From: Octopus sinensis
Taxonomy: Eukaryota
Assembly: GCF_006345805.1 (NCBI RefSeq)
Contig: NW_021836129.1
Span: 248,001 to 312,000, forward strand
DNA: 64,000 bases
Direction: 5' to 3'
Shown here: piece after piece, positions 1 through 64,000 of the stretch
How the letters are laid out: each line of letters starts with the position of its first letter
Numbering within the stretch: the first letter of the stretch is position 1
Notes under the pieces: generated by a model
Database searches by the model: none
What the model saw: the letters and a program-made list of their open reading frames with translations, nothing else
What the model was told of the DNA's origin: nothing
Program-made: the position numbers and the translations under genes

Positions 1-327
1 TCCAGCATTCCTCTATTAGATTTAATGGTGCACTATAAGGTCCCAATCTTATAATTTCAATATCTCGAAATTCTTTTCCAATCATTTTTTTAATTGTGAA
101 TGTGCCGGTGCTTTGTCTATCACAATTCAAATTTCTGAATATTTTTCAATTTGAAATTATGGTCGTTCAAATCTTGGATCCAAGATTCACTTTTCATCTC
201 GTCTGTGTTTTGACTTTTCATTTCCATAAATAAAATTATTTCCTGTTTTAACAGATAAAATCTTTTGACAACTTTATGAATCGATAAAGATATCTTTGTA
301 AAACTACAACAAATTTCCTTTTACTAT
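1..327 (-). repeat. Composite Tc1/IS630 plus hAT-derived relic, near-identical to 19068-19394
   Basis: Direct comparison: 1-327 matches 19068-19394 with one mismatch noticed, and both copies stop at ...ttccttttactat. The minus strand has IVIDKAPAH (DNAPxH-like) and RLGPYSAPLNLIEECW. Confidence 0.85.
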
Positions 328-329
328 AA

Positions 330-560
330 TATTTTCTTATTTTTTCGATCTCCACTTGCTGTAAGTTTTGGGAAGATGTTATCCCAATTTCCACCAACAA
401 AATTTGATTCCTTATCTTGTTGAAAATAAATCGGGCTTGTTATGTTCCACGACGCTGTCGGTCTTTATAAATATGTTCACTCTGATTTCAACCTTCTCAT
501 TCGACGATACAGATTCTATGTAAGTGGATTTAAAGGATTAATTTGTGGTGTAATTTTTTT
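330..560 (-). mobile_element. Fragment of the restriction-like endonuclease (RLE) domain of an R2/R4-type non-LTR retrotransposon
   Basis: Minus strand, with frameshifts: EKVEIRVNIFIKTDSVVEHNKPDLF ... VEIGITSSQNLQQVEIEKIRKY, a PD-(D/E)xK pattern paralogous to 33020-33614. Confidence 0.75.
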
Positions 561-779
561 AATGATTAAATTATTTGAAAATTCATCATTTTGTAATATT
601 TTTTGAGTTTATTCCAATAATTTGGTTTTTTATTATTTTAAAATTTCTTAACAATGTTATTTTATTTGTCATCCTTATTGTCATCCAGAGTGTCAGAACA
701 TTTAACAAGAGGATAAAATCTAAATATTTATCAAATTGTGATATTTGGATTTGAAATTATTATTAACAAGGAAACAAGT

Positions 780-1420
780 AACTAATAAATATGAATGCAG
801 TTCTTATCCCCGGTCCAGTTGTTTTTTTATGAAAATACAAAAATAGAAATATCGCCATGGTACTTTACAAGTGTGCTGCGCATCCAAAAGATGTCTGAGA
901 TTTATAAAAATGCGTGATGCCATTCCTGCATTCTATAATTCTACTGAAATTGACGTGGTAATTTTTGAAAACATGTTAACTGAAAATGTTTTGATTCCTT
1001 TGAAGGAGCTAGGATTTTTTCTTTTCCCAATAACCATCAATGTGTGTTGTCAGAACCTGTCATGATTCAGGATATCATTATAGTTATTCTATCCTTCATT
1101 TTATTACTTCCAATCGGCATTTCATTATTAAATGCTAATGTCCAATAGGGTGGACCTTGGAATGATAATTTTTCTGATGTATAATCTTTTCAACAAATTT
1201 TTAAATTTACATTGACACCAGTATTCAGCAGCGTTTATAACTGAATCTTTTTCTCCCCATAAATGCGTTTAAATGATGTGTTGTTTCTTTCTTTTTAAAA
1301 CTGAAGTCAGCCTGAAATAGGAATAAAGTCATCCATTTTCATATTTTTAGCAAAGCTAGTAGCTTTGTAAGTTAGAATGTGACTATTTATTGGTACATTT
1401 TGGGTCCTGGTTTGAAAAAA
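780..1420 (-). mobile_element. Decayed pogo/Tigger (CENP-B HTH plus DDE_1) transposase
   Basis: VPINSHILTYKATSFAKNMKMDDF..SG*LQF..RNNTSFKRIYGE (Tc5 HTH), KMKDRITIM..MTGSDxxxLMVIGKRKNPSSFKG and a QLDRG-I motif resembling QPLDQGII; many stops. Confidence 0.75.
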
Positions 1421-2132
1421 AGAGACAGACATTGCAGTTTCTACGTTTTTTGCGACTCAAAATGCTGCAATTAAATCCATCCAATAAAATAATTTCTTCT
1501 CTAATCTTAAATATCCGTGAATCTTGAGATACTTGAATCTTAAAAATAAAGCTAACTGAGTTTGAATTCCTTGAATAAACAAATTGAATATTTCCAATTT
1601 CTGAGAAAGTGTAAAATGACATGTGTAATAATAATTAAATTTTAAAATTATAAATTATAATTATGCGAAAATAGTAATTGCTCGTGATGAAAGTATTCAA
1701 TTAACCGATATGCAATTAACCTACATATTTTAAATGGAAAGCATATGGCATTAACCGATTTTTCAAAGATTATTTTAATAATCACTTTTATGATCGCCAG
1801 GGGTTTAAACGCAATGAGATTATTTATATGATCGCCATCTATTTTTTCAGGATACTGATACCCATTAAGAAGTAGACAAGGAGGTTTAAATGTTGTATTG
1901 TAGATGATCGTATTATATCTGAATACCATTGTTCCAGAAATAGCCGATATTTTTTAAAGATTCACTCGTTGAAGACAATTTTTTCATAGAATGATTATTT
2001 TTAATAGCACATCCACGACATAAAGAAAGTCATAATCTTCTTGTCGCGTGTGCCACACCCTGGACAATTTTGTTTGTTAGATACCTCCACGCTCTTCTTG
2101 AGATTGCAGATTTTTTGAAGGATATCTATACC

Positions 2133-2223
2133 TTTCCAAGTTCAATATGGGAATTTCCAAATTCAATATGGGATTCCCAAATTCAATATGGGATTTCCAA
2201 GTTCAAAGTGGGATTTCCAAGTT
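2133..2223. repeat. Short tandem repeat, ~20-bp unit x ~4.5
   Basis: Unit tttccaa(g/a)ttcaatatggga read directly. Confidence 0.85.
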
Positions 2224-3939
2224 AATTTTAAAATATTTGAAAAAAAATCATGACTCATTTATATCAAACGAAAAAATTAATTTCCATTAGAATTTGAAAG
2301 GCAACAAATCCATATATTCCGTTGGTCATGCAAGTGGAAAAAATTGAACTTTGTGTGCCTTCCTATAAAGAGAAGTCAATACCCAATTACAGGATATTTC
2401 CGAATCTGAATTGCAGATTTAAGACAAGACAATTATTCTTTTGGCTTCTTTTGATTTTAAAGAATAAAGTTGCTACTTCAATTAATTAGTTTAATAGATA
2501 AAAAAATATCGAATATTTTTCTTAATAATATTATTTTAGTACAAATGAGTTTAGGTAGCTTATGATTTGTTACTTTTTAAAGTTTTTCAAGAAATTGGTT
2601 TGATTTAATTCGTTTTCCGACTTGAGAAATCATGCATGACTGTTTTTCCCCAAACTTTACCGAATCCTTTCTTTTAATTTCCCATGACAGTTCTGTATTT
2701 GCAGTAACAATTTCCGAAATGAATGAAAAAGTGATCCTGAGAAAATCACATACCCTGTTTTCACTTCCCGGTAAACTAGAATCATTTCAAATTTAGAAAA
2801 TTTCATATATCATTATCTTCACGTTTTCACATATTCTAATCTTAGTTTTCTTGCTTTCGCGGGAATTGCCACAGTATAAGAAATTTAAAACAGCTATAAA
2901 AATGTTGACAAATCGGCGATTTTATTTATTCAATAAATTTATGAGACCAAGCCTGTGATTGATTTTTGTAGAAGTAGTAATGAGTGATCGATGAGAAGGC
3001 AACCGAGTCTAGCTGGCTATAAAAAAATGTCCAGCTGCTAGCCTGAGTTGCGGGTTCAATGAGTCGAGCCATACATAACCTGCAGTGTTTTAAAAAGGAA
3101 ACCCCAAATAAAATCCACCAATTCAGCTTGCCTGAAATATTTCCAGAGTTCAGTCTTGTTTCAGAAAAGTTGGATTTATAGAACATTTTTCAAAAATTAA
3201 ACTTTGTGTTCCTATAATAAAAAAATAATAATTAACTCTCTCTCTTTTCTCCCTTGATCTTGAAAATTGTGTGGCTGGCACAAGTCTTTTTATGACCCCT
3301 GGAATCGCGAAAGTGTTATGTTGTTGTTGTTTCTATAATAGCGAGATGAATCCCGGATTGGCTGTTTTTGGAGCTCGGGTAATCTGCGAGTAATATAAAC
3401 CCTACAAGCGCAGGATTTCATATTTTCAAATATGCAATTATCGATATCTGGATATTTAGTCCTATAATGTCACCTGAGGAAACATTTGATAGCCGAATCA
3501 ATTTTAAATCACTACATTCGGTTATGTTTAAGAAACCAAATATCTACTTTCCCCTAATCGTTTTTCAAATAGAATAATTGGCCACAAGAATTGTACTGTC
3601 TTTTCCAAAATAGGAATTTGTTTTCCGAACGCTAGGATTAATATAATTTCGGATTAATTTTGTTTATTATTATCAAAAAAATAATTTTATTGATTAATTT
3701 TTTTAATTAATTTTTTCAAATTTAATTAACACCACGTTTTTCGTAATTCTATGTTTAGAAAAACGACTGAAGTCAAAATTCATCTAAAAGAACAGAAAAT
3801 GTCGTTGAATGAATTGTTTCGAATTATCAAAAGAGAAGTAAACCTGAACCTAGAAAATTCTACTTTATTTGAAATTTAAAAAAATAAAGAACAATGAAAA
3901 ATAGTGAGAGTTCAAAGCTTTTAAAAATCATTATCTGTT

Positions 3940-4718
3940 TCACTGATAGAATGGTTATTTCAAATGGATGCTATTAACGGCTACCTGACTGATGAAATTA
4001 AGGAATTTGGACAAAAGTTAAATATTGAAGACCTGCAATTTAGCAAAGGATGGTTGTATAAATTCAAAATCGGTTCAATTTGAAATTCAAAGTATTTTAC
4101 GGAGAAGAAAATTTAATGAATGATGCTGATTTTTCAGCACATAGACAAAAATTGATTGAAAAATTGGCAGGAATTGACCCAGAAGTTATACTAAATATGG
4201 ATGAAGCGACTTTTTTCAAACATTTCCTACAAGAACGATTTCATTAAGCCAAAGAAAAGCCGTAAAACAATCTAAAGTTCGAATAACTTTTATTGGATAC
4301 AGCAAGAAACCAAAATGTTTCAGAGGATTCAATGTTTGAAAATACTGTCATTATTATGAAAATTCGAAAGCTTGGATGACCAGTTATTTGTTTAATTGCA
4401 TGATGCACAATAATGAGCTAGACCAAATTATGATTGAACAAGATATCCTTCAAACAGAAAAAGTCATTTATAAAATCATTGCACTGTTTTAAGAAGAATA
4501 CAGTGTTGAAGATATCATATTTAATGCTGAAGATGGCCAGGTCGATGAGGATTACGATATTAGCCCAACCACTTTATTTGATGCAATTCAAATTGTTTTT
4601 AATAAATAATGTGTTTTTGATCACTAATTTGATTGTTTATTTAACAATCATATAAATTTTAGATTTCTTCAAAGGGAAAGTCGGTTTGAATTTTTCGGAT
4701 TAACGAGGGTTGACTGTA
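3940..4718 (+). mobile_element. Decayed pogo/Tigger element with probable right TIR
   Basis: LQFSKGWLYKFK and ILNMDEA (first catalytic D region). The segment ends ...cggattaacgagggttgactg-TA, i.e. a Tigger-like CAGTCAACCCTCG end next to TA. No left TIR found. Confidence 0.7.
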
Positions 4719-4919
4719 CATGTAAAAAACTGAATTTTTTTTAAAGTCTATAGTTTGAGTTTTGGAATATTTTTTTGATGGGAGCTTTCACAGGACAGAG
4801 TCAAAGGTTTTGTGGATGCCTACAAAGCAAAGCATGGTTTTTTAGTGTTTTAGTTTGCTTGAAAAATTGGAACAAATGAATTCCGTCAAAAACTCTTTTA
4901 TTCTTTAAGAACCATTTTT

Positions 4920-5010
4920 TCGAGAATTTTGGATATGGATCGTCTCTTGGTCTTCCAGGTTTCAGTATCGGTCTTATTAGAGCCTGTTTCCATAATGACG
5001 GAATCACATT
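4920..5010 (-). mobile_element. LINE reverse transcriptase fragment
   Basis: IPSLWKQALIRPILKPGRPRDDP matches the WKxAxxxPIxKPGK RT motif. Confidence 0.7.
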
Positions 5011-5395
5011 ATGGTTTATCGAGTAGTTGAAGATAGCCGTTAGAAACTTGACTTTTTCAACACCCAGATTTATTAATAGAATGACCTGTGATTCTATTCA
5101 GTACGGATTATTATATCAGAAGACATTCGTTTGATTTTCTTGAGGCTATTTCTGATGATGATTTTATGTATTTTTTTAATTTTTTACTTTTTAGGCATCT
5201 GTAATTCGACGTGCCAGTAAGTTGTTTATATGACATTTAAGATTGTATATTTTTTGAATAGATTTTAAAAAAGTAATTTTTGGTGATAAAAATCAATTTT
5301 AACGAAATTGATTAAAATAACAATCTGAATTAATAAATCAAACAAATAGACATTAATTATATATATTATAATATACAAATTAATATTAATAGTGA

Positions 5396-7501
5396 ATGTC
5401 AAAACATGTTTTATTTGAGGATGAATTAATACAAAATGAAGCAGATTTCCTTCCAGAAACAATCAAAAAAAGGATACATATAATCGCGGAAAGACTAAGG
5501 GAAAGAACTGCTCACTACAAAGCATTGATCATGAAGGATGAAGAGTCTGAAGACGATGGATCGGAGACTTCAAAGGAAGATCAAAGTGGAATATTTAACT
5601 GATATATATTTAGGTGAGCCTGAAATAGAGATTGAGGTGAGTAAAGTAAAAGGAATTCGTTTTAAATGGAAATATAATCAAACTATTAATAGAGAAGGTA
5701 TATATATTAATTTTATATTAAATTAATAAATAAAATATATTTCAAATATAATAGGAAATTTATATTTTTCATGGCTTTGTGTTGTCTCGTTGGCATATTT
5801 TTACAATTCATTTTTCCTCACATTGCGGAGTTCAATGGACGTATATCAAAAGGACAATTTTTTGAGAAAAATTTGGTGTTTTGCTGACTATTTTTGCGAT
5901 TTTATTTATCTTATGGACATGTTTTATATAAAACCAAGATTAGAATATATACAAAATGGAATATTAATAGTATATTCTATATATACTAATATTAGAACGA
6001 CTATAAACAAACTAGAAAATACTATTTTTCTTCAAAACGTTTTAAAGTTTTCTTGATTTAAATATTTTTTGGTGGAAATCCTTTCAATTTTGCCCACAGA
6101 TTTGTTCTACTTTGTCACCATGTCTTTGGACATTCCATTTATTAGACTAAATAGAATATTAAAAGTAACCCCACATCAACCTATCTTGATAATATATTTT
6201 ATTATATATTTTAAAAATATATTAAAAATATAAATTTAATAAAAATAATAATTTATACTAGATTCATTCATTTTTTGAATTCTGGCGACTATTCGACCGA
6301 AAGTCCAAATTCGGCTACATAGTCAGGTTTTTTGTCCCCACTAAAAAAGAGTCACCAAAATAGTCAGCTACATGATCTTCCTCATACATATAGAAGCCTG
6401 TGGATACTACCTAATCTCCAAATACGAAATTCTCTACGGATCCCAAATCCCTTTCGTTGCCATGGAAACTCCCGCCAAAAATAAAACAACAACAAATGGA
6501 TATATAATGGAGAAGGAATGGCCTACATTCGGTGTTTCTACGTGGCCCTGAAGACTGCCTCCTCCATCGGGAACAACATTCCGCCGGAGACATTCGCGGA
6601 AATATGTTTCATGGGGGTGTACTGGATCCTCGGCATATTTATATTCGCTCTGCTGGCTGGCCAGGTAGAAAAGGCGGGCTTATTGGGAGATTCAAGACAT
6701 TTTTGGGTCGGCCACAACAGCCAAGATAAACTATCAGGCCTCGATGGATCAGGCTATTCATTATTTGCAGACAAATAGGCTGTCAGATGAGTTGGTGGAG
6801 AAGGTTAGGGCGTGGTATATGTATAGTTGGAAATATCAAAAATGCTTGGGTTATTTGTGGGGGAATTTATGGGTAGATGAGTCGGAGTTTGTGGAAATAT
6901 TGCCTAAAAAATTACAAGAGTCCATTGCTGTTAATATTCATTTAAAAATTATTAAAAAAGTGAAGTTGTTTAAGGTTTGTACACACAACGTTACATGTGG
7001 TTTATTAATTTATTATTTTTATTAAATAATAATTATTATTTATGAAAAATAAATAAATATAATTATTTAGGGTTTTAGTGAAGATTTATTAATAGAATTG
7101 GTGTGTCGACTAACATCGAGCATATTTCTTCCAGGGGAGTTTGTATGCAAAAAGGGGGACATTGGCAGAGAAATGTACATCATTGCCAATGGACTACTCG
7201 ATGTGGTTGGGGGAGAGAACAACGAGACAGTTTTCGTCACCCTCCAGCCTGGGACTGCCTTTGGGGAGATCAGGTTAGGGGGTCCTGGGAGTGTAGTCTG
7301 ATGGGATTCGAAGGGAGTAACAGAAGGACGGCCAATGTTGTGTCGAGGGGATTCACCTACCTTTATAGTCTTTCCAAAACTGATTTTGAGACCACTATGG
7401 CTTTCTATCCTCAGTCTTATTCTCTGCTTAAGAAAAGTGTCAAAAAGAAACTTAATAAACAGAAACCTAAAACTTTATTTAATCCTTTAATTTTTCGATA
7501 A
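5396..7501 (+). CDS. Cyclic nucleotide-gated channel beta subunit (CNGB/TAX-2-like), multi-exon; 3' end approximate
   Basis: YFCDFIYLMDMF S2-like segment, pore region YIRCFYVALKTASSIGNN (TAX-2-like), C-linker, and CNBD FLPGEFVCKKGDIGREMYII...FGEI...RRTANV. Confidence 0.9.
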
Positions 7502-9801
7502 TTTATTTTTAAATTATTTGATTAACTTCCACACTTAATATATAAAAACCGTTAAATAAATTGATAAAAATTTTAACCTTTAAAATGTTAAAAATCGGCA
7601 AGATAATACATTTTCGATTTGAAAGTAAAATCATCGAATTGATTGGCCCAATCATGCTGCATATTATCACGCAAATACAAAGATATTGCGTGAGAAAGTT
7701 CACAAATTGTCTAAAGAATTTTTCCCCTTGAAAGCCACTTGATTTCAGAATGATAAACTATACATGCAGCTTTCTTTTGCAATAATCATTAAGACCTATT
7801 TGTTTTAGATACAAATTAAAATTACAGCATCTAATCTCGGTTTATTTTGGGATTTATTAAAGCATTCAAGCTTTGGCTGTGAATCAAATGTTATTTTTTT
7901 GACTTTAAAATATTTATGTGAGCAACAATTTTCTGGGTGTACAGACTATTTGTGGCGCCTAAATTTAGAAGGCTAATAAAATCAAGTACTTTTAATGTTT
8001 TTGATTTATACTTATTTAAAAAAATTAGTTTAAACATTAATATATTTTTATTTTTCATTATTTCTAGAAACCACTGAAAATTTTCTGGGACCACGGTTGA
8101 GAACCATCGCATTAAAAAATCAATTAAAAGTATTACATTAATTAAATGTCTTATTGAAAGCATGATTCCTTGTGAATTTACTTCGATAAACATATTATTC
8201 CTGGAAAGACTGGCTGTAGAGCCAATCGAATTTGTTCAATTTGTCCAAATGCTTTTTCCTGGTTATCTTTTACCTTTCTGTGATCAAATTGGTGGTCCAT
8301 TGCTAGATCGAGTGTCGACAAAGACTCCAGGACAATAAAATCCTGTATAAATCCAAAAAATCAGATTTTTTGATATTTTATTAAAAATTATGATTTTTAA
8401 CAACCCTGGTTTAAATGTACAATTCTATCAAACTATTAGCAATTCGGCTACATCTACAATACACAAATTCATATTCCAATATCTAACAAGCACTTGAGAA
8501 GTATTCCTATCAAACACTTGTCTATAACTAACCATCTTTAAATATGTTCTCAAAAAGTAATATGTCACTAAGAACAAACAGCACCATATGAACATTTATG
8601 TTTAAGACACAAATGGAGACACAGTTCTCTGCTAAATAATAGAACAAATAATGTCACTAAATAAGAAACAAAGGACAATGAATAAAAAACCCATTTAGTT
8701 ATTCTGATAATATGAGGGAGACCAATCATATTTGCAATAGTATTGAGTCGGATACATGAAATATCGAAAGGAGAAGTATATAAACGTGTCGGATAATACT
8801 CAATTGGATATAAATAATATGTACAACACGGCACATATATTAGATTACTATACGAGGACTGATTTTGGATATTCTCAATCTCGGATAGTGTTATTTGATC
8901 AAAAAAGAGAAATTCTAAATTATCTTATTGATAACTCTTCTCTGAGTTTATGTCGTGTTTCAAAAAATTAGGTTTAACATTTTTTAGCCAATTTTCATTA
9001 ATGCTTTGCGCAAATATGATTGGATCTGATAAAACAACCCCATTGATTAACGGAAAGTTTAAGAATCCATGCGGACCACTGGACTAGAATATAAGAAATG
9101 ATTGGTAATTATTCAAGATATCGGCTTTAAGTTCTTAAAATCAATTAATTTTAGAGTTTTGATTGATTTCTTGCAGTGTGTACGACATATCAGTCCAGTT
9201 TGGAATTTCAAAATTGTAAGAAAAAAGAAAATTGGAAATAAAGTTAAGCGATAAAAAGTCAAGTTATGAAAATTATTAAAAATAGAAATAACTAAAAAAT
9301 CCAAAGTTTTTATAAAAATCAAAGTCATATGACAAATCAACTATATGATCAGACATATATTAGTAAAATCTTTTCAAGCTGTCTTAAAATAATGAAATGT
9401 TCATTAGACGACAATTCAACGTTTACACCCAATTTTTCTGAAGAAAATTCGTCCAATATCGATTGTTTGAATAAAACCCTAACCTTATTCAGAGCCTTAA
9501 CTAGTTGATCACAGACTTTATGGACCCGTCTAATAAGATTTGATATTAGACAAATTATTGATTAGACGAATTGTTTTTAGTTCAATATTTCATTGAACAA
9601 ATTTTGATAATGTCTAAAAAGAGAAGCAAACATAAAAAAACATATACGGGTCGGCAAATACTTTTGGAAAAGAGTTAATTTTTTACATTTTTGGGAAATT
9701 CGAAAAATTGAAAAGCCGCCTGATGTAGTGTTCTAATGTTTGGCTAAACGTGACCAAAAAGTAATTTATTAAATAAATAATAAAGTTTATTTTATATGAA
9801 A

Positions 9802-11588
9802 TTATCTAGATAACCCTAATCAGTACTGTTGGGATCTAAAATACCAAAGGCGGGAAAACTTTTATATAAAACAGTGGCGGGAAGACTCGACCGATTATTA
9901 CACCGAACCACAATATTGAGACTCTGTGAGCCTCGTGCATATTCCACAGGGTAAAAAGGGACCTTGCAGACCAAATGCATCTACCAGTAAATGAGAACAC
10001 CCACCGGGGCTGACAGGTCGGCATCGATCAAAGCCTGGACACTCCAGGAGTATTTTTTGCCTGAGGGATTATCACACTCTGTAATTTTGTCATAAAACAG
10101 AACGAATGAATTCTTAAGAAAATTCTTGCCGATAATTGCCACGTCATTTCCCGCGTAAACTAATGGCGGGATTATTTTGGTAATTTCCGGGTTCCCCACT
10201 GGCTGCACTATCAGACTATTATTCAGTGGCGAACCACAGGTAATAGGATTACTCCTAATCTGCACTACATTGTACCCCTCCTCTCCACAGGGCACTATAG
10301 CGCGGTATATCAGACAACACTTTGATGTCTTCTTTCTACTTTTCACTCCAAATCTGTGCTCCACGTCCGAATTCCGCAACTTTATTATCCCAATTCCGTC
10401 ATTTCTAATATATTTAATATTTATCCAATATATATTTATATATACAATATTTAATATATTTATTTAATTAATATATTTATTTAAACATAATAAATATATT
10501 TAATATTTATATACACAATTGTCATGGTGGGATCCACAAAGTCATATTCGAGCACGTTTATTCCGTCGATTGTCAACTCCCGCGGAATCACCGTGTTTTT
10601 TTGAGGAGCGCGGGAAATTTGGTAGAATAAACTAGGCACCCCCACATTCCCTTCTGTCCCAATAAACACGTGCAATCGTGCCCTTTCTCCGTGATATCCA
10701 AACAACTGGGAATCACGGTGGGGGGTACTTTCACGGTGGGGAAGGACGACTGGGAGACATCCCTCAGGGTTGTTCTACTCCCCTCAGTCAGGTACCGGGC
10801 TCGGTGATACATGTCTGGTTGGAAGACAATCTTCAGGGTCACATTACCCACGTGTTTTGGGAATTTTGTAAAAAGGGAGGGAAAACTGTTCTCGTTCAAC
10901 ATTTGTATTCTATTTGTAAAATGGCGGGCTTTTCTACGGCAAAAAATTGTTGGGGATGTTTCAGAATGGCTACTTTTTTGGAATTTATTTCTGTAATTTT
11001 TTGGTTTTCTAATTCCCGCCTTTTTATTAGGGTAACCACCTCACCTTGTTTGTTACTCTTCCTTTATTAGGGGGACTAAATTCAGTGGAACGACTCCCCG
11101 GGGTCTAAAATCACGTGTTAGAGTACTACAGCATCCGAGGACTGTGCCACTGTGTCAAACAACTCAGAATCAGGTCTCAGAGGGGAGGCGTCTTTAAAAG
11201 GACATTTCTGGCCCGCCAATTCCCCGGTTTCTGAGTTGTAGAGTGGCGACCCTACACAGGAATAGTAGTTCATTGTGGATTGAGTGACGTGGGGTGGTTT
11301 TGTGGTTGTTATTTGTGCATTGTTTGTGGCTGTTTGGTACATGTCTGTGTATGTGTATGAATTATTAGGTAGGAGAGGACATTGGGGATTGTTAGAGGAC
11401 TTGTCTTCACCCCCCACTGAAGTCAGTTGGCGGAAGAGTTCACTCAAAGCAGTCCTCTCTTCAGGATTTGACATTGCGTTTTGAAAAAGTGATAATAATG
11501 TGCTCTTTGTGGGTTGAGCAACATAATTGTCTGAGGGTGTCTCGAAGGGGGGATAAAACATGGAGGAGTAATTGTCCTCTGTGTGCAT
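9802..11588 (-). CDS. NFAT5: NFAT5-like Rel-homology transcription factor (RHD plus IPT), multi-exon; ends approximate
   Basis: LKIVFQPDMYHRARYLTEGSR..DVSQSSFPTVK, LRNSDVEHRFG..KKTSKCCLIYR, and IPT segment EITKIIPPLVYAGNDVAIIGKNF. Confidence 0.88.
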
Positions 11589-12147
11589 TTTGGTGTTAGT
11601 AGAAGGCTGAACATCGAATGGAGGGAAAAAATAAGTCTGGTCTTGACTATTTAAAATGTTTCTAGAAGGTTCTATGTGTGCTGTGGGTTCGAATTGGTTA
11701 AAAAAGTTGTCTTGATATATTGGGTTATTTTTATCTTGTTTATCTGGATAAATATTAATATTTATTTAAATACCATTTTGATTGTTGCCAGTGTTGAATT
11801 GGTTTTCTTCCATTTATATTTTTTAGTAGATAAATCTTAAGGAAACCACATTAATGAGGTCAAAATGATGAATTAGTCCTTTATTATCTTTAGGTTAACC
11901 AGATTAGATAATTTTATTATTAAAAATAAAATCAATAACATATAATTAATGTAAATTATAAATATTTAATTTAATATTAAATTTATTTTTTTAAATATAG
12001 TTTTTCCGTAATTAAAACATATATGTACAAATAAAATGAAACTTTTATTGAATTAAAATAATTTAAATTAATTATATATTTTAATAAAATATTATTATAA
12101 ATATTTAAAATAAAAACTTTTAAATAAAACTTTGTTTTGTGGGGTAT

Positions 12148-13237
12148 ATGGAGAACTGTTTTGGAGACAATTTATTGTCCTTGAATTCTCCAAAATTATT
12201 CAAAAACGTGCCTATAAATTGGAAATGCATGAAATGGACAATTCAAGACCTTCAAGAAATATTCAAAAACGATTCCTTAAATTTCCAAATCGGCAAAAAA
12301 CTAAAATCCGGTAAAAAAACACCTCAAAAACCCCAGAAATTGAATTCGAAAACGAACGAATACAAATACAAACAACAATAAAAGAATTCCTAAATTGGCT
12401 CCACAACAACCCAGTGGAAGGTCCCCTATCCACCTACCACCCCCACGACTACTTTGCCTACTGTTCATACCAATATATGTTCAAATTATTCAAAAAAGAG
12501 CGCCAAATATTAACAGTAAAATAAACGTCTCTGATTGGTCAATTTCCAGGGCGTTGATTGGTCAATTTTTGGATTTAAAAATTACTCAGAAAAGGACTCC
12601 ACCCTCTGGCTGGGGTCCCCGGGTGCCTTCACTCCTCTCCACTACGACACGTATGGAGTCAATTTGGTGGTACAAATATTCGGGAGGAAGAGATGGACTC
12701 TTTTCCCGCCATCCGATACCACTAATTTGTACCCCACGAGGGTCCCCTATGAGGAATCCTCAGTTTTTAGTCCGGTTAACCCAAATAATCCAGATTTAAA
12801 TAAATTTCCGGATTTTGTGGTAAAAAATTGGTTTTTTTTGGTAGAAAGTTTCTCCGGTTGTGTTTGAACTGAATTCTGGGGATGTTTTTTACGTTCCGCG
12901 ACACTGGTGGCATTTTGTGGAGAACCTGGAACCTTCGTTGTCCATAAACTGTTGGATGGAAATCGTTATTTTCCGTTTTTTTCAGTTTTTTTAGCCACAG
13001 GATGACGGAGAACGAGAATTGGAGTCGATTGTGAATGTTTTGCATTCTGTTTTTGTCAATTCTGGTTTTGAGGGTGTTTTACGTGGACGAATGATCAAGA
13101 AATGTTTTTTTGACTGTTTTTTGAGGATTTTTAGGTGCAAAGTGTGGAGGAGAGTGTTCGGCTTCTTAATCAGATTTTTGTTTCTGGGGGAATTAGTGGT
13201 AAGGATTTTTTTAATGTTGTCACGTCGAGGAATGTAA
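12148..13237 (+). CDS. HSPBAP1: JmjC-domain protein HSPBAP1, multi-exon
   Basis: STLWLGSPGAFTPLHYDTYGVNLVVQIFGRKRWTLFPP...LYPTRVPYEESSVFS and GDVFYVPRHWWHFVEN. Confidence 0.9.
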
Positions 13238-13319
13238 TTGAGTTAATTTCGAATTTAATTAAAAAAAAGTTTTTTTAATTTTTTTAATTAAATATTATAA
13301 ATATTTAGTGTTGTGGAGT

Positions 13320-13557
13320 ATGGAAAATGATACTATTTATTTGTTGTTAAAACTAGTACTGGGGATTCTTATTGTGCTTGTACTTGGCTTTATTATTAGA
13401 TATATATGGTGAGATATTTAATATATATTTTAGGAAACGTATTAAGTATCGGGCTCCCTTTCCGTTAGGCCAGACATCCTTCCACAGACTCCCCACTGAG
13501 CTTTCTGAAGAAGTCGCAGTGTATGATGTTACTCTTCCTGACACAACTAAGCCTTAA
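13320..13557 (+). CDS. 70-aa single-pass membrane microprotein (2 exons, 25-nt intron 13409-13433)
   Basis: The spliced ORF reads MENDTIYLLLKLVLGILIVLVLGFIIRYIWKRIKYRAPFPLGQTSFHRLPTELSEEVAVYDVTLPDTTKP*. The GT-AG micro-intron restores the frame; a hydrophobic segment is followed by a basic stretch. Confidence 0.65.
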
Positions 13558-14489
13558 TATCACATTATTAAGTTTTTACTGATCAGATAAAAATCTTTTT
13601 TTATTTTTTGTTTCTTATTGAACCAACTTTTTATTTTGGGTTGAGAACATGCCGAATACACGTGATATGTCTCACATGTCTGGATATATCATTTTTGTCA
13701 CTGTGTTTATTTTTAGACATTAGTGAAACTATAAAAGTTAAAATTATGATTTTTCTGTATTCAAATTACTTATATTAGTGATATAACACACAATATTGTC
13801 TCTGCACTGTACTAGAGATTAAGCTAATGGTTTTAAGAAGCACGTTTGTGACGGCGGACATGTGATTTTTTGGTGGAGAATGACCAGATTGATCATGTCA
13901 TGGGGAGAGCTGTTGTTTATTGATGATATTTGAAAATTGAATTTAAATATCCGATTTTTTTGTTATTACAGATTGTTTTAATTCGACTTGACGATTTTCC
14001 TTGGTGACAGAAATATGTCAACTTTATCATTTCCAGTGTTAACAGCGACAAAGTTTTTTATAATGTCATAAATAATGTTATTGGTTTAAAATTAATAAAG
14101 GCCATTGGCTTTTTGCGGTTTTGTTGTGGGACTAGGTATTATTGTGTACGTCGGAAATATTTTAGTCAAGTCTGAATACAACTTTTGGTTATTTTCCTGA
14201 AAAAATGTTTAGAATTATTTTTTATCGTAATTAACAAAACATATTTTTTGTGTTCTGAGTGTTATGTTAATTTTTATTGACTTTATAGGGCTTTTAGTGT
14301 GTAGTCAAATCAAATTTTTTTTTAATTAGAGAATTTAAATGACTAATCCATTTGGACCACTAAAAATATACGGTTTTTTTATGTTTTTTAATAAAAAATT
14401 ATTTAACCAAAAGTAAATTCTATTTTAAAAATCACTTCCTCTTTCCTCAGGAAAGCAATTATGAAATGCTATAATCATGAAAATTTTTT

Positions 14490-14640
14490 CCGAATCGATG
14501 CTAAGTCCGTTTTTTTGAATTGATCTTCAGGAACCACCTCTTCAGAACTGTTGTGAATTTATACGCTACCGATCTAGGAATCTTCACATCTTCAGACACA
14601 AAATCGATGTCGGCTGCGTATATTAGTTCCACAAAATGAG
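14490..14640 (-). mobile_element. LINE RT fragment (YADD-like region)
   Basis: VELIYAADIDFVSED...LKRWFLKINSKK resembles LxYADD...W.LKINxxKT. Confidence 0.6.
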
Positions 14641-16519
14641 TATTTAAGTCAACGGTTCTCATCCTGGGGTCGATTCGAGGGGCTGAAAATCACTCCAGAT
14701 CGATCGTAAGGGGTCGAAAATGAAATACTTGGGGGTCGAAAATAAATTTAATAATTTTTTCATTTTTAATCAAGTTAGTTTATTTTTAGAGTGGTAAACC
14801 TTTGTTTTTTAAAATTTTTAAATTCGAGGTCGCACTGTACTACTGGATTTTCTATTTTTTCTGTAGTCAAATTATGTTTGGAAGAGAAAAAGCGAATGGT
14901 CGACTGAAAGATGTTTTTCTGAATTTTTAAAGCAGTTTGGTTCACCTGAGGATCCGGTCGGGTGGTTTATGAGTGTTTTTTAGGTTACTTTTGAAAAGTT
15001 TTTATTGGTTGAGTCGACAGTCTGAGAGATATAGGCTGGGATACTCCTCCTTTGTAAACTGCGACACTCCAATCGAACGAGAGACGACACTGAGATTAAA
15101 TTAGTGAATACATGTTGTTAAGACAGTCTATTCGATATATCCAGTCTTTATTTGTTAGTTTTTTGATAGTTCTGGTTTGGAGAGTGTTTTGACGTATTCG
15201 ATGAACAGTATTTGTTTCTTGGTGTGACTATTTTATCCAAGTCGACTGGCTTTCAGGATTTGTCGATGTATAGAGGTACCTCGTTTTTTTATAGAAGGAA
15301 ATTTAGTTGTTTTAAATTGATGTATCAAAATATCGAGAATCTAATTACAATGTGATTTTATAAATTATTTAAATTTATTCAAAACCATGCACCATTCCAT
15401 TAAGTACAAAAGTACTGGGTGATGTTTTCCGTGTTAACCGAGTGATATCGTCATAAGTTGTCTCGTCAATTGTCTTTGCAGATTTCTGCACGATCGCGTA
15501 AGATATGTCAGGATTGATGCAACGCATAACGGCATTCCTGAGTTGCCATCTACTTATTATTAAGTTTTACCCATCTTGCCATAATAATTATAACAAGGAA
15601 TGTGCATCAGAGGAACTAATGTTATTGTTCATTATCTTCCATCTATCCTTGTCATGGTTTATCATATACTTGAAAAACAGTTTTATGAATACAGTAAAAC
15701 CTCTGGTGCTCGCTATTTTTGGAACCGAAGAAAAAATGGCAAGCAATATAATTCCGATTGCAATGGAAATAATCAATAAATTTTATGATTTTGAAATTTT
15801 GAAAACATCTCGGTTTTCAATACTTTCCGATCATAAGTGAGCCTTCCTAGTCATATTTGAGCAAAGAAACAAAGAGAATCGAACGAAATTAAAAGGAAAA
15901 ATTAACTAAAAAAATCATCGATCATGGGTATCGATCCACAACTAAAAGAATTTTTTGTTTTTTTAGATGCATATCCCATGTTAAAAGCTATTCGTTAAAA
16001 ATTTTACTTGTCATCCATGCATTTGGTGAATGACAGTAACAAAGAAAATCTAATAAATAAAAATTAAACCGTTCTTTAAGGATTTTATGTCCATATCGAA
16101 CCTTCTGACAAACACTTATTGAAGGGAGCAACTACAACACAATTCAAATTTGTTGCAGGTGTATCCATGAGAGTGTTTTTTGAAACGGCGGGTCTCCACA
16201 TAAGTTGCTTTTTCCATTGTTTTCACGTGAGTGGTATTGGGGTAAATTGAGGGACAGACAATTTCCTCTGGCTCTATATTGTCCACTTATTGCACAGAAT
16301 ATTCGTATGGAGGAGAACGGTGAATTCATTCTCTGGAACCTAACAGACTGACTGTAGACAGAAAGAATATAAACATGTTGAAATACCAAAAGATTTGGTG
16401 AATCCATATTTCACATATGAATCATCCCAATTACCACTCTTTCTCCTTTAATATTGTTATTTTTCTGCACCACAAAAAACACAACCATTATAGCACGCTA
16501 TCTAATTAATATATGGAAT

Positions 16520-16660
16520 CAAGACCAAGACTTTAATTCTACCCTTTGCGCGAGCGGTCTTCTTTGAGTGTGCATCCACCTCTTCAGACAAATACCCAGT
16601 GCCCAGATTATTAAAGACGGGACTGTAACGGGTGCCGTGGATGAGATTAAGTGAACAGCA
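16520..16660 (-). mobile_element. Diverged fragment of the 5' ORF of the 24-28.5 kb LINE family
   Basis: LGTGYLSEEVDAHSKKTARAKGRI aligns with LGTGCVSDQVDAHPKKTTGAGGRI of the full element; the DNA shares tcttctttg(a/g)gtgtgcatccacct with 27900-27925. Confidence 0.75.
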
Positions 16661-17699
16661 GCCGAGCTATCTCCTTGCATCATTACATTTTCTAATTGGA
16701 AATATTTTCGATTTTGACTATTTTTGACTAATTAATGTAGTAAAATGTGAATACAAAGGGTTTTCACATCTAAGCGGTTTAAAATTAAAGTGCTATCTGA
16801 ATAAATACATTTTTTGTCCTAAAATATTAATAATCAGTTAACAAGTAGGTATTTAAATTAATCACTGTTTGGTATACTTGAACACTACACAATATTTATA
16901 TTAACCAATGGGTTTATAGAAACAATTATTCTTGCAACTAACTTTATATGTTAACAGAAATGTGCAAATAGCTTTAAATTTAGATCAAAATGTATTGAAA
17001 TTAAAAAATAGTGAACATATGGTAAGTTAGTTTACATAAAAAATTATAGCCTATATCGGTATTAGATATCAAGAAATGTGTTATCGAGAGAGCATTTTCC
17101 TAATCAAATATTCGGATGCCACTATTTAACTAACACGGATGTCGCGTTGACCACATCCTGAAGTTGTTCACGTTGCCTGGCGCTTTATCTAATTTCTATC
17201 TATCTTACGCGTGTCCCTCAAATCTTTTATTTTGAAAAATTTGTTAATCTCAGCGTCCGTGGTAATGAAGATGTCACCCTGAATGGTTCATTTAAATTCA
17301 GACGTAACAATGTTGTTGATGTTATTTCAGGCTTTGGCCAAATCGGTTATCCATTTAATGGTTCCAGGTTGAATTTCATTTTGCTATCTCCGACTATTCT
17401 ATATTTGATCACACCATCGCAACCCCTTTCTGAAAAGGTTTTCAGGCTAAGATCGATAGATTGAAAGATCTGCTTGTGCTTGGAACGCCAATCTCCAGTC
17501 GAAGGATATCTATTGTTATCCCGATAAGAAAAGCGACCTCACAAATAATTGTAGGAACTTGTCCATATGAATTTTGAAGAACTTTGAAACAAGACGATGC
17601 CATGTCAAGACTACCTGAATAATTTTACTTTTGCTTTAATTTATTTGCAAGCATACAGTATTTTGCAATTTTCCACTTGAACTGCCTTTAAACGGTTGT

Positions 17700-18726
17700 T
17701 GGTTTTTTCATAAACAAAAATGTCAGGTTTATTGTATTAAACTATCGTTTCTGTCATCAATTAACACTGATTTCGACATTTTGGGTGATATTATTGACGC
17801 ATCCGAATCCACCTTCATGTTTGAAAAAAACAAATTCCAATCCTCCAAAAGAATGTAAAATGCTTAGATTATGGGCTATAATTCCCTTAGGATAACAATG
17901 CGGGACGTAGATAGGTAGACATTTGATTCTTACATTTAAAAATAACCAAATGTAGTGATCTACAAATGATTCGGTTAACCAAATGTTTCCTCTTAGTATC
18001 TTTAAATGATTTAATGTACGGGTTTTCCCGACAGTTGCATATTTGGAGATAAGAAATCCTGCGATTGTTTATAAGTGCTATTTTTTACTCGCAGAATATC
18101 TGAACTCCTTTTTTCGTATAATTATTATTTGTCTTTCCTCAAATAATATTATAGTAAAATCTCTTGAATCCGCCGATTTTTTGGCCGGTCCCAAAATCTA
18201 TTATTTCGTTTATTTTCAAACCTGTAAACTCAGCTTTAAAACTTTTTATTAGTATGTTACTCATTTCAGTATGTTACTCATTTTATCTTCGAGCACTCCC
18301 AGGTATCGGTAGCTATCAAGTCCATCAAGTAGTTTTGCCTCGGAAGCCAAGCACTGCACGTTAGTAGCTGTTACTTCACATTTAATAATCTGCTTAACGG
18401 ATCCATCAATAGCACAAAGATCTGAGGGATAACGAGTCTCCTTGTAGGATTCCCTTTCGAAATTTAAGTTCTTCAATTTCTTTTTTGTCAAATATCAATT
18501 TAATTTTCCATCTTTTCACCAAATTTTTGATGAAATCTTTAATCCAATTTAGAAGGCCAGAAGAGTCAAGAATCTTAAAGAGAAAGTCCACTGTGTCGAA
18601 AGCTTTTCTAACATCGATCCATGCAGAGGCCAAATTATTTCCGTTTTGTTGATTGACAGACTGGTTAATTATTGTTTGCTCTTTGGCTCCTTGACACAAT
18701 ATCCGAATTGTAATGTCAAACGTCAT
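17700..18726 (-). mobile_element. Decayed RLE-type (R4/Dong-like) non-LTR retrotransposon: RT plus RLE
   Basis: GAKEQTIINQ...AWIDVRKAFDTV...KGILQGDSLS, YRYLGVLED and YNKPDIFVYEK; frameshifts and stops throughout. Confidence 0.85.
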
Positions 18727-18840
18727 TATTGTGGTTTCAAATATTCGAATTGTGATCTCAACAGTCCAAAATATAAATATCCTTTAATTTTTTCTGCACA
18801 TTACTGAAAAATATTTATTAATGAAATTAATGTTAAGTTG

Positions 18841-19200
18841 CTAAATATTGTCATCGGGAGTTAAATCGTTCATCTCCATAATGCTTGGAAAATGTTTCTG
18901 AACATGATTGCATGTTAGTGAGCAAATTCTTGGTGTTATTGCAGAAATACAAGTGTCTATGCAACTTTCTAAAATTCGTAGTCTGGTTTCTTTTTGGGTG
19001 AGTCCATTTTCTGTAATTAACAAATTAGTTGTAGCCATTTTTCTGTTTAGTTCACTCTTAAGAATGCTCCAGCATTCCTCTATTAGATTTAATGGTGCAC
19101 TATAAGGTCCCAATCTTATAATTTCAATATCTCGAAATTCTTTTCCAATCATTTTTTTAATTGTGAATGTGCCGGTGCTTTGTCTATCACAATTCAAATT
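18841..19200 (-). mobile_element. Tc1/IS630-family DDE transposase fragment
   Basis: IVIDKAPAH in one frame, then RLGPYSAPLNLIEECWSILK in a shifted frame. Confidence 0.8.
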
Positions 19201-19393
19201 TCTGAATATTTTTCAATTTGAAATTATGGTCGTTCAAATCTTGGATTCAAGATTCACTTTTCATCTCGTCTGTGTTTTGACTTTTCATTTCCATAAATAA
19301 AATTATTTCCTGTTTTAACAGATAAAATCTTTTGACAACTTTATGAATCGATAAAGATATCTTTGTAAAACTACAACAAATTTCCTTTTACTA

Positions 19394-19670
19394 TGAATTT
19401 GCTGGTAAATTGCGAATTGAAATAGAAAAATTAAATCCTGGCTTATTATTTGCAAATTTTCATTGTATTCATCAGCAAAATATGTGGTCAAAAATTTTAC
19501 AAATAGAAAATACTATTACTTTGGTCACAAAATAATAAACTATATTAAAGATGATGCACTTAATTACCACCAATTCAGCAAACTGTTGATAGATATGGAT
19601 AATCAGTTTAGCAACCTTTTTTATGCTAGTACTGTTGTAGTTTTACAAAGATATCTTTACTTTCATTAGT
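19394..19670 (+). mobile_element. hAT (SPIN/GTF2IRD2-like) transposase fragment
   Basis: FHCIHQQ (HCIIHQ motif) and KIINYIKDDALNYHQFSKLLIDMDNQFSNLFY. Confidence 0.7.
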
Positions 19671-19856
19671 ATGGTGCATAATACCAATTTGAGAAATTCT
19701 TCATAAATTTTAAAATCTGGGTTACAAGCCCGAAAAAAGATTGCTGATTGTGCAATTTCAATACGTCGGCTGTTTCCTCGATCGAAGTTGAAAAATATTT
19801 AAATTTCAAAAATCATATTTTAATCGCTCATTTGAATGCGAAGACATTTTATTTAT

Positions 19857-20100
19857 TTAACCCCATTCCCCTTCCCCTGAAATTAAGTTAAGGATGGAGT
19901 GAATCTTATATGATTTTCTTATACCGGTGAAGTTTTTGCAATCCAGGAGGACGTGTGTTACTGTGTGTCGTGCGTCATGGCAGATTAGACAGGACGGATC
20001 GACGTCCTTATCGACTTTGTTTTGATAGTCGAGAAGTAAAGGGAGATGCCCACAGCAAAATCTTACGAGTTCTACCCGATCTTTGCGAAAACATTTCTTT
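19857..20100 (-). mobile_element. C-terminal CCHC region of a LINE ORF2
   Basis: LVRFCCGHLPLLLDYQNKV..DPSCLICHDARHTVTHVLLDC matches the LxRxRxGH...CxxC...TVxHxLxxC pattern. Confidence 0.75.
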
Positions 20101-20125
20101 GATATGTTCAGCAACTGTATTTTAG

Positions 20126-20341
20126 TCAAATAAATCTCTTTAAACAAATACGCATTATCAGGTCAAATAATTTGAATGTTTTCACGAGACATTGTTTGAT
20201 GAAATCATCATCACAAGATGATTTCATTGCAAGCATTCTGCTGATTTCATAACTGATGCAGTACTTCGATTGTGATGTTTGTGTAATGAGCCCGTCGCGA
20301 GTCAAATTATTTTGTAATTCATCAAGCTGTAAAACACGCAT
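20126..20341 (-). mobile_element. hAT (SPIN/GTF2IRD2-like) transposase N-terminal fragment
   Basis: SYEISRMLAMKSSCDDDFIKQCL resembles SYxISxxIAxxxKxFxDGEFIKxCL. Confidence 0.55.
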
Positions 20342-22645
20342 TGTACGTTTTAGTTAATAAACAACTTAGTATCTTGAAAATAATTGTATGATTAGAAATG
20401 TAATGCCTTTTTAAGTTGTATTCTTTCGGTATAGCGATTAACTGGTTACACACCAAATAATTAAAATTAAAAATATTTTATATTTTAAAGGCTCGCGGCC
20501 GCACCTATACATGCATGTTTGAGCAACTCTGCTATAGATCCTGAACTTCTATTTGTGAAGAATTGATTAGTATTTACACGGGTCTCTATCTTGCTGAAGA
20601 TTTTGTCAACAAAGGGAAGGATACAAATATCTTGATGTAAGTTGCTTTATTTCGTACTAGTTGTTTGATTTCCTTCCGTCGTTGTGGGATTTCCAACTGC
20701 TAGATTTTCAATTCCTACTGTATTTTGTTTGTTTGATGGGCTTACCTCATGTTTTCTATCAGAAAATGATTTTGTTGATCGAATTTTACTAATTACTCTT
20801 TTATTAACCTAATAGCTTTAAGAGTGCCTGTTTCGTGATTGATTTATTTTTTAAGCTATTCTGATAGGGTTTTTACTGATTCCCATTTATTACACATAAG
20901 AGGCATATTTATATACCAGTGAAATATAGTATCAATATTATTAGAATTATGCAACTTGCTCTGAGTCACATGACGTGTGCACCAACTACAACAGATTTAC
21001 CAATTCAAACTATTTATTTTGTGAAAAGATGTAGGTCACATAACATATTCACATAATCTCACCAGACCTTCCTGTATATCTACGCGAAGCAATTGTTCGT
21101 CCGACGTTATCCATAAAGTGGTAGATTTTCTTTGATCTCACAGGTTTGAATGCCATGGGGATAAAAATGTTCCAAAAAATTTATTATTTATTTTTTTACA
21201 TTAGCCTTGTTCCCTGCGTGCCCATGAAATAAAGCCGACGACATATTGTTTGACGTATCAGTGATAGAATCTTACTCATTCAGCTTAAGTCGCACAAAAG
21301 TTTTTGCCAAGCCCCTTGTTATCGACGCGTACACATTAATGATTGTGAACAGGGAGTAGGGATTAGTTTCATATTTGATTTAAGCACAGCAATTAAAGTT
21401 CTATACCAATTTGAAAGCTTGGAAACCACTGAAAATAACTTTGATAATTCTTCGAAAGACTAATCGATTATTGAATTAAAAAAATGATATTGGCGATAAT
21501 TATTTGTATTAGACTTAAAAATTATAGTGTCTAATCCTATTAGATCGTGGAAGATGTAAATCTGGACATTCAAAATTCATATCTGTATTTAGAAATCTCA
21601 CCAGACCTTCCTAGATAGAGTTCTAAGATCGGTCCCAGACTTCACTAGGAAGGTCCAAGGAAAAAACTGACACAATTTTCGAACTCAGGGGCTAATTTTT
21701 GTTAATTTGGTTATAAATTATTATGTTATAAATTATTATTTGATTATAAATTATTGTTTTAAATTTTTCTAGTGGCTCCACGTGCTAAGGGCTTGAGGAT
21801 CAATTTCGGATCCACTTAAGTCCCCTACTGTAATACATCAAACCGCAAGTATCCTACTAAATTTGACGAAATACATCAAAAAAACAAACCGCAGTGGCGA
21901 TTAACATACTCAATCAATTCTGTAAATAAAAGTGTTCATATTCAAGTCTAAAAATGCGCTTTTATTTCAACGAAAAAAAACGCGAGTTCTCTGCTTGTGT
22001 GCAACCAATCAGCCTAATTTTTTCAGGAAAGCTGCATCCCATGATGATTGACTATATTAACTAGTTCGGCCTCCTCTGTATTTTTCGTTCACCTCAAACT
22101 AAGGAATCGTGCGGTGTGGGTCTTATGACGTGAGACCAGCTGTGAAAATGAGAAAATAAATTAATTAAAAAATGAATCTATATCAATTTTGACGTTTTTT
22201 GACCGTTTTTGGAAGCAAAAATAGTGTCAGATGTTCCTAGATTTGAATATATTTATAGCTACTACAATAAAAGCTAAGGCATGACGTCTATCCGTAATTA
22301 ACTTTCAAAGGCTGAAGTTAGAACTGGGTAAGCATAATAGTCAATATTTTCCATATTTTCATCGAGGTAATGCGTAATTTTTGTTTCTTGTATGCATCCA
22401 ATAGAAACTTTAAATCTTTCTAGGTCGTCACAAAGAATATTTCTTGACTTAGATATTCAGCATGCATTGAACGAAAGAATCTTTAGGGCAAGCATATTCT
22501 CTGTATCTTCTGCTTTTTACAAATGTTTCTTAACCGTTGTACGGAAAAGTGACGAGGCATGTGACCACCTCACCAAAACTATTAAATTATTATTATTTTT
22601 TTTTATTAGAACAAACCAACCAATGACTACAAGTTAATTAATTAA

Positions 22646-22805
22646 AAGCTTCAAGGGCGGGAAGCCGACGCGATCGAGAAAGAGTTAGAGCGTACTATCG
22701 CAAGGGATATCCGCTCGAAAAACCATCTTGATTCGCGGGCGTCGCCTGTGATGGCAGACATGCGGGACCCGATTGCCTTACTGCCCGATCTCCTGAACGA
22801 AGCTT
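22646..22805. ncRNA. GC-rich island with extensive self-complementarity; candidate structured ncRNA, identity unknown
   Basis: Closing stem 22655-22664 with 22777-22786 (9/10 pairs), inner stems gacgc/gcgtc, gatcgaga/tcttgatt and gagcg/cgctc, all in AT-rich flanks. A TTTT run follows on the minus strand. Confidence 0.4.
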
Positions 22806-23106
22806 ATTATTATTAAAATCTTAGTAGGATTTTAAAATAAATAATTTAATTTTATTTATATTTTAAATATAATATACATTTTTAATTTGTTAACCTTCAC
22901 AGAAATAGTATTAAAAAGGAAGTTCAATATAATTTATTGATGTACGTTTCTGTCTCTTGGAAATTCGTGGAGGTATATCCAAAGAAATCTGCACTAGGTA
23001 TCTCTTTTTGTTGAAATATATTTTAGCGTACTGTCTTATTGTCAATCATGATTTAAATATTCTTTTCGAAAGCTTTTCGAAATTATCCATTTTTTCTTTC
23101 TTTTCC

Positions 23107-24006
23107 ATGCAACTGGATTCTCACAGCAAATTTTGCGTTGTTGAGCCAAGGAACATTCTCCTCCCAATGATAGACGACAGGAAGTGGTCCAAAATCTCTG
23201 TTAATGATATCAGGTGTCGGACCACTACACACGCAGGTTTCACAAGAGCTCCCGAGGAGTACTTGTACTTAGAAGGCCATGTGAGTGACATGTACACACA
23301 TGGTCATCTTGTCATGAAGTATCAAACTTCTACATCTTACAACATGAGGATCTGGTTTTGGCAGACATACATTTGCGCGCAATCGGGCTTCAGTTAGCCC
23401 CTACCAAGGAAGAGGCACTACACGCTGTTGACCAGTACACAGCCGGAAATGTAGAGAAATATACGAGTGAGCTTGATTGAAAACAGTATTCAACTGATTC
23501 AGCGACTCTCTCGTTCCTTGGACATCCGCGTCTCGATCCAGGACATCTCAGACAAAGCAGGCAGCTTCGCTCAGTACTGGGCAAGTATGCACACGACTGT
23601 GGAGCCCCTGCTGGAGTTAGAGAGTGACCCCTGGCAAGATGTTTCTCGCTTCCCAGGGCTCTGGTACAAAGGTGCTCAGGGTGAATACGTGACTAGAGAG
23701 GTGGGTATGCGAGATTTGGTGATGGCTGTGACCAGTGTACTGCAGGATGGGAAGGGTTATTCACTGCACCCTCCTGGCTGCTTTCGGTCGGCAAAGAACA
23801 TAATGCTAGTAGTACGCTACTACATTATGGCGGACGATCAGAAGACCTCCCTCGCCAATGAGCTCCAGAAGCACAGTGACTCTGCCTCCATCAGGCTCCC
23901 ACATGGGAACATCGGGGTGAATGCTTTAAAGAATTACTTTGGTTATCTGGGAACCAAAAGATTTATGTGCAATAGACATGAGTTCCGGGGGGGAAAAACA
24001 TTATAA
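23107..24006 (+). CDS. Intronless GC-rich orphan ORF (~290-300 aa after two frameshift corrections), possible endogenous viral element; copy 1, complete
   Basis: Three overlapping frames join into MQLDSHSKFC...ADIHLRAIGLQLAPTKEEALHAVDQYTAGNVEKY..SLIENSIQLIQRL...GTKRFMCNRHEF. About 50% GC and no introns, unlike host genes; no motif recognised. Confidence 0.6.
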
Positions 24007-27000
24007 GTTAAGGGAGTTAAAAACTAACTAAGTAGACCTTCGGCATCGCTGCCTTTTCAGTCTCCATCTCACACACGCCTCCCTACACACAACCACAGGT
24101 TAAGACTTACCGCCTTACCTGCCATCCAGAAATAATCTTCTCTAGGACCTCAGAGAGGCCTTTGAGAGATGATTCCTGGGCGTCGGAGAGCTCAGTCCGG
24201 AATCCTAAGCCATAGGCTAGCCTTATGGCTCGTCTTCTTACTTTTTTAAGCACGTCAACATGCTTATCCCTGTCCTCATAGAGGTACCAAGCGTGGACGC
24301 CATAGGTCAAGACGGGTAACACCATGGCGTTAAACACGCGGAACCAGGCACCTCTGCTCAAGCGGAAAGCACGCAACGCACCTAATCGCTGCATTGCACG
24401 CATTTTCGTACGTGCAATGTGATCATCAAACTTACCGGACGGCTTAAAGAGCACGCCCAAATAAGTCATCCGATCAACTGCAGCGATTGCTGACCCGCTC
24501 AGCAATAACCTAGGAACAAAATTAGTGTAACCCCTCGTCCTTTTACAGACTTTAAGGACACTGCACTTGTCCGCGCACATTCTCAGACCCCTACTCCCAC
24601 ACCAGTTTGCAAGTCCATCCACAGCAACCTGAAGCCTACGACACGCACACTCCGGTTTCATTGAGTGATCCCAGAGGATAATGTCGTCTGCATAGATTAC
24701 CATTTCAGTACGAGCATTGACTGGCATAGGCGCAGTGGCCATAAACACATTGAATAGTGTCGGACTGAGCACAGAGCCCTGAGGGACCCCGCGAAGGACT
24801 GTTGCGACTTTAGAAAAGACCCCCTGATGCCGCACGACCTGCCTGCGAGATTCAAGAAACCCCGACAGCCAGCGCCTTAGACACGGAGAAACCCCACACG
24901 TGGCAAGGGAACTCCGGAGGCCGTCGTGCCACACCGAGTCAAAGGCCTTTTCAATGTCGAGACTAACTAAAATACCGCATTCCCTTTTCTGGAGGGCGTT
25001 CTTCATACCAGACGACACCTTGTGAAGGCAGTCCCCGCATGAGCGGCCCTCCCTGAAGCCCCATTGGAACTCAGGGAGGGCGTCTGCAACCATCAGCTCC
25101 TCCAGGAGCCTTTGGTGCATAATTCTTTCTAGGATTTTAGATATTGCGGGGAGCAAGGAAATGGGCCTATATCCCCCGGGACATCATGTGGCTTACCCGG
25201 GCTTTCCGATAAGGATTACCTCAGCCACTTTCCACCTGGAGGGAATCATCCCAAGTCGCAAGCTCCCGTTAAATAAAACCTTTAGTGCAGTGATTAACCG
25301 CGGCGGGGCCTTCTTAAAGATGGCCATCGGGATCCGATCCAAACCCGCCGCGGTGTTCTTACTTCGGGAGATTGCTGCCAGAATCTCCGCTTCAGTAATT
25401 TCGCCTGCATCGTTCCTTGATATGCCCAGCTGGCAGCGCTTGTCCCACGACAATATCTGCTGGACAGTATCAAAGGACGATGTCTCTACGAACTGACTTC
25501 CGTCAGTTCCCGAGATGCCATTGAGATGGGCTGAAAGTATTTCAACCACCTCAACCGGGTCCGAAGCGAGGGTTCCATCAGAGCGTTTAAGGCGCACTGA
25601 CTTAGCCCCCCTTCTCCCCGACAGGCTCTTCAACTGCTTCCAGAAGTCCGGAAAGCGAGGGTCCACCCTTCGGCAGGCCCTCTCCCACCGCGAACTTTCG
25701 AGTTCGCGGATTTCTCTTCGGATCTCCCTCTGAAGCCGGCTAATCCAGCCACGAAACCAAACACGGTTCTCCTCGTAAACGCATTTGTCCCGTAGTCTGG
25801 ATAGCCGGCGCTTGAACCTAATTTTATTTAAGATCCGGTGAGGGAGCGTGGAATGTGCCTGACCCTGCACTGAGTTTTGTTTGAAATTATCTCGCATGTA
25901 ATCAGTCAGGGCAGCATTGATTCCATTATCAAGCGCCTCCAACTCACGTATGTTGGCGCAGGTATTCCCCACCAGAAGTGAGGGCAACCTGCTGGCCATG
26001 AAACTCTCCAGGTTAGCCCAGGAACCCACCCGGAGGTCAAAGTATCCTGGGACCCTTTGAGGAACTGGCTCACGGAGTTCGTGCAATAGAGGCAGATGGT
26101 CGCTCCCAATATCGGACAATAAAATAGTTTTACTAACCCAATTTAGAAGACCGGGACTGACCAGAGCAAGCCCTAGCCAGTCACGTCCTCCCCTCGCGTC
26201 GACGTGGTTTGGCTCGCTCGAAGTCCGGATTTCCAGCCCGAGGTCTTCAACCAGCGTCTTCAGAGCCAAACCATGCGAGTTGGTTACCCTGAAACCAAGA
26301 TCTTGATGCTTGGCATTCAGGTCCCCAACAACCATGGCCTTCGGATGCTTTTCAAAGAACTCCCGTACGTGCCAGGAGCACGCCGTAAAGTTCTTCGAGT
26401 ACATCCCACCTAGGTAAAATGTTAACTCGCCTATGCGAATTCTCACTTGGAGGAATTCACACAAGCTACATGAACATATACCTGGACTCTGCAAGGCAAG
26501 GTAGGGCTTGTAGAAGAGGCTAGTTCCTGTGCCACATATTGACCCCTGTTTCCAGGGTATGTGACGACAGTTGTAGCCATCAACTACGTACGGACCCCCC
26601 TTTACCTTCGTTTCGTTGACCACCAGAATGTCCGCACTCGTGGTGGCCAACATCCTCTGAACGGCGTCCCTTTTTCCTTCCAAGGAACGCGCGTTCACCG
26701 ATATGATGTTGAGCATCATATCGGTTTCTTCGCCAAGGATCTTCTTGGCCTCGGCAACGTTGCAGTGTAGCATTTCCTCTACACTGCAATTCATCTCCCT
26801 ACAAAATTTTAATAGGGAAACGCATAATTGCACCGCAGGACTAATACTGTCCTGCGGTACACGCTCGCCAGGGGCTGAGTGCAATGGCATCTCCACGTAT
26901 GGAGGACGCCTTTTCAGCCCCAGGTTGTGCCGGACGGCGCCGCCGTTAGCCGCCTCAGAAGGCATTGCCGGCTTAGGCAACCAAGCGGACTCGGAAGCTT

Positions 27001-28556
27001 TCACCTGCTTTGCCAACTTTGTCGGCGAAGGCTGCACCGACCCACACGTAGCATGGCTCACAGGTTCCACTGTCTTCGCCACCCAAACGGATTTGGAAGG
27101 TTTGGCCAGTATCGCCTGCTTGCCAGGTTTTGGCGCAGGGCGCGCGACGCGACGCGGGCGACTTACTGTTGGGATTACATCCCCACCTACCTTTCGGGTT
27201 GCCTCCTTGAACTTGGGGCAACCTCTGAAGTTGGCAGTGTGTCCCAACTTACCACAGTTGACACACTGCCTCTCCTTGGATGGTGAGGGGCACGTCTTGC
27301 GACCATGCTCCCCACCGCAAATAAGGCACTTCGCCTTATCCGGGCACTTTGTGGAGATGTGCCCGAACCCCTGACACCGAAAGCATTGGGTGGCTTTCGG
27401 GCGGGGCCAGGCAGCTCTCATCCTAATGTAGCCGATCCTAGTACCCAGAAGTACTAGGCGCTCGGCTTCCGCAGGAGATCCCAGGATGACCTCCACCACT
27501 TCAAGAGGGCGGTTACCCTGCTTGAAGCGTGCAAGGGCAGAGGCACTGGGGTACTCCCGCTGTATGTGTCCTAAAAGGTCATTATCCTCGAAGTCCCGGG
27601 GGACCCCGAGGAGCAGGACTCTTACCTGCCTTACCTTTTGTTCAATCCTGACAAGCCGATGCATGCCAGGACCGAACGGGCTGGACTTCTCCAGCTCTCC
27701 TTTAAAGCTGAAGAAGTCCTCCTCCTTCTCCCACCCAAGCAGGAATTGGGTGGGCTCCCTCTTCAGGACTCTATACAGCTTTGAAGGCTGGATAGAGTCT
27801 AACGTACCTAAGATCTTTATGACCGAGGCCTTCCCACTTGTAGGGAGGACCTCAAGTCGTGCCACAGCACCGAAGGTAATTCTGCCCCCGGCGCCAGTGG
27901 TCTTCTTTGGGTGTGCATCCACCTGATCGGACACACACCCAGTACCTAAAACATTAGGGGGGGTTGGACGGCCAGCCGCACGTTTGGGTTTCCCCACCGT
28001 GTACCAACCGTCCTCAAGGGCAACCTTATTTCCTGCCGTACCCACCGGGACGGCCTCAGGAGACGACACCCCCTGTTGGCATTAATTGACTTACCTAGGC
28101 TGGGTTTGGTACCACTAGACAAACCGCAAACACGTGGCGAACCAGCATGCTGTGCGGTTGTGGTGGATACCAAACGATCAGAACCAGTTGCACCTGCAGC
28201 TCCCCCGACACCAGCCATAGGGGGAGCAGAGGAAGAAGTGTCTCCAGTGAGTGCTGAACCCACCTGGGAGGGTCCAGGCTTCGACTTCTCCTTCCTGCTT
28301 TCGCCTAGAAAATTAAAGACACCACTAGAATAGCCGGAAGCGCGTGGCGGTGAACCACGGCTCCGGCAATTCATCGTAGTGGCACACTGAACCGTCTTGT
28401 CCTTCTGGGAGAGCGAGGCGGGAACACCTCCACTTCTGCATAGTCTTCTTAGTGCAGACAGCTTGCGAGCAGATTTTGCAGACAACTGTTTCCTTGGTAC
28501 TTTTGCACCAGTAGATTTTCGAGCCGTTTGTTTTGTTCTAGCCATATTTTATTATT
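23986..28556 (-). mobile_element. Full-length APE-type non-LTR retrotransposon (Jockey/I-like Gag) with an N-terminal histone H3 tail
   Basis: Three CCHC knuckles (CFRCQGFGHISTKC, CLICGGEHGRKTC, CVNCGKLGHTANFRGC); APE motifs NARSL, NETK, GDLNAKH, SDH; RT motifs YRPISLL, DIEKAFDSVWH, GVPQGSVLSP, YADD, YLG. High GC against an AT-rich background; ends defined by flanking duplications. Confidence 0.95.
24107..28545 (-). CDS. Reconstructed single polyprotein H3tail-Gag-APE-RT (~1480 aa)
   Basis: Joins ORFs 27946-28545, 25193-28069 and 24107-25156. It needs one extra G in the run at 28069-28073, and compensating -1/+1 G at 25196-25198 and 25173-25177, which restores KPGKPHDVPGGYRPISLL. There is no stop between Gag and APE. 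Confidence 0.65.
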
Positions 28557-29122
28557 TTGACCAGTACACAGCCGTTGACCAGTACACAGCCGGAAATGTA
28601 GAGAAATATGAGTGAGCTTGATTGAAAAAGTATTCAACTGATTCAGCGACTCTCTCGTTCCTTGGACATCCGCGTCTCGATCCAGGACATCTCAGACAAA
28701 GCAGGCAGCTTCGCTCAGTACTGGGCAAGTATGCACACGACTGTGGAGCCCCTGCTGGAGTTAGAGAGTGACCCTGGCAAGATGTTTCTCGCTTCCCAGG
28801 GCTCTGGTACAAAGGTGCTCAGGGTGAATACGTGACTAGAGAGGTGGGTATGCGAGATTTGGTGATGGCTGTGACCAGTGTACTGCAGGATGGGAAGGGT
28901 TATTCACTGCACCCTCCTGGCTGCTTTCGGTCGCAAAGAACATAATGCTAGTAGTACGCTACTACATTATGGCGGACGATCAGAACCTCCCTCGCCAATG
29001 AGCTCCAGAAGCACAGTGACTCTGCCTCCATCAGGCTCCCACATGGGAACATCGGGTGAATGCTTTAAAGAGTACTTTGGTTATCTGGGAACCAAAGATT
29101 TATGTGCAATAGACATGAGTTC
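28557..29122 (+). repeat. Second (partial) copy of the orphan ORF: duplication of 23428-23985 plus an extra 18-bp tandem copy at the junction
   Basis: ttgaccagtacacagccg occurs twice (28557-28574, 28575-28592), then the sequence matches copy 1 to GAGTTC. Differences are almost all 1-2 nt deletions. Confidence 0.95.
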
Positions 29123-30026
29123 CGGGGGGGAAAAACAATTATAAGTTAAGGGAGTTAAAACTAACTAAGTAGACCTTCGGCATCGCTGCCTTTTCAGTCT
29201 CCATCTCACACACGCCTCCCTACACACAACCACAGGTTAAGACTTACCGCCTTACCTGCCATCCAGAAATAATCTTCTCTAGGACCTCAGAGAGGCCTTT
29301 GAGAGATGATTCCTGGGCGTCGGAGAGCTCAGTCCGGAATCCTAAGCCATAGGCTAGCCTTATGGCTCGTCTTCTTACTTTTTTAAGCACGTCACATGCT
29401 TATCCCTGTCCTCATAGAGGTACCAAGCGTGGACGCCATAGGTCAAGACGGGTAACACCATGGCGTTAAACACGCGGAACCAGGCACCTCTGCTCAAGCG
29501 GAAAGCACGCAACGCACCTAATCGCTGCATTGCACGCATTTTCGTACGTGCAATGTGATCATCAAACTTACCGGACGGCTTAAAGAGCACGCCAAAATAA
29601 GTCATCCGATCAACTGCAGCGATTGCTGACCCGCTCAGCAATAACCTAGGAACAAAATTAGTGTAACCCCTCGTCCTTTTACAGACTTTAAGGACACTGC
29701 ACTTGTCCGCGCACATTCTCAGACCCCTACTCCCACACCAGTTTGCAAGTCCATCCACAGCAACCTGAAGCCTACGACACGCACACTCCGGTTTCATTGA
29801 GTGATCCCAGAGGATAATGTCGTCTGCATAGATTACCATTTCAGTACGAGCATTGACTGGCATAGGCGCAGTGGCCATAAACACATTGAATAGTGTCGGA
29901 CTGAGCACAGAGCCCTGAGGGACCCCGCGAAGGACTGTTGCGACTTTAGAAAAGACCCCCTGATGCCGCACGACCTGCCTGCGAGATTCAAGAAACCCCG
30001 ACAGCCAGCGCCTTAGACACGGAGAA
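29123..30026 (-). mobile_element. 5'-truncated copy (904 bp) of the same LINE
   Basis: Near-identical to 23986-24886 (3' UTR and RT C-terminal half) with the same 3' junction after GAGTTC; truncated at ...gacacggagaa. Confidence 0.95.
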
Positions 30027-30359
30027 GGGCTCTGGTACAAAGGTGCTCAGGGTGAATACGTGACTAGAGAGGTGGGTATGCGAGATTTGGTGATGGCTGT
30101 GACCAGTGTACTGCAGGATGGGAAGGGTTATTCACTGCACCCTCCTGGCTGCTTTCGGTCGGCAAAGAACATAATGCTAGTAGTACGCTACTACATTATG
30201 GCGGACGATCAGAAGACCTCCCTCGCCAATGAGCTCCAGAAGCACAGTGACTCTGCCTCCATCAGGCTCCCACATGGGAACATCGGGGTGAATGCTTTAA
30301 AGAATTACTTTGGTTATCTGGGAACCAAAAGATTTATGTGCAATAGACATGAGTTCTGA
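30027..30359 (+). repeat. Third (partial) copy of the orphan ORF (330 bp = 23656-23985) carrying the native TGA stop
   Basis: Matches copy 1 from gggctctgg to GAGTTC, then continues TGA agggaaaaaatttatataat instead of the LINE tail. Confidence 0.95.
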
Positions 30360-30379
30360 AGGGAAAAAATTTATATAAT

Positions 30380-30440
30380 AAAAAAGTATCATTCCGAAAT
30401 TTTATTGAGTAATCCAAAAAGTATCATGCCGAAATTTTTG
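30380..30440. repeat. ~36-bp motif pair (aaaaaagtatcattccgaaatttt...gagtaat), repeated at 32113-32170
   Basis: Two tandem copies here and two after the minisatellite, read directly. Confidence 0.8.
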
Positions 30441-30560
30441 AGGTTGACGGGATGACCCTTTTCCCATTTGAGAGCGGAAAAGTCCTCGTATGGGATGCAA
30501 CCTGCTGGGATACATTCTCTGCTTCACATCTAACATCGTGTGCTCTGCAGGCTAAATCAG
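30441..30560 (+). mobile_element. RLE fragment of a CRE-like non-LTR element
   Basis: VDGMTLFPFESGKVLVWDATCWDTFSASHL resembles RPDGxTLxPWxxGKxLxWDxTxxDT. Confidence 0.7.
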
Positions 30561-31299
30561 TTCGACTCCCTCGAGCAACCATCTTGTTGTATAGGCATCA
30601 AAAATATTTCTGTACCAGTCTCTTGTTCTTTACAATAAAAATATTTGTCATTTTATAATTTTATCTTGACAAAAAAGATTTTGAAATAGAGTTCAAATAT
30701 TTTTTTTGAATTTTTTCGAAGTATAACCACCTAGGCTCGGTACACCAAGGCCTGTGACATAATAATTAATAAAAATAATATAACAATAATTAAATTCGTG
30801 TTCTGTTTAAAAAAAGTCTAAAAAAATATAACAATAATGATTAAAATTTGGTAGAAATTGATCATTTTAGATTTTAGGGCGCTAAATACAAGATCGCCAA
30901 ATCCGGGAACAAATAAATAAAAGTTTGCCATAAGAATATAAAAAATAAAACTTTCTATCAAAAAATAAGGTAAAATTCATGAATAAAGATAAATGAAAAG
31001 ATTTCAAATAAGCGATATAAACAGATTGAAAGAATAAACTCGCAAATATTACAAAATGATGAAATTTCAGATAATTTATTAATTAAAAGAAACTACATCG
31101 CAAAATATTCCTTCTAATCCAATTAAATAAAAAAATAAAGATTGACCAAATAATGCAACAAGACAACAAGGTATGTCAAAAGAGTGCTCACACGTGTCAC
31201 AATTTATTATGTTTTCTATTAATAAGTGGGTAACTAAAAATTAAGATAATTTTAATTAAAACACAATTCTACCTAGTAGCTTATAAACAGTGTAAATAC

Positions 31300-31416
31300 C
31301 AGAGGGGATATCTCAATGATGGCAACTTGCGAGCAGATTTTGCAGATTCGAGCAGTTTGTTTCCTTGGAACTTTTGCTCCAGTAGATTTTCGAGCAGTTT
31401 GTTTAGTTATAGCCAT
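31300..31416 (-). pseudogene. Second, degenerate histone H3 N-terminal tail fragment without histone fold
   Basis: MAITKQTARKSTGAKVPRKQ, then an internal copy of AAACAAACTGCTCGAA that shifts the frame, then SAKSARKLPSLRY. No fold-domain sequence found downstream. Confidence 0.85.
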
Positions 31417-31650
31417 ATTTTTTTATTTCAGTTAGAACCGATTCAGGCGAGTTATTTTTGTTTTATATAGTTAAACAACATTATGAATGAATGAAGAATT
31501 TTATTGTAAGAAAGAAGAGCGAGACAGAAACTTAGTGCGGAAAGTAATTTTGACGAGACGATTGCTTTGGGCATTCGAGCTCTTCCATGGTTCATCCGCT
31601 TTGTCTGTCTATGACTGATGAGACTAATGAAGAAAGAAGAAAGTAGGTTC

Positions 31651-32108
31651 ATGCTTCTGAGCCTTCTAGGCCCGTATGCTTCTGAGCTTCTGAGCCTTCT
31701 AAGCCTGTATGCTTCTAAGCCTGTATGCTTCTAAGCCTGTATGCTTCTAAGCCTGTATGCTTCTAAGCCTGTATGCTTCTAAGCCTGTATGCTTCTAAGC
31801 CTGTATGCTTCTAAGCCTGTATGCTTCTAAGCCTGTATGCTTCTAAGCCTGTATGCTTCTAAGCCTGTATGCTTCTAAGCCTGTATGCTTCTAAGCCTGT
31901 ATGCTTCTAAGCCTGTATGCTTCTAAGCCTGTATGCTTCTAAGCCTGTATGCTTCTAAGCCTGTATGCTTCTAAGCCTGTATGCTTCTGAGCCTGTATGC
32001 TTCTGAGCCTGTATGCTTCTGAGCCTGTATGCTTCTGAGCCTGTATGCTTCTGAGCCTGTATGCTTCTGAGCCTGTATGCTTCTGAGCCTGTATGCTTCT
32101 AAGCCTGT
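31651..32108. repeat. 16-bp minisatellite (gcttctAagcctgtat / gcttctGagcctgtat), 26 regular units plus a degenerate left end
   Basis: 18 A-variant units, 7 G-variant units and 1 A-variant unit. The segment 31485-32107 is flanked by a 13-bp direct repeat, taaacaacattat. Confidence 0.95.
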
Positions 32109-32309
32109 AAACAACATTATTCCGAATTTTTTCGAGTAATGCAAAAAAGTATCATTCCGAAAATTTTTTGGTTAAATCACTCACCATTTTTAAAAATAAA
32201 AAATTAAATATTTTTAAAATAATATTTTATCATCACCATCAAATAATTGTAACTATTGCTTAAATTGATGAATTTTGCGAGATTACAGACTAAATTACTA
32301 GTGTACTAA

Positions 32310-32800
32310 TTAAAGAAAAAACAGATAACGATCCGAGTTTTTTCTTTCAATTTGGTAATTTCGTAAGCAATCATCAATTGTTTGACAAATTGAACTTGCA
32401 TCACACGTCTCAACATAAATACATTCAATCAAATATATATTGGTTGGGTTGTCAATCTTTACAGCAATAATGTTCACATATTTTTTTAAAGAATGTTGGG
32501 TTTCGTCTATTACTAAAAATATTTGACTCCCTTTGAAATATTCTTTAAGTTTTTCAACCTGTTTCACAAAAATAGTGGAAACAAGATTTCTGGAATGTGT
32601 CTCACTAGGCAGTTTAAATCCCAAAGTTTCAAAAAAAGTTTGAAAATGGACATCCCTTAATTTGAACAGCGGAATATTTGTTTGGTCATCATTTCGACTA
32701 AACTAATCGCGAAAGACTCTTCGAAAACCACATCTTTCGAAATTAACTTCATTTGGACATTAGATTTTCCTGATTCTAATCTCTTTTTGTGTTTCAATGT
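32310..32800 (-). mobile_element. hAT-related (CGGBP/DUF659-like) transposase fragment
   Basis: NIPLFKLRD..F...GFKLPSET...IFLVIDETQ...KYVNIIAVKIDNP...DASSICQTIDD. Confidence 0.6.
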
Positions 32801-33019
32801 TTGGCGATGTTGTTCAACGTTGAAACTTTTTCCATATTTAACAGGAACACAACATTTTTAACAATAGTCTCCCGTGATCATCCTCTTCGAATTCGTTAGG
32901 AAATTTGTTAATTATATATTTTCTTTTTTATTTGATTTTTTAGGTTTATATATTTAAGCGTGCTTAATTATTAATTTATAAATTTAATTATATGACTAAA
33001 TAAAGACTCACTCTATCCA

Positions 33020-33614
33020 AAGCGTAATTACCAATGATCGTGCTGAATTACGAGTTGACACTACTATCCCTACCGAATCAAAAATTCAATATAACAAGCC
33101 GGACATTTTCCTATACGACAAAAAATTAAACCACATATGGCTAATAGAGATTGGAGTGACGTGTGTGGATAATTTAAAAGCAGTTGAAGTTGAAAAACTT
33201 CATAAATATGATATCCTGGCAAGTGAATTAAAAATCATTTACAAAGCCAAAGTCAAAATACTTCCGATTGTCATTACCTGGGATGCGATCACCTCTAAGT
33301 ATTTTAAAATATACATGGATTTTATTGGCATTAAAGACAGTGTTCTGGTATACATCCAAACGACTGCATTAAAGAAGACGTTGGAAGGAATGTTCGTAGA
33401 ATATAAACATGGTTTCGAAGACGTAATGACTAAAGCATTGATTCTCAACAAAGATTATGCAGTGTGGAACACTCACCAAAGGGGAGCTTACTCGATGAAG
33501 AGGAGACATGATGAGGTGACAGAAAACGAATACTCTGAGGAAGGACAAATTAATAGCAAGAGGATCACGAAAGATGATGGTGCTGTTCAGGGAGGCCCAA
33601 GACCAGTAAATTGA
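33020..33614 (+). mobile_element. C-terminal RLE domain of an R4/Dong-like non-LTR element
   Basis: NDRAELRVDTTIPTESKIQYNKPDIFLYDKK..IWLIEIGVTCVDNLKAVEVEKLHKYDILASEL (PD...E.G...EK pattern). Confidence 0.85.
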
Positions 33615-35299
33615 AAAATTTAATTAATCTAACTTTTAATTTATCATTAATCAGGTTGGATAAATAAATGACTAAATGAAAAAAATATAACTTTATGGAA
33701 AAAATATGACCTTGTGAAAAAATATGACATTAATGACCTATAAAACTACATCGAAAGTAAATAAAAATATAATAATAATAATTTAAAATGATGGAAATAA
33801 TAAACTAACAATTCTTTTTTGATATGACTTTAATGACTTTTGGTTGCCCTAGTTATGACGTATTAAAAATTTCTGAAATTAAAGAATTGATTGTGACTAT
33901 TAAAAACGAAAGTTAATAACTTTGAGCGAATTAATGACTTTCCCTGTACATATATTAAATGATCTTGTGGTGGGAATGAAGTACGATACGAAAAATGTGA
34001 ACAATCGACAGAATCACTAAATCAACATATTTAAAATTATTATTCATTCTGAAAAGTACGTTTTCATTTTATTTCTATTTGATTCATATCATTTTTAAGA
34101 TCTTGTTTTCCAATTCCTCCCGTGGCCACTATATTCGACTTAATTTTAAAGAAATAAATGAATTATTAATTATACGGACGAAAATGATGACATTATGTGC
34201 CAGCGATTAACTAATAAATTTTCAGGCATATTCCGACGGCGTAATTCCGCCTCTTACCTGTGACAGACATAAAAAATATAAATAATCCTTTAGTGAAGAA
34301 GAACGCTATTTTATATAATTAAAAAAATTAATTTTCTTTTAAAACTGGGCATAAACCGATGATCCCAAAGCTTGGAAAGAAGTTGATTAAATGGACGGAG
34401 GTAATAGAATCTAAAAATACTTTCTCAAAAATCATTTATAAATGGTTTTGTGACTGATTCTTTAATATCAACTAAGGTAGCATTTTTAGTGGATGAGTTA
34501 CAACTGAGTAATTTAAAAATTCTAATGAATTTTTAGATAAATTTAAAAGAGACGTGGATTCGGATTGCGTAAATTACACAGGAATATGCAAACAAATAAA
34601 TATGTCGACGTTGAATCTTATTTTGCAAAATATAACGAATTTTCAAATGCATAAAAACCTGACAAAATCTATAATCTGGATAAACTCGTTGTTTTTAAAA
34701 TCATTGATTTTATTTGTTCAAATTGTTCATTTTTACATTTGTAACAAAATTCTGAAAAACCAAAACTGGACGACGGCAAAGTCGTGCAATTTTGATTCAT
34801 TAAAAAATCAGCTCTTCTAAGTTGTTTTGGACGGAAAATGATAAATACAAGGATAAATCATCGTTTTTAAATCTTCTGAATTAGAGAAAATCAAACTACA
34901 CAAATTTCACACAGCAAGTGTTTTCCAAATTTTCAAATGGATCTTCCCTGGAGCTTGGAAAATATTTTAAGTGGGGTTGTCTATTGACGTCAATTATTTG
35001 AAACCTCACTATACACATAAGATCATATTTTCAAATTTCGATTGGAAATGATTTGTTTAAACGTCTGTAACTAAAATAAAGAAGCCTCTCCTCTTAACCA
35101 GTGATGTTTCCTTGGTTTGATACAGCTAGAGAAATCACGATTACTACTAAAAAGAGTTGCTATCCAACAGAGAAAAAAGACAAAAAATATTGACTAGACA
35201 TTACCCTTATAATACTTTGGTCGATTAATAAGAAACAGAGAATTAAGAAAGCATAAAAATAAATAAATCAAACGCCAGACACAACAGATTGAATACGTC

Positions 35300-36445
35300 C
35301 ACCCTCATCATCAGTCCCCACATCATCCACCACAGACTTCCCCAACACATCTAACAATACATCCAACAATCCTACCATTAATAACCCTCTCCTTATATCT
35401 CCTACTCAAACTATCCGCCTCCTTCCAATGCGGAGGAGTGGGCGGACTCCTTCCTCTCCCAGGCGATCGGTACCTCTAAAATAACCCCTCCAAACAACCT
35501 CAGCCCCCCTCCCTTTAATAACACGACCAGAACGATCAACTCTATTCTCCCCGTAGTTATACTTTTTGACCACAACAGGCCCATTCCGATTCCTTTTTAA
35601 GAAATTGACGGGGGTTTGGGGGATTTCGTCAGGATCGATGACAATTGAGCCATATTCCTCAGCATTGACATTTCCTCCCATTCCCTTCTCGGCTGCCCTG
35701 GCCATTTTCTCCTTAAACAATCTCCTTTCTTCTTTCCTCTTCAATTTAGCCTCTCTTCTTGCATTTCTTTCTTCTTTCCGCTTTATTTTGGCTTCTTTCT
35801 CAGCCTTCCGTGCTTTCTTTCTCACATTGGTCTGCCACACCATTTCTCCACACCCCTCAATCGTGACACTCGTCAACGGACGGTTGTGTTTGTCCGTCTC
35901 CAACGACTCAATTCGCCTAATCACGGAATCTCCTGAAATCACTTGTCCAAAAACCACGTGCTTTCTTACAAATACACAAAAATATTTCAAAACCCGTCCA
36001 AATGAGGGCAGGGGACTGTCGTTATGAAAAATTGTGAGGCGTTTGTGTTGGGGCCCTTGTTGGCCATGGAAAGCAGGAAAGGACGGTCGTGTTTTACTAA
36101 AAAATTCTCGTCTAATAAATTCAGGTTTTTTAGACTGACCGTCGAATTTCTTTCCGTAAATACTTTCTCCGTTGGTTCCGTTTCCCGTGATTATGTCGCC
36201 GCCTTGGATCATGAAGTTTGGGATCACTCTGTGGAATTGATTCCCTTCGTAGTGGAGGTTAACTCCTGTGGATTTGCTGTCTCCCAATTCGCCTGTGCAG
36301 AGAGCTCGGAAATTTTCGGCGGTTTTGGGGACAATTGATTTAAAAAGTTCAAATATTACTCTTCCGGCTAATATTTTTATTATTTATATTGAATTTAACC
36401 TTCTTGGTCACCAATATTTATATCAAAATAGCATCTCGGCTCCAT
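35300..36445 (-). CDS. PPIG: Peptidyl-prolyl isomerase G-like cyclophilin; 3' end approximate
   Basis: [12 protein letters not shown]...[15 protein letters not shown]...[14 protein letters not shown], a K/R/E-rich linker, and the PPIG-type motif RYRSP...TPPHWKE. Confidence 0.85.
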
Positions 36446-36780
36446 GCTCCACAACGACCGGAATGAAATAATTTATTAATTAAAATATTAATTATAAATA
36501 TGTTATTTTTAATAAAAGAATTTAAAAATCTCCAAAGATATTAAATAATATACAAAAACTGTTGTATTTAAAAACTGTTAGATTTAAGCCAGAAAAAATT
36601 AATTTATAATTCAATAAAAAATTATTATGTATTTCTAAAATAAAAATTAATTTTAATTTATTTAATTAATGTTAACAAATAAATTATTAATAAAATAATA
36701 AAGACAAAAAATTCTTTGTTGGACAACATTTCAAGCCACCCAGGACGACCCAATTTATTATTAATTAAACAAAAATCAAC

Positions 36781-37247
36781 TCACAACCGACCCATTTTGG
36801 CAAACGCAAAAATCTTAAGAGATACATAGGACAGGAAGGCAGCAAGTAATCCGAAAGTAGCGAGAATTGCCTTTCTCTGCGAACTATACATGCCACTATA
36901 AGCAGTATTCAATGAAAGGAATCCAACTGCCCCGAATACGACCATGAATGAGGAGGCTAACCCTTCAATTACATATTGATGTTGTATTCCATTGGCTGTG
37001 CTGAATGTCTCCATCACTCTCCGTCCATTCTTGTCCTGTCTGACTCCCATAGCTGGGGGATCATTGGCTATGATGAAGAATAGGCCTGTTTAGTTAGATT
37101 GGGGGACTCACCTCCGATTATGAGGGCATATATGGCCACCACTAGACCAAACACGTGGTAGTATTTCAAATTTTCCAGAGGTCTTGGTTGGTGGAGTCGT
37201 AAGGGGGGTATGTTGAGTAAGGAGGGTAGAATGGAGTATGGCCACAT
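36781..37247 (-). CDS. OSTC: Oligosaccharyltransferase subunit OSTC/DC2 (2 exons)
   Basis: YALIIGG|LFFIIANDPPAMG...QYVIEGLASSFMVVFGAVGF; one 26-nt intron. Confidence 0.85.
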
Positions 37248-37589
37248 CACCACAAAGAACGATTGTTTATTTTATTCGTCACTTAAATTTATTTGTTATA
37301 ATTTAAATTAATTTTAAACTAAACCAAATTAAACTAAATTTACATTATTTTATTAATAATTTTCTTATTGTTCAATTATTTTGTTAATGCTTTATGCTGC
37401 GACATATACTGGCATGAGAGCAAACTAAACCTTTTGTGCGATTAGCTTATTTGTGTCTGGTCTAGTTGGAAGGTGATTTTTACTGTCAAGAATGAAATTA
37501 TACAAAAAGTCATTCGAAATTGTAAAGTTCAGAAATTTTCGCGTCCTTTAAAATTTCGAGATTTTTTTAACTGTAGATTGGAGATATAA

Positions 37590-37790
37590 ATCTTCATGTG
37601 TTTGCTTCTTGTCCAAATGAACGTTTTCAAATAGACATGATAGATCTGAAAAGATTTTCAAAACGGTCATTTGACAATTATAGTAGGTTGGTTTTTTTAA
37701 TTTTTTATAGATTTGCATTTGCACGGCCACTCTATAATAAGTCTGGTAAAGAAGTGTGTCGAAACTTAAGATATTTGATTCGCCTAACTT
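37590..37790 (+). mobile_element. Retroviral-type (rve) integrase fragment
   Basis: PNERFQIDMIDL...FAFARPLYNKSGKEV. Confidence 0.65.
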
Positions 37791-40700
37791 AATTATGCAA
37801 ATTTCTTCAGTCAGACAAAAGGTCCGAATGTAAAAATAAAGAAATAACACATAGATTAAAAAAATAGTTAGCCAAATTTTATTCTTTGTGGTTTTAATAA
37901 AATGAAATATATTGAAATTATTCCTAGTTCAAAGTTAATGTAACAGGCTGCCCATATGTATCGCATGGCCCATGATAAAATACACTTGCACTGCAGTGGT
38001 ATGCATATTGTAGAAGTTCCAACCATCGGACAGTGACAGGAATTCATTCTTATACTTGAATACTGCTGGGAGAGGAGACACGAGTCGTCCTCACAATTTT
38101 AATACAATACTTGCGTGACTTCCCGACTAATTGCTGTGTCGTTATTTCAACAATAATTGAATAGGTATACTGAATGGAATAATGACCTAAGATAGCGTCA
38201 ACAAATAGTCTTGCAATGAACGAGTTAAACAGAAAATTGGCTGATAATGTGACAATTTTGACTATAAAAAGCTTATTTGGTGTCATAGCACGTCGATCAC
38301 CATTTCCAGTACGTTGCACACATGTCAACCATTAGTCTCTATGTGACTTTCCAAAATAGCATGAATATTTAATTGATGTACCAGACCAGAAGAGATAGGA
38401 ACTCTCGCCAGAGTCTAGCTATGACTTTTACCTCAATTTAGTTTTGGGATCTTTTCGCTGTGTTCTTCTAGACTCTAAAGCATAATCTTCATTTTGTTTA
38501 GTGGAGTATTCACAAATAATGTTTCATTTAATTTTATTGATGACTGATAACAATTTTTATTGATGCATTCAATTCTTGAGATAATTTTTATACAATTAAA
38601 TGATGCCGATGTAAAATACAATGAATTGAAGTGGATATTGGTGATTTTTGTTACAAAAAAACTAAAAAAAACCACTATATTTTCCAACCTAAATAAGATT
38701 TAAACATTTTGAATATTGACAATACTGTACTATCCCTGACTAAAGATTTTGTAAAAAATAACTTTTCTTGCAAAATAGAATCATCATCGAAATATCTATA
38801 AAAAATTAATACCTCACGAATAAACAAAAATAAAAACTGAACAAGCATTTTCTCACGAATTTATTATGAAACAATATCTAAAAAATAACTTCTATTGATT
38901 TAAAACATTAAATAAAGTATTGTTAATTTTTTAGTTTTTCTAAAAAATATTATATTTATACGGTTTTTCATTCATTGATTATATTTATACATTTAAAACT
39001 GACGATAACTGATTCGTCAAGTTGGATTGAAAACTGAGAAATAAATCAAGGATTGTTCAATTTCATCAATTCTTCTTATAGTGTCGTTGCTTAATGAAAT
39101 AGTCTTCAAAAATCTTTTTGTAAGATGTCGTTTATAAATAAAATATAGAACGAGGATGCCTGCTTTCAGCGTAGTGTCCCAACTAATGTTCAGTCACAAA
39201 TTCCGTTTCTTACAAAATTCGGTTTTTAATGAAGGATGCGGAGAAGGAGACCGATTATGAGAGATGCAGTAGATGTAGGATGGAGTTTGATCAACTACGT
39301 GCGGAAATGACTTGATCAAGATCCAATTCAAGTCACGTACGTCCGACGGAAGTAGAAAGGCTGATGTGAGGATTGGTTTGTATGGACTGAGTAGGAAAAA
39401 TTGACGGAAATGGTCGTTTGGAAAACGAAAATGAACGATTGACAGCAGAGAATGACAGATTGTGTTCAATGCTTTTTCAGAGTCAGTAGTTTATTGAATT
39501 ATCCTTTTTTTGAATAGTGGATACTTTATTTTTATGCTGTTTCTGGTTATTTTCACATTTCTCAATTAAGTTGGGTTAAATAGACAAAATTTGATGTTTT
39601 AATTGAATCCATAAATCATCACTTTTTTTGTTCCTCTGTTTGATCTTAAAGTGGTTAGCTGTCTCATGAATAGACCATATTGTTTACAAAATCGATTAGA
39701 ATCGAATAAAAGGTTAAGTATTAACCATTTTTAACTTTAATCTACAATGGGAATTTTACATTCATTCAACAACACGCAGTTCACAATTGTTTTTCCAATA
39801 ATTATTTATACCAGGCATTCACAAATTAGACTGGTTCTTAAAGGGACAAAGTAATAATTTAACTTTTCTCAGTACACTACGATTGCTCAGACTCTCGAAG
39901 CAACGCTTTCACTAAAGAATGGCCAAAGAAATCACAACGTTCCCGAGAACCTTTTCTTCTTAACTCTTAGTTTTGATTAAATTTCAGTAAATCATGGTTC
40001 ATAAGTTGAACTTACCTTTCAAAATCAGCTGTCCACAAAAACAGCCAGTGACGGGTTTGAGTCGGACCGAAGCGTTTGTTATCGTGCGACCAATGTTCGG
40101 TTAATCTGTGTGCCTTTTTCCCAATTCAATTATGATGTTTTCGCTTTTAAATGTTCAATCAAACGAAACAATTTCATTGCCTTCATTCGAAAATATTTTA
40201 CCACATTGAAGACAAAGTGGTTTTTTTTTCTTTATTTGTTAAAAATGAATAAAAGTCCGAAATGTATTCAAAAACTGGTTTCATTTGTAGGTTCGATCAA
40301 AAATCGTATAAAGATTACATTTTAAAAATGCCGTCTTTGTTTAAGAAAATTGAATTGTCTGAAAAGTCAAAATTCGAATTTGTTGAGTTTTTGAGCTTCG
40401 TAGTGTACACACAGTCACTGATAGAATGGCTGGTCTTCGTTTTTACTGACATTCACACAAAGAGCTCAAAGATTTTTAAAATAGGCTTTTCTCTAATCTA
40501 CCAGTTGGCCGAAACTGGAAACTTTGTTTCTGTCTTTGTTCTTAAATCTCCGTTGGTTCTAATCTAGCTTAATTAGTTGGCAAAATCCGAGTTGACGGTC
40601 ACCTTGAAGATGAAATATATTTTTTCATTTAGCACTCTTCTCCGGTCTTCGGAATGCTTTGATATTTTCACAATTCATTTTTTCAAGATTTATATGACTC

Positions 40701-41529
40701 AATCAGCGAGGTCCTTGATGTATGTTTATTTGTAGAATGGCATCCAGTCCATTAGGAGCAACTGTTCAGAGATTTGTGTAGCACTCAAATCAATTGGAGA
40801 AAGTCCCAGAATGACAAAGTAATTGGAAAATGTTCACAGTGGATACAATGTATTAAGAAACAGATTCTTTCTGAATTTTTTGTACATTTACTAGATTGTT
40901 CAATCATGTGATTGAATGACTGTTTTCTGGCTTTGTTGGCGTGATTTCTAATATCGGAACCTCTAAGAATGTTTTTGTGTGCCTAATTAACTGATAAATG
41001 TCAATGGAGCACAGGAAACTGACGATGGACCTCATTGAAATGATCATAAAGTGGATTCGGGATGATTCCATTCAGGTCCTTTCTTCCTGTCATTTCTTGT
41101 AATCGACTCCGCGAAATATTCCCAAACATAATTAAAACGAAATTCTAAAGTATATGATTCGTTTTTCCTACCCTTCTGAGAATTCGGGTTTATTCTGGTT
41201 ATATTTTGTAGATTTGATGTCTGGATTCTCTCAAGGTGTACTTAGAACCAAAATGGCACCAATTTCTTCTGAAATATGCGTTCAATGGTTCAAAGAAGGA
41301 ATTTCAGAAGTTTCTAAACCAAGTTTATTAAGTTTACTTAATCGAGAACCAAGTTTACTTAATCGAGAACAATTTCAACTTGAAAGTGTTTTAATTAAAA
41401 TGACAGTCAACTTAATAAAAAGACAACTCAATACAAAAAACCGACAAAATTTTTAACGTCCCTATAAGAATAAATATTGTCTTTGATCAATAAAATGATT
41501 GTTTATAACAAATGAAAGTAAAGAAACAA

Positions 41530-42244
41530 CTAAAGAGTAAGTTTGCAGAGTTTGGCACTGGACGTTCTCTGAAGTGCATCCTCATTGGGCTAACCATAAC
41601 CACATAATCATACCTCGTAGGATATCTTAATCTCTGGTGGAATGCCAAGCATTTCCTTAAGCTGCAGACTAAACATAAATTAGATAAAAAACCCGATATT
41701 TTTGACAATTTCTACCGACTTTTGGCAGTTTGTCCACAAAGTCAATTTGTTGGCATGACGTCGGACATTTATGGTGATTCCGTTAATGCTGTCCGTCAGT
41801 TCGTCAAACGAGTCCCGAATAAGTTCCATCGTCTTAAATCACACCGTAAAATCACCAGCAATTCCCAGAGCTTGTCACTCTTTGTATTGTCGGTGTCCTT
41901 ACTGACGATTATACTCCAGAAGCCCCCCTTTGAGTTGGCGCTGTGTTCCCACATTGGAGGAATCCCCGTCTAATCCAGTCAGAGTGGTAAGATTGCCTTA
42001 AAGAGACAAATATCACTTCCCACTGTCATTTCCGACACCAGTTTTAGATTGTTAAATGCCCTAACAGGTCATCAGGTTAGCCAACATCCAATATTCCTCG
42101 ACTGATTCAAAAGTGCAGAGGATTTTCATTCGGTCTTTGTAGTCCATGCGGCGATCTGCGTCTATTAACCAGAATGTCCAGCTCGTGTTAAGTGGGTGGT
42201 AGTCTTCAGAATCAGACTAGCATTTAGCGACCACAACACACCAT
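41530..42244 (-). CDS. EIF4E: Translation initiation factor eIF4E (7 exons, 23-27 nt introns, one GC-AG)
   Basis: HPLNTSWTFW, FESVEEYW, GIPPMWEH, KGGFW, KLTLWT. The ATG is followed directly by a 25-nt intron. Confidence 0.92.
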
Positions 42245-42390
42245 TCAAAAACAGCAATCAAAATTCAAATTTTTTGAAATAAAATAAGCCAGAATACAAC
42301 AAAGTTTTAATCATAATTTTAAGCTAAAAAGTGAAAGAACTGCTAAAACGAGAAATAATGAATTATTATTAACACGAAATTGAATAGGTT

Positions 42391-43540
42391 CTATCTTCGT
42401 CGACTTGGACCTGACCACCCACCATAACCACCTGCAGAGTCACTTCTATATAAAAAAAACTTTAAAAAAATATTAAAAACAACTTTTCTAATTGTTAGAT
42501 CTTTGTTTTCCAAATGAAGGGTCTCGCGGATCTTCAGAATTATCAGAATTACGGTTCCTAGAAGGCCATAAGTTAGCATAAATTGGTTCCCGGCTCTGGA
42601 AATTAAGAAATTGTTGCTGATAATATTCTTGTTGATATCTCCTTTGGGGATGCCCGTGATCTTCTCTTTTATATTGATTTATTGGTTCCTTAAGCTGATT
42701 TTGCTGTTGAGAAAAAGTCTCAGGGGTTACTCTGTCCACCCCAGAACTGACCCTTTCATAAACCAATAACTCTAAAAACAACGTGATTAGTCTACTTTTT
42801 GTTGATGAAAGTAAAACTGGAATTCCAATTTTAGAATTATAACATTTTTCTTCCACAAGAGTCCTTAGTGGCTCAACAAAAGCATCAATTTCGTTATTTT
42901 TTCAAGTCTAATTTTAAACAAAGTAATAACTTTTATACTTGGAGATCAACATGGATCTATAGTGAAGTCCAGTCTTCTAAGAAGCAGTTCTTTTTTATGC
43001 TGATAGTCCATTTGAAAAAGTTTAGTCAATCTTCTTAATGTCTTTCATTGTTTTTGTTCATGTTGCTCCGAGCTAACATTTCATTCACAAATGGATTTGA
43101 TTCGGATATATTCAGGATAATTTTAAACTTGAAATTAAAACAAATTAAAAATCTTTTCAGTAAAAACTAAAAAAAACTTTTCGGTGGGGAGTTTTAGGGG
43201 TGAAATCATTAAATTGGTAAACAATATTTAGAATGTTTAAAATCGAGATCATGATTTGTTGATAAATTTTCGACATCATCAACAAAAGCCGAAGTCTGCT
43301 TATTTGAAATCGCCTGATCTTTTGATGGATGCAATTGTCAGAATAAGGACACAATACTGCACTGTCTTCATTCCCTCTGTCAGAGTCGGCTTGATTGTTT
43401 TGTGTTTTGATTATCTTGCACGAGGGAATTATTTTCTTTCTCCCCAGAATTATCATTTTACTTTTCGTTGGAAAGCCATTGGAAATTTGTCGAGCTGGTT
43501 ATTACCGTTTTGGGAGATCGCGAAGAACACCTAACTCATT
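42391..43540 (-). CDS. FAM98-like protein, exon structure unresolved
   Basis: YQHKKELLLRRLDFTI resembles the FAM98 YxxRRxxLxKRLDVT motif; upstream LCPYS...RLLLM; Gly/Tyr/Gln-rich C-terminal region. Confidence 0.45.
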
Positions 43541-43949
43541 CAAATAAATGAAAGAATAAATCGAATGTCTCAAATCTCTTTTGAGTAGTGATTAAGTAAC
43601 AGTCAACAGGATTTCTCTCTCCCCTAAGCAATGCCGAATTTTACAAGCACAGGACTTTTGGACTTAGAATGTGCCGAGAATGTGCCTTTTATTGTATTTC
43701 AAAGGTATATTCATTAATCATTTTTAGTATCTAGAGATTTTTAGCTACGACCATAAAATGGTGGAAAACATGATAAACGAGCAGTATTCAAAGATGAGCA
43801 ATGTCTTTACCACCAAGGCCGACAGCTTTGAAGTTTTCACCAACCTTGCCCATCTTTTCTTTTCTTTCATAACAGAGGCGATGATTAAGCACTTTATAGT
43901 TTAATTGTAATGTTTACTGCCAAGATAACTCTAGAAAAGGGGTTAGACT

Positions 43950-46745
43950 ATATTGTTAATCAGAGGGGTAGTGTGTTCTACTTTTTCGAAACAGAGGTTC
44001 CTGTTTTTTAACATTCAAAGAATTTTGCTCTGTGTCTTGAACAGTTTAGATTCTCAAAAAGGTCTGGTCGTGAGTAGTCTTCATTATTTCCAGTTAAAAT
44101 ATATTGATTCTACGCTATGATTTCCGGGGTCTTTTCAATCTAGCTAATTTGCTGCTGTGATAAAAATATTCCAATTGTTCTATTAAAATTTCTATTCCAT
44201 TAATTTCGCATTTTTTACCAAAATTTTTCGATGATATGATAACCTAAAAAATCTTGCCCGAACCGGATAATTAATAAAAATTAAACAAGAAATTATTATT
44301 AAACCAGGAAAGTGAACCCAAATAGTAATTCATTAATTATTATCTAATTACATTACACAGAATATTGGTAGGTTCCGTACAATATATACGGCACATTTGA
44401 TTTACAGTATCATCTTTAAAGTGCAAGTATACGTCTTGAGCAAACTTTATTACAGAAAAATTTCTAGAACATTTTCAAAAATAATACTGGCTGACACTTG
44501 TAAAAAAATCATCTGATTCTGGGATCAAACTATAATAAGTCAACACACGCAATACGCTTTATGCTTCGCGATGGTGTGTGCACAAAATGTATTTGATGTT
44601 TGAAATCTAAGAGATTCAAATGTAACTAGAAAAACAACATAACATTAATTGATTCTGGACTATATGAGAATGGAACGAAGTATTTCCTTTGGCATAGTTC
44701 TATTTGATAAATGTGTCATCATACACGGTTGTCAACGATGCAAGATTTCCCAAGTGTTCACGTGGATGTAGGTGAGACTACTGCAGTCTTTCAAATTTCT
44801 ACCATAATTATAGTCATTTACTCACAAAGTCTCTAGTGGGATAAAGTTACCGTTATTCCCAAAACTGGCATCTCAAGTTGAAACAAATTTGAAGTTGCAC
44901 AAGTTCTAGAAACAATAAACAGATTATCTACAAATCTGTGAGACTTTTGTGCATATCAAATTTGGTAAAAGAGTCTTCAAAAGATGTCATGCCCTTTAGA
45001 ATCATAGTTGTAAGTGTCGAAGAAAAAGAATTTTCATAATCACAGTTAGTCACCTCCGAGGTCGAGAAATCGCAATCCTCTCCCGAAATGACTGAAAAAC
45101 AAAGAAAATATAGGCCAGCATTTGAAGGAATTACTTATAAGTTTATTGCATTTCAATGTTAGCCACTCAAAATAAGACAAATAATACAACTAAACTTTAC
45201 TAGAATTTTTAGATATAAACTCACGATAATAAATTTATTGAGAAAATTTATGAAGAACCATCGACGAGAATTAAAAACTTGACGAATCTGAATTAAACTT
45301 AGTCAACCTGTTCAAGACTATAAACAAACATGCAGCCTTCATTTATAACCATCACATTTACTGAATGGCATTAAGACCTGAGAGTTTGAAAAATTGCTAA
45401 AAATATTCGCCGATCTTTAATGGCAATCACTTCTTTATTTTTTTAATTTCAAGAAATAAATTCGGAAGAGACCCGGAGTCACTTAATAATAAAGAGAAAA
45501 AAGTGCCCAATTATTTTTTAGCGAATTTAAACACAAAGCAAATTTGTCTACACCCTTTTAAAAGAATAGTACTTTTCATTAATTATCACTTTTAAATGGT
45601 CATTTATTTGAATGCGTCGATCGTCTCATTTCCAACTCTCCTTTTGCTACCACAATAAAAATGACTTTATTTGTCGTTTTGTGACGACTTTGTCTTCAAC
45701 TCCTAGGGGGCAAATCGTCGTTCTAGAGAGTTGACTTGCTCTTTGCTGACCAAAATAGCCACGACGCTCTCCAATTTAAGTAGGAAATGTTGAGTCAGGT
45801 ACAGCACTACATTCCAGATATGATGTGTTTGTCTTTGACATTCATGCACATAATATTTCTCCAAGTCATCGCCTTGTGTAATTATTGGTCTTAGTTGGAC
45901 TGAGTATGTTATTTATATTCCTTATTTCATTCATTTTGAATATGACAATGGGTGACAGTGCCCTGATGATATTAATTCAGAAAGAATTGATTAAACGCAA
46001 TTTGTCGAAAAATAACAAAAGTACAAAATATAATCGGATCTTCACAAATAAACTAGACTTGTCCCCTGAACTTATGAAACTGAACAAAATCCGAATGAAT
46101 AGCCTTAAGAAGACACTGCTCTCCACTAATAATCCGCATATACTTGGATCCTGCAATCTGCATTAATTGATATACCACTCCACCAGGATATCCTTTAATA
46201 ACACACACTCAAACACCTTTATAACACTCGGAATATTCCTACAACTCGCCATTTCCACATATTTCCCCACCAACACTGCACTCTCTATCCCAATCCTACC
46301 ACGGAAACTCTCCACAAGTGACACCACTCGCACAAATTTCTCGGCAGGTCCAACCAAAAGGTCACTTTCACTACAATTCGACGACCTTTCAACAAGACAC
46401 TCCAGCAAATCTATAAGTTAGCCAATTTAGTACTAACTGTTCATTATGAGGAATATTGACCCTTTAAACTTATCGAATTGAGCATGTTGTTTTACTATAA
46501 TAGCACTCAGCAGACTGCAGTGTCCATTAAATAGACAAAACTGGTCACTCCTTTCCCCAATAAGCATTAATAACAATTCTACCAAAGAAGGAGACAACAA
46601 CCGAGTCTAAATATATTAAATAATCAATAATTCACATATTTTAGCCCCAATAAGTAAGACAGGAAATCCAAATGTATTAACCACAGAGAACCAAGTTTGA
46701 CGACCCTCTCAATTATCTAAGGAATATAAAAAGGTGTTTTACTGA
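43950..46745. repeat. Tandem segmental duplication, copy A (2.8 kb)
   Basis: Colinear with 46933-50299 from atattgttaatcagagggg to ggtgttttactga, with scattered substitutions and indels. Copy A lacks about 47034-47610. Confidence 0.95.
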
Positions 46746-46756
46746 CGTTATTTATA

Positions 46757-46934
46757 AACATATTCGTGGTCAACGAAACAAAGTTAAAGCAGGATCGGTA
46801 CGTAGTTGATGGCTACAACTGCTGTCACATACCCTGGAAACAGGGGTCAACATGTGGCACTGGAACTAGCCTCTTCTACAAGCCGTACCTTGCTCTCCGG
46901 AGCTCAGGTTTATGTTCTTGTAGCCTATGTGAAT
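46757..46934 (+). mobile_element. ~180-bp internal (APE-domain) fragment of the H3-tail LINE family at the duplication junction
   Basis: VVNETK..DRYVVDGYNCCHIPWKQGSTCGTGTSLFYKPYLAL...CSCSLCE matches the reverse complement of 26452-26640, roughly 85% by eye. Confidence 0.92.
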
Positions 46935-49900
46935 ATTGTTAATCAGAGGGGTAGTGTGTTCTACCTTTTCGAAACAGAGGTTCCTGTTTTTTAGCATTCA
47001 AAGAATTTTGCTCTGTGTCTTAAACAGTTTAGAATGATTGGGAAAATATTTATACTCAATCCTTCGGTTATTGACTTCCTAGTCCGAATAGTACTCATAT
47101 TTGAACATCTCCTATTCATCCAGGTTAATTATGATAGGTATATTGTCCTGGAAAGTGATAACCTGAGTGCTCCCCAACGCTATATTTTTTGTAGATTTCC
47201 CTCGGAGGCAGTCAGTTACCTCCTCACCGATCTTCCCACTCGTTCTCAGCAGCATATGAATTTGATGATGTTTGTTTGTCTTTATGTATCGACAGAAAAC
47301 ATTTAAACACCCAGAGTGTCATAACGATAAAACATTGAAATCCACATTTGCCGAAACAAAGAGTCGTTTTCAAGTTGTGTATGGATAAGCTGGAATATGG
47401 AAAGGCATTTTAGCACCCAGACGGTCTCATCACACCCAAGAATAAGCCACTGCCCTTTCGGACAATGTTAACCTCTGATAATCAAAATGAAAATTGTGGG
47501 AACTACAGTTAAGAGTCCACGTGACATGAATCACTCATGAAAACAATCGAATTTGATAGAAAACTGTTCTTTTAGAGAGGAGACCTCCTTTTCCACTTGT
47601 CGTTCTTCGAATCGGTCAAAAGAGGTCTGGAGGTGAGTAGTCTTCATTATTTCCTGTTCAAATATATTGATTCTGCTCTATGATTTCCGGGGTCTTTCCA
47701 ATCTAGCTAATTTGCTGTTGTGATAAAAATATTCCAATTGTTCCATTAAAATTTCTATTTCATTCATTTTGCATTTTTTACCAAAATTTTTCGATGATAT
47801 GATAACTTAAAAAATCTTGCCCGAACCGGATAATTAATAAAAATTAAACAAAGAAATTATTATTAAACCAGGAAAGTGAACCCAAATAGTAATTCATTAG
47901 TTATTAATTACATTACATTACACAGAATATTGGTAGCATCCGTACAATATCGACGGCAGTTTTGATTTACAGTATCGTCTTTAAAGTGCAAGTATACGTC
48001 TTGATCAAACTTTATTACAGAAAATTTTCTAGAGCATTTTCAAAAATAATACTGGCTGACAATTGTAAAAAAATTATCTGATTCTGGGATCAAACTATAA
48101 TAAGTCAACACACACAATACGCTTTATGCTTCGCGATGGTGTGTCCACAAAATGTATTTGATTTTTGAAATCTAAGAGATTCAAATGTGACTAGAAAATC
48201 AACATAACATTAATTGATTCTGGACTATATGAGAATGGAACGAAGTATTTCTCCTTTGGAATAGTTCTATTAGTGATAAATGTGTCATCATACACGGTTG
48301 TCAACGATGCAAGATTTCCCAGAGTGTTCACGTGGATGTAGGTGAGACTACTGCAGTCTTTCAAATTTCTACCATAATTATAGTCATTTATTCACAAAGT
48401 CTCTAGTGGGATAAAGTTACCGTTATTCCCAAAACTGACATCTTCAAGTTTAATCAAATTTGAAGTTGCACAAGTTCTAGAAACAATAAACCGATTATCT
48501 ACAAATCTGTGAGACTTTTGTGCATATCAAATTTGGTAAAAGAGTCGTCAAACGATCTAATGTCCCTTAGAGTCATAGTTGTAAGTGTCGAAGAAACAGA
48601 ATTTTTATAATCACAGTTAGCCACATCCGAGATCGAGAAATCGCAATCCTCTCCCAAAATGACTGAAAAAACAAAGAAAATATAGGTCAGCATTTGAAGG
48701 AATTAATTAGAAATAAGTTTATTGTCATTTCAATGTTAGCCACTCAAATTAAGACAAATAATACAACTAAACTTTATTAGAATTTTTAGATATAAACTCA
48801 CGATAATAAATTTATTGAGAAAATCTATGAAGAACCATATACGAGAATTAAAAACTTGACGAAGCTGAAGTAAACTTAGTCAACCTGTTCAAGACTATAA
48901 ACAAATATCAATCTTCCTTTATAACTATCACATTTGATTGAATGGCATTAAGACCTGAGAGTTTAAAAATTGCTAAAAATATCCGCCGATCTTTAAAGAC
49001 AATTACTTCTTTATTTTTTTTATTTCAAGAAATAAATTCGGAAGAGACCCGGAGTCACTTAATAATAAAGAGAAAAAAGTGCCCAATTATTTTTTAGCGA
49101 ATTTTAAACACAAAGCAAATTTTGTCTACACCCTTTTAAAAGAATAGTACTTTTCATTAATTATCACTTTTAAATGGTCATTTATTTGAATGCGTCGATC
49201 GTCTCATTTCCAACTCTCCTTTTTTGCTACTACACAATAAAAATGACTTTATTTAGTCGTTTTGTGACGACTTTGTCTTCAACTCCTAGGGGGCAAATCG
49301 TCGTTCTAGAGAGTTGACTTGCTCTTTGCTGACCAAAATAGCCACGACGCTCTCCAATTTAAGTAGGAAATGTTGAGTCAGCTACGTCCCAGATATGATG
49401 TGTTTGTCTTTGACATTCTGCAAGTCATCGCCTTATGTAATCTAATGGTCTTAGTTGGCTGAGTATGTTATTTATATTCCTTATTTCATTCATTTTGAAT
49501 ATGACAGTGGGTGACAGTGCTGATGATGATCAGAAAGAATTGATTAAACGCAATTTGTCGAAAAATAACAAAAGTACAAAATATAATCGGATCTTCACAA
49601 ATAAACTAGACTTGTCCCCTGAACTTATGAAACTGAACAAAATCCGAATGAATAGCCTTAAGAAGACACTGCTCTCCACTAATAATCCGCATATACTTGG
49701 ATCCTGCAATCTGCATTAATTGATATACCACTCCCACCAGGATATCCTTTAATAACACACACTCAAACACCTTTATAACACTCGGAATATTCCTACAACT
49801 CGCCATTTCCACATATTTCCCCACCAACACTGCACTCTCTATCCCAATTCTACCACGGAAACTCTCCACAAGTGACACCACTCGCACAAATTTCTCGGCA

Positions 49901-50299
49901 GGTCCAACCAAAAGGTCACTTTCACTACAATTCGACGACCTTTCAACAAGACACTCCAGCAAATCTATAAGTTAGCCAATTTAGTACTAACTGTTCATTA
50001 TGAGGAATATTGACCCTTTAAACTTATCGAATTGAGCATGTTGTTTTACTATAATAGCACTCAGCAGACTGCAGTGTCCATTAAATAGACAAAACTGGTC
50101 ACTCCTTTCCCCAATAAGCATTAATAACAATTCTACCAAAGAAGGAGACAACAACCGAGTCTAAATATATTAAATAATCAATAATTCACATATTTTAGCG
50201 CCAATAAGTAAGACAGGAAATCCAAATTTATTAACCACAGAGAGCCAAGTTTGACGACCCTCTCAATTATCTAAGGAATATAAAAAGGTGTTTTACTGA
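46933..50299. repeat. Tandem segmental duplication, copy B (3.4 kb), continuous with the upstream HEAT-repeat gene
   Basis: See copy A. Confidence 0.95.
47900..48693 (-). CDS. Putative secreted Cys-containing protein with micro-introns (paralog at ~44330-45121 is frameshifted in a T run)
   Basis: Signal-peptide-like MLTYIFFVFSVILG, then EDCDFSISDVANCDY; several 26-27 nt GT-AG introns restore the frame through the first exons; later exons unresolved. Confidence 0.45.
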
Positions 50300-53200
50300 A
50301 GGAATCTCTGCTATTAGTTTCCTGTGGACAGTCTTGGGAAGATTACACTCAAACAGAGCAGCCAGAACAACACAGGCACCATTACTATGATTCTACAGGA
50401 TGAATATAACAGCAAACCATAGAATTGATTGCCAAGGACACAACATAATGTATGCATATTATTTTCTGAACTCGAATAAATGCCACCAACACATCACAGA
50501 GGGACTTGGAACATTTCTGTGAGAATGACTGCTCATGTCTCATAAGGGGAAAGAGCATTGAGAGACATATATAAGGCCAGTTTTCATCAGAGATACAACA
50601 ACTCTCATTTATCAGTTCTAACCCACTCCCCACAGACAAAAGCCAAGAAAGGAGACCCTCGATTGTAGAAATATTCATTTCCTGTGACAGAATGCTCACG
50701 TTAGAAATTAAATGTTGTTTGAATGCCTTGTAGTACAAAGATATTATAGCTTTTGCTATCGAGGACAACTTTCCCCTGGCAATCTCAGTGTTTATAATTG
50801 CGACTGCGACAGAGAGCAAATCAACATGCGTAAATAAATCATTCATAGACATACAATCCATTAAACCATATACTTTTCTAACAATGTTTTTCTATCACAA
50901 TTCATTCAATACAAATCAACCGATTTAGACACTCTGAATATAAAACAAGTCAACTGTAACATCATTCTTTGATCAACACAAACATCCAATTGATGACATA
51001 ACTACTATTTAAACATATAAAGTACTGTCTCTGTTAAATTCACAGTCCAATCACAGCATAAGTTGAGTTTGCTGAGAGATTTAGGCAATAAAAGGCCATT
51101 TTTTAGCATATTTGTAAAAAACTGATTTGGGGCTGATGAAATGAGAGCCTCAACACAGTCTGAGTGAGTAATGAGCTGACTGAGCAGAGAGTCAATCAAC
51201 TCTTCAGACTGTTTAACCGAACTCCCCCCACAACTCACAACCCAAAAATGACCTCACTGACCTTCCTCTTTTCCACATGACTCAATAACTCAATCCTCAG
51301 ACAAGACACAATCTAAATAATCAAAATAAATACATAAATAAATATTTCATAATCCACAACAGTCCCCTCTACAGTCTTGATAAGGTCAGCCGAGGATATG
51401 AGGAGATTGGTGTAGAGGGGGGACAGTTCAAGCAAGTTGGGGGACTTGAGAAAGTTATCAATATCGGGGATGACATTTGGAAGGGTTAAAGAAGAGATTA
51501 TTAATTTAGCAAACGAGGAGACCATCTGTTGGTTCATAATGGGGATGAGGATACTACTATTCGATAGTATAAACACAACATAGTCAGCCAACTCCATCTT
51601 TATCATTAATATGATTAAATACATGTTTTTCCAGATATTCCAGACATTCAAAAACAGCATGGCGGAGTTCTCTGTCATCCCCAATTCCACTTTGTCGTCT
51701 TTTCCATGCACCACCAGCACCCACTCGACACTGCCCGACAGGGGAGAGGACAGTGGTGGCCAGTACTTTAGTCTTTACTCTAATAAGACAAGACTAGTGA
51801 GAATAAACAGCACAAATACACCATATTGTGAGTAGATTTACAATTGTCGATAAATTGATTGACAATTGCACTCATTTCCTCATCAAAGAAGACAGACATG
51901 TCAAACAGTGACTGAGTGGATGTACAAACACACTCAAAAAAGGGGAGAACACACTCCAACAGGGATAGAAAGACAGTATATCCACCCACATCAACCTACA
52001 CTCACAAACACCCCTCAATACATATTTAAACAGACCAATACAGCTCACACACAACGATTGACTGCCCTGTCCATGTTTTTTGAACAATTCACACAAAAAC
52101 TCAACCAATCCCACACACTTCTCCAGCCGAATACGTATATATTCGACCACCCTCACAGCAGTGGGGACAAATGAAGGGTAGGGCACACAACACGACACAA
52201 TTCTCACATTTTATCAGAATATTCTACTTTGCAGGAGAAGGCACACTCAGTCCTGTCTTGTAGAGCACGTCGATCAGTCTTTCTATGAATTTGGGACTTG
52301 TTCTGAGTTGGCCAGCCAAATCTGCCAGTGTCCAAAAGGACTGAGTTCTGGTGGAGGAGACACTGCCGGAGAATGACACTCAGATATGGCTCGATGATAG
52401 CCCAGTCAATATTACTTAAATACTCGAATAGTATTAATGTATTTGGACTATGTGAGTATAACTTTGTACTTTTCTATGTTCTTTACTGCTTGTTTTACTA
52501 TATTTATCAAGTCCTTTCGAAAGGGCTCGTCTTTTGGTAAGAAATCGGGGTTTAGAGAAGACAGAGTCCTCAAATAGCAGGCCAAATCATCCACCAATTC
52601 GGTAAAGTTTGACTGTACGTGAGAAAAGTAGATTATTGATAATTCTTTAATTAAATTGTAACATAAATCTCCATAGTTATATCTAAAATAAATATTAATA
52701 ATAAACTTTTGTGTATGTTGATGTGTGTGCAATGTAGTGACAACAAAAACACACAAATCACTGAACAAATGGAAGTTTAGTGGGACAAGACAGGCCATAT
52801 GCTGCACAATCTGCTGTTCTGTGTCGTCGATGGGGGAACTTAGGACAGCCGAGAGTATTTCATTAAGGAAGGACTCAACCTCCTCTTTGTAGCAAGAGTG
52901 AGTACACCTCACATCATAAAGAATGGAATACAGTCTGAACAATTCGTTAATAATCTGGAAATGAGTTCACAGGCAGGCCTACGAGGGTGTGTCCCACCAG
53001 ATTATTCCACTGAATGACGACTATTTGTGTCAGTAATTGGGCGAGGGAAAAATGGACTGGTTGGAGCACGTGTTTTGGAATGAGCGCGAAATTTTGGAGG
53101 AATTTAAACTGATGTGGTGTGATATAAAATTACTATATTTTTTTGGTTCAATGTTAGAATGATTTCCAAGTCTTTTTGTGATACATTTTTGATTATTGTT

Positions 53201-53340
53201 AAATGTGATATTTCTTCTGGTAAATATGAACATATTTTAGTTTTTAGATTCTTTAATAAATTTGAATATTAAATACATTTAGTTTTATTATTTTCTTTGA
53301 TTGAATTTGTCCATTGCAATTTTGAAAGGATACCGAATCC
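49500..53340 (-). CDS. Large alpha-helical (HEAT/karyopherin-beta-like) protein, multi-exon; ends approximate
   Basis: A chain of Leu/Val/Ser-rich minus-strand exons (53030-53233, 52448-52942, 51872-52207, 51313-51720, 51005-51238, 50385-50861, 49606-49962). N-terminal HFSLAQLL..IV.IQWNNL resembles importin-beta N-terminal domains. Confidence 0.45.
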
Positions 53341-53432
53341 GGCATCACAAGAGACATTATTAAACACGTTAATTTATTACTTAATTAATTAAAATATAAA
53401 TAATTAAAAATATCCTTAAATATAATAAATAA

Positions 53433-54976
53433 TCATGATTTAAGACGTATGTGATACTCCCCATTAAGTGCACTATATCGAACCCATGAAGATGACTTGT
53501 AGAATGCCTTATCAGTAATCGACAACGACCTGATCTATTACACCCACGACTACCTCACATTGATCCCCGACAGTGTAAAGTTGACCAACTCAAACTCGAC
53601 AATGATTGGTATAGACAGATAGGTAGTGCTACTGTTCACTAGTGTTGTGGGTAATGTGACTTGTGCACTGAGAGTACATGTCCGTTCTTTCTATATAAAC
53701 ATCATAATCACACAAAAATAAAATTATTTGATAATTAATTAAATATAAAATAATTTAATTAATTATATGGTTAATCAAAAATATAATAAAGAAGGTAACC
53801 GAAAGTCCGCGAATAGTCCACACAAGGCAGTTCTGGTTGGGATCGTACTGACACGTCCCTCTACTGACCTTAATCTGAGGCATAAAAATATCAGAAGGCA
53901 CAGGAAGCAGTATTTTAACCATTTTTGCAGCAATATTAATCCTACTACTAACCTATCCACTACAACAACACAACAACCCTGCCCTGAATCACAAATTGTG
54001 ACTCATTTCTCTCATATTTGGCACTCACATCGAAAGGAGGCTCATTCTAGGCCAGTAGTGACACATATAACTGAGAGGGTGATTCGATAGGTCATTAACT
54101 CAAACTCTCCATCAGGGGGGATAAACTGGATCACATTCTGCCTCTCAAAATCAGCCAAGGAGACACACTGGTGGAACTTGACGTCCTCCAACATGACTGA
54201 TTAGGCACACAATCTACCAGAATGAGGCCTCTGTTCTCCATATTTGGGCAAAATGACTCGATCAGCGAACAGTAGCCTCAGTTCAGGCATTCCACTAAGT
54301 CTGGTTTTGAGTTTAAGCAGTCCTGTGACGTAGTTATGGACAACATTCCCATTTGAGTGGATAAGGACATTACTCTTCTCCACCACGTCCAAATAGCACG
54401 TGTTGTTGGAGTACTGTAGGCCTGGTGTCCTCCAAGACACGGAATCCGTCACGGAAGTGGGTGGTTTGGTGATGCGAGGTTTGCGGACAATGAAGGACTT
54501 GGAGATTGGTTTTATATATCTGTGGGTGTTGGAGGGGAGTACTCTCGAAGGATGCCTGGGTCGGTGGTTTGGGGGATCCCCCAGTCGACCAGTTCGTCTA
54601 ATAGTTCATAGATCAAAGGGCAGTTATCAATTTCCGCAATGTCGGTAAAATCACGGAAATAGTGTTGGAATACACATATTAGTTGATGTAGGAATTCAAA
54701 GCACATTGCTGTATTTGTGTTGGTGTGGGTGAGAACGACGACTAGGGTTATATTGGCACAATACAGTAATAATTATTGTTTTTTATATATAAGTAATATG
54801 TGTCCTCGTCTATCAAGATGGGAGAATTGTGTCCTTCCTCCACTAAAAGGGGGAATGATTTGATGCACTGTCAGATATGTTGGGCATGTATTGACGACAT
54901 ATTAATGGCTATAATAGGTTAGGTTGTTTATTACTTCTGCTGAGTTGTCCAGAATATAAATAGCAGATATTGTCAT
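53433..54976 (-). CDS. AP1M1: Adaptor protein complex AP-1 mu subunit
   Basis: IYELLDELVDWGIPQTTD, VTDSVSWRTPG, LSGMPELRL, LEDVKFHQCV, FIPPDGEFELMTYRI, WVRY..NGEY.IR. Confidence 0.9.
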
Positions 54977-55065
54977 CTTTTTGACTGTCACAACAATACA
55001 CTTTATTTTTATATTCAATATATTATTAAACATTATTTATATTAAGGTTTTCTAAATCAAAAAAA

Positions 55066-55136
55066 TGCGCCTTTGTGGATTCGAACCCAGGACCTCTGAG
55101 AACTGTCCTCGTTGTCCGAATGATTGACAGTGCCAT
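55066..55136 (-). pseudogene. tRNA-like relic (B box plus T6 terminator) between divergent AP1M1 and IMPDH
   Basis: Minus strand AGGTCCTGGGTTCGAATCC..GCGCA TTTTTT. The acceptor and T stems do not pair properly. Confidence 0.35.
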
Positions 55137-55268
55137 AAAATTGATACAACAGATCTACATTTAAAAGTAATATTTAACATTAAAAAATATTAGCAATAAC
55201 TTTAATCATAAACTAATAAAGTAAAAGCTTGATTCTAAATGAATAATAAAGCAATTAACAGTCAATAA

Positions 55269-57062
<1,794 letters not shown>

Positions 57063-57179
57063 TTGGTCAACTAACGCACTAATAGTCATTAAATGAATAA
57101 ATTAAGATTATTTATTAGTTAATTTATATATGGTTAAATATAGCATATTTAATAAAATAAATAATTGTCTGTGGGCTTG

Positions 57180-60100
57180 ATGGGTGTTGCATTCATCAGG
57201 TCATTCCTCGATGATGGAGATATACAAAAATATGGTGTGATTCCCTTATTCCCAATCGTAGAGTCACTGCCTTATATACTAAGAGTAGTACTGGAGTCGT
57301 GCTGTCGAAACTACGATTCAAAACAGATTAAAAGAAATGAAATATTAAAAATAATAAATTGGAAGCAAACTCTCCAGTCTTGTCCTACCATTTTGTTTAA
57401 GCCTGCCCGAGTAATGCTGAAGGGCTTCACGTAATGAATTATCTAATGAGTGTAGAGCCATTCCTATAGTGTGTGACATGGCCACTATTCGTGAGTCACT
57501 CCACACTCCACTTGTCACACATGTTAAACCACAATGCCAATTAGACATGTTTATTGACCATTCAATCCAATCAGAAGTGTATTAATTAATTAATATAATT
57601 AATTAGTGGAGGGAGCCACCTCAAACTGTTTGGAGAGACGTGTCCATTCCACAAGAAGGAATGCTTATTGTTTGAGAGTATTTATAACCCCAGGTCAAAC
57701 CATGCCAGCCAAGAGAACGAATTCAGAAAGCACTACGAGCAATATAGAATTCTCAAAGTAATCAATTAGTTAATTAATATTGCTCTTTGTGGGTCATTGA
57801 TTAGTGGGCGGGTGAGACGTTTGATGACATTGCTGTGGTCCCTCCTGGTCTGGGAGTGCCCCACCACTTTAATGTCGAGTTAATGGCCCGTTTTATAATG
57901 GAGAAGGACAGCCAGGTGTACCCCGACAGTGTGATTGGGACTGATAGTAACATCTCCATTCTCAATGGACTGGGAATACTGAGTATTGGTTGGTGGTAGT
58001 CTCACTAACTCAGCCACTTGCTCTGCCCAGTCGGAGTGTGCTATATTAGGGCTGGCAATCCACATGAGTCTCCTCCAAGTGGTGGGTTGTCGTATTTACG
58101 GACGACTCAGCCCCCACGTCACCTCCACTGACATTGTGTTGGGAATAATTAGAGTCATTAATCACTCATTCATTCACAGGCTCTCAAAGATGAACTCAAA
58201 TCGGACAATTTTGTCGAGTTCTTTGGTCCTGGGGTTTGTCTTCTCTCTGTTAATGAACGAATGACTATTGCCAACATGAGCAATGAATTTGCCGCCATTG
58301 CTGCCTTTTTCCCGCCAGATGACATACTAATTAAACACGTGGAATCAATTAGTTAATTATTTATTTAATTTGCAGAGGGAGGTCATGTGGGTAATAAAAT
58401 AAAGCAGTACTTCCAATCAGCAGGGTTATTTAGAAGTGAGTGTTGTGGAGATGAAAGATTGGAATATTCTAAGGTAATTTTAATATACATATGTAGATTA
58501 TAAATATTAATCTTGGTTTAATTGAACCAATTTGTACTTTCAGAGGGGAGAGGTGTCTTGTCCCTGAACTGCCCTCATTTATTAAGCAGAAAATAACGAG
58601 TACAGACATATCATCTGCCTCCATAATCCACTACACCAATCATACTGTTTCTTCGGTCATCCTGGCTGCTGGTTTTGTCCTATAAATAATTTGTATAGGG
58701 ATTATGGCCAGAAATGCAGTCGAAGCTGGTCTTGCTGTAAAACCCAATGTGAAGTGCAGTCTCCTACCAGGGAACTCAATGAGTGTGTCCTACTTACTTC
58801 TGAGTGGCACATATCACTACCTTTGCTCTCTCGGGTTTGTTTATGGTGATATATGCAGGTTTGTGCTGGTGGGGTACGGATGTAGTGATTGTGTGAGTAA
58901 TTATGAGTCACTCAACTCGACTGATAATGTGTGGTAGTTTCTAGAACATTCTAGAAGGGTCTGCTAACATTGGCGGTCACATCAAAGAGTTGTGAGTATT
59001 TGAAGCATCAGGATATTTTGCTGGTGTCTCCTTTGTTTGTGGTTGCATATGCTCTCGTGGGGGATGTCTCGTTTGACTTTTCCTCACAGTCAATTGGTTG
59101 GTGTTTAGTATTATGTTAGGTCGACATTGGAAGAGTGGTAGACAATTATTTCTATCAGATATATGGCCTACCAGACAACAGATACAAGTTAATTAATTAG
59201 TGTTGATTGCCAATTAGACGAGTATTATTAATGATATCAACCCCACTCTATATCAACAGACTAAAAAGAAGATACAAGTAATCTCATTGCTGATTGGTAG
59301 ACTGGCTCAGTCGAGTGGAATAAAATAGACTCAGTGGGACATGCCCTCTTCCAGTGGAATCCCAAGTCCCCCTCAGTCCTTCCATCCTATATTGTGCTTA
59401 TATATAATCCTCACTATTAGGACTACACCAGTAATAATAGAATTAAATCATTATTCAATTCTCGGGCAATATTGATTGTTGGTGATGATGTCACGTCTGG
59501 TTATATTGCACCTGCTGGGAGTATTCCGAGGAATAGTCCTGTCTCACACTTTTTACTTTCTACTGGGTTGGGTTATTGTTTGTGTATTCAGGCTTGTCCC
59601 CCGTGATTTTGGGTCCTATGGGTCACATCGAGGGTCCCACCAAGTTATGGTGAGAGGGATGTTCTGCAATCCAAAGCTGGAGAGATTATTGAAAGGGAAA
59701 TGCCAATTTATTAGCAGTGTGAACTACTGTGGGTGTCAAGTAGTGCACTACCCCTCCCTCGAGTGCCTTCCACTCTGGTCTGCCTGTGCCCGGTATAGCC
59801 AGGAGGGAGTGCCACTCATACTCATTGCTGGGCATAATTTCGGGAGTGGCCCACCGAGGGATTGGACAGCCAGAGGACTAGGAGTGATGGTATAGAGTGA
59901 GTACAAGTGTAGGGGATTAAATGTGTCATTGCTTGTTCCATGTCCGAATGGGTGAGGTTTGATTTGATTAGTACTGGGATTGTGCCCCTGTGCTTTGCTG
60001 CAGGAACCACATCTGACACTCTGCGGTTGGTTGGGAATGAGTTGTATGAGATTGACTTTCCCTTTGTGGTTGAGCCTAATTGTATGGTTCGATTGAAAGT

Positions 60101-60240
60101 AATGGGTGGCCTATTCATTTTAGGTGGACTGTGAAATGGAGTGTTATGTCACACTTGAATGCAGAACTGATTTTGAAATAGCAATGTTGAACAATGGAGG
60201 GGCATTTCAATATTGCTATCGACAAATTTGTTCTCGATAA
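57180..60240 (+). CDS. ACO1: Cytosolic aconitase/iron regulatory protein homolog with degenerate catalytic motifs
   Basis: [79 protein letters not shown]. Confidence 0.9.
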
Positions 60241-60271
60241 TCATCAATATATTATTTACTAATATGGGCGT

Positions 60272-62472
60272 TTAAATTTTTATTTTAAAGAATTTGAGTT
60301 TAAATCCCAACATTTCATTAAGGAGAGCAGTGAGAGTGGAGAATATGAGGACGTGGAGGACACTAAAGAGAATGGGATTGCCAAACACTGCAGATATTTT
60401 GAAGGACTTTTCCACATTCTACCTCATAATGCCTCCACTACTTTAATAATCTGGAATGCAATGTCAAGAGCCTTAACTGTGAGCAAATACATTTCCTTCT
60501 TGTTAGGTTTCTGTTCGATGGATTGGTAGAGGTTGAACTGTCATGTTATATCAACTGAGGACCTTTTCCGTTAACAGAGCACTCCCATTCTTGGCAGAGT
60601 TGTTGTAGTGTGTCTGGTCAGTGATGAACCTCAGCAAATATATGCCCAGGACGAATATCCAACAACACACTTCCCAGCTATATTTCGAGTAGAAAAAGTC
60701 ATCTTTCAGTCGGTAGATCTACACCTGATTACATATTACATACTTGTAGTCCTAATGCACAAAAAAGTCCCAAAAACGTGTAAAATGAAAAACTTATGAT
60801 TATCTGGATTGATCTCACCGGTCCACACTTCTACACACTCCCACTCCACACACAACCTTCACATACGACCTCAGGGACAGCCACAACTTGACTTTCCTTA
60901 GAGAGTTCAGTCGGAAGTAGGGCACTCCGTTCTTCTGAGATCTCCTTAGGGATGTGACCATATCAAAGTATTTGTAGTATTTCAGTCTCTGCTAATATGT
61001 GCAGACAGGAGACCTTTCTGCCTGATCTCTCAGCAATTGTCAGCAGGAAGGTAACACAGAGACTCAGCAAAAACTTTTGTAGCACAAAATATAGCAAACA
61101 TAACTTATCCCTACCAGTAAAATAAAGATATCACATCAAAGTGACATGAAAGGAGCCGACAGACTCGCCGATGACTGAGTAGATTGGGCACATTGTGGCC
61201 AGGATAAGAGAGGAGATCAAAGCAATGAAAAAGTAGGTCATGTCCTCGGGACTACTGTTGGCCCTGAGGACGATGATACTCCCAATCTCATTGGCAGTCA
61301 AATATTCTTTAGTACTAATACCATTCTCCTTGATGATACATCCGACTATAATAACACACAACTATCACCTCTCTCTAATACGGGCTATAAATAGATTAGT
61401 TATACTACTCAACCAAGTCTTCCTTCTTTGGAGGGGGCGTTCTGTCTTCCTGGACTGACTCCTCCGAGGCACTTCCTGACTCGGATTCCCCTGTTTCTAT
61501 CTCCGAGACCATCAATTCGTTGGTTAAGGTCCCTGATTTGGTCTAATGACACAAGTCAACTTAGTTTCTCACTGTTTTGGGGACAGAAAGGGAATTTCTT
61601 GCATGGATATCAGGAGTTAGATTGTCCCTGGCCTTGGGGGATTCAAGCTCATCGTCAGTTAGTCTAAAAAACTCAAAAAATTAAAACTCGAATGAATTTT
61701 TATCAAACATTCTTAAAAATGACTGATTTCTATTTTTAGTTCGATTTGAAGTTATTCGAGTACTGCCAGTTGGTTTGGTCTCTTCTGAATTCCTGGGCTT
61801 GTCTTTCTTCAATGCCCTGCAACGTTAGGGTACCACAGTCACTTTTGGTCAAAGATCTGCGAGAGAATTGTGGAGAAAATAGTAAAAATTGAGAAAAGTA
61901 GAATAATTGTTTCAAATTTCCAATTCTGAGTTCATAAAAATGCCAACCTCAATAAATTCGTTCTCCTGGAAAGTAGTTGTGAAGACTATGAGCCAGTTGA
62001 TGACATAAAAAATGAGGACTACAATGAAGGGACACAGTCCTATCTGAGTAATCCACCATTTGTGGTTGAGGAATGGAAGGAAGGACTTGGAGATGCCTTG
62101 TCTGAAGGACCCGACCAAAGACACTCTCGTTTTCATTTTACTGAGAGTCGAGCCTGCCTCCAATGGGGAACCAAACCTGTGATCAAGTCAATGTCTATCA
62201 TCTGTCTCTGAATTGAATTCTTAATAATATCATCGACTATTCTCTTTGAGTTTAAATTGTTTATTTTCTAAGTATAACAAGTAATGATACTACATCGTTA
62301 ATTCTCTTCTCTACAGTGTGTTCCCACAGTTGTTTGTCGTAGCCTTTAAGCTAAGTATTATTAGAATGTGGGAATAAGTATAAGTGCACTCAATCATTAC
62401 TTCTTTGTCGAACCATTCCTGAGTCTTCTGGACGAATGAGGAGTACAACTTCTTTAGTTCATCAATTGGCAT
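60272..62472 (-). CDS. PHTF: PHTF (putative homeodomain transcription factor) family membrane protein
   Basis: GYDKQLWEHTVE, KWWITQ, LLTIAER, VTSLRRSQKNGVPYFRLNSLRKVKLWLSLRSYVK, LLTEK, EQKPNKKE, C-terminal LGFKLKFFKIK. Confidence 0.88.
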
Positions 62473-63654
62473 ATTGAAGAATGACTACGTCAGCGAACAT
62501 GCATTATTTAACCTATTAATCTGCCGTATACTGTCGTAGTATTACATGGTTTTTAATTTTGTTTTTTTATTAAATATCTACTCATTTTGAGGCTATGTAG
62601 TCAATTATATGTTCACAGATATCAGCATTGGTTGATTCTAATCGTGCGAACTGGAATATTTGGGAATATTTATTTTCTTAGTTCTTTCATTGGGTTAGAT
62701 AGAACAGTTTTATTACCAAAAGTGTGATTTGTCATTACGTCATGTATTGATGAATTTTTTTTAATTCAATTGGGAATTTAAATGTCATAATCAATTTAGA
62801 TCATTTTTTTATCTGTGTAATCTATTAAAATCGTTAATTGATCAACTAGTGAGATTCTTTTATCAGTCGGGATTAACCACAACACTGAGTTGAAGCCACT
62901 TGTCGGTTTTTGAATATTGTACTTAAAATTAAATCAAAGTAATTCTAATTATTAAATCGATTAGAAAAATCGGCCACGAATACCACAAATTCGTGCTTAC
63001 TGATACAACAGCGAGGACTATCCAAACAGAACATCTCCTAGAACGATAATCCTTTGACTCCTTCCTTCCAAGGATGGTAAGGATCACCTGATTAATTTAA
63101 ATTGCTGTTTCTGGGTAATTAATAATTCTCAGTTTATGCCACTGCGTTCAATAAAATCTATATTTGTCGAGGTATTTGGCTTACTTTTGTGAAAATTAGT
63201 TAGTAATGCTTGCCTATCCGATTTTGAGTCGGGCGATCGCTAGAATTGCGAAAAATTGTCTGATAGGAGGGTTCTGCTATGGAATGAAAATGAAGACTCT
63301 CTGTAATGCCAATATATTGCTTAGATATGATAATGTTTTAATTGTATTTGCAAAAAGACCTGATTGTCAGGTTGAGGTTAAAGGAGCTATGTGGGTATAT
63401 CGAGAGTTGTCCTTGCTTCCAAAGACTATTGGTCATGAAAATGAGATAAACACTACTCCCTGCAATTGCATTTATTCCAGCTATCTTAATTGAATACTTA
63501 CTTTACATTTGTATTTTCATCGTAAGCTCATTAATGGCTATTCTCAGTAGATTATGAACTCAATAGGACTAAGATTATGATGAACACATTACTGGACTCA
63601 CTAATGGCTAAAGTCTATTGCATGGCTTTGATAAATCTTTCTAGATATGATTAA

Positions 63655-63830
63655 AAAGGTCTCCAGGACCTAATAACTTCCCATTAAAAAATTTACCTCA
63701 ATTTACAACTGCTTCTGCAAGAAAATTTGACGTGACCTATTTTATCCCAAATAATGAAATATCATTATGATTTGATACCAATAAAATGTATTTCCAATAT
63801 ATTCATATACATAACTTAGCGATAATCGGA
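63655..63830 (+). mobile_element. Decayed non-LTR RT N-terminal fragment
   Basis: SPGPNNFP and TYFIPN resemble the KxPGPDG and TYLIPK motifs. Confidence 0.4.
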
Positions 63831-64000
63831 TAGGATCCTTAAATAAGATTCTGATCTTTATTTGATTATTCTACTTGATGATTTTTAGACCCCCTTAAGT
63901 GAGGAGGTCCAGTTAAGGCGATGATCATTTCATGAAAATTGATTGGTGTTTGGTTTAGTTTGGTATGACTTTCAAGCACAACTCGAGAACTGAAAATATA

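Follow-up and report, generated by a model that had tools for sequence, protein, structure and literature searches.

The window analyzed here, a 64,000-nucleotide stretch of the Octopus sinensis genome (contig NW_021836129.1), contains a LINE whose full-length and 5'-truncated copies alternate with three copies of a small open reading frame (ORF), and the locus looks like an odd single insertion followed by local re-copying rather than the product of a site-specific element. We propose, with a probability of roughly 45%, that one target-primed insertion made a 558-bp duplication of the target, and that the second unit arose locally from the first, with the existing ORF/LINE junction used again in out-of-register repair copying or re-priming.

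Organization of the locus

On the forward strand the order of the elements is ORF…GAGTTC, the full 4,571-bp LINE (minus strand), an extra 18-mer with a 558-bp ORF repeat, the 904-bp 3' part of the LINE, a 330-bp ORF repeat and TGA (Table 1). This anatomy had been proposed in a preliminary description, and every element of it was reproduced to the nucleotide by repeat finding, self-BLAST and direct reading; as the repeats are exact and hundreds of bp long, chance is no concern. In both units the direct repeat that abuts the 5' end of the LINE equals the sequence abutting its 3' end, which confirms the target-site duplication (TSD) geometry suggested earlier.

Table 1. Features of the LINE/ORF locus in window coordinates (a slash within a motif marks the breakpoint or nick position).
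Feature	Position	Strand	Description
Target ORF copy A	23358..23985	+	~208 codons once one frameshift near 23452-23467 is bridged
GAGCCC/TGGG	23652..23661	-	Exactly at the 330-bp repeat breakpoint
Full-length LINE	23986..28556	-	4,571 bp; APE endonuclease, RVT_1 and CCHC zinc knuckle by Pfam
Extra 18-nt copy of TTGACCAGTACACAGCCG	28557..28574	+	Between LINE 5' end and ORF repeat
ORF copy B	28575..29122	+	Matches 23428-23985; GAGTTC end at 29117-29122
5'-truncated LINE copy 2	29123..30026	-	904 nt, equals 23986-24890; tail and GAGTTC junction as in full copy
ORF copy C + TGA	30027..30359	+	330 bp (30027-30356) equal to 23656-23985; TGA at 30357-30359
Flank past nick, TGAAGGGAAAAAAT	30357..30370	+	9/14 positions match the reverse complement of the LINE 3' tail (CGGGGGGGAAAAAC)

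The final 558 bp of copy A (23428-23985), with the terminus ...CAT GAG TTC (GAGTTC at 23980-23985), constitute the segment that is repeated downstream. Copy A had been termed a full ORF; the copy is present, but its frame is not intact, with a stop or frameshift near 23452-23467. Similarly, the equivalent of the 558-bp segment is indeed duplicated, but copy B itself measures 548 nt. Compared to copy A it carries eight small deletion events of 1–2 nt each, mostly in homopolymers, and one substitution; deletions in such number occur in this middle ORF copy alone. Copy C is 100% identical to copy A over 330 bp, up to the GAGTTC end that precedes TGA. Here, non-LINE DNA adjoins the ORF at exactly the junction nucleotide, and the bases differ from those of the LINE tail.

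The 18-mer TTGACCAGTACACAGCCG is found once in copy A (23428-23445) and as a tandem pair at 28557-28592, where the extra copy reads as a probable scar of slippage or re-priming. The truncated LINE copy meets the ORF at 23655/23656, with one shared A at 30026. The 18-nt extra copy and this 1-nt microhomology agree with the earlier view that the 5' junctions are LINE-like. Except for small indels, one substitution within a tract rich in indels and, at the edge of a homopolymer, a change from CCCAAA to CCAAAA, the three ORF copies and both LINE copies are identical, indicating that the whole arrangement is very recent and local. The ORF is GC-rich, as is the LINE, and the surrounding DNA is AT-rich.

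A word-indexed protein search with the target ORF gave no match, and an exhaustive search among billions of proteins gave four weak matches (P0122-P0125), unannotated proteins of 158-196 aa, of which P0122-P0124 can be aligned as family members (E 2e-5 to 7e-4). The source contigs of all four are short, ~0.5-1.5 kb (L002-L004, 0.9-1.5 kb). No further ORF copy was found elsewhere in the window or in L001, the one other copy of the LINE retrieved. With no extra copy there and no close protein relative, the ORF does not appear to be an obvious multicopy safe-harbour target.

The LINE and its family

The element is an APE-type non-LTR retrotransposon (LINE), as its ORF2 contains an N-terminal apurinic/apyrimidinic-like (APE) endonuclease and, after it, a reverse transcriptase (RT). 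In both the window copy and L001, Pfam identifies Exo_endo_phos_2, Exo_endo_phos and RVT_1, and the RT region matches human L1 ORF2p structures (E ~1e-7). No Pfam domain for a restriction-like endonuclease (RLE) was found downstream of RVT_1 in either copy; ORF2 stops soon after the RT and is followed by a 3' UTR of ~120 nt. In ORF1 the N-terminus is histone-H3-like and Pfam detects a CCHC zinc knuckle, with two more CCHC-like motifs recognized by eye when L001 is translated, and the 5' UTR of the full-length copy is ~13 nt. A poly(A) or simple-repeat tail is absent from the LINE, which ends in ...ATAATGTTTTT followed by a short pyrimidine tail that differs between loci. Such 3' tails are found in many LINE clades, but not in all, and their absence, as in R1-like elements, is compatible with LINE membership. 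In the window the 3' end reads ...CTTATAATGTTTTT plus the 8-nt tail CCCCCCCG (23986-23993; LINE sense), and this tail adjoins GAGTTC in both LINE copies. The first ~470 bp of LINE copy 2 carry three indels and one substitution. An Rfam search of the window gave no matches, and neither did an exact-match scan for the LINE 3' end in metagenome contigs. A protein search with the 958-aa LINE ORF returned zero matches at E≤1e-20, its candidate list probably being saturated by low-complexity words.

L001, on a different contig, is 97% identical to the window LINE overall and 99.9% identical across the 3' 3.4 kb, the two loci differing by ~1.5 indels per kb. A dispersed near-identical copy and a 5'-truncated copy with a common 3' end (904 nt) are as expected for a LINE, and the element is young and recently active. 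The window copy, L001 and a fragment at 31311-31428 begin at the same nucleotides; the full-length 5' end claimed previously is therefore real, and the junction to ORF position 23428 represents a run-off 5' junction. At the 5' junction of L001, 15 nt of its upstream flank are present in an additional copy, analogous to the 18-nt copy in the window.

The flanks of L001 are unrelated DNA that has nothing in common with the window ORF or GAGTTC/TGA. No 12-mer or longer is common to both flanks, and hence there is no long flanking repeat (n = 1); a short TSD was looked for in L001 and none was found. Its 3' tail is TTCTCCTC..., versus CCCCCCCG in the window. TSD length is inconstant, with 558 and 330 bp in the window and no TSD detected in L001. 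Given the unrelated site, the lack of a long repeat and the other tail, the family lacks strict site specificity and does not produce long TSDs at every insertion, and its tails vary among independent insertions; this comparison draws on one further copy, with a long duplication at one of the two loci examined. The preliminary description had inferred sequence-specific targeting of a regenerated GAGTTC/TGA site. L001, essentially the same element in unrelated DNA, with another tail and no common flank 12-mer, is the kind of finding named there beforehand as contradicting that idea, which is not supported as a property of the family. The alternative offered alongside it, repair-coupled retrotransposition, remains reasonable. 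We also considered the ORF as a part of the LINE (an antisense 3' module) and rejected this, as L001 is the same LINE without the ORF.

Target-site features

The minus-strand motif GAGCCC/TGGG at the 330-bp breakpoint is in register with the first-strand site GAGTTC/TGAA (30351-30360, plus strand). The pattern GAGYYCTGRR, which was chosen post hoc, occurs six times in the window versus 1.1 expected; at the 558-bp breakpoint no GAGYYC/TG motif was found. For the likeness between the flank past the nick and the tail (CGGGGGGGAAAAAC), anchored identity gave p ~0.001 against the window background and unanchored local alignment gave p ~0.05. The match was noted post hoc and is suggestive only. The right flank of copy C was also considered as an old LINE 3' remnant, a candidate that was rejected with a likeness of only ~15-30 nt and borderline significance.

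These features could reflect an APE endonuclease that prefers GAGYYC/TGR, maybe via pairing of tail and target, and that integrates only where the opposite strand has a similar site, which would result in variable TSDs of hundreds of bp and re-use of the regenerated site. We consider this rather improbable. If true, the element would parallel R9 and Dualen as an APE-only case outside rDNA, and the positioning of second-strand cleavage could be studied in it as a natural system.

Origin of the arrangement

In the account that we prefer, a young APE-type octopus LINE would have inserted once, through target-primed reverse transcription (TPRT). A plus-strand nick between GAGTTC and TGA, at the last codon of the small intronless ORF, would have supplied the 3'-OH that primed a full-length cDNA. 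Rather than the 5' end being joined a few bp away, the cDNA end may have met the opposite strand 558 bp upstream, where a single slippage would have given the 18-nt tandem, and the 558-bp stretch would then have been copied again to yield ORF–LINE–558-bp ORF repeat–TGA. Several sources are conceivable for the opposite-strand end, between which the sequence does not distinguish: a second-strand break at a distance, the nascent strand of a replication fork or repair synthesis primed by microhomology.

The second, truncated unit would derive locally from the first, without the endonuclease targeting the site anew. At the equivalent of 23655, within the 558-bp repeat, a fork may have stalled or the DNA may have broken, and the resulting end may have been elongated out of register, with either the upstream ORF copy or a read-through transcript of the resident LINE as template. 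The new strand would then have crossed the existing GAGTTC/LINE junction and proceeded 904 nt into the LINE, before end-joining over 1 nt of microhomology reconnected it to the far side of the break. The same sequence would result if the 558-bp repeats had undergone unequal exchange and then an internal deletion, or if the regenerated nick had been primed again in the same event. The anatomy and junctions of the locus, the identity and youth of the LINE and the different behaviour of its second copy are observed; the order and nature of these steps we infer.

The same 8-nt tail on both window copies, with another tail in L001, points to one junction that was copied rather than to two independent primings, and a shared tail and junction are what the preferred account leads one to expect. 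Against this account, GAGCCC/TGGG at the breakpoint and the flank–tail likeness would fit an endonuclease with a real preference that cuts both strands, and with it a genuine second insertion. Moreover, 5' truncation with 1-nt microhomology is exactly what an ordinary second TPRT event would be expected to give, and the account does not predict that small deletions should be in excess in copy B alone.

Two independent target-primed insertions at the same phosphodiester bond are conceivable but unlikely. A GAGYYC/TGR-like preference would direct both, the second entering the site regenerated by the long TSD, with second-strand cuts 558 and 330 bp away. Such a history would accommodate the TSD geometry in both units, the typical 5' truncation and 1-nt microhomology of the 904-nt copy, the minus-strand GAGCCC/TGGG precisely at the 330-bp breakpoint and the 9/14 match of flank and tail, and it has a precedent in R1 tandem arrays, which are made by re-insertion into the TSD (PMC2718515). 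However, L001 is the same element in unrelated sequence without GAGTTC, without a long flanking repeat and with another 3' tail, and an element without strict site specificity would be very unlikely to hit one bond twice in a genome of gigabase scale. The missing GAGYYC/TG motif at the 558-bp breakpoint also argues against it, as does a target ORF that is apparently no obvious multicopy safe-harbour (without a further copy in the window or in L001 and without a close protein relative).

It is also doubtful that the locus is an assembly artefact, in which two alleles or somatic variants, ORF-LINE(full)-558-TGA and ORF-LINE(904)-330-TGA (with a 3.9-kb internal deletion), were chained via the shared ORF. 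The second allele, with its 1-nt microhomology, is obtained exactly when the first loses 24891-28556, the additional 18-mer and the initial 228 bp of copy B. In addition, the would-be bridge is the only noisy segment, with eight deletion events per 558 bp in copy B and the indels and substitution at the start of LINE copy 2 (~470 bp), whereas copies A and C are identical and the two LINE loci differ by only ~1.5 indels per kb. The assembly (GCA_006345805.1) is presumably built from long reads, and assemblies of this kind commonly contain false duplications that arise from heterozygous structural variants. If this explanation were true, one insertion with a 558-bp duplication and one deletion would remain. 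On the other hand, an overlap of only 558 bp is short for long-read overlap, the window is free of Ns and gaps, and both novel junctions are clean.

Highly improbable is a concatemer in which read-through (3'-transducing) LINE transcripts are joined head to tail, formed by template jumping in one event and inserted elsewhere, with the ORF pieces as transduced 3' flank instead of target: LINE RTs do switch from a template's 5' end to the 3' end of a second template (discussed in PMC2718515), concatenated RT products are known for L1 (PMC11702581) and the ORF resembles the LINE in its GC-richness inside AT-rich DNA, but the rightmost ORF copy ends at the same GAGTTC nucleotide where the LINE joins the other two units, with bases beyond that are unlike the LINE tail, and 5' truncation would be needed precisely on the LINE/flank boundary, which the target-duplication model predicts for free. 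The non-LINE DNA at the exact junction nucleotide after the rightmost ORF copy led us to reject both this concatemer and a plain tandem triplication of the ORF+LINE unit with deletions.

To our knowledge, second-strand breakage and 5' end joining form the least understood part of LINE retrotransposition, and very long target duplications are natural experiments on this step. A germ-line cephalopod case with an APE-only element would extend the range of such events beyond elements that possess an RLE as well. The present basis is one locus in a noisy long-read assembly, the only other examined copy being ordinary, and its practical value is as a pointer to a genome-wide comparison of junctions in a young LINE family.

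Comparison with known systems

Long duplications flanking LINEs are already known for Dualen, R9 and L1. L1, also an APE LINE, produces small tandem duplications at insertion sites (PMC11702581), and in human cells and tumours the insertion sites also show templated insertions and concatenated RT products; all are ascribed to the way in which the broken ends are processed or replicated (PMC11702581; PMC10760644). The L1 cases differ in being poly(A)-primed and mostly somatic or experimental, and among the L1 examples considered here a nested double unit with the target present three times is absent (PMC11702581; PMC10760644).

R9 of bdelloid rotifers shares a long TSD that is attributed to distant second-strand cleavage; unlike the octopus LINE it is RLE-type and specific for 28S rDNA, and its TSD is fixed at 126 bp (Gladyshev and Arkhipova, 2009, cited in PMC6895275). 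This length had been put forward as exceptional in the preliminary description, a view that is outdated: insertions of Dualen-4b_cRei in Chlamydomonas mutation-accumulation lines have flanking duplications with a median of 900 bp (10.1101/2022.05.23.493040). As in the octopus, hundreds of bp of target are duplicated on both sides and the lengths vary between insertions. Dualen, however, has both RLE and APE, the cause suggested by the authors, whereas the octopus element shows only APE, and more than half of the observed Dualen-4b_cRei insertions are affected, compared to one of the two octopus loci examined.

R1 forms tandem arrays in Drosophila rDNA by re-insertion into its own 14-bp TSD (Stage and Eickbush, 2009; PMC2718515). 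It is strictly 28S-specific with a constant 14-bp TSD, whereas the octopus LINE has spacers of 558 and 330 bp in an apparently single-copy ORF and its other copy at an unrelated site. Both are APE-type elements without poly(A), with head-to-tail copies that are spaced by duplicated target and all 3' ends at one nucleotide. Microhomology at 5' junctions is likewise common to the two, and the "insertion site rearrangements" of R1 include extra target copies of 16-27 nt (PMC2718515), comparable to the 15-nt copy in L001.

Structure of the LINE Locus

The plus-strand order of the units at the LINE locus was agreed by repeat finding, self-BLAST and direct reading, and the layout of ORF, LINE, 558-bp and 330-bp units put forward in the preliminary description proved to be base-exact. 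The two features it reported at the LINE 5' junctions are also present, namely the 18-nt tandem and a 1-nt microhomology (A at 30026) common to the truncated LINE and the 330-bp repeat. At their 3' ends, both LINE copies carry an identical 8-nt tail adjoining GAGTTC. The rightmost ORF copy ends at the exact nucleotide where the LINE joins in the other two units. The proposed geometry of a target duplication holds for this locus.

Features of the LINE locus, of its surroundings and of the second family copy (L001, on contig VCDQ01012037.1)
Feature	Position	Strand	Description
GC-rich block	22640-22805		~165 bp, 58% GC, AAGCTT at both ends
ORF copy A	23358-23985	+	ends ...CAT GAG TTC at 23985
Full LINE	23986-28556	-	4,571 bp, directly after ORF copy A
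H3-like ORF1 start, full LINE	28460-28545	-	
18-mer TTGACCAGTACACAGCCG	28557-28592; 23428-23445		2x in tandem; 1x in ORF
ORF copy B	28575-29122		repeat of 23428-23985 (558 bp), GAGTTC end at 29122
Truncated LINE	29123-30026	-	final 904 nt of LINE
ORF copy C	30027-30356		repeat of 23656-23985 (330 bp), GAGTTC end at 30356
Stop TGA	30357-30359		directly after ORF copy C
Motif AAAAAGTATCATKCCGAAATTTT	30381-30440; 32144-32170		brackets the satellite
LINE 5'-end fragment	31311-31428	-	118 bp, 85-90% identical, H3-like ORF1 start
Satellite CTTCTAAGCCTGTATG	31663-32109		16 bp, 28 copies
ORF with cyclophilin-type peptidyl-prolyl isomerase domain	35406-36287	-	Pfam E 4e-17
Short diverged fragments, same or related LINE	16534-16603; 46758-46934		81-86% identical
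L001, full-length LINE	6213-10734		
L001, H3-like ORF1 start	6227-6315	+	

No Pfam domain was found in the target ORF. Its only relatives are three weak matches of 158-195 aa, a fourth (P0125) being a cluster member of one of these, and their contigs, drawn from ENA, a JGI metagenome sample and Logan assemblies of sequencing runs, are all short (535-1,523 bp). As the relatives extend 15-25 residues past the octopus stop, the octopus ORF may be C-terminally truncated. Further ORF copies were found neither in the window nor in L001. The isolated GC-rich block, for which Rfam gave no match, lies upstream of the ORF and is surrounded by AT-rich DNA, and one of the motif copies that bracket the satellite follows ORF copy C on the right, starting after only ~25 bp.

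The LINE Element

The minus-strand ORFs of the LINE contain a CCHC knuckle, an APE-type endonuclease and a reverse transcriptase (RT) similar to human L1 ORF2p structures. Part of the RT is 100% identical to the Octopus sinensis RefSeq protein LOC115231655 (209 aa), so the window derives from this species or a very near relative. The gene of that protein lies on the contig of L001, where a second full-length copy is found. Both copies are mosaics: identity between them reaches 99.9% across the 3' 3.4 kb, against a divergence of ~7%, which includes 6-nt and 30-nt indels, in the 5' 1.1 kb (ORF1). This pattern suggests subfamily recombination or 5'-end replacement. Because the 3' parts are near-identical and each copy has private frameshifts, at positions not common to both, the family has been active very recently. 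The window LINE, L001 and the 118-bp fragment start at identical nucleotides, only ~13 nt before the ORF1 ATG, so the "full-length" 5' end is genuine.

The ORF1 N-terminus closely copies the N-terminal tail of histone H3 (H3 residues 1-30 in PDB, E ~2e-7) and is seen in all three LINE 5' ends. A literature search found no LINE ORF1 with such a tail, which may derive from capture of an H3 5' end or may mimic a histone. The 118-bp fragment, ~950 bp from the LINE locus and in matching orientation, comprises the LINE 5' end only, which is unusual for a LINE.

Comparison With the Second Family Copy

The family comparison was made with L001, the sole other copy obtained. Its flanks are unrelated to the target ORF, GAGTTC is absent from its 3' junction, and no 12-mer or longer is common to both flanks. 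The 3' end has the common ...ATAATGTTTTT, followed by the tail TTCTCCTC..., the window tail being CCCCCCCG. At the 5' junction, L001 has a 15-nt extra copy of its upstream flank, which parallels the 18-nt tandem of the window as well as what are termed "insertion site rearrangements" in R1 (PMC2718515). The 5' joining mode therefore looks typical for the family; the long duplication and the target, judged against a single copy (n = 1), do not.

In target sequence and duplication length, the octopus LINE did not behave as a site-specific family. The geometry of the earlier interpretation stands. Its sequence-specific targeting of a regenerated GAGTTC/TGA is not supported by L001 as a property of the family, and the check it proposed on the junctions of other copies returned, for L001, a different tail and no long flanking duplication.

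Origin of the Nested Arrangement

In our view the locus began with a single target-primed reverse transcription, started at a plus-strand nick at GAGTTC/TGA; its 5' end would have slipped once and been resolved 558 bp upstream. As the source of the second unit we prefer a local one, in which the ORF/LINE junction already in place was used again. Inside the 558-bp repeat, at the counterpart of position 23655, a break may have arisen or a fork stalled, and the exposed end would then have been elongated out of register, with either the upstream ORF copy or a read-through transcript of the resident LINE as template; synthesis would have continued 904 nt into the LINE before the end was joined back. 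Close variants would have the regenerated nick prime again, or an unequal exchange followed by deletion. Local re-use requires no site specificity, and would be the reason why both window copies have one tail and L001 a different one.

It is improbable, at roughly one chance in five, that the tandem is instead a false join of two alleles, one with the full insertion and one a 3.9-kb internal-deletion derivative. Removing 24891-28556, the extra 18-mer and 228 bp of copy B yields exactly ORF-LINE(904)-330-TGA. Copy B has eight small deletion events in 558 bp, and the ~470 bp of truncated LINE next to it show three indels plus a single substitution; no difference separates copies A and C, and the window LINE differs from L001 by only ~1.5 indels per kb. 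The small deletions, mostly homopolymer, are concentrated at 28575-29600, the sister copies being clean, and look like long-read consensus noise in one segment. A false join is one explanation for this confinement; candidate causes are low coverage or a false bridge in this part of the assembly, or synthesis that was truly error-prone. Even under a false join, one insertion with a 558-bp duplication would remain.

A true second insertion, by a sequence-preferring endonuclease cutting both strands, seems to us similarly unlikely. Two post hoc observations would fit it: the minus strand at the 330-bp breakpoint reads GAGCCC/TGGG, in register with the plus-strand GAGTTC/TGAA, and beyond the nick 9 of 14 flanking positions agree with the reverse-complemented LINE tail (anchored p ~0.001). 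A concatemer of read-through transcripts and a triplicated ORF+LINE unit each fail to explain why the rightmost ORF copy ends exactly at the LINE-joining nucleotide.

Relation to Known Systems

Long LINE-flanking duplications are described for R9, at 126 bp (PMC6895275), and for Dualen-4b_cRei, with a median of 900 bp (10.1101/2022.05.23.493040). L1 insertion sites show small tandem duplications and complex junctions (PMC11702581), and R1 tandem arrays arise by insertion of R1 into its own target-site duplication (PMC2718515). The octopus locus is a further example of such events, involving an APE-only element in a new phylum and having an unusual nested form.
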